Shown here piece by piece: positions 1 through 64,000 of a DNA stretch of 64,000 nt (its first letter is position 1; the number at the start of each line of letters is the position of its first letter). The translations under genes and the position numbers were made by a program. This stretch comes from an uncultured Actinomycetes bacterium (GTDB lineage: Bacteria > Actinomycetota > Thermoleophilia > UBA2241): contig CAVYCN010000003.1 of assembly GCA_963767005.1 (NCBI GenBank), forward strand, positions 352,001 to 416,000, written 5' to 3'. The notes under the pieces are model-generated. The model saw only the letters and a list, made by a program, of their open reading frames with translations. It was not told the origin of the DNA and made no database searches.

Positions 1-1185
1 TCAGGCGGTGTCGGGTCCGCCCGATGGAGCCTGCGGCCCCGTCGCGACGGCCGTGTAGCGCGCGGCGGGCCGGACCTCGGTGTCGGCCGGCGCCTCGACG
101 TAGCGCCGCACGACGCGCGGCGCCACGTCGCAGGCGACCTCGTAGTTGATGGTGTCGAGCAGCCGGGCGACGTCCTCGGCGAGGATCCGCTCGCGACCCG
201 ACCGGCCGATGAAGACGACCTCGTCGCCGGCCTGCACCGCGGCCGGATCGTCGGGCAGCAGCACCGTGAGCTGGTCCATGCTGATCGTACCCGTGATACG
301 GCAGCGCCGGCCGGCGATCAGCACGTCGCCGCGGTTGGTGAGCGCCCGCGTGACGCCGTCGGCGTAGCCGATCGGCACGATCGCCAGGCGCGCCGCGCCC
401 TCGGCGACGAAGCGACGGCCGTAGCCCACCGATTCGCCGCGCTCGACCTCGCGGATGCCGGCCACATACGAGGTGAGACGCAGGGCCGGCCGCAGGCCGC
501 GCGGCACCGGGTCGTCGCCGAACGGCGACAGGCCGTAGATCGCGATGCCGGTGCGCACCAGGTCGAAGTGCGTCGCCGGCTCGCGCATGACGGCTGCGCT
601 GTTGGCCGTGTGGGCCACGAGCCGCGGGTAGGCCGCCTTGAGCTCGGCGGCGAGCGCCGTGAAACGCTCGAGCTGCGCCAGGAAGAAGGTGGGGTCGTCT
701 TCGTCGGCGGTGGCGAAGTGGCTCATGAGACCCGACAGGGCGCCGCCGGCCGCCGCGGCGAGGGCGCGGGCGTCGCGCTCGCGCACCCCGAGCCGCCCCA
801 TGCCCGAGTTGAACTTGACGTGGACCCGCACGCGGCACCGCAGCGCTTCGTCGAGAAAGGCCTGCGACCAGACGGCGACGTCGGCGTGCACCCGCGCGGC
901 GCGCGCGAGCTCGCGGCCGGTCAGCGGACCGAACACGAGGATGGGTGCGGCCAGCGCGGCCTCGCGCAGCTCCTCGGCCTCGGCGACGGTGGCCACGCCG
1001 AGCCACGACGCCCCGGCACGCAGCGCGGCCCGGGCGACCGGCACGGCGCCGTGGCCGTAGCCGTTCGCCTTGACCACGGCGCACAGCGAGGCGCCGGGGG
1101 CGAGCAGGCCAGTGAGCGTCGCGACGTTGTGACGGACGGCCGAGAGGTCGACCGTGGCAAGCGCACGCTCCCTGCCGTCGAGCAC
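1..1185 (-). CDS. alr: Alanine racemase
   Basis: AVVKANGYGHG PLP-lysine motif, SHFATAD, RTGIAIYG, IGYADG, ISMDQ. GTG start at 1185 chosen by family N-terminus; TGA at 1-3. Confidence 0.97.
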   Translation of the reverse strand: MLDGRERALATVDLSAVRHNVATLTGLLAPGASLCAVVKANGYGHGAVPVARAALRAGASWLGVATVAEAEELREAALAAPILVFGPLTGRELARAARVHADVAVWSQAFLDEALRCRVRVHVKFNSGMGRLGVRERDARALAAAAGGALSGLMSHFATADEDDPTFFLAQLERFTALAAELKAAYPRLVAHTANSAAVMREPATHFDLVRTGIAIYGLSPFGDDPVPRGLRPALRLTSYVAGIREVERGESVGYGRRFVAEGAARLAIVPIGYADGVTRALTNRGDVLIAGRRCRITGTISMDQLTVLLPDDPAAVQAGDEVVFIGRSGRERILAEDVARLLDTINYEVACDVAPRVVRRYVEAPADTEVRPAARYTAVATGPQAPSGGPDTA

Positions 1186-1186
1186 G

Positions 1187-1702
1187 TCAGATCCCCAGCA
1201 TCCGGACGATGTCGTGCCGCGCGATGATGCCGACCACACGGCCGTCGTCGACGACGGGCACGCGGTCGATCCGTTCGTCGGCCATGATGGTCGCGGCCCG
1301 GCCGACCGGATCGCCGGGCGCGACGGCGAGCACGCGGGTCGTCATGATGTCGCCCACCGTGCTGCCCACCATCTTCCTGAGGCGCTTCTCGAACTTCTTC
1401 TGGCCCCCCAGGAACACGAGGCTGCCGAGCACCTCGACGAAATGCGGAGCCCGCACGTCGGCGTCCTCGACCACGAGGTCGCCCTCGGTCACCATGCCGA
1501 CCAGACGGCCGGCGCCGTCGACGACCGGCACCCCGCCGAGGTCCTTCTCGCGCAGCAGCTGCACGAGCTCGTGCACCGTGGCGTCGGGAGCGATCGTCAC
1601 GACGTTGCGCTCCATGATGTCGGCGGCCTTCGGCTCGCCGCTCCCGCTCGGGTCTGCGCCACGCGGGGCGCCTGCGTCGTCTGTCACCTGGTCACCATCC
1701 AT
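1187..1702 (-). CDS. CBS-pair domain protein
   Basis: Two CBS repeats (ADIMERNVVTI..GVPVVD..LVGMVTEGDL; VGDIMT..RVPVVDDGRVVGIIARHDI). The start could be the GTG at 1687. Confidence 0.9.
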   Translation of the reverse strand: MDGDQVTDDAGAPRGADPSGSGEPKAADIMERNVVTIAPDATVHELVQLLREKDLGGVPVVDGAGRLVGMVTEGDLVVEDADVRAPHFVEVLGSLVFLGGQKKFEKRLRKMVGSTVGDIMTTRVLAVAPGDPVGRAATIMADERIDRVPVVDDGRVVGIIARHDIVRMLGI

Positions 1703-3266
1703 GGTCGTGGTCGTACTCGTCGTCGTGCTCGTGCTCGTCGTCGTCGCCGACCGCCAGGCGCTCGACCGCGAGCGGCAGGAAGTCGAACAGATCGCTTGCG
1801 ATCATGCCCTCGGCGCTCACCGCGGTGTCGACCGCCATGTCGGCCGCCAAGCCGTGCACGTAGCCGCCCAGGCAGGCGGCCTCGGTGGCCGGCAGACCCT
1901 TGGCGAGCTGGCCGACGATGACGCCGGTCAGCACGTCGCCGGTGCCCGGCGTCGCGAGGCCCGGGTTGCCGGTCGGGACGACGAAGGCCGTGCCGCCCGG
2001 GTCGGCGACGATCGTATGCGCCCCCTTGAGCAGCACGGTCGCGCCGCTGCGCCGCGCCGCCTCACGGGCCGCGGCCAGGCGCTGCGCCGCGACCTCGGCG
2101 GCGTCGCGCGCGAGCAGGCGCCCGAGCTCTCCCTCGTGAGGGGTCAGGACGGTCGGCGCCGTACGGCCGGCCAGCAGCTCGAGGTCGGCGCCGAGGGCGT
2201 AGAGCCCGTCGGCGTCGATCACGAGCGGCACGTCGGCGGCCGCTGTGACGAGCTTGCGCACGAGGGCGACGGTGTCGTCGTCACGGCCCATGCCCGGGCC
2301 GAGCGCGGTCGCCTTGAGACGGCCCATCTCGGTGCGCACGGCATCGAGGTCGGCGAGGCCCAGCCGTTCCCGGCCGCCGGCGGCCACGTTGATGACCTCG
2401 AGGTACGGCTTCTCGGACACGAGGTCGGCCGGCAGGATGCAGTGCACGAGGCCGGCCCCTGAGCGCAGCGCGCCGAGCGCCGCCATGGCGGCCGCGCCGC
2501 TCATGCCACGCGAGCCGCCCGCCACGAGCACGGTGCCGACCGAGCGCTTGTGGTCGGCCTCGGTCTTGGGCCGCACCACGAGGCCGACCGCGTCGCTCGT
2601 CAGCGCGAACACGGCGGCCGCTTCGTCGCACGAAGGCGGGATGCCGATCGGCACGACCACGATGTGGCCGGCGCAGCGATCGCCGGGGCTCACGAAGTGA
2701 CCGACCTTGGGAGCGTGCAGCGCGACCGTGAGGTCGGCGAGCACCGCCGGTCCGGCGATCTCGCCGGTCGAGGCGTCGACGCCCGAGGCGATGTCGAGCG
2801 CGACGACCGCGGCGGCCGAGGCGTTCATCTCGGCGATCGCCTCGGCGGCGACGCCGCCGGCCGTGCCGCTGAAACCGGTGCCGAAGACGGCGTCGACCGC
2901 GACGTCGGCGTCGCCGACCGGCCCCACGCCGTCGACGACGTCGACACCGAGCCGTTCGGCGATCTCGAGGTTGAGGAGGGCGTCGCCCTTGTAGGCGTCG
3001 TGGCCGGCGATCGCGAACACGGCCACCTCGACGCCGGCGTTGAACAGCTCGCGGGCGACGACGAAGCCGTCGCCGCCGTTGTTGCCCTTGCCGGCGTAGA
3101 CCACCACGCTCTCGGGCTCGAAGGCGCGCATGAGCTCGCGCGCGACGGCCGCCCCGGCACGCTCCATGAGGTGTCCGCCGGGGATCCCGAGCCCTTCTAT
3201 AGCGGCGGCGTCGGTGGCCCGCATCTCCTCCGCCGTGAAGAGGCCGAGCGACAGCGACTCGAGCAT
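1692..3266 (-). CDS. nnr: Bifunctional NAD(P)HX epimerase/dehydratase
   Basis: YjeF-N motifs (LMERAG, GKGNNGGDG, DAVFGTG, DIASG) and YjeF-C motifs (GPGMG, DADG, TPHEGE, LKG, GTGDVL). GGAGG SD upstream. Confidence 0.95.
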   Translation of the reverse strand: MLESLSLGLFTAEEMRATDAAAIEGLGIPGGHLMERAGAAVARELMRAFEPESVVVYAGKGNNGGDGFVVARELFNAGVEVAVFAIAGHDAYKGDALLNLEIAERLGVDVVDGVGPVGDADVAVDAVFGTGFSGTAGGVAAEAIAEMNASAAAVVALDIASGVDASTGEIAGPAVLADLTVALHAPKVGHFVSPGDRCAGHIVVVPIGIPPSCDEAAAVFALTSDAVGLVVRPKTEADHKRSVGTVLVAGGSRGMSGAAAMAALGALRSGAGLVHCILPADLVSEKPYLEVINVAAGGRERLGLADLDAVRTEMGRLKATALGPGMGRDDDTVALVRKLVTAAADVPLVIDADGLYALGADLELLAGRTAPTVLTPHEGELGRLLARDAAEVAAQRLAAAREAARRSGATVLLKGAHTIVADPGGTAFVVPTGNPGLATPGTGDVLTGVIVGQLAKGLPATEAACLGGYVHGLAADMAVDTAVSAEGMIASDLFDFLPLAVERLAVGDDDEHEHDDEYDHDHGW

Positions 3267-3268
3267 CG

Positions 3269-3690
3269 TCATCCTCCTCCCTTGCCTTCGCTTCCCGGCG
3301 GGCCGTCGCCGGCCGTGTCGCCCACAGCGACGGCCATGGCGTAGGCCATGCCGGCGGTGTGACTCAGGGACAGTTCTACCCTCGTTACGCCCAGTCGTCG
3401 AGCAACCTCGGCGACGTGGCCGTGGAGCGCCACGCGCGGCTGGCCGCCCGACAGCACCTCGATCTCGCGCCAGACGAAGCCGATGATGCCGATGCCGAGC
3501 GCCTTGCCCACCGCCTCTTTTGCGGCGAAGCGCGCCGCGTAGCGCGGGAACGGGTCGGCGAAGCCGTCGGCGTAGGCGCGCTCGTGCGGCGAGAACAGCC
3601 GTTCAGAGGCGCGCGGCAGGCGCTCGAGCAGCCGGCGCATGCGCGCCACCTCGACCGCGTCGGTGCCCACGCCGGTCACGCTTGAGCCGC

Positions 3691-3694
<4 letters not shown>
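3269..3694 (-). CDS. acpS: Holo-ACP synthase
   Basis: GVGTDAVEV, ARFAAKEAVGKALG, LSLSH motifs; overlaps the glmS stop. Confidence 0.95.
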
Positions 3695-5517
<1,823 letters not shown>

Positions 5518-5565
5518 GGAGACCTCGCTTCGCTCGGAAACGGGCGCGCGCGGGACGGGCGACAC

Positions 5566-5710
5566 GTTCGAGCCGTTTTGTCGCCGCCGTTACCGGCGGG
5601 ATTTGTCGGATCGATCACGACCGTGTCGGGCCGGGAGGCATCCGCCGAAGACTTCGATGAACCTCCGCCTCGTCACCCGCCGGCTGACCGCCGGGGGTCT
5701 GGCGCTAGGA
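5566..5710 (-). ncRNA. glmS ribozyme (GlcN6P-activated self-cleaving riboswitch)
   Basis: The minus strand reads UAGCGCCAGACC...UGACGAGGCGGAGGUUCAUCGAAGUCUUCGGCGGAUGCCUCCCGG...ACAAAUCCCGCCGGUAACGGCGGCGACAAA, matching the known glmS ribozyme core. It lies directly upstream of glmS; the predicted cleavage site is between 5706 and 5705. Confidence 0.95.
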
Positions 5711-5808
5711 GATTGCCGGAGCTCGTACCGCGTGGCGAAAAGAGCGCGCCTTGGGCCGTTCGGCGTTCACTCGTGCGTCTCGATCCACCTCCCCGATCGA
5801 CGTCAGCC

Positions 5809-5814
5809 ATTCTA
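5809..5814 (-). promoter_or_regulatory. Putative -10 box (TAGAAT) for the glmS operon
   Basis: TAGAAT on the minus strand about 100 nt upstream of the ribozyme, in a GC-rich context. Confidence 0.5.
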
Positions 5815-5870
5815 CCGTATCGCGCGCAGTCGTGGCGCAGGAGGGCCGCCCTTCGCGGCAGACGCGCCGA

Positions 5871-6347
5871 TCAGGAGCCCGCCTCACCCTCCCAGTAGTC
5901 GACCGCGCTCTCGCGGCGCACCATCAGGTCGTCGTCGCGGTTGCCGGTCCAGATGGCGACCTTGCCGCTGTCGGGGTAGACGGTCGCGGCCGGGTGGCAG
6001 ACCGTCGACCACATGAGGATACGCACTGTCTCGGCCGTCTCGTTGCGCACGCCGTGAGCGCCGGCCGGCCCCGTCGGAAAGCATACGACGTCCCAGGGCT
6101 CGAGGACGTCCTCGCCTTCGGGGTGACGCAGCGTCGGCCGGCCTTCGAGCACGAGCAGCCACTCCTCCTCGGCGTACTCGTAGTGATAGGGGCAGACGGC
6201 CTGACCGGGCGGCAGCTCGTACACGCTCGCGCCGAGCTGGGCCGCACCGAGCAGGGGACCAAAACGGAACGTGCCGCCGCGAAAGCCGGCGGGGTCGTCG
6301 CTGTCGTAGATGAACCGGGGCCGGGCGATGTTGACGTGAGGCGGCAT
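5871..6347 (-). CDS. Cupin domain protein
   Basis: YELPPGQAVCPYHYEYAEEEWLLVLEG..GPAGAH cupin motifs. Confidence 0.9.
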   Translation of the reverse strand: MPPHVNIARPRFIYDSDDPAGFRGGTFRFGPLLGAAQLGASVYELPPGQAVCPYHYEYAEEEWLLVLEGRPTLRHPEGEDVLEPWDVVCFPTGPAGAHGVRNETAETVRILMWSTVCHPAATVYPDSGKVAIWTGNRDDDLMVRRESAVDYWEGEAGS

Positions 6348-6371
6348 GGGCGGGTCATACCCGCCCATGCC
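6343..6371. terminator. 13-bp perfect hairpin after the APC permease, overlapping the cupin start codon
   Basis: ggcatgggcgggt-cat-acccgcccatgcc. Confidence 0.55.
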
Positions 6372-6390
6372 GCCCGCCTGACCGTCAGCG

Positions 6391-7863
6391 TCAGGCGTCG
6401 GCCGTGCTCTCCGACCGACGACCGGCGCCGGCGTCGGGCAGCACCGGGGCGTCGGGGGCGCCGGCGCGGTGCGCGAGCCACCAGCCGACCACCATGCTGA
6501 TCGCCGTGCCGCCGGCCGTGACGATCCAGTACGTCACCTTGGGCGTGCCGTCGGGCACGAGATAGAAGAACAGCACGATGGCGAAGACCACGCCGGCCGT
6601 CGTCAACGCCACGGAGAGCCACGCCCCGGCCCGCCCGCCCGGCACCGTGTAGGGGCGCTTCGTGCCCGGCTGCGAGCGCCGCAGCAGGAGCAGCGCCGGG
6701 AACATGAGCAGGTACGGGAACAGGAAGACGATCGAGCTCAGGGCGAAGATGCTCCAGAACACGCTCTCCCTCGTCGCGAAGAAGGAGTAGTTGATGACCG
6801 TGATGGCGGTCGAGAGCACCCCCATGAGCACGAAGGCGTAGTCGGGCGTGGTGAAGCGCCGGTTGGTGTGGCCGAACACGCCCGGCGCGGCGCGGTCGAG
6901 GCCGGTCGAGGCCATGCTGTGGTTGGCGCCGATCGACCAGGTGACCATGTTGCCGATCAGCGTGAAGAGCAGCAGCACGATGAAGACGTCGTAGACCGTC
7001 CCGGCGGCGCCGCCCAGGACGGCGTGGAACGAGAGCTTCATGGCGTCGGCCATGCCGGTCACGATCGAGAGGTTCTTGAGCGGGATCGCCGCGAGGATGC
7101 CGAAGTTGCCGACGAGCTGGGCCACGACGATGATCACGCCGGCCAGCAGCAGCATGCGGGGGATGTCACGCCGCGGGTTGCGCACCGCGCCGGCCGCCGA
7201 GCTCATGAGTTCGAAGCCCATGAAGTTGTAGACGATGATCGGCAGGAAGCTCCAGTTCGCCCCGAACGACGGCTTCCAGGCCGACGCCGCAAACGAGTTG
7301 GCGAGGCCGTGATGCACGGCGAAGGCGAGGCCCATGGCGCCGAGCATGACGAGCACGCCGACCTTGAGCGCCGCGCTTGCGCTGTTCACCCACTTGCTGA
7401 GCGACAGCGGCAGGACGCCGATCAGCACCACGAGCCAGATGAGGGCGATCACGATGATCTCCGCCCAGGTGTTGCTCATGCCGCCCCAGAAAGCCGCCGA
7501 GAGCGTGCCGGCGAAGATGACGAAGACCGCCGGCGCCCAGTAGGCGACGTTCACCCAGTACAGCCAGGCGGTGAACGTGCCCCAGCGCGGTCCGTAGGCC
7601 TCGCGCACCCAGACGTAGATGCCGCCCTCGTCGGGCCAGCCGCTGCCGAGCTCCGCGGTGATCAGCCCGTAAGGCACGAAAAAGATCACCGCGAACAGGA
7701 TGAAGAGCGTGATGCTCTGGACGCCGATCGCCGACGACGTCGCGACGGTGTCCAGCGTGATCATCGCCGAGACGGCGAAGAGGGTCATCGAGACGATGCC
7801 CATGGTGCGCGGCTGGTCGGCGAGCGTCACCCCGGCCGCGATGCCTCTGCTTTCTGTCGCCAT
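6391..7863 (-). CDS. APC-family amino acid/polyamine permease (AguD agmatine/putrescine antiporter-like)
   Basis: About 12 TM segments; PYGLITAELGSGWPDEGGIYVWVREAYG and FMGFELMS motifs; AGGAGG SD. Confidence 0.88.
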   Translation of the reverse strand: MATESRGIAAGVTLADQPRTMGIVSMTLFAVSAMITLDTVATSSAIGVQSITLFILFAVIFFVPYGLITAELGSGWPDEGGIYVWVREAYGPRWGTFTAWLYWVNVAYWAPAVFVIFAGTLSAAFWGGMSNTWAEIIVIALIWLVVLIGVLPLSLSKWVNSASAALKVGVLVMLGAMGLAFAVHHGLANSFAASAWKPSFGANWSFLPIIVYNFMGFELMSSAAGAVRNPRRDIPRMLLLAGVIIVVAQLVGNFGILAAIPLKNLSIVTGMADAMKLSFHAVLGGAAGTVYDVFIVLLLFTLIGNMVTWSIGANHSMASTGLDRAAPGVFGHTNRRFTTPDYAFVLMGVLSTAITVINYSFFATRESVFWSIFALSSIVFLFPYLLMFPALLLLRRSQPGTKRPYTVPGGRAGAWLSVALTTAGVVFAIVLFFYLVPDGTPKVTYWIVTAGGTAISMVVGWWLAHRAGAPDAPVLPDAGAGRRSESTADA

Positions 7864-7915
7864 TGTGGACCTCCTCTTGCGACCTGCCGTGGTACCCGCC
7901 CGACGACCGCGGCTC

Positions 7916-8962
7916 CTAGCGTACGAGCGCCCGCCCGATGGCGGCGAGCTCGGGGTCGTCGGGCGGTGTGTCGATGCCGATGAGCGCGAGCAGCAGCGCC
8001 TTCTGGAAGTGCTTGCGGTTCTCCGCCTCGTCGAGCACGATCGAGAACGGCGCGTCGAGGATCGCGTCGGTCATCTCCTCGCCGCGCACGGCCGGCAGGC
8101 AGTGCATGAACACCGCTCCCGGCCTGGTGTGACGCCAGAGCGCCTCGTTCACCTGATAGGGCGTGAGCTCGCGGCGCAGCTTGCGCACCTCGTCGTCGGG
8201 CTGCATCCACCACCAGCCGACGGTGAACACGACGTCGGCCTGCGAGACTGCCGCCACCGCGTCGTCTGTCAGCGTGAGGGTCGCGCCGCTGCGCGCGCAG
8301 TTGAGCCGCACGAGGGCGGCCGTCTCGTCGGTCATCTGGTGCCCGGCCGGGCCGGCCATCACCATGCTGCTGCCCAGGCGTGTCATGGTGAGCGCGACGG
8401 AGGTGCCCATCGCGTCAGCGCACTTGCCGACGAAGGCGCAGGTCAGGCCGCTCACCGTACCGAAGCGCTCGCGGATCGTGAGCGCGTCGGTCATCGACTG
8501 CACGGGGTGGTCGTAGTCGTCGGTGAGCCCGTTGATGACGGGCACGGTGGCCGCCGCGGTGAGCTCGGCCAGCGTCGAGTGGTAGGCCGTGCGCGCCATG
8601 ATGGCGTCGACCAGGCGGCTGATCACACGAGCGGTGTCGGCCACCGTCTCGTGGCCGCCCAGGTGGATCTCGCCGGGCCGCAGGTACTGGGCGTGGCCGC
8701 CGAGCTCGGTCATGCCCGCCTCGAAGCTGATGCGCGTGCGGGTCGACGGATGCTCGAAGATCATCGCGAGGGTGCGTCCCTCCAGGAACGGCGTCAGCGG
8801 GCGGCGCCGGTACGCGGCCTTCAGCGCGACCGCGAGGTCGAGCAGGCCGGTGAGCTCCTCGGCCGTGAACTCCTGATCGGTGAAGAAGTGGCGGCCTCGC
8901 AGCGACGCCAGGCTGCCGGGGGCGACCGGCTCGCTCACCGGCCGACGGACTGTCTCGCTCAT
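7916..8962 (-). CDS. Putrescine/ornithine carbamoyltransferase-family protein (PtcA-like, divergent acceptor loop)
   Basis: STRTR carbamoyl-phosphate motif, GGHET..DTARVISRLVD, HPVQ, HCLPA.RGEE, EAENR. Alternative ATG at 8971. Confidence 0.88.
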   Translation of the reverse strand: MSETVRRPVSEPVAPGSLASLRGRHFFTDQEFTAEELTGLLDLAVALKAAYRRRPLTPFLEGRTLAMIFEHPSTRTRISFEAGMTELGGHAQYLRPGEIHLGGHETVADTARVISRLVDAIMARTAYHSTLAELTAAATVPVINGLTDDYDHPVQSMTDALTIRERFGTVSGLTCAFVGKCADAMGTSVALTMTRLGSSMVMAGPAGHQMTDETAALVRLNCARSGATLTLTDDAVAAVSQADVVFTVGWWWMQPDDEVRKLRRELTPYQVNEALWRHTRPGAVFMHCLPAVRGEEMTDAILDAPFSIVLDEAENRKHFQKALLLALIGIDTPPDDPELAAIGRALVR

Positions 8963-8978
8963 GCTCGCCATCACCTCT

Positions 8979-9036
8979 TGGTTAAACGGACATTTATCAC
9001 TGACTCTTATATGACCGTTTAACCAGATGCTGTCAA
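8979..9036 (-). promoter_or_regulatory. sigma70-type promoter with two TetR-like operators
   Basis: TTGACA at 9036-9031 in an AT-rich island. Inverted repeat tggttaaacggacat (8979-8993) / atgaccgtttaacca (9011-9025); each arm sits in a TAAAYG-NN-CRTTTA-like palindrome (8983-8996, 9008-9021). Confidence 0.75.
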
Positions 9037-9065
9037 GCGCTGACCGGCCGGCGAGCGCCTCGTCT

Positions 9066-9671
9066 TCAGTCCCGCGATAGTCCCAGGTAGTGGTCGATGA
9101 CGGCGCGCCAGGCGCGCCAGGCACGGGCGTGGTCGAAGCCGTCGGGGTCGAGCGCGCGCTGGATGGCGAGCCCCTCGACCACCGCGATCGTCACGGCCGC
9201 GAGCGCCTCGGCGTCGTCGAGGTCGGTCGGCGCCGCGTCGAGAAACTCGGCGTCGATGCGCCGGAAGAGGCGATACTCGTCGGCGAAGCGCCGGCGCACC
9301 TCCGGGTCGCGCAGGGCCTGGGGCAGCAGCTCGTAAAGCTGGCGATTCACGCGGTCGCGGGCCGAGACGCGCTCCTGCCAGTCGAGGAAGCGCCGCGTGC
9401 GCAGCGGGCCTTCGGCCTCGTCGCGGACCGTCTCGGCGAGCCCCGCCCCGGGATCATGGAAGACGCCGTCGACGAGCGCGGCGATCAGGCCCGCCTTGCC
9501 ACCGAAGTAGTAGGACACGAGCGCGCGGTTGGCGCCCGACTCGGCTTCGATCGCGGCCATCGTGAGCTCGGCGAAGCCGCGTTCGGCGAGGATCGTCTGG
9601 GCCGCCGCGAGGATGCGCTGGGCCGTCGGCGGCAGTGGTCGGGCGGGGCCGAGTGGCGGCTCGGCGGCTAT
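9066..9671 (-). CDS. TetR/AcrR-family transcriptional regulator
   Basis: RILAAAQTILAERGFAELTMAAIEAESGANRALVSYYFGGKAGL HTH. No ATG/GTG/TTG between the glmM stop and the HTH; an ATA at 9671 behind AGGAG is proposed, so the start is uncertain. Confidence 0.85.
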   Translation of the reverse strand: MAAEPPLGPARPLPPTAQRILAAAQTILAERGFAELTMAAIEAESGANRALVSYYFGGKAGLIAALVDGVFHDPGAGLAETVRDEAEGPLRTRRFLDWQERVSARDRVNRQLYELLPQALRDPEVRRRFADEYRLFRRIDAEFLDAAPTDLDDAEALAAVTIAVVEGLAIQRALDPDGFDHARAWRAWRAVIDHYLGLSRD

Positions 9672-11005
9672 GCGCCGAGCTCCTGCTCGACCACGGCCAC
9701 GATGCGTCCGCAGACCGCGTCGCAGTCGCCTTGCGTGGCGGCCTCGGCCATGACCCGCACGAGCGGCTCGGTGCCCGAGGCCCGCACCAGCACGCGACCC
9801 TGGCCGGCGAGGCGCTCGGTCTCGCGCGTAACGGCGTCCCAGACGGCGCGCGCGCCGTCGAGCGCCTCGCGATCGCGCACGCGCACGTTGACGAGACGTT
9901 GCGGCAGGCGCTCCATGACGGCCGCCGCCTCGTGCAGCGGGCGCCCGGTCTCGCCGAGGGCCTGCAACAGGAGGAGCGCGGTCGCCAGGCCGTCGCCCGT
10001 CGTCGACACGTCGCGGTTGATGATATGGCCCGACTGCTCGCCGCCCAGCACGTAGTCGTGCTCGAGCATCTCGGCGATCACGTAGCGGTCGCCGACCGCC
10101 GTCGTGACGACCTCGATGCCCTCGCGCCGCATCGCCAGGTGAAAGCCGAGGTTGGTCATCACGGTGGTGACCACGGTGTCGCCGCGCAGGCGGCCCCGCG
10201 TCTTCAGGTGCGTGGCGAGGATGGCGATCACGAAGTCGCCGTCGACGAGGGCGCCGCGGGCGTCGACGGCGAGCACGCGGTCGCCGTCGCCGTCGAAGGC
10301 CAGGCCCAGGTCGAAGCGGCCCTCGCGCACGACCCGCTGCAGGGCCTCGATGTGCGTCGACCCGCAGTCGTGGTTGATGTTCAGGCCGTCGGGCTCGGTG
10401 TGCAGCAGGCTGAGGTCGGCCCCCGACTCGCTCAGGGCAAGCGGCGCGGCGCGATACATCGCGCCGTTCGCGCAGTCGACCGCGATACGCAGGCCCGACA
10501 GGTCGAGCGGGATGCGACGCACCACGCTCCACACGTAGCTTTCGACCGCGCCCTCGACGACCTCGGCGCGCCCCACCTGCTCGCCGCGCGCCGAGGCGAT
10601 GTCGTGCCGGCCGACGTGACGCTCGATCTCGGCCTCTTCGTCGTCCGACAGCTTGAGGCCGAGGTGGCTGAAGAACTTGATGCCGTTGTCGGCGAAGGGG
10701 TTGTGAGAGGCGGAGACGACGACGCCGGCGTCGGCGCCGCGCTCGACGACGAGCGCGGCGAGCCCCGGCGTCGGGATCACGCCGGCGATCTCGACGGCGC
10801 CGCCGCCGCTCGTGACGCCGGCCACCAGGGCGGCCTCGAGCATGGAACCCGACACGCGTGTGTCGCGGCCGATCAGGAACAGCGGCGCATGGCCGCGATG
10901 GGCGGCCAGCACGAAGGCCGCGGCGCGACCCACCTGGAGCGCGAGCTCGGCGGTGAGCTGCTCGCCGGCCAGGCCGCGGATGCCGTCGGTGCCGAACAGG
11001 GCCAC
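9668..11005 (-). CDS. glmM: Phosphoglucosamine mutase
   Basis: LFGTDGIRG, SASHNP, DGDGDR, GGEQSGH, RASGTEP. Confidence 0.98.
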   Translation of the reverse strand: MALFGTDGIRGLAGEQLTAELALQVGRAAAFVLAAHRGHAPLFLIGRDTRVSGSMLEAALVAGVTSGGGAVEIAGVIPTPGLAALVVERGADAGVVVSASHNPFADNGIKFFSHLGLKLSDDEEAEIERHVGRHDIASARGEQVGRAEVVEGAVESYVWSVVRRIPLDLSGLRIAVDCANGAMYRAAPLALSESGADLSLLHTEPDGLNINHDCGSTHIEALQRVVREGRFDLGLAFDGDGDRVLAVDARGALVDGDFVIAILATHLKTRGRLRGDTVVTTVMTNLGFHLAMRREGIEVVTTAVGDRYVIAEMLEHDYVLGGEQSGHIINRDVSTTGDGLATALLLLQALGETGRPLHEAAAVMERLPQRLVNVRVRDREALDGARAVWDAVTRETERLAGQGRVLVRASGTEPLVRVMAEAATQGDCDAVCGRIVAVVEQELGA

Positions 11006-11154
11006 GGTCAGCAGGACCTCCGTTGTGTGGTTGGCGTCACCCCGCCGGCCATGCTACCCCCGCCGCCCGGCGGGCGCCACAGGCCGCGGACACGGCACGA
11101 CCGGTGAGGCGGCGCGACGGCGCGAGCGGAGCAGCGGATGTGATGCCGGTGACG

Positions 11155-11270
11155 AGCCGTGGAACCACGTCACCCCTGGCTGAGCGGCCGCGACGATGTC
11201 GCTCGACGGCCTAGCCGTGGAACGAGGTCACACCCGGCTGAGCGGCGACGATGAAGTCGCTCGACGGCCT
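11155..11270 (+). repeat. Two tandem 58-bp copies of a dispersed intergenic repeat
   Basis: agccgtggaac..gtcac.cc.ggctgagcgg..gtcgctcgacggcct twice (11155-11212, 11213-11270), abutting the rpsI stop. Confidence 0.85.
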
Positions 11271-11661
11271 AGCGCTTCGAGAACTGCGGCCGCTTGCGCG
11301 CCTTCTTGAGGCCGGCCTTCTTGCGTTCCTTCACGCGCGCGTCGCGCGTGAGGAAGCCGGCCCGCTTGAGCGGCGTGCGCAGGTTCTCGTCGGCCACGAT
11401 GAGCGCGCGGGCGATGCCGTGGCGGATGGCGCCGGCCTGGCCGGCCATGCCGCCGCCGTTCACGTTGACCCGGACGTCGAACTTGGCCTGGGTGTGCGTC
11501 GCCTCGAAGGGCATGACGGCGATGGTCTGCAGCACGCGGCGACCGAAGTAGTCGTCGAGGTCCTTGCCGTTGACGACCACGCGGCCCACGCCGGGCATGA
11601 GGACGACGCGCGCTACGCTCGTCTTGCGCCTGCCGGTGCCGCTGTAGGTGACTGTGGCCAC
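11269..11661 (-). CDS. rpsI: 30S ribosomal protein S9
   Basis: [12 protein letters not shown]...[19 protein letters not shown]; GTG start with AAGGAG SD. Confidence 0.99.
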
Positions 11662-11666
11662 GCGTC

Positions 11667-12101
11667 CTACTCCTTGATCGCGAGCGTTTCGGGATGCTGA
11701 GCGTCGTGCGGATGCTTGGGACCGGCGTAGATCTTGAGCTTCCGCAGCTGCGCCGCCCCGAGACGGTTGTGCGGCAGCATGCCCTTGACGGCGCGGCGGA
11801 CGACCTCTTCGGGCCGGCGTGAGAGCAGGTTCCTGAGCGACTCGCCCTTGATGCCGCCCGGATAGCCCGAGTGCCGCCAGTAGGTCTTCTCGTCGAGCTT
11901 GTTGCCCGTCACGACGATCTTCTCGGCGTTGACGACCACGACGAAGTCGCCGGTGTCGATGTTGGGCGTGTAGATCACCTTGCGCTTGCCGCGCAGGGCG
12001 TCGGCCACCACGGTCGACAGCCGGCCGAGGGTCTGCCCGGCGGCGTCGACGACGTACCACTTCTTCTCGATGGTCGCAGGCTTGGCTACGAAGGTCTTCA
12101 C
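11667..12101 (-). CDS. rplM: 50S ribosomal protein L13
   Basis: [40 protein letters not shown]; GTG start at 12101 with AAGGAG SD. Confidence 0.99.
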
Positions 12102-12237
12102 GCGAGAACTCCTTGAATGCGCGAGGGGGTATGATACCCGGTCGCCCGGGGCGACGCAACCTTCGTTTGCGCCCGCCGGCACGTCCGGCGCCGCGCACCC
12201 CGACCGCCGACCCGCGCCGGCCGTCCCTGAGCGACCG

Positions 12238-13050
12238 TCACGACAGGCGGCGCAGCTCCACGGTGTCGCCGGGCGACAGCCCCAGGACCTCCTCGGCGGA
12301 GCCGGTGTTCACGGCGAGCGCCACCTGGCCGTAGCTGTCGACCAGCACCATGATATCGCTCGGCCGCACCTCGATGAACGAGCGCGCGAGGCGGGCGAGG
12401 TAGCGCTCCCCCGCGCACACGATCTCGATCGTCTCGCCCAGGCGGGCCGCCTCGAGACCGGCGGCGTCCAGGTTGAGGGCGACGTTGCCGAAGCGGTCGA
12501 TCAGCACGGCGGTGGCCCGCAGGCCGCGCCGCGTGGTCGCCGGCGGCGGGATCTCGAGGCGCACGAGGCCGGCCGGCTCGACCGCCGGGCCGAGGAGCGC
12601 GGGCGTCAGGCCCCCGGCCAGGCGCGCCGCCACCGGCGCGAAGATGTCGCGCCCATGGAAGGTCGCCGACAGCGGGGTCGTGAAGAACTCCTCGTTGGTG
12701 ATCTCCCAGCAGTCCGCGATGCCGCCGTCGGCCTCGGCAGCGAGCACGAGCATGCCGTTGTCGGGGCCCACGAAGAAGCGGTCGCCGGCGGAGCGCAGCA
12801 CCACGGCGCGGCGCGGACCGCCGACGCCCGGATCGACCACCGCCAGGTGAACGGCGCCCGCGGGCATGTAGCGCACCGTGTTGCGCAGCACGAAGGCGGC
12901 GCCGACGAGGTCGTGCCGGGAGATGCCGTGGGTGACGTCGATGACGCGCACGTCGGGCGCGAGGCGTGCGATGATGCCGCGGCACGTGCCGGCGAAGTCG
13001 TCTTCGTAGCCGTAGTCCGAAAGAAAGCAGATGTGCCGCGGTGCAGTCAC
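12238..13050 (-). CDS. SAM hydroxide adenosyltransferase / chlorinase-fluorinase family (DUF62)
   Basis: FLSDYG, IDVTHGI, VVDPGVG, GPDNG, SATFHGRDIFAP, IDRFGN. Apparently leaderless (TACACT 6 nt before GTG). Confidence 0.93.
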   Translation of the reverse strand: MTAPRHICFLSDYGYEDDFAGTCRGIIARLAPDVRVIDVTHGISRHDLVGAAFVLRNTVRYMPAGAVHLAVVDPGVGGPRRAVVLRSAGDRFFVGPDNGMLVLAAEADGGIADCWEITNEEFFTTPLSATFHGRDIFAPVAARLAGGLTPALLGPAVEPAGLVRLEIPPPATTRRGLRATAVLIDRFGNVALNLDAAGLEAARLGETIEIVCAGERYLARLARSFIEVRPSDIMVLVDSYGQVALAVNTGSAEEVLGLSPGDTVELRRLS

Positions 13051-13141
13051 GCGCCAAGTGTACTCGGGATCGCTTGGCGATGCGGCGTCGCGGACATGCG
13101 CGGGGCGCTGGTTGCGGGCGTGGCGCCCGGGCTTTCGGCCG

Positions 13142-14833
13142 CTAGCTGCGCGCGGTCACCGTCACCGGCTTGCTCCTGAAGGTCAGGCCGCCGGCCTTGT
13201 ACGACGCCACGAGCACCCACTTGCCGGCCTTGTCGGGCCTGAGCGCCCAGCGGAACGCGCCCGAACCCGAGATCTTCACGGTCTTCAGCGCCGTCGCTCG
13301 CGCCCCGACCATGCGCCAGAACCGCACGGCCGTCGCCGTCGAGACGAAGTTCCTGACGACGCCCTTCAGAGTGACGGCCTGGCCGACAGCCGTCTTCCGT
13401 GAGGAGGCCGCGAGCGTGAGCGTCGGCACGGCGAACGACTCGGCGTAGACGGCGCCCGCGTAGTCGTGGCCCTCGAACGCCTTGTCGCTGGCGCCGATCA
13501 GCGCCGTGTTGCCCGACAGCGCGACGGCCCCCCCGTAGCAGTCGTAGGGCACCGCGTCGGCGGCCGTCAGCTCGCGCGTGCGCGACCAATTCGCTCCCGA
13601 CCCGTCGAACACATACACGGCGCCACCCGGGTGAGCGGCCAGCGCCTGCGGACGCGCCCCACCCGCGAGTCGCGTCCGCGCCGAGAGCATCGGGCCAAGG
13701 TCGGACTCACCCTGGGCGCCGATCAGCGCCCTGGTGCCGGACAGGGCGAGCGAGCAGCCGAACTGGTCGCCGGCGACCTCATCTGCAGCCTGCAGCTCAG
13801 TCTGCAGCGCCCAGTCCGTCCCCGTGCGCGTGAAGACGTAGGCCGCGCCAGCGAAGCCGTTCGTGCCCACGGTGATGCCTGGCGCACCGATCACTGCGGT
13901 GTCGCCGGAGAGGGCGACGGCCCAGCCGAAGGCGTCGTTCGGAGCCTCATCCACGGCGACGAACCTGGCCTGCTGCGACCAGCTCGAGCCCGAACCTGCG
14001 AAGACGTAGGCCGCGCCGGGCGGGCTCCCCAGGTAGCCGGCGGGAGCACCGATCAGGGCCGTGTCGCCGGAGAGGGCGACAGCGTCGCCGAAATAGGCAT
14101 TGGTGGTCGGGTCGGAGGCGACGAGCCGGGCTTCCTCCGCCCAGCTGGCTCCTGAGCCCGCATAGACGTAGACGGCGCCGGCGGCGGCCTGGTCGGTGGC
14201 GGTCTGGTCGGCGACGGTCGTGCCGCTGGCGCCGATCAGCGCCGTGGTGCCCGCGAGCGCCACCGCGGAGCCGAAGTAGTTGCTGGTGCCCGGACTGGGT
14301 GCGTTCAGCTCGGTCTGCTGAGTCCATTTCGTGCCGGAGCGCACAAAGACGTAGGCGGCGCCGGCCACCTCGTAGCCCGCGACCGTCCTGCCGGGGGCCC
14401 CGATCAGCGCGGAGTTGCCGGAGAGCGCGACCGTCGAACCGAACGCGTCGCCGTCGCCCGGGTCGGCGGCGACGAGCTTCTGCTGGAGCATCCAGGTCGC
14501 TCCGGAGCGCACGTAGACGTAGGCGGCGCCGGCGTTTTCGAGACCGTCGACCGTCTTCTCGCGGGCGCCGATCAGCGCGGTGTTGCCGGAGAGCGCGACC
14601 ACGCAGCCGAACTGGTCGGGGGAGGCCGGATCGGAAGCGTGCAGCTCGGCCTGCTGCAGGGCCACGATGGCGAGAGGGCTCGCGGCCAGCACCCGCGCGT
14701 GGTGCGAGAGCGTCGTGGGCGCGGCCGTCGCCATCGCCGGCGCGAGCAGGAGGGCGGCGGCGACCAGCGCCGCGCACGCCCAGGCGAGCCACCTGGTTGA
14801 ACGAGCGCCGCGGTAAACGTAAGCCAGGGACAC
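13142..14833 (-). CDS. Secreted FG-GAP repeat (beta-propeller) protein with a C-terminal Ig-like segment
   Basis: Signal peptide; about 7 repeats of D.FG..VALSG.TALIGA...AGAAYVF; GTG start with GGGGAG SD. Confidence 0.85.
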   Translation of the reverse strand: MSLAYVYRGARSTRWLAWACAALVAAALLLAPAMATAAPTTLSHHARVLAASPLAIVALQQAELHASDPASPDQFGCVVALSGNTALIGAREKTVDGLENAGAAYVYVRSGATWMLQQKLVAADPGDGDAFGSTVALSGNSALIGAPGRTVAGYEVAGAAYVFVRSGTKWTQQTELNAPSPGTSNYFGSAVALAGTTALIGASGTTVADQTATDQAAAGAVYVYAGSGASWAEEARLVASDPTTNAYFGDAVALSGDTALIGAPAGYLGSPPGAAYVFAGSGSSWSQQARFVAVDEAPNDAFGWAVALSGDTAVIGAPGITVGTNGFAGAAYVFTRTGTDWALQTELQAADEVAGDQFGCSLALSGTRALIGAQGESDLGPMLSARTRLAGGARPQALAAHPGGAVYVFDGSGANWSRTRELTAADAVPYDCYGGAVALSGNTALIGASDKAFEGHDYAGAVYAESFAVPTLTLAASSRKTAVGQAVTLKGVVRNFVSTATAVRFWRMVGARATALKTVKISGSGAFRWALRPDKAGKWVLVASYKAGGLTFRSKPVTVTARS

Positions 14834-14977
14834 AGCTCCCCCTCTCAAGCTGGCGCCTGAAGGCCCACCTGCCCGCCGCTCCCCGCCGGCTCGCGGGTGG
14901 TGACCGTTCGAACCGCCGGCGGATCGCCGCATCCTTGCCGGCGCGATCCTGCGAGCCTGACCAAGCTCGCCAGTTGC

Positions 14978-15006
14978 CTTCTACAGCGCGCACCGCAGTC
15001 GGTCAA
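14978..15006 (-). promoter_or_regulatory. sigma70-type promoter for the FG-GAP gene
   Basis: TTGACC-17 bp-TAGAAG on the minus strand. Confidence 0.55.
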
Positions 15007-15082
15007 GGAAGCGGCGTAGCCGCTCGAGGATCCACTCCCGCAGCCGGCCCGACACCCTGCCGGCAGGTGCGGAGCGGCATGC

Positions 15083-15964
15083 TCAGGAGCGGCGCGTGCC
15101 TGAGCTCGCCCCGCGACGCGGCGCGGTCGTCCGGTCGGCGCCGGCCGCGTCGCGCATGAGCGCGGTCACGAGACCGGCCGCCGAGTAGACCGTCGCTTCG
15201 ACGGCGACCGTCAGGCCCAGCTCGTGCAGGGTCGCGCTCGTCACCGGCCCGATCGACGCGAGTCGCACGCCGACGAGGCGCTCCGGCAGGCGCTCGGCAC
15301 CCATCAGGGCGACGAAGGCGCGGACGGTGGAGCTCGACGTGAAGGCCACGTAGTCGGCCGCCTCGATGGCGCCCGCCGCGCAGGGCAGTGCGGCCGCGGG
15401 CACCGCGTCGTACAGGTCGACGACGTCGACGAGGGCGCCGTGACGGCGGAGCTCGTCGGGCAGCACGGCACGGGCCGCGCACGAGCGCGGCAGCAGGACG
15501 CGCCGACCGGCGAGACGCCGCGCTCGCGCGGCGAGCGCGGCGACGACCCCTTCGGCCACATGCTCTTCGGGTACGAGGCTCGCGACGAGACCGCGCTCCT
15601 CGAGGGCCGCGGCCGTGCCGGGGCCGATCGCCACGAGCTCGCGGGCCGCGAGCGCCGCGGCGTCGAGACCGCAGTCGCGCAGCCGCTCGCAGAAGATGGC
15701 GACGCCGTTCGCGCTCGTAAAGACGACCGTGCCGTAGCCGTCGAGGCCGGCGATCGCGGCGCGCACCGCGTCGGTCAGGCCCAGCGCCACGATCTCCACC
15801 ACCGGGCAAAGCAGCACGCGCGCGCCGGCCTGCTCGAGGGGCGCGGCCAGGCCGGCGGCCTGGCCGCGCGGCCGCGTGACGACCACCGTGCAACCGGCGA
15901 GCGGCAACGGCCGGGCGGCGGCCACGACGCCCCGGCCGGCGGCCGGCCGGCGCCGCGCGCTCAC
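15083..15964 (-). CDS. hemD: Uroporphyrinogen-III synthase
   Basis: VVVTRPRGQA, VFTSANGV, AIGPGTA, FTSSSTV, ASIGPVT. Confidence 0.93.
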   Translation of the reverse strand: MSARRRPAAGRGVVAAARPLPLAGCTVVVTRPRGQAAGLAAPLEQAGARVLLCPVVEIVALGLTDAVRAAIAGLDGYGTVVFTSANGVAIFCERLRDCGLDAAALAARELVAIGPGTAAALEERGLVASLVPEEHVAEGVVAALAARARRLAGRRVLLPRSCAARAVLPDELRRHGALVDVVDLYDAVPAAALPCAAGAIEAADYVAFTSSSTVRAFVALMGAERLPERLVGVRLASIGPVTSATLHELGLTVAVEATVYSAAGLVTALMRDAAGADRTTAPRRGASSGTRRS

Positions 15965-16941
15965 CGCGCGCTCCCCGGCGTGAGGCCGGCGGCGCGGGCT
16001 TCGGCCAGCAGACGGTCGGCGCCGGCCGCGCGGAGGCGCTCGGCGAGGTCCTCGCCGAGCGCCTCCGGCGCGGCGGCCGGCGCCGTGAGGGCGTCGCGCA
16101 CGGCGCGGGCGCCGTCGAGCGAGCCGACGAAGGCGCGCAGGCGCAGGAGCTCGTCGTCACCGGGTGTCCCGACGAGCTCGGCGAAGGCCGCGATCGGCGC
16201 CTGGCATCCACCCTCGAGAGCGGCGAGCAGGGCGCGCTCGGCGCGCACGGCCAGGGCCGTGGGGCGGTCGTCGAGGCCGGCGACGAGCGCGGCGACGCGT
16301 TCGTCGCCGGCCCGCACCTCGACCGCCAGGGCGCCCTGGCCCACCGCGGGCAGGAGCTCGTCGGTCGAGAACGCAAAGGCGGGGAGCGCCGCGCGACCCA
16401 GACGGTCCAGACCGGCCGCGGCCAGCACGGTGCCGTCGAGACCCTGCTCGGCGACCTTGCGCAGGCGCGTCTCGACGTTTCCGCGCAGATCGACGAGGCG
16501 CAGGTCGGATCGCAGGGCGAGGAGCTGCGCGCGCCGCCGCAGGCTCGAGCTGCCGACGCGCGCGCCGGCCGGCAGCGCCCGCGGGCCGGCCGGCCGCGGC
16601 CCCTCGCCGGCCGCGACGAACACGTCGCGCGGGTCCCGGCGGCGCGTGTAAGCGGCCACGCAGAGGCCGGGCGGCAGGACCGTCGGCAGGTCCTTGGCGG
16701 AGTGCACCGCAAGGTCGACGCGGCCGTCGAGCAGGGCGGCCTCGATCTCCTTCGTGAACAGGCCCTTGCCGCCCACGCGTGCCAGGGGCACGTCGAGCAC
16801 GCGGTCGCCGGTCGTGGCGATCGCCTCGATCGCGACCTCGATGTCCGGGCGTGCCGCGCGCAGGCCGGCGGCCGCCTCCGCGGCCTGGACGAGCGCGAGC
16901 GGGCTGCCTCGCGTGCCGACGACGAGCCGGGTCGTGCTCAA
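15961..16941 (-). CDS. hemC: Hydroxymethylbilane synthase (porphobilinogen deaminase)
   Basis: GTRGSPLA, GGKGLFTKEIE, VHSAKDLP, SSLRR, LRGNVETRL, EGGC; TTG start overlapping the hemA stop (TTGA). Confidence 0.96.
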   Translation of the reverse strand: MSTTRLVVGTRGSPLALVQAAEAAAGLRAARPDIEVAIEAIATTGDRVLDVPLARVGGKGLFTKEIEAALLDGRVDLAVHSAKDLPTVLPPGLCVAAYTRRRDPRDVFVAAGEGPRPAGPRALPAGARVGSSSLRRRAQLLALRSDLRLVDLRGNVETRLRKVAEQGLDGTVLAAAGLDRLGRAALPAFAFSTDELLPAVGQGALAVEVRAGDERVAALVAGLDDRPTALAVRAERALLAALEGGCQAPIAAFAELVGTPGDDELLRLRAFVGSLDGARAVRDALTAPAAAPEALGEDLAERLRAAGADRLLAEARAAGLTPGSAR

Positions 16942-18347
16942 GAGGCCGAAGGCCGCTCGCCCGCGGCCGCGCGGACGCGCCGCCGCGCAGTCGTACCCGC
17001 GGGATCGGTCGTCATCGCCGGCAGCTCCACCAGGGCGCCATCGGATGTGGCGCCGTCGGATGTGGCGCCGTCGGCCGACGGCGGACGATCGAGGTCGAAC
17101 AGGCGCCACAGCGCCTCGACGTAGGCGCCGGCCCCGCGCTCGGCGGCGAGCTCCTTCAGACGCACCGTCGGCAGGTGCAGGATCTTGTTCACGATGGCCA
17201 CGGTCAGCCGCTCGACATCGCTCCTCTGCTCGGGCGTGAGCGCGGCGAGCCGGCCGCCCATACGGGCGAGCTCGTCGCGGCGGATGTCCTCGACCGCCCC
17301 GCGCAGTCGCGAGATCGTCGGCACCATGTGGCGGCTCGCGATCCACTCGTTCAGGCGCGCGACCTCCTCGGCGACGATGCGCTCGGCCTGCGCGATCTCG
17401 CGTTCGCGCTCGTGGCGGCCGGCGGCCACCACGGCCCGCAGGTCGTCGATGTCGCAGAGCCGGCAGCCCGCGAGCGCGGCGACGTCGGGGTCGACGTCGC
17501 GCGGGACGGCGAGGTCGATCAGGAGCAGGGGCCGCGCGGGCCGGCGCGCCATGACCGCAGCGACGCGGGCGCGGTCGACCACGTAGCCGGGCGCCGCCGT
17601 CGAGGAGATCACGATGTCGGCGGCCGCGAGCTGCTCGTCGATCTCGTCGAGACAGACGGCGCGGCCGTGGCAGCGTCCGGCCAGCGCCTCGGCCGCGGCC
17701 AGCGTACGGTTGGCGACGATCACGGCGCCGGCGCCCTGGTCGTGCAGGTGGCGCGCGGTGAGCTCGCTCGTCTCGCCGGCCCCCAGGACCAGCACGACAC
17801 GGTCGTCGAGCGTGTCCAGCGCCCGGCGGGCGAGGTCGACGGCGGCTGAGCTCACCGACACCGGCCGCTCGCCGATCGCGGTCTCGCTGCGCACCCGCTT
17901 GCCCACCTCGATCGCCTGGCGGAAGAGCTGGTTGAAGACGGCGCCGGTGCTGCCGGCGGCGCGGGCCGCGTCGAAGGCCTCCTTGACCTGCGCCAGGACC
18001 TGGGCCTCGCCGACCACCAGCGAGTCGAGGCTCGCGGCCACGCGGAAGAGCTGAACGACGGCCGCATCGCCGCTCGCGCAATACGCGGCGGCGGGCAACG
18101 CGGCGGCCGCGACGCCGGCACGCCCGGCGAGGCGCTCGAGCACGCACGCCTCGGCCGTCCGCGCGTCGGCCCCGGCCAGGTAGACCTCGGTGCGGTTGCA
18201 GGTCGACAGCACGACGACCTCGGCGGCGACCCCCGCCGCGAGCAGGTCGCCCCCCAGCAGCACGCTCTCGTCGCGCGCCAAGGCCAGGCGCTCGCGGAGC
18301 TCGATGGGCGCCGTCCGATGGGAGATGCCGACCACCACGGGATGCAT
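16938..18347 (-). CDS. hemA: Glutamyl-tRNA reductase
   Basis: GISHRTAP, LSTCNRTE, SLDSLVVGEAQVL.QVK, GAGE, DLAVPRD. Confidence 0.97.
   Translation of the reverse strand: MHPVVVGISHRTAPIELRERLALARDESVLLGGDLLAAGVAAEVVVLSTCNRTEVYLAGADARTAEACVLERLAGRAGVAAAALPAAAYCASGDAAVVQLFRVAASLDSLVVGEAQVLAQVKEAFDAARAAGSTGAVFNQLFRQAIEVGKRVRSETAIGERPVSVSSAAVDLARRALDTLDDRVVLVLGAGETSELTARHLHDQGAGAVIVANRTLAAAEALAGRCHGRAVCLDEIDEQLAAADIVISSTAAPGYVVDRARVAAVMARRPARPLLLIDLAVPRDVDPDVAALAGCRLCDIDDLRAVVAAGRHEREREIAQAERIVAEEVARLNEWIASRHMVPTISRLRGAVEDIRRDELARMGGRLAALTPEQRSDVERLTVAIVNKILHLPTVRLKELAAERGAGAYVEALWRLFDLDRPPSADGATSDGATSDGALVELPAMTTDPAGTTARRRVRAAAGERPSAS
17034..17074. repeat. 15-bp tandem repeat (about 2.7 copies) in the hemA 3' tail, encoding DGATS
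   Basis: ggcgccRtcggatgt twice plus ggcgccgtcgg. Confidence 0.8.
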
Positions 18348-18379
18348 CGACGTGCCTTCCTACCCGCTGCGCCTCGGGC

Positions 18380-18541
18380 TCAAGCCTCACGCTCCCGCCG
18401 CCGGGCCTCGTCCTCGAGGCCGCGCAGGTCGCGCTGCAGCCGCGTGAGGCGCCGGGCGGCCACGATCAAGTAGGCCACGAGCACCACAAGCACGGCGCCG
18501 TAGGCGGCCGCTACGTACTTGACGGCTTCGGTGAGCGGCAT
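18380..18541 (-). CDS. ccmD: CcmD-like small membrane protein
   Basis: 53 aa; YVAAAY followed by a TM segment and a charged tail; directly after ccmC. Confidence 0.7.
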   Translation of the reverse strand: MPLTEAVKYVAAAYGAVLVVLVAYLIVAARRLTRLQRDLRGLEDEARRREREA

Positions 18542-18542
18542 G

Positions 18543-19274
18543 TCAGCCCTCCAGACGGTCGGTGAGGTCACGCAACCCCTCGCGCAGGGCCTCGATCCCC
18601 GTCTCGATGCGCAGGAGCCCGACGAGCAGCAGGGTCATGCCGGCCATGCCGCACAGGAATGCGACGAGGTCGCGGTGGTCCATGCCGCTGCCCGACGGAC
18701 CGAGCACGACGGGGTGCAGGCCGGCCGGCAGGAACCGCGTCGCGAAGAAGGTGATCGGCACGTCGACGAAGGCCACGACGGCGTAGAGCGCGGCGAAGGT
18801 GGCGCGGCGCGACTCGTCCTCGACGCTGCTGCGCAGCACGAAGTAACCAGCGTACAGCAGGCAGGCGATGAGGAACGTCGTCAAGCGCGGCTCCCAGGCC
18901 CACCACACGCCCCAGGCGGCGCGCCCCCAGATCACGCCCGAGATCATGACGAGCACGCTGAACAGCAGCCCGAGCCGCACCGCGGCGAGGCCGAGGCGGT
19001 CGTAGCGGGGGTCGCCGCGGCGCAGGTAGAGCAGGGCGGCCACGAAGGCGACGGCGTAAGCCAGCAGCGCCGTCTCGGCGATCGGCGCGTGCACGTAGAA
19101 GATCTTTTGGCTGAAGCCGAGCGTCGAGGCGTCGGTCGGCGCCACCAGGAACCCCACGAGCACGTCGGCCAGCAGGAGCGCGGCGGCCGCGGCGAGCACG
19201 GCGACGGTGGTCGTGGTGTGCGTGCGCACTCCGGCGGCGCTGCCGCGCGCGGCGACGGTCGTTGTGCCCTGCAC
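18543..19274 (-). CDS. ccmC: Heme exporter/chaperone-loading protein CcmC
   Basis: KIFYVHAP, WWD-like WGRAAWGVWWAWEPRL, LHP. Confidence 0.93.
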   Translation of the reverse strand: MQGTTTVAARGSAAGVRTHTTTTVAVLAAAAALLLADVLVGFLVAPTDASTLGFSQKIFYVHAPIAETALLAYAVAFVAALLYLRRGDPRYDRLGLAAVRLGLLFSVLVMISGVIWGRAAWGVWWAWEPRLTTFLIACLLYAGYFVLRSSVEDESRRATFAALYAVVAFVDVPITFFATRFLPAGLHPVVLGPSGSGMDHRDLVAFLCGMAGMTLLLVGLLRIETGIEALREGLRDLTDRLEG

Positions 19275-19280
19275 CGTCCC

Positions 19281-19961
19281 TCACTCCCCGATCGCCACGT
19301 CGTAGGTGCCGTAAGCGAGCACCAGGAAGACGCCATCGTATACCAGCAGGAACGCCGCCCTGCCGAGCAGCGGCGGCCCGGCGGCGGCCGAGAGCAGGCC
19401 GCTCGTGCCGGTCGCGGCGGCGATGAGCAGCGGGATCGCGAGCGGCAAGAAGACGATGGGCAGGATCAGATCGCGGGCGCGCGTGTGCATCGCGATCGTG
19501 GCGAGCAGCGTGCCGAGGGCGCTGATGCCGAGGTCGCCGAGGGCGATCAGCAGGATCAGACCAGGCAGGTGAGCGACGATCCGGCCGGGCGCGAAGAACA
19601 GCGCGAACAGCGGCACGGCGAGCACCTGGATCAGGCCCAGGAAGACGAGGTTGGCCGTCATCTTGGCGAGAAAGATCGTCACCCGGTCGACCGGGCACAG
19701 CAGCAGGCCGTCGAGGCAGCCTTCGTCCTTCTCGTGGGCAAAGGAGCGGCCCAGGCCGAGCAGGGCGCCGAAGACGAACACCACCCAGAGCATGCCGCCG
19801 GCGTAGAGCGACGGCGCGCCGCGGCCGGCCGCCGTAAAGGCGTAGTGGAACACGATCATGGCGAGGACGACGAACAGGAACATGGCGGCGAGCGTCTCGC
19901 GCGTGCGCATCTCGAGGATCAGGTCCTTGCGCACCATCGCCCGGAACTGGCGCAGGCCCAC
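19281..19961 (-). CDS. ccmB: Heme exporter protein CcmB
   Basis: KDLILEMR, RSFAHEKDEGCLDGLLL, LPLAIP; multi-TM. Confidence 0.92.
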   Translation of the reverse strand: MGLRQFRAMVRKDLILEMRTRETLAAMFLFVVLAMIVFHYAFTAAGRGAPSLYAGGMLWVVFVFGALLGLGRSFAHEKDEGCLDGLLLCPVDRVTIFLAKMTANLVFLGLIQVLAVPLFALFFAPGRIVAHLPGLILLIALGDLGISALGTLLATIAMHTRARDLILPIVFLPLAIPLLIAAATGTSGLLSAAAGPPLLGRAAFLLVYDGVFLVLAYGTYDVAIGE

Positions 19962-19964
19962 GGC

Positions 19965-20690
19965 TTACACCAGCGCCCCTTCGCGCACGCGCTCGCGGTA
20001 GACGGCGAGGACGTCGGCCGGCTCGAGCGCGCCGCGCGCGTGGTAGACGGCGCGCCCCCCGTCGAGGATGAGGACCTGGTCGGCGAGCTCGAGGCCGCGC
20101 CGCAGGTCGTGGGTCGAAAGGACGAAGGTGTGCTCCCCGCGGATCTCGGCCAGCAGGCCGTCGAGCAGCTCGACGGCGCGCGCGTCGAGCCCGGCGTCGG
20201 GCTCGTCGAGCAGCAGGACGCGCGGCCGGTGCAGCAGCGCCCGCGCGATGGCGAGGCGCTGGCGCATGCCCTTGGAGAGCGTCGCGACCGCGTCGTTCCC
20301 GCGACGGCCGAGCTCGAGCCGCTCGAGCAGCTCGTCGACGCGGGCGACCGGCTCGACGACGCCGTACATGTCGGCGTAGAAGCGCAGGTTCTCGCGGGCG
20401 GTGAGGTCGCGGTAGAGCAGCGGCTCGTGCGAGATGAGCCCGACGGCGCGGCGCACCGCGGCCGGGTCGCGGCGCGCGTCGTGGCCGGCGACGACGACGC
20501 TGCCGGCCGACGGCCGCAGCAGCGTCGCCAGCAGGCGCAGGGTGGTGGTCTTGCCGGCGCCGTTGGGCCCGAAGAGCGCGAGAAAGCCGCCCCGGGCGAC
20601 CGTGAACGACAGGTCCGTGACGACCGCCCGGCGGCCGAACGAGCGGCCGAGACCCGCCGCCACGACCTCGGGATCGGCCGGCGAGGCCAT
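19965..20690 (-). CDS. ccmA: Heme exporter ATP-binding protein CcmA
   Basis: GPNGAGKTT, LSKGMRQR, LLLDEP; located between ccmF and ccmB. Confidence 0.9.
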   Translation of the reverse strand: MASPADPEVVAAGLGRSFGRRAVVTDLSFTVARGGFLALFGPNGAGKTTTLRLLATLLRPSAGSVVVAGHDARRDPAAVRRAVGLISHEPLLYRDLTARENLRFYADMYGVVEPVARVDELLERLELGRRGNDAVATLSKGMRQRLAIARALLHRPRVLLLDEPDAGLDARAVELLDGLLAEIRGEHTFVLSTHDLRRGLELADQVLILDGGRAVYHARGALEPADVLAVYRERVREGALV

Positions 20691-22678
20691 CAGGCGCCCT
20701 CGCCCACGGCCTCGTCGCGCCGCTCACGGGCCGTGACCGGCACCCGCCGGCGCGCCGGCCACAGGGCCACGGCGGCGCCCCCGACGAGCAGGGCGACGCC
20801 GGCCCAGAGCGAGCGCATGAGCGGGAACACGTCGAGCTGCAACCGCAAGTGGCTGGCGGTCGTGTCGAACGGATCCTGGGCGACCACGAACAGGTCGCGG
20901 GGCAGGCTGCCCAGGATGACGGCGCGCAATGCGGCGCCGGCCGCGGGATAGACGTCGGTGTGCGGCGCGACGCTGCCGAGCTCGCGGCCGCCGCGGCTCA
21001 CCGTGAAGTGGGCGTAATAGCGGCGCGAACCCTGCGGTCCGGCGTCCTGCGAGAAGCCGGTGAAGCGCAGAGTGTAGCCGGCCACCGCCGCGGTCGCCCC
21101 GGGCCGGGCCGTGATGTAGACGTTGCGCTCCGTGCGGTAGACGTTGGAGCCGACCAGGCCGAGCAGGACCACGACGACACCGACGTGGGTCACGAGGGCG
21201 GCCGAGCGGCTGCGGCTGCCGAACAGCGCGCGGCGCAGGCCGGCGAGCGCTCCGCGCTCGGCGGCGGTCCGCCGCGCGTCGCGGGCGACGTGGACGACGA
21301 GCGCCGCCAGCGCGAGGCAGCAGACGTCGAGGCCGGCGATGCCGAGCGGGCTCGAGCGCAGCCGCCCGTTCGTCAGCAGCGCGGGCAGGGCCACGGCCGC
21401 CACGAGCAGCGGCCAGCGCACCGCCTGCCACCACGATCGACCGCGCGCGCCGCCGGTCGCGAGCAGCGGGCACAGGGCGAGCGCCGCGACGACGGCGACG
21501 CCGAGCGGCTCGGCGAAGGCCCGGTAGGTGTCGGGGCCCAGGGTACGGCCGGTGGTGAGCGGCACGAGGACGGTCGCCACGGCCAGCGCGGCGGCGAGCA
21601 CGGCGAGCGCCACGTCGAGCGCGGCCGGCGCGAGGGCCGTGGCGCCGGCCTCAGCCGGCGCCGCCGCGGCGAAGCGCCGCCAGCGCGCCACGAGCAGTCC
21701 GACCGAGAGCGCGGCCACCGCGCCGAGCAGCGTGGTCAGCACGACGATCATGGTCTCGCTCCGCTCGAAGGCGTGGACCGAGCTGATCAGGTCGGTGCGC
21801 GTCGTCCAGGTCGCGAGGATGGTGGCCCAGAAGGTCGCGCAGGCGAGGCCGAGCGCCCAGCGTGCGAGCTGCCCGCTGCGCCGGTAGACGAGCAGCGAAT
21901 GGACGAGCGCCGTGCCCGTTAGCCAGGGCACAAGCGACGTGTTCTCGACCGGGTCCCAGCCCCAGTAGCCGCCCCACGACAGCACGACGTAGGCCCACCA
22001 GGCACCGAGCCCGATGCCCAGGGACAGCAGCAGCCAGCCGCCCACGGCCCAGCGCTGGGCGCTCGGGGCCCACTCGCGCCCCGTGTCGCCGAGCAGCAGC
22101 GCCGCCGTCGCGTAGGCGAACGGCACGGCGAGAGCGGCGTAGGCGGCAAACAGGGCGGGAGGGTGGAGCACCATCGCCGGGTGCAGGAGCAGCGGGTTCA
22201 GGCCGGCGCCCGAGGTGCCGGCCGCGGCTCCGAGGAACGGATCGGAGCCGCCGTCGATCACCATGAGCGCGACGAACACGGCGGTGACGGCGGCAAGCAC
22301 GCCGACCGTCGTCGCCGTCAGGCGGTCGGCGGCCTCGACGTCGCGCAGCGCGATCACCACCGTGACGAGCGCGAGCAGCGCCGCCCACAGCAGCAACGAG
22401 CCCTGCTGACCGGCCCAGAAGCCGGCGGCGCGGTAGAACAGCGACAGCGTGGGGTCGGAGTTCTGGGCGACGTAGGCAAAGGAGAAGTCGCGACCGACGA
22501 AGGCCTCGAGCAGCACCGCGCAGGCGACGACGACGGCGAAGAACAGCCCGTAGACGGCGAGGTAGCCGGACCGCACGAGATCGGCGCTGCGCCGGCGCAC
22601 GCCGAGGGCGAGGAGCGCGACGGCGCCGAGCGAGAAGGCCAGGCAGCAGGCGAGGGCGATGCGGCCGAGGACGATCAA
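20690..22678 (-). CDS. ccmF: Cytochrome c heme lyase CcmF
   Basis: WAGQQGSLLLW, GLNPLL, HPP, WGGYWGWDPVENTSL, SVHAF; TTG start. Confidence 0.95.
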   Translation of the reverse strand: MIVLGRIALACCLAFSLGAVALLALGVRRRSADLVRSGYLAVYGLFFAVVVACAVLLEAFVGRDFSFAYVAQNSDPTLSLFYRAAGFWAGQQGSLLLWAALLALVTVVIALRDVEAADRLTATTVGVLAAVTAVFVALMVIDGGSDPFLGAAAGTSGAGLNPLLLHPAMVLHPPALFAAYAALAVPFAYATAALLLGDTGREWAPSAQRWAVGGWLLLSLGIGLGAWWAYVVLSWGGYWGWDPVENTSLVPWLTGTALVHSLLVYRRSGQLARWALGLACATFWATILATWTTRTDLISSVHAFERSETMIVVLTTLLGAVAALSVGLLVARWRRFAAAAPAEAGATALAPAALDVALAVLAAALAVATVLVPLTTGRTLGPDTYRAFAEPLGVAVVAALALCPLLATGGARGRSWWQAVRWPLLVAAVALPALLTNGRLRSSPLGIAGLDVCCLALAALVVHVARDARRTAAERGALAGLRRALFGSRSRSAALVTHVGVVVVLLGLVGSNVYRTERNVYITARPGATAAVAGYTLRFTGFSQDAGPQGSRRYYAHFTVSRGGRELGSVAPHTDVYPAAGAALRAVILGSLPRDLFVVAQDPFDTTASHLRLQLDVFPLMRSLWAGVALLVGGAAVALWPARRRVPVTARERRDEAVGEGA

Positions 22679-22688
22679 GCGACGGCCC

Positions 22689-23111
22689 CTACTGCCCGAC
22701 GCTCGCCTGCGGCAGCGGGCTCGCCTTGCCCGCGTACTTCGACGGGCACTTGGTCTCGAGCTGCTGAGCGGTGATCAGGTCGCCGCCCGCCGCGAAGCGG
22801 CCCGTGACCACGACCTGCACGCCGGCCGCGAAGGTGGCCGGCATCTGGCCGTCGTAGGCGACGCCGACGGTGGCCGCCTTGCCCGTGAGGTCCTCGATCG
22901 CGAAGCGCACGCCTGAGGGGCCGCGCACGATCGAGTCGCGCACGACGGCGCCGCCGACCTTCACGTCGTGGCCGTCGTCGGCGGCCGACAAGGCCGAGAC
23001 CTGCCGGTAGTAGGCGCCCTGAGCGACCACCACGTACACCATGGCGACTGCGAACACCGCCACCAGGACGACGGTGGCGACGATCAGGCGTCGCTGGGCC
23101 CTCTTGCTCAT
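22689..23111 (-). CDS. ccmE: Heme chaperone CcmE (CxxxY, System I* type)
   Basis: N-terminal TM, OB-fold-like body, C-terminal KCPSKY. Confidence 0.9.
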   Translation of the reverse strand: MSKRAQRRLIVATVVLVAVFAVAMVYVVVAQGAYYRQVSALSAADDGHDVKVGGAVVRDSIVRGPSGVRFAIEDLTGKAATVGVAYDGQMPATFAAGVQVVVTGRFAAGGDLITAQQLETKCPSKYAGKASPLPQASVGQ

Positions 23112-23147
23112 GGCTCACTCCCCGCCGGACGTCGTGCCCCGCAACCC

Positions 23148-23191
23148 GGCCGTTCGGACCGTGTTCAGGCCGTTCGAACCGTCTAAATGTA
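23148..23191 (-). promoter_or_regulatory. ccm-hem operon promoter (-10 TACATT) followed by two 15-bp direct repeats
   Basis: TACATT at 23191-23186; ggccgttcgRaccgt at 23148-23162 and 23168-23182. Confidence 0.55.
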
Positions 23192-23330
23192 GATGGTGCG
23201 GCGCCGGGCGTCACTCGTTCAGGCGTCACGCCCCGCTCGAGAGGCGTCCTCGCCGGAGGCGCGGCCGCAGGAGTCGGGCGGCCGTCGGCGTACTCTACGC
23301 CGACGGCCGCCCGCGGCAGGAGGCGAGCTC

Positions 23331-23903
23331 ATGCACGCTGCGATCCACGTCGACGTGATCGACTCCCGACGCCTCGCCGAACCCGAGACGCTCGCTCCCG
23401 CGCTCGAGCGCACCGTCGGCGAGCTGAACGAGGTCTTCGCCCCCGGGCTCGTGCGGGGCTTCGCGCTCGAGCACGACGACGACGCCTTTGCGGGGGTCCT
23501 GGCCGACGCCGTCCAGGCGCCTCTCTGCGTGAGCCTGCTGCGCGAGCTGCTGGCGCCGCTCCAGGTGCGCGTCGGGGTCGCGCTCGACGGTGAGGCCGAG
23601 GAGGCGTTCCTCGCGGCCTGGCGAGCCGACCGCCTCGTGCACTACCGCGGCACCGGCGCCGCCGGCGACCTTCTGTTGAACGCCTTCTGCGGTCTCGTCG
23701 AACCGCTCGTGCGCGCCCGCGACGCCGCCGAGTGGGACGCGGTGCGCACGGTACGGCGCCACACGACGCGGAGCGCGGCGGCCGCGAGCCTGGGGATCGC
23801 CGTCGACGAGCTCGAGCTGCGCCTTGCGACCGGCCACTGGCGCGAGGTCGAGGACGCCGACGCGGCCGTCGCCGCCTACCTCGCCCTGGCGCTCGCCCCC
23901 TGA
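23331..23903 (+). CDS. SatD-like protein
   Basis: AGGAGG SD; N-terminal AIHVDVIDSRR, VRVGV and a C-terminal HTH-like segment resemble the SatD family. Confidence 0.6.
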   Translation: MHAAIHVDVIDSRRLAEPETLAPALERTVGELNEVFAPGLVRGFALEHDDDAFAGVLADAVQAPLCVSLLRELLAPLQVRVGVALDGEAEEAFLAAWRADRLVHYRGTGAAGDLLLNAFCGLVEPLVRARDAAEWDAVRTVRRHTTRSAAAASLGIAVDELELRLATGHWREVEDADAAVAAYLALALAP

Positions 23904-23920
23904 GGGACCGGACGCGCTCC

Positions 23921-24433
23921 TCAGAGGTCGGGCCGGGCGCAGTCGCCGCCCAGGTCGGCCAGCTTCTCGAGGGCGTGCGGCAGGGCCGCGCGGATCACCG
24001 CGAACTGCTCGCGACAGGCGACCGGGCTGCCCGGGAAATTGACGATCAGGGTGGCGCCGCGCAGGCCGCTCGCCGCGCGCGACAGCATGGCGTGCGGCGT
24101 CTTTGCCAGCGACGCCGCGCGCATGGCCTCGGCAAAGCCGGGCGCTTCGCGGTCGAAGGCCGCCCTGCTGGCCTCGGGCGTCACGTCGCGCGAGGTGAAG
24201 CCGGTGCCGCCCGTGGTCAGGATGAGGTTGGCCGGCGTGCGGTCGGCGTAGTGGATGAGCTTCTCGGTCAACAGCACCTGCTCGTCGGGCAGCAGGACGC
24301 GCTCGACGTATTCGGCGCCGAGCTCGTTCAGGAGACCCTCGAGCACGGCGCCGCTCTCGTCCTCGCGCCGGCCCGCGTGGCCCGAGTCGGAGAGCGTGAT
24401 GACGACCGCCCGGATCGGCACGCTTGCGCTCAT
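23921..24433 (-). CDS. mog: Molybdopterin adenylyltransferase (MogA/MoaB family)
   Basis: ITLSD, DESG, TTGGTGFTSRDVTPEA, AMLSR, NFPGSP. Confidence 0.92.
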   Translation of the reverse strand: MSASVPIRAVVITLSDSGHAGRREDESGAVLEGLLNELGAEYVERVLLPDEQVLLTEKLIHYADRTPANLILTTGGTGFTSRDVTPEASRAAFDREAPGFAEAMRAASLAKTPHAMLSRAASGLRGATLIVNFPGSPVACREQFAVIRAALPHALEKLADLGGDCARPDL

Positions 24434-24944
24434 GCCCTGCCCTCCTCGCTCGTCGCGCCCGGCCCGCGCGCGCCGCCGCCCAGCAGCGTGACGACGACCT
24501 CGTCGCCCGCCTTCAGCGGGCCGCCCTCGAGGACCCGGGCGAAGACGCCCTCGCGCGGCATGACGCAGTCGCCGGCCGCGCGATAGATGGCGCAGCGGTC
24601 GTGGCAGACCTTGCCGATCTGCGTGAGCTCGACGAGGCAGCCGCCGAGACGCAGACGCGTGCCGATCGGCAGGTCGGCGACGGCGATCCCCGTTGTCGTC
24701 ACGTTCTCGGCGAAGTCGCCCGGGCCCACGTCGAGGCCCTTGGCGCGCATCGTCTCGATGCTCTCGAGGGCGAGCAGGCTGACCTGGCGGTGCCAGGGAC
24801 CGGCGTGGCCGTCGCCCTCGATGCCGTGCTCGACCGCGAGCAGGATCTCGGGTCGCGGCTGCTTGCGCACGCCCTTCGTCGCGGCGACGTTGACCGACAC
24901 GACGCTGCCGTGCCCGCCCACCTCTGCCGCCGCCTTCGCGCCGC

Positions 24945-24948
<4 letters not shown>
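24430..24948 (-). CDS. MOSC domain protein
   Basis: [46 protein letters not shown]; GTGA overlap with the moaC stop. Confidence 0.92.
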
Positions 24949-25433
<485 letters not shown>

Positions 25434-25437
25434 CGTG

Positions 25438-26400
25438 CTAGCCTCCGATCTGCGACATGCGGGCACCGGCCGCGGGCGACTCGAGGCCGCGGTCGAAGCT
25501 CTTGCCGGCGATGGCGTCGGCCAGGGCCGCGGCGAGCGCGTCGGGCCGGCCGATCAGGGAGCGCACGTCGAGCTCGCGCTCGGGCGCCGAGAACAGACAG
25601 GTCTTGAGGCGGCCGTCGGCCGTGAGGCGCAGCCGGTTGCAGCGCGCGCAGAAGTGGTCGGACACCCCGGCGATGAAGCCGACGGTGCCGCGCGCCCCGG
25701 GTACGCGGAAATACGTGGCCGGTCCCAGGCCGTAGGGCCCGTCGACCGCCTCGACGGCGTAGCGGCCGCGCAGCCGCTCGAGCACCGCGCCGGCCGGCAC
25801 GAACTCGCCACCCACGCCCAGCCGGCGGTCGACCGGCATGTACTCGATGAACCGCACGTGGACCTCGCGCCCGCGCACGAGCTCGACGAAACGCTCGACC
25901 TCGTCGTCGACGCCGGCCAGCAGCACGGCGTTCACCTTGACGGGTGCGAAGCCCGTCTCGAGGGCCGCGTCGAGGCCGGCCAGGGCATCGGCCAGGCGAG
26001 CGCCCCGGGTGAGCCGCTCGTAGCGGTCGGGGTCGAGGCTGTCGATGCTCATGTTGACGCGCCGCAGGCCGGCGGCGCGCAGCTCGGCGGCGTGGCGTGG
26101 CAGGAGGATGCCGTTCGTCGTGAGCGCGAGATCGGCGAGGCCGTCGAGCGCGGCGAGCCGCTCGACGAAGCCGACAAGGCCCTTGCGCACGAGCGGCTCG
26201 CCGCCCGTGACGCGCACCCTCGTCACGCCCAGCCGCAGCGCGGTCGCGGCGAAGGCGAGCAGCTCCTCGTACGACAGGATCTCGTCGTGGCGCCGCGGCG
26301 GCACGCCCTCGGGCGGCATGCAGTACACGCACCGCAGGTTGCAGCGGTCCGTGACGGAGAGGCGCAGGTAGTCGACGCGGCGTGACGGGGAGGCGCTCAC
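25438..26400 (-). CDS. moaA: GTP 3',8-cyclase (radical SAM)
   Basis: [47 protein letters not shown]-terminal IGG. Apparently leaderless. Confidence 0.98.
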
Positions 26401-26481
26401 AGCGGCAGTGTAGCGCGCCCGGCGCGGCCCGTCACACGCGCTCCCGGCACGCGCGGGGCGACCCGCCGCCGGCGCCCGTCC

Positions 26482-26682
26482 TCAGGTCTGGACCATCACC
26501 TCGGTGGCCTTGATGACGGCCTTCACCTGATCGCCCTGCTTGAGCCCCATCGACTCCACGGAGTGCCGCGTGATGGCGGCCACCACCTCGTTGCCGCCGA
26601 CGTCGATCACGACCTCGGCCATCACCGTGCCGAGCGTGATGAACTTGACGGTGCCGGGAAGCTGGTTGCGTGCGCTGATCAT
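26482..26682 (-). CDS. Molbindin / TOBE-domain molybdate-binding protein (Mop-like)
   Basis: ISARNQLPG, AITRHSV..MGL..GD.V.AVIKATEV; SD GAGAGGG before the ATG at 26682. Confidence 0.92.
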   Translation of the reverse strand: MISARNQLPGTVKFITLGTVMAEVVIDVGGNEVVAAITRHSVESMGLKQGDQVKAVIKATEVMVQT

Positions 26683-26720
26683 GGTCCCTCTCGTGGTCGT
26701 GGTTTGGTCGGCCGCCGCCG

Positions 26721-28220
26721 TCACATGCCGTCGCGCCGGCAGGCGCCGAGCGGCGAGCCGGGGCTCGCCCAGTCCATCTCGCGGATCATGACCATCTTCA
26801 GCTCGGTCATCTCGGCGATCGCGAACTTCACGCCCTCGCGACCCATGCCCGAGCTCTTGATGCCGCCGTACGGCATATGGTCGACCCGGAAGGTCGGCAC
26901 CTCGTTGATCATCACCCCACCCACCTCGAGGTGGTGCGCCGCGTAGAGGGCCTTGTTCAGATCGCGCGTGAAGAAGCCGGCCTGCAGCCCGAACTCGCTG
27001 TCGTTCGAGATCTCGATCGCCTCGCAGAGGTCGCGCGCCTTGATGACGGCGAGCACCGGACCGAAGACCTCCTTGGCGCAGACCTTCATGTCGCGGCCGA
27101 CGTCGGCCAGCACGGTGGGCCGCAGGGCGCCGCCGGCGTCGACGCCGCCGGTGACCAGGGTCGCACCCTGGTCGATCGCCTCGGCCACCCAGGATTTGAC
27201 GCGCTCCGTCTCGCCCTCGTCGATGAGGGCGGCCACGTCGGTCGTCTCGTCGAGCGGGTCGCCGACCTTCAGGGCCGCGACAGAGGCGGCGAGCGCCGCC
27301 AGGAACTCGTCGTAGACCTTCTCGTGGACCACGACGCGCTGGACCGAGATGCAGACCTGGCCCGAGTTCGTGAAGCCGCCCGCCACCACACGCTGCAGGG
27401 CGAGCTCCAGGTCGGCGTCCTCGTCGATGATCGTCGCCGAGTTGTTGCCGAGCTCGAGCGTCACCATCTTCATGCCGGCGTCGCTCGCGATCTGGCGACC
27501 GACCGGGGGACTGCCGGTGAAGGTCACCATGTTGACGCGCTCGTCCTTCACCAGGGCCGCGCCCAGCGTGCGCCCGGGCCCGACCACGACCTGGAGCACG
27601 CGCTCAGGCAGGCCGGCCTCGGCAAGGAGCTCGGCCAGCCGCAGCGCGGTGAGCGGCGTCGACGACGCCGGCTTGAGCACGACCACGTTGGCGCCGGCCA
27701 GGGCGGGCGCCACCTTGTGGGCGACCAGATTGAGCGGGAAGTTGAACGGCGAGATCGCGACGATCAGGCCGCGCGGCTCGCGGATGGTCCAGCCGAAGCG
27801 GTTCTCGCCGCCCTGGTCGGCGTCCATCTCGATGATCTCGCCGGCCGTGCGCTTGGCCTCTTCGCTCGCCCAGCGGAAGGTCGAGGCGCCGCGCCGCGCC
27901 TCGACCCGCGCGTCCTTGAGCGGCTTGCCGCCCTCCAGAGCGATCAGCCGGGCGATCTCCTCGGCGTGCTCTTCGATCAGATGCGACGTGCGCTCGAGGA
28001 TCTGGGCCCGCCTCCAGGCCGGCGTCCAGCGCCACTCGGCAAGAGCCGCGCGCGCCCCGTCGAGGATCCCGTCGAGGTCCTCGATGCGCGTCGTGTTGAT
28101 GGTGGCGACCTCGGCACCGTCCCACGGGCTGCGGACGGTGAGGGGGTCGCCGGTCCCGACGGGACCGGCGATCCGCAACCCCCTGGCCACGCGTGCGGTG
28201 ACGTCTACTACCACAGCCAC
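26721..28220 (-). CDS. Aldehyde dehydrogenase (lactaldehyde/GapN-like subgroup)
   Basis: PFNFPLNL, KPA, FTGS, LELGNNS, GQVCIS, EVFGP, PYGG.K.SG.GREG. Confidence 0.93.
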   Translation of the reverse strand: MAVVVDVTARVARGLRIAGPVGTGDPLTVRSPWDGAEVATINTTRIEDLDGILDGARAALAEWRWTPAWRRAQILERTSHLIEEHAEEIARLIALEGGKPLKDARVEARRGASTFRWASEEAKRTAGEIIEMDADQGGENRFGWTIREPRGLIVAISPFNFPLNLVAHKVAPALAGANVVVLKPASSTPLTALRLAELLAEAGLPERVLQVVVGPGRTLGAALVKDERVNMVTFTGSPPVGRQIASDAGMKMVTLELGNNSATIIDEDADLELALQRVVAGGFTNSGQVCISVQRVVVHEKVYDEFLAALAASVAALKVGDPLDETTDVAALIDEGETERVKSWVAEAIDQGATLVTGGVDAGGALRPTVLADVGRDMKVCAKEVFGPVLAVIKARDLCEAIEISNDSEFGLQAGFFTRDLNKALYAAHHLEVGGVMINEVPTFRVDHMPYGGIKSSGMGREGVKFAIAEMTELKMVMIREMDWASPGSPLGACRRDGM

Positions 28221-28227
28221 TCCCTTC

Positions 28228-28340
28228 TCGTGCCGTCAAGCGATCGTTTCCGCCCAGGCTGGCGTGACTTCGTCGCGCGCCTCGTGCCGTCAAGCGACTT
28301 CGTCGTCGCCGCTCAGGCTGGCGTGACTTCGTCGCGCGCC
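28228..28340 (-). repeat. Two tandem copies (54 and 59 bp) of the dispersed intergenic repeat
   Basis: tcgtgccgtcaagcga...caggctggcgtgacttcgtcgcgcgcc twice; the reverse complement aligns with the 11213-11270 unit. Confidence 0.88.
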
Positions 28341-29929
28341 TAGTGGCAGTTCCGGCAGTATCCGACCCACTCGTCGGACTGGTGCTCCTCGTTGAACGGC
28401 CGGCGCTCGCTCAGCGACACGACCTTACCCGCCGCGACGTCTTCCTTCCCGTGCTGGTAGATGCCGAGCGGCTTGTCGGTCAGGTCGATGTTGATCTGCT
28501 TGACCTCCTGGTACTCGTCGAGGCCGAACGTGCCGAGCTCGCGGCCCACGCCGCTCTGCTTGTAGCCGCCCCACGGCGCCTCGCTGTACGTCGGGTGGTA
28601 GGTGTTGATCCAGGTGATGCCGGCGCGCAGCGCCTTGATGACCCGCATGGCACGCGTGACGTCCTTGGTCCAGACGCCGGCCGCGAGGCCGTAGATGGTG
28701 TCGTTGGCGATGCGCACGGCGTCGGCCTCGGTGTCGAACGGGATGACGACGAGGACCGGACCGAAGATCTCCTCTTGGGCGATCCTCATCGAGTTGTCGA
28801 CGTCGACGAAGATGGTGGGCTCGTAGTAGTAGCCGCTGCCCTCGAGGCGACGGCCGCCGGTGGCGAGCTTGGCGCCCTCGTCGCGGCCGATCCGCACGTA
28901 GCGCTCCGTGGTATCGAGCTGCTGCTGCGAGACGAGCGGTCCCATCTCGCTCGTCTCGTCGGTGGGCGCGCCGACCTTGATCGCCATCGCCCGCGAGACG
29001 AGCTCGCCGACGAAACGGTCGTAGATCGAACGCTGCACGAGCAGGCGCGAGCCGGCCGAGCAGACCTCGCCGCTGCCGGCGAAGATGCCCACCAGGGCGC
29101 CGTCGATGGCCGCCTCGAAGTCGGCGTCCTCGAAGACCACGTTCGGGCTCTTGCCGCCGAGCTCCAGGCCGACCTTCTTCACGTTCTCGGCGCCGGCCCG
29201 CATGATGCTCTTGCCGACCTCGACGCTGCCGGTGAAGGCCACCATGTCGACGTCGGGCGACGAGGCGAGATAGTCACCGACCGCCCCGCCCGGACCGGTC
29301 AGTACCTGGAAGACGCCCTCCGGCAGTCCTGCCTCGGTGAAGATCCGGGCCAGCTCGATCGAGGTAAGCGGCGATACCGAGGCCGGCTTCAGGATCATGA
29401 CGTTGCCGGCGGCGAGGCTCGGCGCCACCTTCCAGGCGGCCATCAGGATCGGGAAGTTCCACGGCGTGATGCCGGCGGTGACGCCGATCGGCTCGCGCAC
29501 GACCATGCTCATGCTCTCGCCCGGTACCTCGAGGGTCTGGCCGTGCTGCTCGACGGCCAAGCCGGCGTAGTAGTCGAACGTGTGGGCGGCATCGTTCACG
29601 TCGATGAGCGAGTCGCCGAGCAACTTGCCCATCTGGCGCGTCTCGAGCAGCGCGAGCTCGTCGGCGTGCTCGCGGATGCGGTCGGCGACCGCGTGGAGCA
29701 GCTCGGCGCGCTCGGTGGCGAGCGTGTGCGGCCAGGGGCCTTCGTCGAAGGCCTTGCGGGCCGCGGCTACCGCGCGCTGCGCGTCGGCAAGGCCGCCCTT
29801 CGGCACCACGGCGAACGGCCGCTCGGTAGAGGGGTCGACGACCTCGTAGGTCTCGCCGCTCTCGGCACCGGACCACTGCCCGGCGATGAACATCTGGTAG
29901 GTCTTCAGCTGCTGCTCGACCGTTGACAC
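28340..29929 (-). CDS. Aldehyde dehydrogenase (betaine/amino-aldehyde DH-like) with a C-terminal extension
   Basis: PWNFP, FTGS, LELGGKSP, GEVCSAGSR, EEIFGP; GTG start with AGGAGG SD; tail ends YCRNCH. Confidence 0.93.
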   Translation of the reverse strand: MSTVEQQLKTYQMFIAGQWSGAESGETYEVVDPSTERPFAVVPKGGLADAQRAVAAARKAFDEGPWPHTLATERAELLHAVADRIREHADELALLETRQMGKLLGDSLIDVNDAAHTFDYYAGLAVEQHGQTLEVPGESMSMVVREPIGVTAGITPWNFPILMAAWKVAPSLAAGNVMILKPASVSPLTSIELARIFTEAGLPEGVFQVLTGPGGAVGDYLASSPDVDMVAFTGSVEVGKSIMRAGAENVKKVGLELGGKSPNVVFEDADFEAAIDGALVGIFAGSGEVCSAGSRLLVQRSIYDRFVGELVSRAMAIKVGAPTDETSEMGPLVSQQQLDTTERYVRIGRDEGAKLATGGRRLEGSGYYYEPTIFVDVDNSMRIAQEEIFGPVLVVIPFDTEADAVRIANDTIYGLAAGVWTKDVTRAMRVIKALRAGITWINTYHPTYSEAPWGGYKQSGVGRELGTFGLDEYQEVKQINIDLTDKPLGIYQHGKEDVAAGKVVSLSERRPFNEEHQSDEWVGYCRNCH

Positions 29930-30146
29930 GACGTCCTCCTGACGTACCCGCGCGGTAGGTGTCCCGCGCGAAAACACCCCTGTCCGCCGCGGAAAAGCAG
30001 AGACGCCGGCAACACGCGGGCTCCCACCCGCGGCTCCCTGCTGGAATACCCGCGCCACGGGGGGCGATAACCTCATAAGGACAGTGGAAAAATCGCGCGC
30101 ACGAATGCGGCGCGGCGGCGCGCTGCGAGGGGGTGACGCGGGGCCA

Positions 30147-30202
30147 GGCGCGCAACGGAGTCGCGCCAGCCCGAGCGTCAGCGACGGAGTCGAACTGGCG
30201 GC
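30147..30202 (+). repeat. Dispersed intergenic repeat copy
   Basis: ggcgcgcaacggagtcgcgccagcccgagcgtcagcgacggagtcg..ggc. Confidence 0.7.
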
Positions 30203-30203
30203 G

Positions 30204-30389
30204 TCAGAAGCAGCCGAGCTGGCAGTGCACGATCTTGATGCCCAGCTCGTTGCAGGCGCGGCCCACCTCGGCGACAGGCACCTCGAGATCGTGCGCCACC
30301 TTGAAGGCAGCGGCGCACGCGAGGCGCTTTTCGTCGCCTGCCTGAGTCTTGAGGACGGCGACCAGTCGAGGGATGTTGCCGGCGACCAT
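30204..30389 (-). CDS. Small conserved Cys protein (CAAAF..VGRACNELGIKIVHCQLGCF)
   Basis: 61 aa; resembles a small hypothetical family ending in CQLGCF that I recall from anaerobes; TACAAT 6 nt before ATG (leaderless). Confidence 0.8.
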   Translation of the reverse strand: MVAGNIPRLVAVLKTQAGDEKRLACAAAFKVAHDLEVPVAEVGRACNELGIKIVHCQLGCF

Positions 30390-30446
30390 GGCCGGATTGT
30401 AGCAGAGGGCCGTGCGACTACGCCAGGATGGAGCATACGGGGCGCC

Positions 30447-30504
30447 GGCGCGCAGCGAAGCCACGCCTGCCTGAGCGTCAGCGACGTAAGTCGCCTGACG
30501 GCAC
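30447..30504 (+). repeat. Dispersed intergenic repeat copy
   Basis: ggcgcgcagcgaagccacgcctgcctgagcgtcagcgacgtaagtcgcctgacggcac. Confidence 0.8.
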
Positions 30505-30583
30505 TCATCCTCTGCCCCCAGACGGCCGATACCGGCTGTGCGGAGCGCCGCTCGTTGCGGCGCATGGGAGCGAGGGACACGGC

Positions 30584-31540
30584 GTGACCGACATCGACGT
30601 GAGCGACACGGCCGTCACCGCGGCGGACATCATCCAGCCCCGCGAGAGCGAAGAGGACCGTGAGGAGCGGCGTGCGCGCAAGTCGATCGTGACGCGCATC
30701 CAGGGCGACGTGATCGGCCGGATCGACGCCATGATCGACGAGCTGCAGGCGCAGCCCGTGGGCGAAGAGCCGCGGGAGTACCTCGAGGCGCTGCGCGTGC
30801 TGCTGAAGTCGCAGGTGACGACCTACCTGTCGTATGTCACGGGCCGTCGCGACGCGCTCTCGTCGACGACCTCCACCATGTACGCCGGCGAGCTCAGCCC
30901 CGCCGGGCCGGTGCCGGTGACGCTGCGCGGTCTGATCGAGGGCGGCACGCTGTCGAAGGCCCAGGCGGCGCGCCTGGCGAGCTGCGTGCTGGAGCGCCGC
31001 ACCCTGCTCATCTTCGGCGACCGCTCGACCGGCAAGTCGACGCTGCTGAACGCGCTGCTCGACCTGATGCCGGTCGACGAACGCGTCGTGGCGATCGAGC
31101 ACGGCGACCACCTCCCCGCGCTCGAGGAGCGCTCCTTCTGCACGCGTCTGACCGTCGAGGACGGCGTCGACGTCGCCGGGATCTTCGCGCGCGCCGTCAA
31201 GATGCAGCCCAGCCGCATCATCGTCGGCGAGATCCACGCCGACGAGATGCTCCACTTCTTGACCGAGCTCAGCCGGCGGCCCGAGGCCGGCGGCTTCTGC
31301 ACGGTGCGCGCCGACTCGGTCCACATGGCCGTCGCCAAGCTGCTGCGTCAGATGGAGCTCAGCGTCGCGGCGCTCGAGGCCCGGGAGCTGGTCGGGACGG
31401 TGCGCCCGGTGCTCGCCCACATGCGCAGCGACGAGCGCGGCGAACCGCGCCTGGCCGCGATCTGGGCGGTCGAAGGGCTCGATACCGATGGTGAGATCCT
31501 GCTCCACGAGGTGCCGGCCGACGAGGCGCTCGCCTCGTAG
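30584..31540 (+). CDS. VirB11/CpaF-like secretion ATPase-family protein (stand-alone, divergent)
   Basis: Walker A GDRSTGKST, ERVVAIE, P.RIIVGEI Walker B; GTG start inferred. Confidence 0.75.
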   Translation: MTDIDVSDTAVTAADIIQPRESEEDREERRARKSIVTRIQGDVIGRIDAMIDELQAQPVGEEPREYLEALRVLLKSQVTTYLSYVTGRRDALSSTTSTMYAGELSPAGPVPVTLRGLIEGGTLSKAQAARLASCVLERRTLLIFGDRSTGKSTLLNALLDLMPVDERVVAIEHGDHLPALEERSFCTRLTVEDGVDVAGIFARAVKMQPSRIIVGEIHADEMLHFLTELSRRPEAGGFCTVRADSVHMAVAKLLRQMELSVAALEARELVGTVRPVLAHMRSDERGEPRLAAIWAVEGLDTDGEILLHEVPADEALAS

Positions 31541-31680
31541 CCCGGTCGTGCGCGCGGTGTCCGCCGCGCGCACCGCCCCGACGTCCACCCGCCGCCGCCC
31601 GAAGGTCACCGCACCACACGCGGCGGCTACTTTGCGTCTGTCCCCTGCAGGGTGCATCGTTTGAGCAGGACGCCGGGCAC

Positions 31681-31723
31681 TGGTATCATGCCGGGGTTAC
31701 GCCGCCGAAGGGGCGGCGTTTTT
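31681..31723 (+). promoter_or_regulatory. rpsF operon extended -10 (TGgTATCAT) followed by a GC hairpin and T-tract
   Basis: TATCAT 31684-31689; acgccgcc-gaagg-ggcggcgt-tttt 31699-31723. Confidence 0.55.
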
Positions 31724-31775
31724 CACCCCTGCTCCAGCAGCGAGGCTGGGGCCGCCTGAGACCACAGGAGGTGAG
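31724..31775 (+). ncRNA. S6:S18 ribosomal protein leader RNA
   Basis: cccctgctccagc-loop-gctggggccgcctgagaccacaggaggtga closely resembles the Bacillus-type rpsF leader (...GGGCCGC..AGACC..AGGAGGUG), with the SD paired in the stem. Confidence 0.8.
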
Positions 31776-31779
31776 TTCC

Positions 31780-32067
31780 ACGAATAAGTATGAGTTGATG
31801 CTCATGCTCAACCCCGCCGTCGAAGACGGCCGGCAGTCCGAGATCCTCGATCGCCTGTCCACCACCGTCCAGAAGGGCAAGGGCAAGATCGCGTCGGTCG
31901 ACGACTGGGGCAAGCGCAAGCTGGCCTACGAGATCTCCGGTCAGACCGAAGGCCTCTACAGCGTCGTCACATTCTCGGCCGCGCCGGAGACGCTCGCCGA
32001 AGTCGAGCGCGTGCTGAGCATCACCGACGACGTCATGCGCTTCCAGACGGTGCGCCTCAAGGACTAG
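31780..32067 (+). CDS. rpsF: 30S ribosomal protein S6
   Basis: NKYELMLML.P, WGKRKLAYEI, EGLY, DVMRF. Start proposed at ACG 31780; the alternative GTG at 31771 lies inside the SD. Confidence 0.97.
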   Translation, partial: TNKYELMLMLNPAVEDGRQSEILDRLSTTVQKGKGKIASVDDWGKRKLAYEISGQTEGLYSVVTFSAAPETLAEVERVLSITDDVMRFQTVRLKD

Positions 32068-32155
32068 CACGATGCAGGTCCTGCTGAGCGGCCCCGGCAG
32101 TCGTCAGAGTGCGACGGAGGGCCGGACGAGCGCCAACCGCTAAAGGAGCGAAGAC

Positions 32156-32581
32156 ATGGCCGGATCCATCAACCGCGTCGTCCTGGTCGGCAACCTCACG
32201 CGCGACCCCGAGACCCGCCAGGCGGGCGCTACCACCGTGTGCAGCCTGCGCGTCGCCGTGAACGACCGCGTCAAGAACCGCGACTCGGGCGCCTGGGAAG
32301 ACTACGCCAACTACTTCACGGTGTCGGTCTTCGGCAATAACGGCGAACGCTGCGCCCAGTACCTGTCAAAGGGTCGTCAGGTCGCGATCGAGGGCCGGCT
32401 GCGCTGGCGCCAGTGGGAATCCGCCGACGGCCAGAAGCGCGAAGCGGTCGAGGTCGTCGCCGACAACGTGCAGTTCATCGGGCCGCGCGAAGGCGGCGCG
32501 CCGCGCGAGGCGACCGAGTTCTCGAGCGCACCCGAAGTCGCCGAAGGCGACTTCGCCGGTGACGACGACATCCCGTTCTAG
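32156..32581 (+). CDS. ssb: Single-stranded DNA-binding protein
   Basis: [29 protein letters not shown]-terminal DDDIPF. Confidence 0.98.
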
Positions 32582-32658
32582 AGCGCCGGCCGGCCGGGGG
32601 ACGGTCCGCGAGGGCATCCCCCGGCCGGCCCCTCCGAGACCAGAAGCGAAAGGCCCAC

Positions 32659-32925
32659 ATGCCAGCACCAAAGCGAACGCGTCGCGAGAAGCGCCCCAAG
32701 GTCGGGCTGCTCGCCAGAGCGCGACGCCGCACCTGCTACTACTGTGACGAGAAGATCGACGACGTCGACTACAAGGCCGGCCCGGTCCTGCGGCGCTTCG
32801 TCTCCGACAAGGGCAAGATCCGCTCGCGGCGCGCCACCGGCGCCTGCCGGCGTCACCAGCGTCAGGTCGCCGTAGCCGTCAAGCGCTCCCGCGAGATGGC
32901 CCTGCTGCCCTACGCCGACCGTTAG
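32659..32925 (+). CDS. rpsR: 30S ribosomal protein S18 (Zn-binding C+ form)
   Basis: [30 protein letters not shown]. Confidence 0.97.
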
Positions 32926-32934
32926 GAGGCCCCG

Positions 32935-33381
32935 ATGGAGATCATCCTGCTCGAAGACGTCGAGGGCGTGGGCCAGAAGGGCGACCTTGCCAACGTCTCG
33001 GCCGGCTACGCCCGCAACTACCTGCTGCCCAAGCGCCTCGCCGAGATCGCGAGCCCCGGCCGGCTCGACGAGGTCCGGCGCCTCATGGAAGAACGCCGGG
33101 CGCGCGAGGTGCGCAGCTCCGACCACGCCGTCGAGGTCGCGGCCACGCTCAACAAGACCGTCCTCACGATCGGCGCCCACGCCGGCGAGGCCGAACGCCT
33201 GTATGGCTCCGTGACCTCGGGTGACATCGCCGACGCCATCTGGGACGCCCGCAAAGTCAAGATCGACCGTCACAAGATCCACCTCGACGAACCCATCAAG
33301 AGCCTGGGCACGTTCATGGTCGACCTCGACGTCTTCGAGGGCGTCGAGGCCACCGTCAAGGTCATCGTCGTCGCCGAGTAA
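32935..33381 (+). CDS. rplI: 50S ribosomal protein L9
   Basis: MEIILLEDV..VG..GD..NV..GYARNYLLP, LYGSVT, PIKSLG. Confidence 0.98.
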   Translation: MEIILLEDVEGVGQKGDLANVSAGYARNYLLPKRLAEIASPGRLDEVRRLMEERRAREVRSSDHAVEVAATLNKTVLTIGAHAGEAERLYGSVTSGDIADAIWDARKVKIDRHKIHLDEPIKSLGTFMVDLDVFEGVEATVKVIVVAE

Positions 33382-33415
33382 GCGCGGCGCGGACGCCGCG
33401 GGGGAGGGCAGCATC

Positions 33416-34774
33416 GTGGCCACCGGCACGGTCGCAACAGACGGTCGTCACATGCAGCCGCATGACCTGGACGCCGAAGAATCGCTCCTCGGCGCCATGG
33501 TCGTGAGCCCCAACGCCATCCCGATCGCCACCGAGCTCGTCGCCGACGACGACTTCTACCGCGACACGCATCGCCTCGTCTTTCGCGTCATCCGCGACAT
33601 GTACGCGCAGGGCAAAGAGGTCGATGCCGTGACGCTGTCGGCCGCGCTCGAGCAGCAGGGCGTGCTCGAGCGGGTCGGCGGCAAGGCCTTCGTCCACACC
33701 CTCGTCGAGATCGTGCCGGCCGCGGCCAACGTGCGCCAGTACGCCGAGATCGTGCGCGAGACCAGCGTCCTGCGCCAGCTCATCAGGGTCGGCAACGAGA
33801 TCGCCGAGCTCGGCTACGATCACCCGGGCGAGGCGCGCGAGCTGCTCGACTCCTGCGAGCAGAAGGTCTTCGCCATCTCGCAGCATCGTCTGACCACCGA
33901 CTTCGACCCCATGAGCGACATGATCAAGGCGACCTTCGAGCGCATCGACATGATCCGCGAGGGCCAGCAGATCTCGGGCGTACCGACGGGCTTCGCCGAC
34001 ATCGACCGCATGACGGGCGGCTTCCAGCCGTCGAACCTGATCGTGCTGGCCGCGCGTCCCGGCGTCGGCAAGACGTCGCTGGCACTCAACATCGCCCACA
34101 ACATCGGCATCACCGGCACGACCTCGGTCGCGGTCTTCAGCCTCGAGATGAGCAAGCAGGAGATCAGCGAGCGCATGCTGTGCTCGGCCGCGCGCGTCGC
34201 CTCGCACCGGCTGCGCTCGGGCCAGACGCTGCCCAACGACGACTACTACAAGCTCGTGACCGTCGCCGGCGAGCTCGAGAAGGCGCCCATCTACGTCGAC
34301 GACACGGCCGGCATCAACGTCTTCGAGCTGCGCGCCAAGGCGCGCCGCCTGGCGAGCCGCGTCGACCCGCCGCTCGGCCTCGTCATCATCGACTACCTCC
34401 AGCTCATGATGGGCGACGGGAGGGCCGACAACCGCCAGCAGGAGGTCGCCAACATCTCGCGCTCGCTCAAGCAGCTCGCCCGCGAGCTCAACGTCCCCGT
34501 GCTCGCCGTCTCGCAGCTCAACCGCGACGTCGAGACCCGCGCCGAGAAAAAGCCGCAGCTCTCCGACCTGCGCGAGTCGGGTGCGATCGAGCAGGACGCC
34601 GACCTCGTCGTCTTCATCTACGAGCCACGCGACGAGAACAGCAAGGGCGTCGTGGCCGTCGACATCGCCAAGCACCGCAACGGGCCGACCGGGATCGCCC
34701 GCCTGGGCTTCGTGCGCGACTACACCAAGTTCCGCACGCTCAAGGCCGACGAGGCCAGCCGCTATGACTTCTGA
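33416..34774 (+). CDS. dnaB: Replicative DNA helicase
   Basis: PHDLDAEESLLG, AARPGVGKT, FSLEMS, IDYLQL, SQLNR, DLRESGAIEQDAD, KHRNGPTG; no intein. Confidence 0.98.
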   Translation: MATGTVATDGRHMQPHDLDAEESLLGAMVVSPNAIPIATELVADDDFYRDTHRLVFRVIRDMYAQGKEVDAVTLSAALEQQGVLERVGGKAFVHTLVEIVPAAANVRQYAEIVRETSVLRQLIRVGNEIAELGYDHPGEARELLDSCEQKVFAISQHRLTTDFDPMSDMIKATFERIDMIREGQQISGVPTGFADIDRMTGGFQPSNLIVLAARPGVGKTSLALNIAHNIGITGTTSVAVFSLEMSKQEISERMLCSAARVASHRLRSGQTLPNDDYYKLVTVAGELEKAPIYVDDTAGINVFELRAKARRLASRVDPPLGLVIIDYLQLMMGDGRADNRQQEVANISRSLKQLARELNVPVLAVSQLNRDVETRAEKKPQLSDLRESGAIEQDADLVVFIYEPRDENSKGVVAVDIAKHRNGPTGIARLGFVRDYTKFRTLKADEASRYDF

Positions 34775-35633
34775 TCCGCACGAGGGCGCCGGCTGGCAGG
34801 CCGGCGAGCGCCTGATCAGCCTGAACGGCCGGCTCGTCGACGAGCGCGAGGCCTTCGTGCCGGCCCTCGACCGCGCCGTCACGCACGGTATCGGTCTGTA
34901 CGAGACGCTCAAGCTCGCCGGCGGCGTGCCGGTGTTCTTCGCCGCGCACATGGACCGCCTGCAGGCCGGCCTCGCCGTGCTCGAGATCGCCGTGCCGTGG
35001 GACCGCGTCACCATCGCCCGCGCCATCGTCGAGCTCGCCGCCGCCGGCGGCGTCACCGACGGCGGCTGCCGGGTGCTCGTCACCGCCGGCCCCGCCTGGG
35101 GCGGCCCCTCCCTGCTCATCCGCCACGATGTGCGCGAGCGCCCCGGCGCGCCGCTGCGGGTGATCACCCACCGCGGCATCAGGGTGAGCGGCGCCCTCAA
35201 GGCCATGACGTTCATGCAGTCGCACCTCGCCCAGCGCGCGGCCGCCGCGGCCGGCGCTGACGACGCCATCTTCGTCGACGACGAGGGGCGCATGTTCGAG
35301 GGCGCCACGTCCAACATCTTCCTCGCGCGCGGCGGCGGCCTCGTCACGACGCCGGCCGAGGGCGCCATCCTGCCGGGCGTCATGCGCGCCGCCATCGAGC
35401 GTGTCGCCGAGGCCGACGGCATCACCGTCGTCGAAGCCTACGGCCGGGTCGCCGACCTCCGACCCGACGACGCCATGTTCCTCACGAGCAGCGTGCGCGG
35501 CATCGCCGCCGTCGCCTCGGTCGACGACCGCCCACTGCGCGTCGATCGCGCCATGCTCGAGCGCCTCGAGCAGCTCGTCGCCGACGCCGAGCGCGCCGCG
35601 ACCGACGCTTTCCGCGCCGAGTACCTCGCCTAG
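34764..35633 (+). CDS. Aminotransferase class IV (branched-chain AT / ADC lyase-like)
   Basis: DRAVTHGIGLYET, HMDRL, EGATSNIF, ILPGVMR, FLTSSVRGI. Confidence 0.88.
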   Translation: MTSDPHEGAGWQAGERLISLNGRLVDEREAFVPALDRAVTHGIGLYETLKLAGGVPVFFAAHMDRLQAGLAVLEIAVPWDRVTIARAIVELAAAGGVTDGGCRVLVTAGPAWGGPSLLIRHDVRERPGAPLRVITHRGIRVSGALKAMTFMQSHLAQRAAAAAGADDAIFVDDEGRMFEGATSNIFLARGGGLVTTPAEGAILPGVMRAAIERVAEADGITVVEAYGRVADLRPDDAMFLTSSVRGIAAVASVDDRPLRVDRAMLERLEQLVADAERAATDAFRAEYLA

Positions 35634-35744
35634 CCGAGCCGTCCGGCACCCGGGCCGCCGCGGGCGCCCGGCGCGGCGACGCTTACACCGGGGCGCTTGC
35701 GGGCAGGCTGCGCCCGACGACTCCCCGACAGCGTGAGGTAGACC

Positions 35745-36917
35745 ATGAGTGCTCGCCGCCTGATCCTTCTCGTTCTGGTCGGCCTGGTGGCGGCAGCCGT
35801 CGCCGTCACGGCCGTCCTGGTCTCGACCGGCGGCCGCGACAGCGCGGCGGCCCAGGGGACCGGTGCTGCGGTGCCGGCCGCTGCCACGGCCGCGACGAAG
35901 CTGCCGGCGGTCAAGCTCAAGCTCGTGGCGAGCGGCCTGTCGCTGCCGGTCGGGCTCACGGCGCCGCCCGGCGACACCCACCGCCTGTTCGTCGTCGAGA
36001 AGACCGGCAAGATCGCCGTGATCGTGAACGGCAAGCGGCTGGCCACGCCGTTCCTGAACCTGAGCAGCCGGGTGTCGAAGGGCAGCGAGCAGGGTCTGCT
36101 CGGCCTCGCGTTCGACCCCCAGTTCGCCAGCAACGGGCGCTTCTACGTCTTCTACACGAACACCGCCGGCGACATAAAGATCGTGCGCTACACGGTGAGC
36201 TCGTCGAACCGCAACCGGGCCGACGCCTCGTCGGCCACGGTGCTGTGGACGGTCGCCCACCACGCCCACGCCAACCACAACGGCGGCCAGCTCGCGTTCG
36301 GCCCCGACGGCCTGCTGTACATCGGCGTCGGCGACGGCGGCAGCGAGGGCGACCCTAACCTGTACGGCCAGAACGTGAACGTGCCGTACGCCAAGATCTG
36401 GCGGCTCGACGTGAGCTCGGCGAGCGCCAAGCCCGTCCTGTACGCCTACGGCCTGCGCAACCCCTGGCGGTTCTCGTTCGACCGCAAGACGGGCGCCTTG
36501 TGGATCGGCGACGTCGGCCAGGACAAGTGGGAGGAGATCGACTACTTGAAGGCCGGCACGGCGCCCGGCACCAACTTCGGCTGGAGCTACTACGAGGGCG
36601 ACCATATCTACAAGGTGCAGTCCATCGTGCGCACCCGCCTCGTGTTCCCGGTCGCCGAGTACTCGCACGCGGTCGGCGACGCCGTGATCGGCGGCTACGT
36701 GTACCGCGGCAGCGCGATCCCCGGCCTGCGCGGCTACTACCTCTTCGCCGACTACGGCACGGCGCGGGTGTGGGCCAAGGCCGGCCCCAAGGGCGGCGTC
36801 CACATCCTGACCGGCGTCTCGCAGAAGCTGCCGAGCATCAGCTCGTTCGGCCAGAACGCGGCCGGCGAGCTCTACCTGACGAGCCTGAACGGGCGGGTCT
36901 ACAAGATCGTGCCGTGA
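35745..36917 (+). CDS. Secreted PQQ-dependent sugar dehydrogenase (GSDH family)
   Basis: Signal/TM anchor; EQGLLGLAFDP, NHNGGQLAFGPDG, GLRNPWRFSFD, DVGQ..WEEID. Confidence 0.92.
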   Translation: MSARRLILLVLVGLVAAAVAVTAVLVSTGGRDSAAAQGTGAAVPAAATAATKLPAVKLKLVASGLSLPVGLTAPPGDTHRLFVVEKTGKIAVIVNGKRLATPFLNLSSRVSKGSEQGLLGLAFDPQFASNGRFYVFYTNTAGDIKIVRYTVSSSNRNRADASSATVLWTVAHHAHANHNGGQLAFGPDGLLYIGVGDGGSEGDPNLYGQNVNVPYAKIWRLDVSSASAKPVLYAYGLRNPWRFSFDRKTGALWIGDVGQDKWEEIDYLKAGTAPGTNFGWSYYEGDHIYKVQSIVRTRLVFPVAEYSHAVGDAVIGGYVYRGSAIPGLRGYYLFADYGTARVWAKAGPKGGVHILTGVSQKLPSISSFGQNAAGELYLTSLNGRVYKIVP

Positions 36918-36957
36918 CGACGCGCGCGGCCGCTCGGGGTGGACGACCGACGAGGGC

Positions 36958-36991
36958 CGACGCAGCCACGCCAGGCTGAGCGGCGACGAGG
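36958..36991 (+). repeat. Partial dispersed repeat copy
   Basis: cgacgcagccacgccaggctgagcggcgacgag between convergent genes. Confidence 0.7.
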
Positions 36992-37008
36992 CACCCCGAT
37001 CGCCCGCA

Positions 37009-37680
37009 CTACCCGGCGCGGCCGACGAGCACCCAGCTGACGTGCCGGTGGGGCTCGCCGCCGGGGCGTTCCTCGCGATAGGCGATCTCGTCGAGACGCT
37101 CGACATCGAGGTACGCGAAGGCGGCGGCGAGCTCTTCGCGGCTCGACAGGTGCACGTAGGTGCGCTCGACGAACGAGCCGGCGTCGCCGGCCACGGGCCG
37201 CCCCCGGCCGCCGTGCTGCGGGTCGCTCGTCGACAGGGTGCTCAGCAGCAGCAGGCCGCCGGCCGCCAGGCGGTCGCCCACGACCATCGCGAGCGCCGCC
37301 CGGTCGTCCGGTCCGAGCACCTGCCACAGGTTGGCGCAATAGACGGCGTCGAAGCGCTCGGGCAGTCCGTCCAGTGGGTCGCCGGCGGCCTGGTCGTCGC
37401 GCGTCCGGGCGCGGTCGCGCCCAAGGTCGCGCAAGCCGGCTCGCCGGTACTCGATGGTCGCGTCGTGGGGGCGGGCGGCGCGCAGCGTCCGCAGGCGGTC
37501 GATCGCCACGGCGGCGAGCTCCCCGGGCTCGTCGCCCCAGACGCGACCGGCCCGACGGAACTCCTCGTCCCAGAACGCGGCGTCGCCGCGGCCGCCGGTG
37601 CCGGCGTCGCCGCGGCCGTCACGCAACGCGCCCGGCCGATCGGCGTCGGCGCTGGAGCCGGCCGGTCCGCCCGCCGTCAC
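37009..37680 (-). pseudogene. Class I SAM-methyltransferase-like ORF lacking motif I (possible internal deletion)
   Basis: FWDEEF..VWGDEP N-terminus and FDAVYC..LAAGGLLLLSTLS..DP core are present, but there is no LDxGCGxG SAM-binding loop. Confidence 0.55.
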
Positions 37681-38084
37681 GCGCCGGCGGTCTCGAGCTC
37701 AGACGTGCACTGCGGGCAGCGCCGCGCGCCGATCGGGATCTCGCTCAGGCACTCCGGGCACTGCTTGGTGGTCGGGTCCTGGCCCTTGGCGCGACGCGCC
37801 GCCATGTGGTTCATGGGCACCACGATGATGAAGTAGATGGCGGCGGCGATCAGCACGAACGACACGACGGCATTGATGAACGAGCCGTACTTGAACGTGC
37901 TGTGGTTAATCGTGAATGTGAGACTCGAGAAGTCCGACTTGCCGGCAAGGGCGGCGATCAGCGGCGTGATGATGTCGCCGACGAAGGCTGTGACGACGGC
38001 TCCGAACGCCGCGCCGATGACCACGGCAACGGCGAGATCGACGACGTTGCCTCGCAGGATGAAATCCTTGAACCCCTTCAGCAT
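37677..38084 (-). CDS. mscL: Large-conductance mechanosensitive channel with a C-terminal zinc ribbon
   Basis: MLKGFKDFILRGNVVDLAVAVVIGAAF, YGSFINA, tail CPEC..CPQC. Confidence 0.96.
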   Translation of the reverse strand: MLKGFKDFILRGNVVDLAVAVVIGAAFGAVVTAFVGDIITPLIAALAGKSDFSSLTFTINHSTFKYGSFINAVVSFVLIAAAIYFIIVVPMNHMAARRAKGQDPTTKQCPECLSEIPIGARRCPQCTSELETAGA

Positions 38085-38166
38085 GAGACCCTCCTCGGTC
38101 GTGATCGGCGCCGGGGCGGCCTTGAGCGCGACCGCTGGACGCACCCACCCGGGCTCTGGCCAGGAG

Positions 38167-38195
38167 ACTCTAACCCGACATAAACACGCCGTAAA
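38167..38195 (-). promoter_or_regulatory. Putative sigma70 promoter for mscL
   Basis: TTTACG-17 bp-TAGAGT in an AT-richer patch. Confidence 0.55.
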
Positions 38196-38270
38196 GAGTG
38201 GTAACCGTTCGTCGCCGGCGCTTCCCGGCGACGCGGCCATCACTACGTGGCCGTCGTCACGCCGCCGTCG

Positions 38271-38780
38271 CTACGTGCCGGACGGAGGAGAACCCGAGGC
38301 CGTGGGCGACGGGCTGGAAGCCCCCGGAGTGAGCGGATGCACGCGGCCCACGCCCGTGTCGAGGCCGTCGCGCACGCCGCGCACGTACCAGAGGAACGCC
38401 TGGTTCAACTGCAGCCCGACGGGCGGCGTCGCGTGACCGTCGGCGTAGACCCAGCTCGCCGCCGCGTGCCCGTCGGCGATGGAGAGCCGCAGCGCCGGCC
38501 CGTCGGAGCGCAGGACCGTCACCTCGGCCGTCGCGGGCTGCGACGTGTCGAGCGTCTCCTTCTCCATGCCGCTGATCCAGGCAGCGAGCTCAGAGGGCGG
38601 GTGGGACACGACGCCCGAGACGACCTGCCCGGCCGTGACCGAGCGGAACGCGAGGCCAGTGATCTCGGTCGAGGTGAGCTGGAACGGGTAGTCGTCGCGC
38701 ACGTAGTACCAGATGCCGATCGCCACCAGCGCGACGGTGAGCGCGACGCCCACCCACACCACCGCCTGCCGCAGTCTCAT
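38271..38780 (-). CDS. Hypothetical membrane-anchored protein
   Basis: N-terminal TM helix, coding-like composition, Ser/Pro tail; downstream of purC. Confidence 0.7.
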   Translation of the reverse strand: MRLRQAVVWVGVALTVALVAIGIWYYVRDDYPFQLTSTEITGLAFRSVTAGQVVSGVVSHPPSELAAWISGMEKETLDTSQPATAEVTVLRSDGPALRLSIADGHAAASWVYADGHATPPVGLQLNQAFLWYVRGVRDGLDTGVGRVHPLTPGASSPSPTASGSPPSGT

Positions 38781-38819
38781 GCCGCGCGCGCTCCCGCCGG
38801 CTCCGCACCCGCGGCCCGG

Positions 38820-39695
38820 CTAGCCCCGGCCGGTGAGTCGGCGACGCGCATCGGCGTACTTGGCGGCCGTCTTTTCGACGATCTCGTCGGGCAGCGCCGG
38901 CCCCGGTGCCTTCTTGTTCCAGTCGAGGGTCTCGAGGTAGTCGCGCACGAACTGCTTGTCGAAGCTCGGCTGGGCCTGGCCAGGCGTGTAGCCGTCGACC
39001 GGCCAGAACCGCGACGAGTCGGGGGTCATGGCCTCGTCGATCAGCAGCAACTCGCCGCTGCGCACGCCGAACTCGAACTTGGTGTCGGCGATGATGATGC
39101 CGTGCTCCAGGGCGTAGGCCGCGCCGAGCTCGTACAGGGCGATGGCCGCGTCGCGCACGCGTCCGGCGAGGTCGGCGCCGATCAGGCCGGCCACGTCGTC
39201 GAACGAGATGTTCTCGTCGTGGGTGCCCACGGCGGCCTTGGTCGAGGGCGCGAAGATGGTCCGCGGCAGCCGGCTGCCGTCGACGAGACCGGCCGGCAGC
39301 TCGATGCCGCAGACACTGCCGCTGCGCTCGTAGTCCTTCAGGCCGGAGCCGGTGAGGTAGCCGCGCACGATAGCCTCGACCGGCAGCGGCTCACAGCGCC
39401 GCACGGCGACCGAGCGTCCCTGCAGGTGCGCCTTCTCCGGGCGATTCGCGAACGGCTCGGGGTCGACCACGTGGTTGGGGATGATGTCCGCCGTCCGCTC
39501 GAACCAGAAGTTCGAGAGCTGGGTGAGGACCTCGCCCTTGCCGGGGATGGGGGTCGGCAGGATCACGTCGAACGCCGAGATACGGTCGGTCGCGACGATC
39601 ACGAGCGTGTCGTCGCCGACGGCGTAGATGTCGCGCACCTTGCCACGGCTCACGAGCCGCAGATCGGTCTCGCTGGTCTCAAAGAGCGCCTTCAC
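38820..39695 (-). CDS. purC: SAICAR synthetase (long, about 290 aa type)
   Basis: RGKVRDIY, TDRISAFD, IADTKFEFG, LIDE..TPDSSRFW, FDKQFVRD. Confidence 0.97.
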   Translation of the reverse strand: MKALFETSETDLRLVSRGKVRDIYAVGDDTLVIVATDRISAFDVILPTPIPGKGEVLTQLSNFWFERTADIIPNHVVDPEPFANRPEKAHLQGRSVAVRRCEPLPVEAIVRGYLTGSGLKDYERSGSVCGIELPAGLVDGSRLPRTIFAPSTKAAVGTHDENISFDDVAGLIGADLAGRVRDAAIALYELGAAYALEHGIIIADTKFEFGVRSGELLLIDEAMTPDSSRFWPVDGYTPGQAQPSFDKQFVRDYLETLDWNKKAPGPALPDEIVEKTAAKYADARRRLTGRG

Positions 39696-39838
39696 GTGCC
39701 GTCTCCCCCTTCTCACCGTTGTCGGGCGGTCGGTCGCGAGCGGGCGCGCGCGGCGCGGCGCCCGGCTCGTGAGCAGACCCTACCACGCGCTCGCCGGGCG
39801 GCGATCACGGACGCCGCGGCGCGCCGGACGCGCGGCGG

Positions 39839-40753
39839 TCACAGCATGCGTTCGAGGAGCGGCAGCAGCGCGACGCCCAGCACGACCGCCGGGTACAGGC
39901 TGGCGCTGTCGAAGTAGGCGGCCGCCGCGGCGACGTCGGGCCGGTGCCAGAGCCGCGCCCCCGGCCAGGCCACCACGAGCACGCCCGCGACGACGGCCAG
40001 GTCGTTCACCATGACGCCGCCGGTGGGCAGCGGGATGGTCGCGATCAAGGCCGCGAAGCCCAGGGCCCCGGCGGCGCGCGCGACGGCGACCGGTCCGTGG
40101 ACGGCGGCGAGGCTGCGCGCCGGCCACCCCGCTGCCTCGTGTCGCGCCAGGCCGTCGGCGATGTCACAGCAGCCGACGGCCCAGATCACGAGGAACGCGA
40201 CGACGGTCAGGGCCCGAGGCGAGAGCGACGCCACGGCCGACCAGCCGGCCAGGCCGGCCGCCCCGGCGGCCAGGCCCGTGGCCGCCGTCCGCCGTTCGGG
40301 AGCGAGCGACGGCAGGCAGCCGAGCACCTCGAGGCCGGCGGCGACGGCGTAGAACGCCAGGCAGAGCGGCGACAGCGTCAGGGCGAGCAGCCCGCCGAGC
40401 GTCGCCAGCGCGGTCAGGCCCGCGAGCGGCGCGGCCGGCGGCCGGCCGCGGCGCGCGTCCCACACGAGTACCGCGTGCGGCGCGCCGGCGACGCGCGGTG
40501 CGGCCGCGACGGCCGCGCGCCGCAGCAGGCGCTCGCGCAACGAGAAGACCGCATACGACCCGGCGAGCGCCGCGAGCAGGCCGACGAGCGCGACGCGCGC
40601 GCTCGGCAGGTCGCCGCGGGCCAGCACCGCCGCGAGGGCGGGCGGCGTCGTGGCGAGTAGCGCCTTGCGCGCCGGCGAGACGCGCAACCGCGCGACCCGG
40701 CCGCGCAGGTCGCCGGGGTCGCTCGAGAGCGCCGCTGCCGGCTGTCGACTTAT
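39839..40753 (-). CDS. UbiA-prenyltransferase-like membrane protein lacking the Asp-rich motifs
   Basis: Multi-TM; LAALAGSYAVFSL, LSPLCL..Y..A..LE, AAAYFDSASLYP resemble a UbiA subfamily. Start uncertain (ATA at 40753 behind AGGAGG proposed). Confidence 0.55.
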   Translation of the reverse strand: MSRQPAAALSSDPGDLRGRVARLRVSPARKALLATTPPALAAVLARGDLPSARVALVGLLAALAGSYAVFSLRERLLRRAAVAAAPRVAGAPHAVLVWDARRGRPPAAPLAGLTALATLGGLLALTLSPLCLAFYAVAAGLEVLGCLPSLAPERRTAATGLAAGAAGLAGWSAVASLSPRALTVVAFLVIWAVGCCDIADGLARHEAAGWPARSLAAVHGPVAVARAAGALGFAALIATIPLPTGGVMVNDLAVVAGVLVVAWPGARLWHRPDVAAAAAYFDSASLYPAVVLGVALLPLLERML

Positions 40754-40823
40754 CCCGACCTCCTCGTCGTCACTTACGAGGGAGCGTTCCCCGTCGCGCC
40801 CCCCGCGGGGCGCGTTTGGGCGA

Positions 40824-40856
40824 GGCGGGCGGCGGGCGTCCCGCCCGCCGCCCGCC
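40824..40856 (-). terminator. GC hairpin after sod
   Basis: ggcgggcggcgggcg-tcc-cgcccgccgcccgcc (15-bp stem). Confidence 0.6.
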
Positions 40857-40863
40857 CGCCCGC

Positions 40864-41457
40864 TCAGGCGCCCAGGTTGCGCGCCGCGAAGTCCCAGTCG
40901 ACGAGACTGTCGCAGAAGGCCTGAACGAAGTCGGGCCGGCGGTTCTGGAAGTCGAGGTAGTAGGCGTGCTCCCACACGTCGCAGGTGAGGAGCGGCTTGA
41001 CCGGCGGCACCGGCATCTCGGCGTTGGGGGTCGTCACGATCTTCAGGGCGCCGGCGTCGTCGACGAGCCACGCCCAGCCGCTGCCGAAGCGCCCCACGGC
41101 GGCCACCTTGAACTGCTCGACGAAGGCGGCGAGGCCGCCGAACGTCGCGTCGATGCGCTCCGCCAGCGCGCCGCTGGGGGCGCCGCCGCCGCCCGGCTTC
41201 ATCGAGCTCCAGAAGAAGGTGTGGTTCCAGACCTGGGCCGCGTTGTTGAAGACGCCGGCCTTGCCGGGGTCGCCGGCGACCGCCGCGATCACCTCCTCGA
41301 GGGTCTGACCCTCGAGATCGGTGCCGGCGACCAGCTTGTTCAGGTTGTCGACGTAGGCGCGATGGTGCTTGCCGTAGTGAAAGCCGATCGTACGCGCCGA
41401 AGTGACCGGTTCGAGCGCGTCCTCGGGCCACGGCAGGGGCGGCAGTTCGAAAGCCAT
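40864..41457 (-). CDS. sodB: Fe/Mn superoxide dismutase (Fe-type-like)
   Basis: FHYGKHH..YV, FNNAAQVWNHTFFW, FGSGWAWL, DVWEHAYY; the AAQ motif is typical of Fe-SOD. Confidence 0.95.
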   Translation of the reverse strand: MAFELPPLPWPEDALEPVTSARTIGFHYGKHHRAYVDNLNKLVAGTDLEGQTLEEVIAAVAGDPGKAGVFNNAAQVWNHTFFWSSMKPGGGGAPSGALAERIDATFGGLAAFVEQFKVAAVGRFGSGWAWLVDDAGALKIVTTPNAEMPVPPVKPLLTCDVWEHAYYLDFQNRRPDFVQAFCDSLVDWDFAARNLGA

Positions 41458-41503
41458 GAGTTCCCTCCTTGTCGTTCTCAGTTGGTCGTAAGCGGATCCG
41501 GCC

Positions 41504-41550
41504 CGAACGACACGCCGGCCTGAGCGCCGACGACGCCGCCGTTCGGCGCC
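41504..41550 (+). repeat. Degenerate dispersed repeat copy
   Basis: cgaacgacacgccggcctgagcgccgacgacg..ggcgcc abutting the Rieske stop. Confidence 0.6.
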
Positions 41551-41936
41551 TAGACGTCGACTTCGACGGCGCCGTCGATCACGCGCACCGGCCAGGTGGC
41601 GAGGCCTTCGACGCGGATCTTGCGCTGCAGGCGGTCCTCGACCGCGAGCGGGCGTCGCACCGCCGCCGGCAGGGGCTCGTCACCGAAGTCGCGGTCGAGC
41701 GGGTAGGCGAGCACCGAGCCGTCGCGCACGTCGAACTGCGCGTAGTGCAGCGGGCACGTCAGCACGTGACCGGCGAGCGAGCCCTGGTCGAGCGGGGCGT
41801 TCATGTGGCCGCAGCGGCGGGCGACCGCGTGGAACGTGCCGTCGCAGTTGGCGAGGGTGGCCTGCACACCGCCGAGCTTGACGAACTTGAGGCCGCCGAC
41901 GGCGACATCGGCGGCACGGGCGACCTCAGTCCACAC
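41550..41936 (-). CDS. Rieske [2Fe-2S] ferredoxin with an insertion
   Basis: CGH...CPLH..FDVRDG; about 25 aa insert before LATWPV. Confidence 0.9.
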   Translation of the reverse strand: MWTEVARAADVAVGGLKFVKLGGVQATLANCDGTFHAVARRCGHMNAPLDQGSLAGHVLTCPLHYAQFDVRDGSVLAYPLDRDFGDEPLPAAVRRPLAVEDRLQRKIRVEGLATWPVRVIDGAVEVDV

Positions 41937-41942
41937 CGCCGC

Positions 41943-42281
41943 TCACCCCTCGAGGCCGAGCTCGCTCGCAGGGATCTGCGGCAGCGAGCTCGGGTCGTCG
42001 ACGTCGACGTGCACGAACAGGCCGCACCAGCAGCGCCGCATGGCGTCGAAGTGGGCCCGGTGGTACGGGATACAGGGACAGACGATGCGCATGTCGTGGT
42101 CGCGCCGGCGCGTGCGACCCTGGCACGGGCAGTAGGGCGCGCCCTTGTTCTCCTCGAGCACGGCCTCCTGCTCGAGCAGAAAGTCGGCGAGCTCGGTGTC
42201 GGGCGTGAACTTGTAGCCGAGCGCCGCGACGAGCGGCGTGAAGAACCCGCGCAGGGCGGTCACGCGGGCGTCGTGGGTCAT
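41943..42281 (-). CDS. Ferredoxin-thioredoxin reductase catalytic-subunit-like protein
   Basis: GAPYCPC, VCPC, CWCGLF: the three FTR Cys motifs. Confidence 0.9.
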   Translation of the reverse strand: MTHDARVTALRGFFTPLVAALGYKFTPDTELADFLLEQEAVLEENKGAPYCPCQGRTRRRDHDMRIVCPCIPYHRAHFDAMRRCWCGLFVHVDVDDPSSLPQIPASELGLEG

Positions 42282-42538
42282 CAGGAGGCGTCCTTCAGGA
42301 GCTGGTCGTAGCGCTCCGGCGCGTAGCCGACGACCACCTCGGCGCCGATCTTCACCACCGGATAGGCGCGCGACCCCGACAGGTCGAACGCCTCGTCGGC
42401 CAGGCGGTCGCTCTCGTCGTCGGGCAGCAGATCGACATCGACCGCCTCGAAGGCGACGCCGCTGTCCTCAAAGTACTGCTTGGCCTTGCGGCACCAGGGG
42501 CACGTGCTCAGGGCGTAGACGAAGACGCCGTCGTTCAC
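42281..42538 (-). CDS. Glutaredoxin/NrdH-like redoxin
   Basis: YALSTCPWCRKAK, YPV, VVGY; GTG start at 42538. Confidence 0.9.
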   Translation of the reverse strand: MNDGVFVYALSTCPWCRKAKQYFEDSGVAFEAVDVDLLPDDESDRLADEAFDLSGSRAYPVVKIGAEVVVGYAPERYDQLLKDAS

Positions 42539-42542
42539 GGTC

Positions 42543-42863
42543 TCACACCTCGCTTGGAAGCTCGACGAAGACCTCGCCGCCGGCGAGGCGCACAGGGTAG
42601 GTCGGGATGGCGATCTCGGGGGCCTCGATGAACGCCCCCGTGCGCAGGTCGAAGCGCCAGTCGTGGCACGGGCAGGTGAGGACGAACCCCTCGCAGCCGC
42701 CGGCTTCGAGCGGGCAGGCCATGTGAGCGCAGCGGTTGGCCACCGCGAAGACCCCGCCGTCGACCTTGGCGAGCAGCAGACCCAGCCCGCGCGGGTAGAC
42801 GGCGAGCAGCCCACCCTCGCGTAGCGCGGCCTCGTCGGCCACCTTGATCCAGCTGTCGGCCAC
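42543..42863 (-). CDS. Rieske [2Fe-2S] ferredoxin
   Basis: NRCAH...TCPCHDWRFDLRTG, TYPV. Confidence 0.92.
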   Translation of the reverse strand: MADSWIKVADEAALREGGLLAVYPRGLGLLLAKVDGGVFAVANRCAHMACPLEAGGCEGFVLTCPCHDWRFDLRTGAFIEAPEIAIPTYPVRLAGGEVFVELPSEV

Positions 42864-43027
42864 TGCCCTCCCGGTCTTATTCGAGCACGCCGATGGCGCC
42901 CTCGATCGTGCACGACCTTACCATGCGAAAACGGGGGTCCGCGCCGTTCGCCGCCGCCCGGATGCCGGCTCGCCACCGCGGCCGGCGCGCACAGCGGCAC
43001 GGCGCGCTCGAACGCCGCTCGCCGCGC

Positions 43028-43531
43028 CTACCAGCACTCGCGGTGCACGTGCTCGGCGCGGTAGCGGTCGGCCGGCCGCTTGCCTTCGGCCGGCCGGCCG
43101 ACGGCGACCACGGCGAACGGGGTGACCCCGTCGGGCACGCCGAGCAGGGCGCGCAGGCCGGCGACTCGTTCCTCGAGCGGATGCACGCCGAGCCAGACGG
43201 CGCCCAGGCCGATCGTCTCGGCCTCGACCAGCAGGTTCTCGACGGCCGCCGCGCAGTCCTGCTCCCAGAACCGCGGCCAGCGCAGCCCTTCGGTGGCGCC
43301 GCACACCACGATGGCGAGGGGCGCCCGCTCGAGCATGCTCGCGTACGGGTGGAACGTGGTGACGGCACGCAGGGTGGCCGGGTCGGTGACGAGGACGAAG
43401 CGCCAGGGCTGCTGGTTGCCGGCCGAGGGCGCGGCCATGGCGGCTCGCAGGAGCCGCTCGACCTGATCGTCGGGCACCGCGTCGCCGGTGTAGGCGCGGA
43501 TGCTGCGACGGGTCAGGATGGGGTCGTCCAC
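43028..43531 (-). CDS. Nitroreductase family protein
   Basis: RRSIRAY, APSAGNQQPWRF, QDC.AA.EN.L, GLGAVW; GTG start with GAGGAGG SD. Confidence 0.93.
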   Translation of the reverse strand: MDDPILTRRSIRAYTGDAVPDDQVERLLRAAMAAPSAGNQQPWRFVLVTDPATLRAVTTFHPYASMLERAPLAIVVCGATEGLRWPRFWEQDCAAAVENLLVEAETIGLGAVWLGVHPLEERVAGLRALLGVPDGVTPFAVVAVGRPAEGKRPADRYRAEHVHRECW

Positions 43532-43600
43532 GGGACTGCCTCCTCGGCTGGCCGGCTCTGCTTTGTAGCAGCGCATCGTATCAGCTCGCTTCGGCCGGCA

Positions 43601-43652
43601 GTGCCGACGAACGACTCGCCGTCGCTCAGGCGGCGTGACTTCGGCGCGCGCC
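43601..43652 (-). repeat. Dispersed intergenic repeat copy
   Basis: gtgccgacgaacgac..cgtcgctcaggcggcgtgacttcggcgcgcgcc; matches the 28282-28340 unit. Confidence 0.8.
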
Positions 43653-43655
43653 TAG

Positions 43656-46421
<2,766 letters not shown>

Positions 46422-46488
46422 ACCAGCTCGTCGACCGACCCCGCCGTCGCCGCTCAAGGCCGGCACGGCGCCGTCGCGTGCGCCGCGG

Positions 46489-46543
46489 TCACAGCCGTTC
46501 CACAGCGCTCTCCATCCACTCTCTCATCGAACGCGCCCACAAT
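46489..46543 (+). promoter_or_regulatory. 11-bp-period direct repeats and -10 (CACAAT) upstream of a membrane protein gene
   Basis: TCACAG 46489, CCACAG 46500, TCTCAT 46522; CACAAT 46538-46543. Confidence 0.45.
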
Positions 46544-46600
46544 CGCGCGTGTGAGAGCCCACGCCCTCACCGTTCGTGCAGCAACGAGGAGGCATCGCGC

Positions 46601-47170
46601 ATGAGCCGCAAGACCGTCACCTGGATCGCCGTCGGAGCGCTCGCGGTCGCCGCGGTGATCGTCGCCGCCATCGTCGCCTACCATGTCGGCGCCAACCACA
46701 GCTCCGGTCGCGTCGCCGTGGGCCCGTTCCGCCGCTCGCTCGGCACGCCGGTGCTCCTGCGGACCACCCGCTCGTTCCCGACCGCCGAGGCCCTCGTGCT
46801 GCTACTGATCGGCGGCGGCGTCGGCGTCGCGATCGCCGTGCTCGCCCGGCCCGGCGGCGCGCTTGCCGGCCACCCGGCGCCGACCCCGCCGGTCGACCCG
46901 CGCTGGCGCGAGCTCGACGACTGGCACCGCTGGGCCCACGGATCGCCGGTCCCGCCCGCGAACGACCAGAGCGCGCCGCCGGCCGCCGCGGCGACGCCCG
47001 CCGCGGCCGCTCCGCCCGCTCCACCGGCGCCCTCAGCCGTGCCGCAGACCGAGCCGACCGCGCCGCCCGCCGAGCCGACCGCGCCGCCGGCTCCTTCGGC
47101 ACCGCCCGCCAACCCTGCCGCCGGGGCCGAGGGGTCGACACCGCCGGCCCCGCCCACCGAGCCGGCCTGA
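46601..47170 (+). CDS. Hypothetical membrane protein with a Pro/Ala-rich tail
   Basis: GAGGAGG SD, two TM segments, DDWHRWAH motif, EPTAPPA repeats. Confidence 0.75.
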   Translation: MSRKTVTWIAVGALAVAAVIVAAIVAYHVGANHSSGRVAVGPFRRSLGTPVLLRTTRSFPTAEALVLLLIGGGVGVAIAVLARPGGALAGHPAPTPPVDPRWRELDDWHRWAHGSPVPPANDQSAPPAAAATPAAAAPPAPPAPSAVPQTEPTAPPAEPTAPPAPSAPPANPAAGAEGSTPPAPPTEPA

Positions 47171-47200
47171 GGTGGTCGATCACGCGGATCGCCGGCGATC

Positions 47201-47228
47201 TCTCAGCACATTCTCAGCCTGGTTCACA
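47201..47228 (+). promoter_or_regulatory. OmpR-family (MprA-like) tandem boxes
   Basis: TCTCAG-N5-TCTCAG-N5-TTCACA. Confidence 0.55.
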
Positions 47229-47293
47229 CGCCGTTCCTGCACGGCGGGAACGATCGTCACGATCGGCTCGTCGGTCGGACACCGGAGGACATC

Positions 47294-47614
47294 ATGCGTA
47301 GCGATCCGCACCCAACGCGCGGGCATCGGCTCCCGCTGGCCCTGGCAGGCCTCGCCGCGCTGGCCGTCGCCGCGGGGCTTGCGCTGCGCGCCGGCGTCGC
47401 TTTCGGCGCCACGCACGCCGCGCTCGGCGACCCGCTCGACGGCGGGTTCACCACGGGCCACGGCCTCTCGCCCACGATCGCCCTCATCGTCGTCCTCGCC
47501 CTGGCAGCTGCCGGCCTGGTGAGCGCGACGGCCTGGTACCTGTCCCACGGGCGTCGCGCAGCGGCGCGCGTGACCGTGCGTGACGCACGCGGCGCACGCG
47601 ACCCGCGCGCCTGA
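47294..47614 (+). CDS. Hypothetical small 2-TM membrane protein
   Basis: GGAGG SD; two hydrophobic segments. Confidence 0.65.
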   Translation: MRSDPHPTRGHRLPLALAGLAALAVAAGLALRAGVAFGATHAALGDPLDGGFTTGHGLSPTIALIVVLALAAAGLVSATAWYLSHGRRAAARVTVRDARGARDPRA

Positions 47615-47740
47615 CCCGTCGGACGGCGCCTGCGCACACCAAAGTCGCCGGCGCCGTTCCCTGGCCGGTCGGCCGCGCAACGGCCGGTAGTACACTGGCG
47701 ACGACCACGGGGGCACCAACGAGGCGAGGAAGGATCCGAC

Positions 47741-48601
47741 GTGGGTCGCGCCCGGCACCTCTCGATCGGCAGGTTCGCGGGACTGACCGGCATCTCGGCC
47801 AACACGCTGCGCCGCTACGACGAGTGTGGCCTGCTCTCGCCCGCCTTCACCGACCCGCTCACCGGCTACCGCCTGTACTCGATCGAGCAGCTCGACACGG
47901 GGATCGCCATCAGGCTGCTGCGCGACCTCGACGTGCCGCTCGACGACCTGCGCGGGCTGCTGTCGGGCGACCACCCCGACGACGTCCGCGCCCTCCTCGC
48001 CCACCACCGCGAGCGCATCGTCGAGCGGCGTGCCGACCTCGAGCACATCCTGGCCCGCATCGACGCCGTGCTCCACGAGGACCACGGACTGCTGCCCTAC
48101 GAGCTCGAGATCGTCGACCTGGCGCCCGCGTGGGTGGTCAGCCGCCGCCTCACCACGCCCCGGGCCGGCCTCGACCCGGCGATCGAACGCGCCCTGGCGG
48201 AGCTCGAGGATGAGCTCGCGGCCGGCGGCCTGAAGGCCGCCGGCCGCGAGCTCATCCTCTACGCCAACCCCCTGCAGTGGTACCAGGGCCTCGATGTCGA
48301 GGTGTGCCTGCCCGTCGCCGAGCCGGCGGCCGCGACCTGCGGCGCGCGGCAGCTCGCCGGCGGCCGCGCGGCGCGTGCCCTCTACCGCGGGCCGTGGGAC
48401 GACATCTGGCAGGCCTACGCGGCGCTGCTCGCGCAGATCGCGCGGCGCGGCCTCGACGTGTGTGGCCCGGTGCGCGAGTCGTACCTGGTCGACGAGCGCG
48501 ACACCGACGATCCGGCGCTCTACCTGACCGAGATCGCCTGGCCGGTGCGGCCCCGGGCGGCCGCCGATGCGGCGGCCGCCGCATCGTCCGCGCCACCGTG
48601 A
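47741..48601 (+). CDS. MerR-family regulator with a GyrI-like effector domain (BmrR-like)
   Basis: LSIGRFA..TGIS..TLRRYD..GLL.P..TDP.TGYRLY; C-terminal YRGPWD, RESYL, TEIAWPV. Confidence 0.93.
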   Translation: MGRARHLSIGRFAGLTGISANTLRRYDECGLLSPAFTDPLTGYRLYSIEQLDTGIAIRLLRDLDVPLDDLRGLLSGDHPDDVRALLAHHRERIVERRADLEHILARIDAVLHEDHGLLPYELEIVDLAPAWVVSRRLTTPRAGLDPAIERALAELEDELAAGGLKAAGRELILYANPLQWYQGLDVEVCLPVAEPAAATCGARQLAGGRAARALYRGPWDDIWQAYAALLAQIARRGLDVCGPVRESYLVDERDTDDPALYLTEIAWPVRPRAAADAAAAASSAPP

Positions 48602-48603
48602 CC

Positions 48604-48634
48604 TTGACCCTATCGCTGGGCTAAGGTTGACACT
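48604..48634 (+). promoter_or_regulatory. MerR-type promoter with a 19-bp spacer and dyad
   Basis: TTGACC-19 bp-GACACT; dyad ACCCTA-N9-TAAGGT (48607-48627). Confidence 0.8.
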
Positions 48635-48743
48635 GTCGCCGTCGGGGGCAGGAGCGACCGGCATGCCGGTCGAGGGTCTCGCGGTCCCGACGGTCCGATC
48701 AGGCCGACGGACGGCGTGCGCGCCGCCCGCACGAGGGGGGCAC

Positions 48744-50195
48744 ATGACGGAGACAGACCTGCACGCGCACACCGACCTGCGCGCGCGATCCGACCTGCAC
48801 TACCTGACGGCCACCGGCGCGCTCGCGGCTTTTGCGGCCCGCACGCTCTCGCCGGTCGAGCTCATGGAGGCGACGATCGCCCGCGTCGAGGACGTCGACG
48901 GCGTCGTGAACGCGCTGCCCATCCGCTTGTTCGACGAAGCCCTCGTCGCGGCCCGCGCGGCAGAGGAGCGCTACGCCGGCCGGCACGGCGGCCCGCGCCC
49001 GCTCGAGGGCCTGCCGATCGCGGTCAAGGACGAGGTCGAGGTGGCCGGCCAGCCCTGCACCGCCGGCTCGCTCGTCTTCAAGGACGAGGTGCCCGACGTG
49101 ACCGCCGCCAGCGTGCAGCGCGTGATCGACGCCGGCGCTATCATCCACGCACGCTCGGCCACCCCGGAGTTCTGCTGCGCCGCCGTGACCGAGTCGCGCC
49201 TCTGGGGCATCACGCGCAACCCCTGGAACCCGGACTACAGCCCCGGCGGCTCGTCGGGCGGCTCCGGCGCCGCGCTTGCGGCCGGCATGGCGAGCCTCGC
49301 CACCGGCTCCGACATCGGCGGCTCGATCCGCATCCCCGCGGCGTTCTGCGGCGTCGTGGGCTTCAAGCCGCCATACGGCCGGATCCCGCAGATGCCGCCC
49401 TTCAACCTCGACACCTACTGTCACGAAGGGCCGATGGCGCGCACCGTCGAGGACTGCCGCCTGCTCGAGAACGTCATGGCCGGGCCACACCCCGAGGACA
49501 TCGTCTCGCTGCGCCCCAAGCTGACCATCCCCGCCGAGCTGCCGCCCGTGTCGGGGCTGAAGATCGCCTGCAGCATCGACCTCGGTGGCTTCGACGTCGG
49601 CGCCGAGGTCGTCGCCGCCGTGCGCGCGGCGGCCGAGACGTTCCGCTCGCTGGGCGCGACCGTCGACGACGTCACGCCGGGCTGGTCGCTCGACGACATG
49701 CGCGAGGGCGCCCGCGCCCACCTGGGCGCGATCTTCGGTAGCTGGATCGGCGAGGTCGTCGCCGAGTACCGCGACCTGCTGACCGACTACGCGCTCGCCT
49801 TCGCCGACGACGCGGTCAACCGGCCGACCGTCTCGTGGCTGCGCTCGCTCGAGATCGAGGGCGACGCCTACGACCACCTGGCGCCCATCCTGGAGACCCA
49901 CGATCTGCTGATCTGCCCGACGTTCGTCGAGCCGGCGCTCAGGGCGGGCGTGCCCCACGGCGTCGATGACCTCTTCACCGAGTCGCTGACGTTCCCGTTC
50001 AACATGCTGAGCCGCTGCCCGGTGCTGGTCGTGCCGGCCGGGCGCGCGGCCAACGACGTGCCGATCGGCCTGCAGATCGTGGGCCGCACCTACGACGACA
50101 CCACCGTGTTCGCCGCGGCGGCCGCCTTCGAGCGGGCTCACCCCTGGTACGAGACGATCGCGGACCGGCCCGAGTGGCCGAGGAGGACGTCATGA
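48744..50195 (+). CDS. Amidase (amidase signature family)
   Basis: LEGLPIAVKD, NPWN...PGGSSGGS, GSDIGGSIRIPA. Confidence 0.94.
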   Translation: MTETDLHAHTDLRARSDLHYLTATGALAAFAARTLSPVELMEATIARVEDVDGVVNALPIRLFDEALVAARAAEERYAGRHGGPRPLEGLPIAVKDEVEVAGQPCTAGSLVFKDEVPDVTAASVQRVIDAGAIIHARSATPEFCCAAVTESRLWGITRNPWNPDYSPGGSSGGSGAALAAGMASLATGSDIGGSIRIPAAFCGVVGFKPPYGRIPQMPPFNLDTYCHEGPMARTVEDCRLLENVMAGPHPEDIVSLRPKLTIPAELPPVSGLKIACSIDLGGFDVGAEVVAAVRAAAETFRSLGATVDDVTPGWSLDDMREGARAHLGAIFGSWIGEVVAEYRDLLTDYALAFADDAVNRPTVSWLRSLEIEGDAYDHLAPILETHDLLICPTFVEPALRAGVPHGVDDLFTESLTFPFNMLSRCPVLVVPAGRAANDVPIGLQIVGRTYDDTTVFAAAAAFERAHPWYETIADRPEWPRRTS

Positions 50196-52039
50196 AACGC
50201 ATGCCCACCACCCGCCGGCTCCTGCTCACCGTCGCCCTGCTGCTCGCGGCCGGCCTGGTCTGGGGCCTCGCCGGCGCCCTGGCGTCGAGCTCGTCGCCCT
50301 CGCCCGCATCGCACAAGGTGGTCCTTCGCCTGGGCTGGATCGCGGAGCCTGACAACCTGAACCCGTTCGTCGGCTGGGCCACCACGACCTACGAGATCTG
50401 GACCGTGAACTACAACTTCCTGTTCGGCTTCGACAGCCAGAGCATGAAGCCGACACTCAGCCTCGCCGCGCAGTTCCCGACCAAGGCCAACGGCGGCATC
50501 TCGGCCGACGGCAAGGTCTGGACGATCCACATCCGCCCCAACGTCAAGTGGTCCGACGGCCAGCCCCTCACGGCGGCCGACGTCGCCTTCACCTACAACT
50601 ACATCGTCAAGAACCACATGGCCAACATGGCGCTCACGACGACGGGCATCGCGAGCGCCAAGGAGATCGACCCGACCACCGTGCAGATCGTCTGCTCGGA
50701 GCCCAAGGCCAACATGGAGGCGATCTTCCTGCCGATCCTGCCCAAGCACGTCTGGGAGCACGTGTCGCCGCAGGCGGCCGGCACCACCTACTCCGAGATG
50801 CCGATCGTCGGCAGCGGTCCCTTCTACACCGTAGCCTTCAAGAAGGGCTCCTACGTCGAGATGAAGCGCAACCCCTACTACTGGGGCACCCGGCCGACCG
50901 TCGACGAGATCTACTTCGAGATGTACCAGGACCCCGCCACCATGGTGCAGGACCTGAAGTCGGGCGCGATCGACGGCGCCTGGGGCATCCCGGAGGCGCA
51001 GTTCAAGCAGCTCCAGGCCGGGTCCCCGAGCACGTCGGGCATCCACACGCTCGCCTACAACTTCTTCAACTGGGACTACCTCGACTGCAACTGCTCGACG
51101 TCGTCCGCCTCGACCGGCAACCCAGTGCTGCGTGACGCGCGGTTCCGCCAGGCCCTGAACTACGCGATCGACCGCAGCAAGCTCTGCGCCGTCGCCTACG
51201 ACGGCCTGGCCGCGCCGGCCACGACCATCATGCCGCCCGACACGTGGTCCGACCCCGACTACCACTGGCAGCCGCCGGCCGACCAGGCCTACACCTTCGA
51301 CCAAGCCAAGGCGAACCAGCTGCTCGACGCCGCCGGCTACAAACGCGGCGCGAACGGTCTGCGGCTCTACAAGGGCAAGCCGATCGTCCTGCGCCTGGCC
51401 ACGACGACCGACTTCCCCGAGGGCCAGACCGAGGCCAAGCTCATCGCCGGCTGGTTCGACAAGCTCGGCCTCAAGGCCAACATCTCGGTGCTCGACACCG
51501 GCGCCCTGCTGGCCCGCGTGTTCAACTTCAAGGGCGCCACGTTCGCGCCCGACTTCGACTTCTACCTCTCCGACTGGGCCGGCTACGGCGATCCCGGCGA
51601 GACCCTCACGTCGTTCACGGCGGCCGAGATCGGCGCCACCAACGAGCCGGCCTGGTCCGACCCGGCGTTCGACAAGCTGAACGCGCAACAGTCGGCCGCG
51701 CTCGACCCGACCACGCGTCAGCAGCTCATCTGGCGGATGCAGCAGATCTTCTACCAGCAGTCGCCGCAGATCGTGCTCGTCTACCCCGAGTACCTCGAGG
51801 CCTACAACACGTCGCGCTGGACCGGCTGGACGCCGATGTTCCACGGCCGCGGTCCGGCCTGGATGACGACCGCGACCACCGAGTCGTACGTCAACCTCAA
51901 GCCGGTCACGGGCAAGGCCGGTAGCAGCGGGAGCGGCACCAGGACGATCCTCATCGTCGTGGTGGCCGCCGTCGTCGTCGCCATCCTGGCGATCGTCGCC
52001 CTGACGCGCCGTCGCCGCACCCAGGAGGTCGAGGCCTGA
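50192..52039 (+). CDS. ABC peptide/nickel-type (family 5) substrate-binding protein with a C-terminal TM anchor
   Basis: Signal peptide, WSDGQPLTAADVAFT, GSGPFY, RQALNYAIDR, LLDAAGY; C-terminal hydrophobic helix followed by RRRR. Confidence 0.92.
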   Translation: MKRMPTTRRLLLTVALLLAAGLVWGLAGALASSSSPSPASHKVVLRLGWIAEPDNLNPFVGWATTTYEIWTVNYNFLFGFDSQSMKPTLSLAAQFPTKANGGISADGKVWTIHIRPNVKWSDGQPLTAADVAFTYNYIVKNHMANMALTTTGIASAKEIDPTTVQIVCSEPKANMEAIFLPILPKHVWEHVSPQAAGTTYSEMPIVGSGPFYTVAFKKGSYVEMKRNPYYWGTRPTVDEIYFEMYQDPATMVQDLKSGAIDGAWGIPEAQFKQLQAGSPSTSGIHTLAYNFFNWDYLDCNCSTSSASTGNPVLRDARFRQALNYAIDRSKLCAVAYDGLAAPATTIMPPDTWSDPDYHWQPPADQAYTFDQAKANQLLDAAGYKRGANGLRLYKGKPIVLRLATTTDFPEGQTEAKLIAGWFDKLGLKANISVLDTGALLARVFNFKGATFAPDFDFYLSDWAGYGDPGETLTSFTAAEIGATNEPAWSDPAFDKLNAQQSAALDPTTRQQLIWRMQQIFYQQSPQIVLVYPEYLEAYNTSRWTGWTPMFHGRGPAWMTTATTESYVNLKPVTGKAGSSGSGTRTILIVVVAAVVVAILAIVALTRRRRTQEVEA

Positions 52040-52070
52040 TCGTCTGACGGCCTGACCCGGGCGGAAAGCC

Positions 52071-52112
52071 GCGGCGCGGGGCCGGCGCCTGGTGGCGCCG
52101 GCCCCGCGCCGC
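52071..52112 (+). terminator. 19-bp perfect GC hairpin after the SBP gene
   Basis: gcggcgcggggccggcgcc-tggt-ggcgccggccccgcgccgc. Confidence 0.65.
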
Positions 52113-52306
52113 GCCCGTTTCGGCCTGCCTTCTCGCCGGACGGCGCGACAGGGGCGTGCGTCACGGGAGCGGCCCCGCCTCCCTTCCCTCGCCCCCGGCG
52201 GCGCGCGTAGACTGCGGGGCGACAGTCCGACGCGCCCGCCGCCGGCGTGCCCCCGCTCCGACAGCACGCCGCCGGTACCCGCGTCTTCGACCCGCAAGGA
52301 GGCTAC

Positions 52307-53623
52307 ATGCGCGTACTGGTTGTCGGCGGCGGCGGTCGCGAGCACGCCCTGGTCCACGCTTTCTGCGCCTCGCCGCTGGCCACGCAGGTGTTCTGCGCCC
52401 CGGGCAACGCCGGCATCGACCAGGAGGCCGACCCCGTCGCGCTCGACGGTGGCGACCTCGAGGGCCTGCTCGCCTTCGCCCGGCGCGAGAAGATCGACCT
52501 GACGGTCGTCGGGCCCGAGGCGCCGCTCGTCGCCGGCATCGCCGACCTGTTCGCCGAGCACGGCCTGCTCGTCTTTGGCCCCACCCGCGAGGCGGCGCGC
52601 CTCGAGGGCAGCAAGGTCTTCGCCAAAGAGGTCATGGCCGACGCCGGCGTGGCCAGCGGCCGCTACCGCCGCCACGACGACCTGAGCGCCGCCCTGCGCG
52701 ACGTCGCCTCGCAGGACGTCTGGCCGCTCGTGGTCAAAGCCGACGGCCTGGCCGCCGGCAAGGGCGTGATCATCTGCAACGATTGCGGAGAGGCCGAGGC
52801 GGCCGTGCGGCTCTGCCTGGCCGAACGCGCCTTCGGCGAGGCCGGCGACGCCGTGCTGCTCGAGGAGCACCTGAGCGGCCCCGAGGTCTCGCTGCTCGCC
52901 CTCTGCGACGGCACCAGCGTGGTGCCGATGGCGCCGGCCCAGGACTACAAGCGCATCTTCGCCGGCGACCAGGGACCCAACACCGGCGGCATGGGCAGCT
53001 ACTGTCCCGTGCCCGGCTTCACGCCCGACGTGGCCGAGACGGTGGCCGAGGACCTCTTCCGGCCGGTGCTCGAGGCGCTCAAGCGACGCGGCGTCGACTA
53101 TCGCGGCGTGCTCTACGGCGGCCTGATCGTGACCGACCACGGCGTCAAGCTGCTCGAGTTCAACTGTCGCTTCGGCGACCCCGAGACGCAGGCGATCCTG
53201 CCGCGGCTCGAATCCGACCTGCTCGAAGCCTGCCTGGCGACCGCCCGCGGCGAGCTCGACCCGGCGATGCTGCGTTTCAGGCCGGAAGCGTGCGTGTCGA
53301 TCGTCATGGCCTCGCGCGGCTACCCGGCCTCGAGCTCGAAGGGCGACGTCATCACCGGCCTCTCCGAAGCGGCGGCGCTGCCCGACGTGACGATCTACCA
53401 CGCGGCTACCGCGGTGCGCGGCAACGACATCGTCACCGCGGGGGGTCGCGTGCTGGCCGTGAGCGGCCTGGGCGAGCACTTCGCCGCGGCGCGCGAGCGC
53501 GCCTACGGCGCGCTCGCGCGCATCTCGTTCGCGGGCATGCAGTCGCGTCGCGACATCGCCGAGCGGGCCGTGCGCGCCGAGGCCGGCGAGATCGCGCTCT
53601 TCCCGGCGACGTGGGCTCGCTGA
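52307..53623 (+). CDS. purD: Phosphoribosylamine-glycine ligase
   Basis: VGGGGREHAL, APGNAG, VGPEAPL, KADGLAAGKGV, GPNTGGMG, EFNCRFGDPE, GGRVL. Confidence 0.98.
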   Translation: MRVLVVGGGGREHALVHAFCASPLATQVFCAPGNAGIDQEADPVALDGGDLEGLLAFARREKIDLTVVGPEAPLVAGIADLFAEHGLLVFGPTREAARLEGSKVFAKEVMADAGVASGRYRRHDDLSAALRDVASQDVWPLVVKADGLAAGKGVIICNDCGEAEAAVRLCLAERAFGEAGDAVLLEEHLSGPEVSLLALCDGTSVVPMAPAQDYKRIFAGDQGPNTGGMGSYCPVPGFTPDVAETVAEDLFRPVLEALKRRGVDYRGVLYGGLIVTDHGVKLLEFNCRFGDPETQAILPRLESDLLEACLATARGELDPAMLRFRPEACVSIVMASRGYPASSSKGDVITGLSEAAALPDVTIYHAATAVRGNDIVTAGGRVLAVSGLGEHFAAARERAYGALARISFAGMQSRRDIAERAVRAEAGEIALFPATWAR

Positions 53624-53766
53624 CGCCGGCCCGACGCGCGCGACTCGCGGTGCGGGCCCGGCCGGAGGGTTCTGGTCGGCGGGTCCTCGCTGGGGGTAAG
53701 CTTCGCCGCAGGTCCGCCCGCACACCCTGACACCCGCACAGCCTGAACGGCCCGAAGGGAGAGGCA

Positions 53767-54216
53767 GTGGAAAAGACGAGTACCGAGGTCGAGACGCTGC
53801 TGGTCGGCATCGAGTTCGAGCCGGTGCTCGTCGGCATCGTCATGGGCAGCGAGTCGGACCGCGAGGTGATGGAGGCGGCCGGGCGCGAGCTCGACGACCG
53901 GCGCATCCGCCACGAGATCAACGTCATGTCCGCGCATCGCGACCCCGAGAAGGTGGCGCACTACGCCCGCACCGCCCAGGCCCGCGGCCTCAAGGTGCTG
54001 ATCGCCGGCGCCGGCAAGGCGGCCGCGCTGCCCGGGGTGATCGCCTCGTACACCAACCTGCCGGTGATCGGCGTGCCCATCAAGACGAGCGACCTCGGCG
54101 GCCTCGATTCGCTGCTCTCGATCGTGCAGATGCCGCCCGGCGTGCCGGTCGCCTGCGTGGCGATCAACGGCGCCCGCAATGCCGCGATCCTGGCCGCCCG
54201 CATCCTCGACGTCTGA
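53767..54216 (+). CDS. purE: N5-CAIR mutase
   Basis: [49 protein letters not shown]. Confidence 0.96.
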
Positions 54217-54231
54217 AGGGCAGGTCGCCGC

Positions 54232-54378
54232 GTGACACCCGACGACAGGGAGCCCGGCCGCCGCAGGCCGTCCATGCCGCCCGACCAGGGCCGCCAGGTC
54301 CTGGTCCTGGCGATCAGCGGCCTCAGCATCGTGGTCGCGCTCGCGTTGATCGCGCTGCTGCTGCACTTCGCCGGCTGA
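54232..54378 (+). CDS. Small (48 aa) single-TM protein
   Basis: Hand-translated: VTPDDREPGRRRPSMPPDQGRQVLVLAISGLSIVVALALIALLLHFAG; fills the purE-ridA gap. Confidence 0.55.
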   Translation: MTPDDREPGRRRPSMPPDQGRQVLVLAISGLSIVVALALIALLLHFAG

Positions 54379-54414
54379 CGCCGGGCGACCCCCCCCGAGT
54401 CAAGGAGCCCCGAG

Positions 54415-54795
54415 ATGATCAAGCAGACCGTGTCGTCGCCGGCCGCGGCCCCGGCGATCGGCCCCTACTCGCCGGCCGTGCAGACCGAGACGCTCGTGTT
54501 CTTCTCGGGCCAGGTGCCGTTCGACGCGACCGGCGCGGTCGTCGGCGAGACGGCCGCCGAGCAGGCCCGCCAGGCGCTCACCAACCTGGGGCACCTCCTC
54601 GAGGCCGCCGCCATGACGAGCCACGCGATCGTCAAGACGACCATCTTCCTCACCGACATGAACGACTTCGCCGCCGTCAACGACGTCTATGCCGAGTTCT
54701 TCGAGAAGCCGTATCCGGCGCGCTCGACCGTGGCCGTCGCCGCCCTGCCCAAGGGCGTGCGCGTCGAGATCGAAGCGGTGGCGATGCGGGAGTGA
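54415..54795 (+). CDS. ridA: RidA/YjgF reactive intermediate deaminase
   Basis: AIGPYSPA, SGQV, KTTIFL.DM.DF..VN.VY..FF..PYPARS.V.V..LP.GV.VEIE. Confidence 0.92.
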   Translation: MIKQTVSSPAAAPAIGPYSPAVQTETLVFFSGQVPFDATGAVVGETAAEQARQALTNLGHLLEAAAMTSHAIVKTTIFLTDMNDFAAVNDVYAEFFEKPYPARSTVAVAALPKGVRVEIEAVAMRE

Positions 54796-54802
54796 CCGCG
54801 TC

Positions 54803-55318
54803 GTGAGCGAACGCCGTCCGGCTCGCACGATCTACCGCTCGGCGGCGGGCGCGGCCGCCGGCGCGCCCGCCGCCGGCGCTCCCGCCGCCAAGCGCAGCCG
54901 CGGTCGGCTGCGCGACGCCTGGTGGCTCGCCCCCGCCCTCGCGCTGCTCGCCCTAGCGGCGGTCTTCGTCACGATCGCGTTCTTCCTGCTGGGCGGCGTC
55001 GGGCTGCTCGAGTACGTCGGCATCACGACGTCGGGCCGCACGTACGTCGGCACCTGGGGGTCGTCCGACCCGACTCTGAGCACCGCCGCGGTGCAGATCG
55101 CCAGGAGCGGCGACGCGTACACGATCAGCGGCCTTCGCGAGACCGGCGCCCAGACGGTCAGCGGCCGCGTGAGCGACGACGCGCTGGTGGCCACCGGCAC
55201 GAGCGGCGACGTGTCGTGGCGGCTGTCCCTCTCGTTCGCCAATCGCGATCAGCTGCACGCCGACCTCACCTGGAGCGATGGGCGCACGCCCCTCGCGGCG
55301 CTGCTGACCCGGCGCTGA
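54803..55318 (+). CDS. Hypothetical membrane-anchored protein
   Basis: One TM segment followed by a beta-rich extracytoplasmic domain; GTG start inferred. Confidence 0.65.
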   Translation: MSERRPARTIYRSAAGAAAGAPAAGAPAAKRSRGRLRDAWWLAPALALLALAAVFVTIAFFLLGGVGLLEYVGITTSGRTYVGTWGSSDPTLSTAAVQIARSGDAYTISGLRETGAQTVSGRVSDDALVATGTSGDVSWRLSLSFANRDQLHADLTWSDGRTPLAALLTRR

Positions 55319-55387
55319 CCTCGCCGGGGGCTGCCCGTTTCTGAGAGAATCTGACCGTCTTCGACGGCCGCGACGGAGGGGCTCCCC

Positions 55388-56689
55388 ATGATCGACCGCT
55401 ACACCCTGCCCGAGATGGGCGCCATCTGGACGGAGCAGGCCAAGCTCCAGACCTGGCTCGAGGTCGAGCTGGCCGCCGTACGCGCCTGGAACCGCCTGGG
55501 CAAGGTGCCCGACGAGGCCGTGGCCGAGATCGAGGCCAAGGCCGCCTTCGACGCGGCCCGGGTGGCCGAGATCGAGCAGACCACCAACCACGACGTCATC
55601 GCCTTCCTGACCAACGTGGCCGAGTACGTCGGCGACGCCTCGAAGTACATCCACTACGGCATGACGAGCTCCGACATGCTCGACACCGGCCTCGCCCTGC
55701 AGATCAAGCGCGCCGGCGAGCTCCTGCAGCGCGACCTCGTCGCCCTCGGCGAGGTGCTCAAGCGACGCGCTTTCGAGTTTCGCGACACGGTGCAGGTGGG
55801 CCGCACGCACGGCGTCCACGCCGAGCCCATCACCTTCGGCATGAAGCTCGGCATGTGGGCCTTCGAGGTGGCGCGCCACCTCGACCGCCTGCGGCGCGTC
55901 ACCGACGGCGCCGCCGTGGGCAAGCTGAGCGGCGCCGTCGGCGCCTACAACAACATCGACCCGCGCGTCGAGGAGCTCGTCTGCGCCGAGCTCGGCCTCG
56001 GCTTCGAGCCGATCGCCAACCAGGTGGTGCAGCGCGACCGTCACGCCGCCTTCCTCGCGGCCCTGGCCATCGTCGGCTCATCGATCGAGAAGTTCACGGT
56101 CGAGGTGCGGCACCTGCAGCGCACCGAGGTGCGCGAGGCCGAGGAGGCGTTCGGCAAGGGCCAGAAGGGCTCGTCGGCCATGCCCCACAAACGCAACCCG
56201 ATCCTCTCCGAGCGCATGGCCGGCTGCGCCCGCGTGTTGCGGGGCAACGCCGTCGTGGGCATGGAGGACGTAGCGCTGTGGCACGAACGTGATATCTCGC
56301 ACAGCTCGGCGGAGCGGATCGTCTTTCCCGACTCGTGCATCCTGCTCGACTACATGCTGCGCAAGACGACGAAGCTGCTCGACACCCTGGTGGTCGACGA
56401 GGCCCGCATGCTGGCCAACCTCTCGGCCTCGCAGCGCCTCGTGTTCAGCGGGGCGGTGCTGCTCGCGCTCGTCGACCGCGGCATGCTGCGCGACGACGCC
56501 TACCGGGTCGTGCAGGACGCGGCCATGCGCGCCTGGCGCGAGGACGTCGACTTCGGCGACCTGATCAAGACCTCGCCCGAAGCCGCGGCCGTGCTGTCGC
56601 CGGCCGAGGTCGACGCGGCGATGGACCCCGACCAGTACCGGGCCGGGCGCGACGTGATCTTCGCCCGGCTCGAGGCCCTTTCGTTCTGA
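55388..56689 (+). CDS. purB: Adenylosuccinate lyase
   Basis: MIDRY, HDVIAF, HYGMTSSD, GRTHGVHAEP, GSSAMPHKRNP, WHERDISHSS.ER. Confidence 0.99.
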   Translation: MIDRYTLPEMGAIWTEQAKLQTWLEVELAAVRAWNRLGKVPDEAVAEIEAKAAFDAARVAEIEQTTNHDVIAFLTNVAEYVGDASKYIHYGMTSSDMLDTGLALQIKRAGELLQRDLVALGEVLKRRAFEFRDTVQVGRTHGVHAEPITFGMKLGMWAFEVARHLDRLRRVTDGAAVGKLSGAVGAYNNIDPRVEELVCAELGLGFEPIANQVVQRDRHAAFLAALAIVGSSIEKFTVEVRHLQRTEVREAEEAFGKGQKGSSAMPHKRNPILSERMAGCARVLRGNAVVGMEDVALWHERDISHSSAERIVFPDSCILLDYMLRKTTKLLDTLVVDEARMLANLSASQRLVFSGAVLLALVDRGMLRDDAYRVVQDAAMRAWREDVDFGDLIKTSPEAAAVLSPAEVDAAMDPDQYRAGRDVIFARLEALSF

Positions 56690-57654
56690 TGCGGGCGGTC
56701 CGCGTCCACGCCTTCGGCGGGCCCGAGGAGCTGCGGCTCGACGAGGTCCCCGACCCCCGCCCGCCGGCGCCGGGCGAGGTGCTGGTGCGGCTGCGAGCCG
56801 CCGGCGTGAACCCGGTCGAGACCTACGTGCGTGCCGGCCAGTACGCGCGCCTACCCGATCTGCCCTACACACCGGGCACCGACGGCGCCGGCCTGGTCGA
56901 GGCCGTCGGCGACCCGGCGAGCACGCTGCGGCCGGGCGACCGCGTCTACACGTCGGGCTCGGTCAGCGGCACGTACGCCGAGGCGGCGCTGTGCCCCGCC
57001 GGCCACGTGCACCCGCTGCCGGACGGGGCCGGCTTCTCCGCGGGCGCCGCGCTCGGCGTGCCGTACGCGACGGCGTACCGGGCGCTGTTCCAGCGCGGCG
57101 ACTTGCGCGCGGGCGAGCTTGTGCTGGTGCAGGGCGCGAGCGGCGGCGTCGGCCTGGCCGCCGTGCAGCTCGCCGCCGCCGCCGGCCACGACGTGCACGG
57201 GACGGCCGGCTCGGAGGCGGGCCTGCGACTCGTCGCCGCGCAGGGCGCGCGGCTCGTCGTCGACCATCGCGCGGCGGGCCACGTCGACGAGCTGCGCGCG
57301 GCGACGGGCGGCCGCGGCTACGACCTGATCGTCGAGATGGCCGCCCACGCCGCGCTGCCCGCCGACCTCGGGCTGCTCGCCGCACACGGCCGCGTGATCG
57401 TCGTCGGCAGCCGTGGACCGGTCGAGATCGCGCCTCGTGACCTCATGAGCCGCGACGCCGACCTGCGCGGCCTGCTGCTCTGGAACGTCGCCCCCGACGA
57501 GCTCGCCGAGATCCACGCGGCGCTATACGAGGGGCTGGCCGCGGGTCGTCTGCGGCCGGTCGTAGCCCGCGAGCTGCCCCTCGCCGAGGCGCCCGAAGCC
57601 CACCGGGCGATCATCGCGGGCCCGGCGGCCGGCAAGATCGTGCTGCTGCCCTGA
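56689..57654 (+). CDS. NADPH:quinone reductase (zeta-crystallin/MDR family)
   Basis: MRAVRVHAFGGPE, GVNPVE, PYTPG.DGAG, GASGGVG, GKIVL; TGATG coupling. Confidence 0.92.
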   Translation: MRAVRVHAFGGPEELRLDEVPDPRPPAPGEVLVRLRAAGVNPVETYVRAGQYARLPDLPYTPGTDGAGLVEAVGDPASTLRPGDRVYTSGSVSGTYAEAALCPAGHVHPLPDGAGFSAGAALGVPYATAYRALFQRGDLRAGELVLVQGASGGVGLAAVQLAAAAGHDVHGTAGSEAGLRLVAAQGARLVVDHRAAGHVDELRAATGGRGYDLIVEMAAHAALPADLGLLAAHGRVIVVGSRGPVEIAPRDLMSRDADLRGLLLWNVAPDELAEIHAALYEGLAAGRLRPVVARELPLAEAPEAHRAIIAGPAAGKIVLLP

Positions 57655-57724
57655 ACGGCAGCGCCTGTGAGCGGCGCCGAGCCTTGGTCGCCGCTTCAGG
57701 CTTGCGCGACGACGTCGTGCGCGC

Positions 57725-57892
57725 TTACTCCTCGTCGAGCGGCTCGAACATGTCGACGCCCGCGCCACAGTCGGGGCAGATCCAGTCGTCGGGCAGGTCC
57801 TCGAACGCCGTGCCCGGCGCAACGCCGTTGTCGGGATCGCCGACCGCGGGATCGTAGACCCAATCGCATAGCGTGCAGACGTACTTCTGCAT
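57725..57892 (-). CDS. Rubredoxin
   Basis: Hand-translated (not in the ORF track): [55 protein letters not shown]; AAGGAG SD. Confidence 0.97.
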
Positions 57893-58098
57893 GGGGTTGA
57901 CTCCTTCGCAGCGGTTCGCGGCGACCCGCGACGCGCCGGTCGATGGCCGGCGACGGGCGCGGATCGTCTCGCCTCTCGAGAGCTAGTACAGCGGGTGGAG
58001 ATGCGGCCCGTCAAGGCCGGCCGCGCGCCGGCGCCGCGGCCGATCGCGACGGTGTGCCGCGCTGATCGTCCGGGCGGGCGGCGACGCGAGGCGGGCGG

Positions 58099-58134
58099 GG
58101 CGGGCGGGGCGGCCGGCCGGCCGCCCCGCCCGCC
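58099..58134. terminator. Perfect 36-bp GC palindrome downstream of the APC permease
   Basis: ggcgggcggggcggccgg|ccggccgccccgcccgcc. Confidence 0.6.
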
Positions 58135-58152
58135 TGTCTCGCCGGCCGTACG

Positions 58153-59802
58153 CTAGCTGCTGAACCCGCCGGGCCCGTCCGGGCCCTGCGGACCGCTCAT
58201 CTCGGAGACGCCGGACGCGGCGCCGGCGTCACCCGCCGCGGCGAACTCCGCCCCGGCAACAGCCGGGGCCAGCTCGATCTCGTGGATGCTCGCCGAGAGG
58301 TCGATGCCGCGGGCCCGCTGGATCGAATACACGACGACGCCCGCGACCACGACGACGCCGAGCGACAGCATCACGATGTAGGTGTCGAGCCAGGTCGTGG
58401 ATTGCCGCGGCCAGCCGAGGTTGACGATCATGAAGACGCCGTACACGAAGGCGATGATGTTGACCGGCCAGCCCCACCTGCCCAGGTTGAAGTAGGCCTT
58501 GTCCTTGGGCCAGCCCTTGGAGCGCTTCACGAGGCCGCCGAAGACCACCATCTGGTAGGCGATGTAAGTGCCGGCCGTCGCCCAGGCGGTGACGCGGGCG
58601 ATCTGGACGAACGGGTCGCCGCCGCCGATGGTGACGTAGAGCAGCACCGCGATGGCGGCCACGCCGACAAAGAGCGCCGACGTGAGCGGCGTCCTGGTCC
58701 TGGGGTGGACGAACCCGAAGAACTTGTGACCGGGGATCATCTTGTCGCGACCGTAGGCGAACAATAGCCGCGTGGTGGCAGCCTGGATCGCCAGGCAGCA
58801 GACGAAGATGGCGGCGCACACCGACACCAGGAAGGCGTTCGTCACCCAGTTCGGGAAGTGCGCGTGGAAGATGTAGGCGATGGCGCCCGTGCTCTGCGCC
58901 TGCGTCTTGGCGACGTTGGGGATGGCCAGCACCATGGCGACCAGCCAGAAGGCCGAGATGGCCGCCGTAATGCCCACGGCGAAGAGCATCGCGCGCGGCA
59001 CCTCGCGCGTCGGGTTGACCGTCTCTTCGGCCAGACCGCCGGCGGCGTCGAAGCCGTACATCACCCAGGCGCCGGTCAGCATGGCGGCGAGGAAGACGCT
59101 GCCGTACCCGAAGACGGCGCCCTTTGCGGCGCCCGGCGTGGTGTTGAACAGCACGCCGAGGCCCTGATGCGAGCCGTGGCCGGTGATCACCGCGATGTAC
59201 AGGGCGGCGCCGATGACCACGAGGCCGATCATCTCGGTGACCGTCCCGATGTTGTTGAAGAAGGCGGTCACCTTGACGCTGTAGATGTTGAGCAGCATCG
59301 GTCCGACGGTGAAGCAGATGGCGATCCACAGCAGGGTGGTGTGCGTCGTCTGCCAGCCCATCAGCGAGCAGACGATCGGCGTCACACCGAAGGCCACGGC
59401 GGCGACCGTCACGACCAGCGCCACGGCGAACATCCAGGCCGTCCACCAGCCGTAGGTGCCCCCCATGAAGCGCTTGGCCCACTGGTAGACGCCGCCGGCC
59501 AGCGGGTAGTGCGACGCCGCCTCGGCGAACACCAGGGCGACCATGAACTGGCCGAAGACGATGATCGGCCACTGCCAGATCAGGCCGGCCGGGCCGCCCA
59601 CGTCGAGACCGTAGTAGAAGAGCGCATAGAAGCCGTTGGTCGCCGAGATGAAGCTGAAGGCGATCGCGAACGTCGAGAAGAAGCCCAGCGAGCGCCGCAG
59701 CTCCTGCTGGTAGCCGAACTTGGCGAGCAGCTCCTGGTCGCGCCGATGCTGGGCGTCGGCGCTGTCGTGGAACATGTGGTGGTGCTCGGTCTCCGGTGAC
59801 AC
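58153..59802 (-). CDS. APC-family amino acid/amine permease (GABA/choline/ethanolamine-permease-like)
   Basis: GYQQELRRSLGFFSTFAIAFSFIS, AEAASHYPLAGGVYQW, GFDAAGGLAEET, R.LFAYGRD; GTG start with SD. Confidence 0.92.
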   Translation of the reverse strand: MSPETEHHHMFHDSADAQHRRDQELLAKFGYQQELRRSLGFFSTFAIAFSFISATNGFYALFYYGLDVGGPAGLIWQWPIIVFGQFMVALVFAEAASHYPLAGGVYQWAKRFMGGTYGWWTAWMFAVALVVTVAAVAFGVTPIVCSLMGWQTTHTTLLWIAICFTVGPMLLNIYSVKVTAFFNNIGTVTEMIGLVVIGAALYIAVITGHGSHQGLGVLFNTTPGAAKGAVFGYGSVFLAAMLTGAWVMYGFDAAGGLAEETVNPTREVPRAMLFAVGITAAISAFWLVAMVLAIPNVAKTQAQSTGAIAYIFHAHFPNWVTNAFLVSVCAAIFVCCLAIQAATTRLLFAYGRDKMIPGHKFFGFVHPRTRTPLTSALFVGVAAIAVLLYVTIGGGDPFVQIARVTAWATAGTYIAYQMVVFGGLVKRSKGWPKDKAYFNLGRWGWPVNIIAFVYGVFMIVNLGWPRQSTTWLDTYIVMLSLGVVVVAGVVVYSIQRARGIDLSASIHEIELAPAVAGAEFAAAGDAGAASGVSEMSGPQGPDGPGGFSS

Positions 59803-59816
59803 GTGCCCCCCTCCCC

Positions 59817-60164
59817 TTACCGCCAGTGCGGATAGGTCACGTAGAAGAATTTGCCGTACGAGTCGGTGCTGAAGTAGACCAGCAGGCCCTTCTTCCGCGG
59901 GATGTAGACGACGTCGCCCGGCAGGAACGTGCGGGTGTCGCCGTCCTGCGCCAAGGTCAGCTCGCCCTCCACCATGAAGCAGACGGCCGCGTCGTCGTCG
60001 TAGTCGAAGTCGACCGGCGAGCCTGGAAACACCTCGCAGATGCCGGCGGAAAAGGGAGCGCCTTGGGTTCGATCGATCACGTCGACCAGGCTGAGCTTGC
60101 TGTCCGGGCCGACCTCGAAGGGCGCTGTCCTGATGTCGTCGGCGGCCACCAGATGGAACTCCAT
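59817..60164 (-). CDS. EutQ-like cupin
   Basis: PFSAGICEV, FDY, VEGELTL, PGDVVYIP, FYVTYPHW; GGGGAGG SD. Confidence 0.8.
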   Translation of the reverse strand: MEFHLVAADDIRTAPFEVGPDSKLSLVDVIDRTQGAPFSAGICEVFPGSPVDFDYDDDAAVCFMVEGELTLAQDGDTRTFLPGDVVYIPRKKGLLVYFSTDSYGKFFYVTYPHWR

Positions 60165-60291
60165 ACCGTGCCTCCCCCGTGTGTGGCATGGTCGGGTCAC
60201 GGGCGACCGGGCGGTCGCTCGTTGCGGCTCTCCCGATGGCGCCCCCTTCCCGGCCGGCGGCCTGTCGCTGGGCCACAATGGCCCCCCACCA

Positions 60292-60320
60292 TTGACGCAC
60301 TTCGACGTTACCGACAGAAT
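60292..60320 (+). promoter_or_regulatory. sigma70 promoter for the PAS-LuxR gene
   Basis: TTGACG-17 bp-CAGAAT. Confidence 0.6.
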
Positions 60321-60363
60321 CCGGCTCGGCAAGGCCAGTCTTTTGTGAGGTTAGTGCGAGGGT

Positions 60364-61359
60364 ATGCCTAGCAGACGCATCCCATCCACGCTCGCGACGG
60401 CGTTCCGCCATGACGGCCGGCAGGTGCTGTTCGTGTCTCCCGAGGGCGCCGGCACGACGCCGCCGCCCCTCACCTACAGCGATCCTCGCCTGCGCGCCTT
60501 CCTGAGCGTGACCTTCGACATCCTCTACGACTGGAACATGCGCACCGGCGCCATCTACTTCGGCGAGCAGCTCGACGCGGCACTCGGGCAGCGGCCCGGG
60601 GCCTTCCCGCGCGACATCAGCGGCTGGTTCGACCGGCTGCACCCGGACGACGGCGACCGCGTGGCCGAGGCGATCGGCGAAAGCATCACGCGCCAAACGC
60701 CGTTCCGCTGCGAGTACCGTCTGCGCCATGACGACGGTTCGTACCGACTGATGAGCGACCACGGCGTGATCCTCACCGACGAGGCGGGGGACCCGGCCAG
60801 CATGATCGGCGTCATGCGCGATGTGACCGACGAGCGCGCGGCCGAGCTTGCGGCCCACGAGGCGCGCCGCGTCATGCAGGACGAGCTCGAGCGCACGGCG
60901 CGCGCCCTGCGCCGCCAGACGACGATCCTCGACGAGCGCAACGCCGCCCTGCGCGTGCTGCTCGAGCAGCGCGAGCAGGACCGCCGCGAGCTCGAGCAGC
61001 GCGTCGTGCTGAACGTCGAGCGTCTCATCGACCCGTCACTCGACCGGCTCAGCCACGCCCTGCGCCACCGGCCCGAACGGCTCGAGATCGAGGCCGTGCG
61101 GCACAACCTGCGCGAGGTCGTGTCGCCCTTCGCCGCGCGACTCGGCGCCCTGTACGGCAGCGCCACGCCGCTCACCCGGCGTGAGACCGAGGTGGCCAAC
61201 CTCGTGCGCTTCGGCAAGACGAGCGCCGAGATCGCCGAGGCACTCCACATCTCGACCTCGTCGGTGGCCTTTCACCGCGCCAACGTGCGTCGCAAGCTCG
61301 GCCTGCCCAAGGGCGGGCCGCGCCTCGAGACGCACCTGGCGTCGCTGGCGCGAGACTAG
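60364..61359 (+). CDS. PAS-domain LuxR-family transcriptional regulator
   Basis: PAS_3 (YDWN, LHPDD, EYRLRHDDGSY, GVMRDVT), coiled coil, LTRRETEVA..GKTSAEIAEALHIS..V.FHR..RRKLG HTH. Confidence 0.92.
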   Translation: MPSRRIPSTLATAFRHDGRQVLFVSPEGAGTTPPPLTYSDPRLRAFLSVTFDILYDWNMRTGAIYFGEQLDAALGQRPGAFPRDISGWFDRLHPDDGDRVAEAIGESITRQTPFRCEYRLRHDDGSYRLMSDHGVILTDEAGDPASMIGVMRDVTDERAAELAAHEARRVMQDELERTARALRRQTTILDERNAALRVLLEQREQDRRELEQRVVLNVERLIDPSLDRLSHALRHRPERLEIEAVRHNLREVVSPFAARLGALYGSATPLTRRETEVANLVRFGKTSAEIAEALHISTSSVAFHRANVRRKLGLPKGGPRLETHLASLARD

Positions 61360-61448
61360 ACACACCGTCACCCCCGACGTGAAAGCGGACAGCGCGTCGG
61401 CGGTCCTATCAGGTGCTCGACCCGTCGGCGCCTGACCGAGGAGACGTG

Positions 61449-62735
61449 ATGCGGCGCATCGTGTGGACTTCGCTTTCCTGCCTGCTCGTCGCGGTCGCGG
61501 TGGCCGCCTGCGGCGCAGGCTCTGGAGCTCGCCCGACCGACGAGGCGTCACCATCGTCGGCTGCCTCGGCGCGCCCTGCAACCGCCTCCGACGGCTCGGC
61601 CGCGACCTCACCTGGCCGGGCCACCCGACCATTCGGTCTGCTCCGTCTGCCGGACTCGGCCCAGGTCGCCTTCACGCGCGACGGCATCGTCTGGCGACTT
61701 CCGCCGCAGGAGGCCTCGCAGGCCGGTCCCGTGCCGCTCACACCGTTCTTTCGCTTCGACGTGTCCACGGGATCGATCGGCCCGGATCCCTGGCTCACGG
61801 CTCTCCTTGGACACCGCCGCTTCGATCGATGGATCCTCGCGGGCGACGCGGTGGCCTGGGTCGACAGTACACGACGCGTGAGCGGAGCGAACGGGGTCGT
61901 CATGAGCGCGGCGCAGGTGCAGACGGCCCGCCGACCCTCGACGACGGGCCGCCCCCTCATGCGGACGAGCTGGCGGCTGGTAGACCAGAGCGGAGGCGAC
62001 TACGACGCCGGCACCCGCCTCTCGGCCTTCGACGGTCGGCTCTGCGCCTTCTGGAGCCTCGACTCACCACGGACCGGCTCGTGGACCACGAAGCACTCCG
62101 GGCCGTGTCGAGGCCTCTGGCTCGTCGATCTCGAGACGGGCGCGCGGCGGCGGCTGGTGCGGGACGGCCGGTCTGGAGCCGACGTGCTCGCCATGGCGGG
62201 CGCGACGGCCTTCTGGGCGCCGAACCAGGAGTCGGCGAGCAACGGCGGCAGCCGCGTGTTCCACGTGAGCTCGACCGTGGCCTCGGAGGCTGCGGGCACG
62301 TTCCTGGCGCCCGTGCGCGTCGCCGGACCCGCCGCCGCCGACCAGGGGACGTTTGCCTTCAACGCGCTCCCGCCCGATTCGACGGACTGGGTCGGCGTCC
62401 ACGTCTGGGCCTACGCCTATGGCAACGGCAAGTTCTGGCAGCTTAGCGACGCACCCGAGGGACAGATGGTCGAAGCGGTCGCCGACGACTTCGTCGTCTG
62501 GATCGACTATCGCCGCTGGACGCCGGGCCATCCCGTGGTCGAGCTGCGCGGTACCGACATGCGCAGCTCTCGCCGACCGTTCACCATCACCTCGTATCGC
62601 GGCGACTTCGCGGACGTGGCGATGACCGGCGACGAGGTCTTCTGGACGGTCGAGGGCAGCAAAGCGAAGACCGTCTGCGGCACTCGACTCGTCAGGGCCG
62701 ACGACGGTACGCGGGTCCGCGTCGAGCCCCTTTAG
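61449..62735 (+). CDS. Hypothetical lipoprotein (possible beta-propeller)
   Basis: GAGGAG SD; lipobox VAVAAC; Ser/Ala linker; Trp-rich beta repeats; atypical codon usage. Confidence 0.7.
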   Translation: MRRIVWTSLSCLLVAVAVAACGAGSGARPTDEASPSSAASARPATASDGSAATSPGRATRPFGLLRLPDSAQVAFTRDGIVWRLPPQEASQAGPVPLTPFFRFDVSTGSIGPDPWLTALLGHRRFDRWILAGDAVAWVDSTRRVSGANGVVMSAAQVQTARRPSTTGRPLMRTSWRLVDQSGGDYDAGTRLSAFDGRLCAFWSLDSPRTGSWTTKHSGPCRGLWLVDLETGARRRLVRDGRSGADVLAMAGATAFWAPNQESASNGGSRVFHVSSTVASEAAGTFLAPVRVAGPAAADQGTFAFNALPPDSTDWVGVHVWAYAYGNGKFWQLSDAPEGQMVEAVADDFVVWIDYRRWTPGHPVVELRGTDMRSSRRPFTITSYRGDFADVAMTGDEVFWTVEGSKAKTVCGTRLVRADDGTRVRVEPL

Positions 62736-62738
62736 GCG

Positions 62739-63452
62739 CTACTGGTTCTCGAGCAGCTCCTCGGCCGCCACGTCGCGCACGACGCGCGCCGGCACGCCCA
62801 TGAGCACCTTGCCGGCCGGCGCGTCGCTCGTGACGACCGCGCCGGCCGCGATGAAGGCCTCGGCGCCGATCTCGATGCCGGGGCAGAGCACGACGCCGCC
62901 GCCGACACGGGCGCCGCGGCGGATGGTGGCACCCTTGATCAGGTCGTGGCGCTGCTCGGTGCGGCCCATGAAGTTGTCGTTCGTGGTCTGCACGCAGGGC
63001 GCGACGAAGACGTGGTCCTCGATCGTCATGTAGGCCGTGATGTAGGCGTTGGACTGGATCCTGGTGAAGTCGCCGATCGTCGTGTCGTTCTCGACGCAGG
63101 TGCCGCGCCCGACCACGACGCGCTCGCCGAGCACGCAGCGCTCGCGCACGCTGGCGAGGTCGCCGATCACGCAGCCGGGACCGGCCGTGACCCCGCGGTA
63201 GACGATGGCGCCGGTCGACACGACGCAGCCCGGCCCGAGACGCAAGGGGGCGAGCTCGCCGCGCTTCGCCGTGGACGAAGGCGACAGCGAGGGCACCTTG
63301 CCCAGCACGGCGCCGTCCTGGATGAAGCAGCCGTCGCCGATCTCGCTGTCGTCGTAGACGACGACGTTGGCGCCGAACACGACGCCGTCGCCCACCGACA
63401 CGTCGGCGCCGAGCAGCAGGTTGTGACCGAGGTCGGACGAGTGCAGCGCCAT
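62739..63452 (-). CDS. Hexapeptide-repeat N-acetyltransferase (WbpD/WlbB-like, sugar nucleotide)
   Basis: Left-handed beta-helix hexapeptide repeats, IQSNAYIT, TTNDN, AGAVVT.D, GVPAR. Confidence 0.85.
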   Translation of the reverse strand: MALHSSDLGHNLLLGADVSVGDGVVFGANVVVYDDSEIGDGCFIQDGAVLGKVPSLSPSSTAKRGELAPLRLGPGCVVSTGAIVYRGVTAGPGCVIGDLASVRERCVLGERVVVGRGTCVENDTTIGDFTRIQSNAYITAYMTIEDHVFVAPCVQTTNDNFMGRTEQRHDLIKGATIRRGARVGGGVVLCPGIEIGAEAFIAAGAVVTSDAPAGKVLMGVPARVVRDVAAEELLENQ

Positions 63453-63456
63453 GCCG

Positions 63457-64000
63457 CTAGCCGACCGTGAGGTCGGCCGTCCTGACCGGCCGGCCGCCGT
63501 CGCGCAGCGAGCGCTCCATGGCTTCGAGCACCCGCACCACGTTGAGCCCGTCGCGACCGTCCGACAGCGGCTTGCGACCCTCGCGCACGCACTCGACGAA
63601 GTGCTCGACCTCGAGCTTGAGGGGCTCGTCGTTGGCGATCCGCGGGATGTGGATGTCGCCGAAGCGCAGCGTGACGTACTCGCCGTACGACTGGTAGGCC
63701 GGCACCACCGCCGCCTTGTCGTAGACGGTGACCTTGCGATCGGCGTCCATGTCGTCGAAGACGGCCATCTTGTCGGAACCGACCACCGTGATCTTGCGCG
63801 TCTTGTGCGGATCGAGCCAGCTCACGTGAAGGTGGCCGATCATGCCCGACGGGTAGCGGATGTAGCCGAACACGACGTCCTCGACGCCGGGCTGCAGGTA
63901 GCACTCGCCGCGCGCCGAGACCTCTTCGGGCTCCTCGCCGGTCAGGTAGTTGATGACCGAGATGTCGTGCGGCCCCAGGCTCCACAGGGCGTTCTCGTCG
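63457..64000 (-). CDS. Gfo/Idh/MocA-family oxidoreductase (5'-truncated by the window edge)
   Basis: ENALWSLGPHDIS, HVSWLDPHK.RKITVVGS.KM.VFDD, EPLKLE..HF, SDG..GL.VV.VLEA. Confidence 0.88.
   Translation of the reverse strand, partial: DENALWSLGPHDISVINYLTGEEPEEVSARGECYLQPGVEDVVFGYIRYPSGMIGHLHVSWLDPHKTRKITVVGSDKMAVFDDMDADRKVTVYDKAAVVPAYQSYGEYVTLRFGDIHIPRIANDEPLKLEVEHFVECVREGRKPLSDGRDGLNVVRVLEAMERSLRDGGRPVRTADLTVG

Follow-up and report, generated by a model that had tools for sequence, protein, structure and literature searches.

The window, a 64,000-nucleotide stretch from an uncultured Actinomycetes bacterium of the Thermoleophilia, carries four minus-strand genes in the spacer between glmM (9668-11005, minus strand, the upstream flank) and glmS (3691-5517, minus strand, the downstream flank). 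From the glmM side, they encode a TetR-family regulator with a BetI-type C-terminus (9066-9671), a 351-residue transcarbamylase derived from putrescine transcarbamylase (PTC; 7916-8971, or from a second ATG at 8962), an APC permease that is likely an antiporter (6391-7863) and a Cupin_2 protein (5871-6347 or 5871-6368). The TetR reading frame has no ATG, GTG or TTG before the helix-turn-helix, and we placed its start at an ATA that overlaps the glmM stop. A perfect 16-bp hairpin between the permease and cupin genes (6340-6374, strand unspecified) is a putative terminator or may sequester a start site. This gene order agrees with an earlier, sequence-only reading of the DNA, as does the absence from the block (5871-9671) of a deiminase (aguA) and a carbamate kinase (arcC) gene, both of which are found elsewhere in the genome. 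The same reading took all four genes for an acquired cassette splitting glmM from glmS. This holds for the TetR, transcarbamylase and permease genes, which form an insertion into the spacer, but not for the cupin gene, an older resident that predates the insertion and occupies the site in three same-genus genomes (G009, G003 and G002) without the enzyme there. The cupin was ruled out as a pathway member for this reason and because it lies within 5 kb at 2/31 loci of the window enzyme's subtype. Base composition gave no clear foreign signal (67-71% GC compared with 71-75%).

A promoter and TetR operator are predicted on the minus strand at 8979-9036, where TTGACA (9031-9036) is followed by an 18-bp inverted repeat with arms at 9008-9025 and 8979-8996 and the half-site GTTAAACGG; a strict promoter scan returned no site. 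The half-site occurs twice in this genome, both times at this operator. A search of 75 genomes with the full promoter-operator pattern yielded 21 matches, spread over 20 of them, and every match lies immediately upstream of a gene of the window enzyme's type; the pattern was derived from the same loci, and only its absence elsewhere is informative. Control of aguA or arcC elsewhere by the same operator, which the sequence-only reading had named as counter-evidence, was sought and no shared operator was found, the palindrome upstream of the agmatine deiminase operon being different. The TetR clades are likewise type-specific, and the enzymes with and without PTC Asp227 each have their own clade and candidate operator. 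Structure searches with the TetR and with the neighbouring amine oxidase provided no ligand clue.

The enzyme contains STRTR (76-80), HPVQ (155-158), FVGKCAD (180-186), TVGWWWMQ (250-257) and HCLP (290-293), all as previously read. Its carbamoyl-phosphate residues (S76-T79, R127, H155, Q158, HCLP and R319) are all as in E. faecalis PTC. The putrescine site of PTC is shaped by D227 and Q164, and Y233 also belongs to it (PMC4581275). At these positions, the window enzyme has Val251 (codons 251-255, V-G-W-W-W, 8207-8221, minus strand), Ala187 and, by alignment, Gln257. Beside Ala187, codons 183-186 (K-C-A-D, 8414-8425, minus strand) place Lys183 at PTC Asp161 and Asp186 at Thr163. The carbamoyl-phosphate site is therefore intact and the distal-amine site altered. 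One pairwise alignment sets Asp186 on Gln164, whereas ungapped relatives fix it at Thr163. Asp186 could restore putrescine binding, or could merely cap the helix of residues 187-198.

A one-off degenerate allele was ruled out, since 116 of the best 120 homologues also lack Asp227. GK is found in 97 of the same 120, and the four in which the Asp is retained show no more than 53-57% identity. These counts and the trees bear out the earlier suggestion that the variant is a conserved group, and the enzyme is one of its members, PTC relatives mostly from Thermoleophilia. Position 163 is Asp or Glu in 97/97 Asp227-less sequences and 0/21 others, and position 164 is His or Asn in 17/21 Asp227-keeping relatives; the related genomes in our counts are non-independent samples. 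In a quick likelihood tree, the enzyme groups with PTC against ornithine carbamoyltransferase (OTC; SH-aLRT 99). For an Asp loss that happened once, FastTree support was 0.93, but the SH-aLRT in the quick tree was only 56. The sequence-only reading had taken the loss of the Asp and the gain of the triple Trp to suggest a different acceptor, for example an alkylated, quaternary or hydrophobic amine. The triple Trp does not support such an amine, because WWW also occurs in Asp-keeping paralogues of complete agmatine operons and nearly fits the PTC signature; its presence in Asp227 enzymes rules it out as a specificity change. The invariant new acid, Asp186, also argues against a purely hydrophobic pocket. 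The novelty lies in the loss of Asp227 and Gln164 together with the acid gained next door, not in the triple Trp.

Four of the five published PTC sequence traits are present or nearly so. As in the PTC signature (PMC3282769), no Lys stands two residues before STRT, the position being occupied by His74. The 230-loop, W254-W255-M256-Q257, fits (Y/W)(G/W)(V/L/I)X at two of three positions; its Met lies outside the set, and many homologues have Leu instead. A C-terminal extension (332-351) with a predicted helix (340-350) matches the helical extension of about 20 residues in PTC, and the helix-13 signature (L/f/v/i/m)XX(F/Y/L/M/v)(L/i/m) was not seen by eye in residues 332-351. The enzyme scored 338 bits with TIGR04384 (PTC), below the cut-off of 500; this model is narrow, because the Asp227 paralogue also falls below the cut-off (306). 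The enzyme passed the cut-offs of TIGR00658 (ornithine carbamoyltransferase; 303 bits, cut-off 281) and PRK00779, and the TIGR00658 result explains a likely misannotation as ornithine carbamoyltransferase. It has the SxRT, HPxQ and HxLP motifs, the conserved Arg and the two-domain fold of the aspartate/ornithine carbamoyltransferase superfamily. Single-sequence fold prediction was poor (pLDDT 34), and an alignment-based model (pLDDT 95.5) was used instead; it superposes on PTC structures at 1.4-1.8 Å. P. furiosus OTC was the top match in both sequence and fold.

This genome carries both enzyme types, with aguA and arcC accompanying the Asp227 paralogue (G000:C4:465584-466594) on another contig. 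Similarly, 27/30 family genomes with the window enzyme type also carry a 50-57% identical paralogue, mostly an Asp227-type enzyme within an agmatine operon, which already provides for the use of plain agmatine. Complete agmatine deiminase operons surround the Asp227 paralogues: a carbamate kinase gene is found within 5 kb of 31/40 Asp227 loci but of 0/45 Asp-less loci, and an altered N-carbamoylputrescine amidase is nearby at 22/45 Asp-less loci compared with 0/40 Asp227 loci. Of the 31 loci of the window enzyme's subtype, 27 have a TetR gene within 5 kb and 24 have a secondary transporter gene, the transporter types being interchangeable (two APC, two NCS1 and one MFS). Of the APC and TetR neighbourhood that had been predicted, the TetR is therefore conserved, whereas the APC permease is not fixed. 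The window permease is 51-64% identical to permeases of Asp227-type agmatine operons and 27% identical to E. faecalis AguD.

The partner enzymes are also changed at their own far-amine residues. In deiminases, the acid that precedes the catalytic His by four positions has a far-amine role (PMC6447857), and deiminases missing this acid are found at 7/9 loci of the sister subtype. The same acid is missing in 3/4 deiminases from SpeY-encoding genomes, which are presumed to act on diagmatine. In the amidases, Glu187 has the far-amine role (PMC4812014), and the linked amidases have Asp in its place in 22/22 cases. We considered this change as a marker for bis-carbamoyl homospermidine and found it unsupported, as three canonical-type amidases from SpeY genomes retain Glu187. 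Both bis-guanidino and bis-carbamoyl homospermidine occur as metabolites in bacteria, and E. faecalis deiminase makes the latter (PMC13625781).

For the substrate, reaction direction, TetR ligand and transport mode, we infer the following model. The acceptor is likely to differ from that of PTC. Tentatively, and at slightly less than even confidence, we propose that the inserted module centres on a PTC offshoot that decarbamoylates a ureido-polyamine with a capped or extended far nitrogen, yielding carbamoyl phosphate. The substrate would most likely be bis-carbamoyl, with N1,N9-bis(carbamoyl)homospermidine and N,N'-dicarbamoylputrescine as candidates. The permease would take up either the ureido compound itself or a guanidino precursor of it, the TetR would bind the imported compound and leave the inverted repeat at 8979-9025, and the enzyme would phosphorolyse the ureido compound at one end. 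A carbamate kinase from a gene elsewhere would convert carbamoyl phosphate to ATP, a step weakened by the fact that no kinase is ever adjacent to the Asp-less enzymes. The leftover mono-ureido product might be drawn off through the neighbouring amidase (in relatives), the Asp227 paralogue or export. We further speculate, with considerable doubt, that bis-guanidino polyamines, for example diagmatine or arcaine, pass through a route of four steps. A pair of specialised deiminases would generate the bis-carbamoyl compound, the window enzyme would save one carbamoyl as carbamoyl phosphate for ATP, and the altered amidase or an ordinary PTC would remove the second; the enzyme would then be one among several transcarbamylase specificities that radiate within a single family under separate regulation.

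Several observations were counted against the main proposal. In this genome, we found no amidase of the linked N-carbamoylputrescine amidase family (best 125 bits, cut-off 410), no acid-less enzyme among its two full-length deiminases and no SpeY. The window permease is sister to those of ordinary agmatine operons, and a deiminase adjoins only 3/31 loci of the exact subtype. In 14/30 genomes with the window enzyme type, the divergent deiminase had no match. The Glu187 kept by the SpeY-genome amidases, the possible roles of Asp186 and the low SH-aLRT for a single Asp loss were weighed on this side too.

The most serious alternative, which we consider unlikely, is an isofunctional PTC in which Asp186 does the work of both Asp227 and Gln164, while N-carbamoylputrescine itself is brought in by the module under separate control. 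The acid at 163 in every Asp227-less sequence, the pairwise alignment of Asp186 with Gln164, the kinship of the permeases, the PTC traits and a neighbour amidase above the AguB cut-off are all consistent with it. However, ungapped relatives fix Asp186 at Thr163, the partner enzymes are altered as well, and the reaction would be wasted if the adjacent amidase shared the substrate. Moreover, a complete Asp227 operon is usually present in the same genome, and both types stand side by side in two Acidimicrobiia loci. An N-methylated or quaternary diamine, the idea of the sequence-only reading, would tie the enzyme to methylamine demethylation in the host, and we regard it as improbable. An MttB-family query gave 35 matches in this genome, one enzyme locus is embedded in an MttB cluster, one alternative permease of the enzyme loci resembles a permease from one of this genome's own MttB clusters, and loss of hydrogen-bonding residues with retention of the counter-ion would suit an alkylated amine. 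However, just 2/31 subtype loci have MttB within 5 kb, WWW is ancestral and hence not a new aromatic cage, and we found no literature source for an abundant methylated ureido or guanidino diamine.

A small chance, slightly below that of the methylated diamine, goes to an acylated far nitrogen (acetyl or aroyl conjugates of agmatine and putrescine), with a neighbouring hydrolase deacylating afterwards. Hydrolases unrelated to one another are repeatedly found next to Asp-less enzymes (CocE at 6/31 subtype loci; PuuE-like or isochorismatase-family at 5/9 sister-subtype loci), the paralogous operon of this genome includes a C45 acylase, and NCS1 transporters favour neutral solutes. Nevertheless, the invariant new acid and the acid kept in the amidases suggest a cation, the cassette itself has no hydrolase, and it is the Asp227 type that has a histone-deacetylase-family gene as its neighbour (28/40 loci). 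Carbamoylation is the favoured direction of the transcarbamylase reaction, and with no carbamate kinase near any Asp-less locus, the enzyme might run forward and attach carbamoyl to an amine that is to be detoxified, exported or used in biosynthesis, instead of yielding ATP. We consider this very unlikely given its descent from catabolic PTC-like enzymes and its neighbours, which are deiminases, amidases and uptake systems; a linked amidase would create a futile cycle. Finally, the automatic annotation as ornithine carbamoyltransferase, shared by many homologues and in line with the two profile cut-offs passed, seems hardly credible. The enzyme has neither DxxxSMG nor the Lys before STRT (FxKxSxRT), groups with PTC in the tree and coexists with a separate SMG-type enzyme in this genome (406 bits).

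Few transcarbamylase acceptors are known, and a review of the family left it to be established whether PTC-like sequences whose pockets vary are genuine PTCs (PMC4581275). In the literature searched, which covered few subscription journals, we found no description of this group; published alignments may already show such sequences. The group lends itself to a clean test, since the same genomes combine an Asp227 enzyme with one or two paralogues that lack the Asp, and each enzyme is matched with a regulator and partners of its own. Should the substrate prove to be a capped or extended polyamine, a new enzyme specificity would emerge, uncultured and probably anaerobic Thermoleophilia would gain ATP and nitrogen from recently described polyamine intermediates, and a recurring misannotation as ornithine carbamoyltransferase would be corrected. 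If the four-step route were true, the enzyme would be the first bis-carbamoyl-polyamine transcarbamylase in an undescribed route. If putrescine is still used, the relocated counter-ion would be of narrower, structural interest.

Among known systems, E. faecalis PtcA (EC 2.1.3.6), about 40% identical, shares with the window enzyme the fold, the carbamoyl-phosphate residues, the lack of Lys before STRT, the aromatic 230-loop, the extra C-terminal helix and a related APC permease downstream. It differs at D161, Q164, D227 and Y233, which are K, A, V and Q here, and in lacking the acid at 163; the window enzyme, in turn, stays below the TIGR04384 cut-off and lacks the helix-13 signature. Compared with the agmatine deiminase system, the window operon has only the permease, without deiminase and kinase. 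The uncharacterised Asp227-keeping WWW paralogues of Thermoleophilia and Acidimicrobiia, about 50% identical, belong to the same radiation (SH-aLRT 99) and share the WWW loop, TetR control and a related permease, but keep Asp227 and, for the most part, D161 and His or Asn at 164; they are accompanied by canonical aguA and arcC and have a different upstream palindrome. OTC (ArgF/ArcB) shares the fold and the carbamoyl-phosphate site, whereas the window enzyme has no SMG loop or carboxylate-binding Lys and has the extra C-terminal helix. The diaminopropionate and diaminobutyrate transcarbamylases (DPTCase and DBTCase) set a precedent, in that their 240s-loop Asp is lost, their acceptor is new and an Asp at another place compensates (PMC4581275), but they have (T/S)RWQ(T/S)(T/M)G and HDLP where the window enzyme has TVGWWWMQ and HCLP. 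In the homospermidine route of diagmatine (G44G) iminohydrolase and C44C amidohydrolase, agmatine-pathway paralogues have likewise been re-specialised for an extended bis-guanidino polyamine; that route is biosynthetic, SpeY-linked and composed of hydrolases only, with no transcarbamylase described for it (PMC13625781).

The transcarbamylase of the window (7916-8971, minus strand; 351 residues) belongs to a group of putrescine transcarbamylase (PTC) relatives without Asp227 (Asp-less; E. faecalis PTC numbering), which sequence comparisons mark as a real, conserved and new variant with predicted altered specificity. On re-inspection of the translation, the motifs quoted in the sequence-only reading proved to have been read correctly. 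Alignment with E. faecalis PTC showed that all carbamoyl-phosphate residues are retained and that D161, T163, Q164, D227 and Y233 are replaced by K183, D186, A187, V251 and Q257; according to the available text of Shi 2015 (PMC4581275), Q164, D227 and Y233 form the putrescine site. Together with loss of the Asp, the triple Trp had been proposed as a sign of a different acceptor. However, WWW is also present in Asp-keeping enzymes and is therefore not the innovation, and the window loop, W-W-M-Q, nearly fits the PTC signature (Y/W)(G/W)(V/L/I)X (Polo 2012, PMC3282769). The structure predicted from a 99-sequence alignment (pLDDT 95.5) resembles those of ornithine carbamoyltransferase (OTC) and PTC, with an additional C-terminal helix at 340-350. 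The best NCBIfam model was putrescine carbamoyltransferase at 338 bits, against a cut-off of 500 that the enzyme does not reach; because the ornithine models were passed, annotation pipelines label it OTC.

The variant is not a one-off degenerate allele, since 116 of the 120 best homologues lack the loop Asp; the four retaining it share 53-57% identity, and GK is present in 97. A scan of species-representative genomes returned 42 loci, 3 of them ordinary OTCs and 39 in the window-enzyme group. Almost all of these 39 come from Thermoleophilia, Acidimicrobiia or unplaced Actinomycetota. We assign the window to Thermoleophilia, since loci known from records named as such recur in genomes classed with it in one genus or family. 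In an alignment of 118 WWW-group sequences, with 14 homologues omitted as partial or frameshifted and the closest 55 thinned by three quarters, Asp or Glu occupied position 163 in 97/97 without Asp227 compared with 0/21 with it; His or Asn stood at 164 in 17 of those 21. The WWW group formed one clade (SH-aLRT 99) and grouped with PTC-like proteins against OTC (SH-aLRT 99); the Asp-less group received a support of 0.93 from FastTree but no more than 56 in a quick likelihood tree. Loss of the Asp and gain of the acid at 163 may have been a single event. The available parts of PMC514541, PMC12283126 and PMC10765591 do not mention the Asp-less group, nor is it described in the literature searched, a scope that left out two key papers and all supplements. 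A record titled Deltaproteobacteria (L004:591-1601) contains a copy of 82% identity that shares the promoter motif, through transfer or misbinning. In the TVLWWW sister subtype (loci L028, L030-L034, L076 and L120), DCLP replaces the near-invariant HCLP, and a locus carries as many as three different deiminase paralogues.

In the window, all on the minus strand, the enzyme gene is accompanied by genes for a TetR (9066-9671), an APC permease (6391-7863) and a cupin (5871-6347), with glmM (9668-11005) as the upstream and glmS (3691-5517) as the downstream flank. Of the 15 regions of relatives compared, four have glmM next to glmS, which bears out the proposed acquired cassette for the TetR-enzyme-transporter module, and several have other cargo between the two genes. 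The cupin, suggested as a pathway member, stands at this site without the cassette in three relatives (G009, G003 and G002) and lies within 5 kb at 2 of 31 loci of the window-enzyme subtype, so we no longer count it as one. In the closest relative (G011), TetR and enzyme genes occupy the site as well, but the APC there is a different one, 29% identical. Judging from this comparison, the module inserted recently, upstream of a cupin that was already in place, and its transporter is exchangeable. The glmM-glmS spacer is an insertion hot spot, since its cargo differs between members of the genus and family (L147-L161). In the source genome (window 9660-9690, minus strand) and G011 (L082:6640-6670), the TetR lacks a standard start ahead of its helix-turn-helix, and an ATA preceded by an AGGAG/GGGAG site overlaps the glmM stop, which suggests either coupled initiation at a non-standard codon or loss of the start upon insertion.

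Between the TetR and enzyme genes, TTGACA is followed by an 18-bp inverted repeat, the predicted TetR binding site. TTGACA-N8-10-TAAACGSTCAT gave 21 matches in 20 of 75 genomes, every one just upstream of this subtype; the reversed-pattern control gave none in the 75. Loci of the Asp227 type (WWW paralogues keeping Asp227) carry a different palindrome (28/241 loci, duplicates included), and aguA and arcC were not found under the operator of the window enzyme. The TetR tree splits according to enzyme subtype.

Neighbourhoods were counted within 5 kb after removal of duplicates, the counts being lower bounds because some loci are short contigs. The 40 Asp227-type loci contained TetR in 37, kinase in 31, canonical deiminase in 23 and amidase in none; the 45 Asp-less loci contained kinase in none and amidase in 22. 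This subtype had TetR at 27 of its 31 loci, amidase at 14, deiminase at 3 and MttB at 2. Secondary transporters occurred at 24/31, some loci carrying two (window-type APC 6, second APC 4, NCS1 10, MFS with CocE 6); of the proposed conserved APC and TetR neighbourhood, only the TetR half therefore stood. Genome-wide, AguB matches of at least 337 bits were present in 23/30 genomes with the window-type enzyme versus 6/45 without, two of these six holding a cut or frameshifted copy; we attach no probability to this comparison because these genomes are kin. A histone-deacetylase-family gene flanks Asp227-type operons at 28/40 loci (L097-L118, L121, L132-L134), a hint of acetyl-agmatine or acetyl-polyamine use. 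At six loci, a protein of 63-76 residues without Pfam match lies ahead of one NCS1 type (for instance L013:9127-9345) and may be a small subunit of the transporter.

At least seven intact proteins of the source genome are OTC/PTC-like, window enzyme included. Besides an SMG-type ArgF, the genome has an Asp227 WWW enzyme (contig position C4:465584) in a TetR-TC-arcC-aguA cluster whose kinase and deiminase exceed their model cut-offs. It also has a second Asp-less enzyme (L044:8824-11911; C3:325823-328910), of a subtype that reads GNGDCM and TSLWWW and has a TetR clade to itself; its neighbours are a divergent deiminase, a peptide-type ABC system and a C45 acylase. Two near-identical OTC-like variants (L046:12298-13233 and L048:5738-6673; C3:78297 and C18:84737) lie beside amidinotransferase/DDAH-family genes. 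Their motifs are GDIWNV and GNTWHSM without a loop Asp, methyltransferase-like genes, an NCS1-like permease and a nitrilase are further neighbours, and they possibly represent another uncharacterised transcarbamylase specificity. The STRTR region is disturbed in another PTC-like copy (L045:3574-4644; C3:29573), which has a deiminase fragment ahead of it and is likely decaying; a further broken copy lies at C3:4178-5083. Neither AguB nor SpeY was found in this genome, which has two carbamate kinases and two full and two partial deiminases. Across the family, 30/75 genomes hold a window-enzyme match of at least 63% identity, 27 of these 30 also a 45-57% paralogue, and Asp227 is kept at 22/24 paralogue loci fetched from them. 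At two loci (L009 and L015), an Asp-less enzyme stands beside an Asp227 enzyme with no kinase nearby.

The partner enzymes also vary. In the available account of plant agmatine iminohydrolase, Asp220, four residues ahead of His224, binds the terminal amine (PMC6447857). Deiminases next to Asp227 enzymes have Glu at the equivalent position; at 7/9 TVLWWW sister loci there are additional copies in which this residue is Ser, Val or Thr, usually accompanied by a divergent copy retaining Asp. Amidase substrate charge and length are set by Glu187 (PMC4812014, in part), which we located by counting from Ala183-Ile184. Asp takes its place in 22/22 amidases next to Asp-less enzymes and in 27/30 family amidase loci among the matches listed; Glu is kept in one amidase next to an Asp227 enzyme and in 4/4 named references. 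SpeY makes bis(guanidino)homospermidine, which diverse deiminases, that of E. faecalis included, convert to the bis-carbamoyl form (Li 2026, PMC13625781, available text). SpeY occurred in 9 of 201 genomes searched, four of them with a deiminase; three of these four deiminases have His, and no acid, at the Asp220 position, and the amidases of SpeY genomes retain Glu187. At the level of residues, this comparison favours an extended substrate in the case of the deiminases but gives no support for one in the case of the amidase.

With its carbamoyl-phosphate site intact, its ancestry catabolic and uptake genes alongside, the enzyme would break down a ureido compound; forward carbamoylation is highly improbable. 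The substrate is probably something other than N-carbamoylputrescine, because both far-amine residues are lost, a complete agmatine operon coexists, the regulators are separate and the partner enzymes changed in parallel; plain putrescine bound through Asp186 is accordingly doubtful. A bis-carbamoyl or extended polyamine best accounts for the paired deiminases and the downstream amidase, and we give it a little under an even chance. Phosphorolysis of a ureido compound is thermodynamically uphill, and this amidase would pull it. However, the source genome has neither the amidase nor an acid-less deiminase, and a deiminase is seldom near this subtype.

Methylated amines as acceptor, although unlikely, would suit the 35 matches to an MttB-family query in the source genome. 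These matches and one to a query that we take to be CO dehydrogenase-like, many of them close to same-family TetRs, suggest a specialist in methylated amines. Acylated amines are distinctly unlikely as acceptor. OTC activity is extremely improbable for this PTC-grouping enzyme. From its sequence, we predict that the enzyme works like PTC. Yet it differs from PTC in binding residues, helix 13, HMM and operon and is for these reasons not classed as PTC; nor is it an OTC, a diaminopropionate transcarbamylase (DPTCase) or a diaminobutyrate transcarbamylase (DBTCase).
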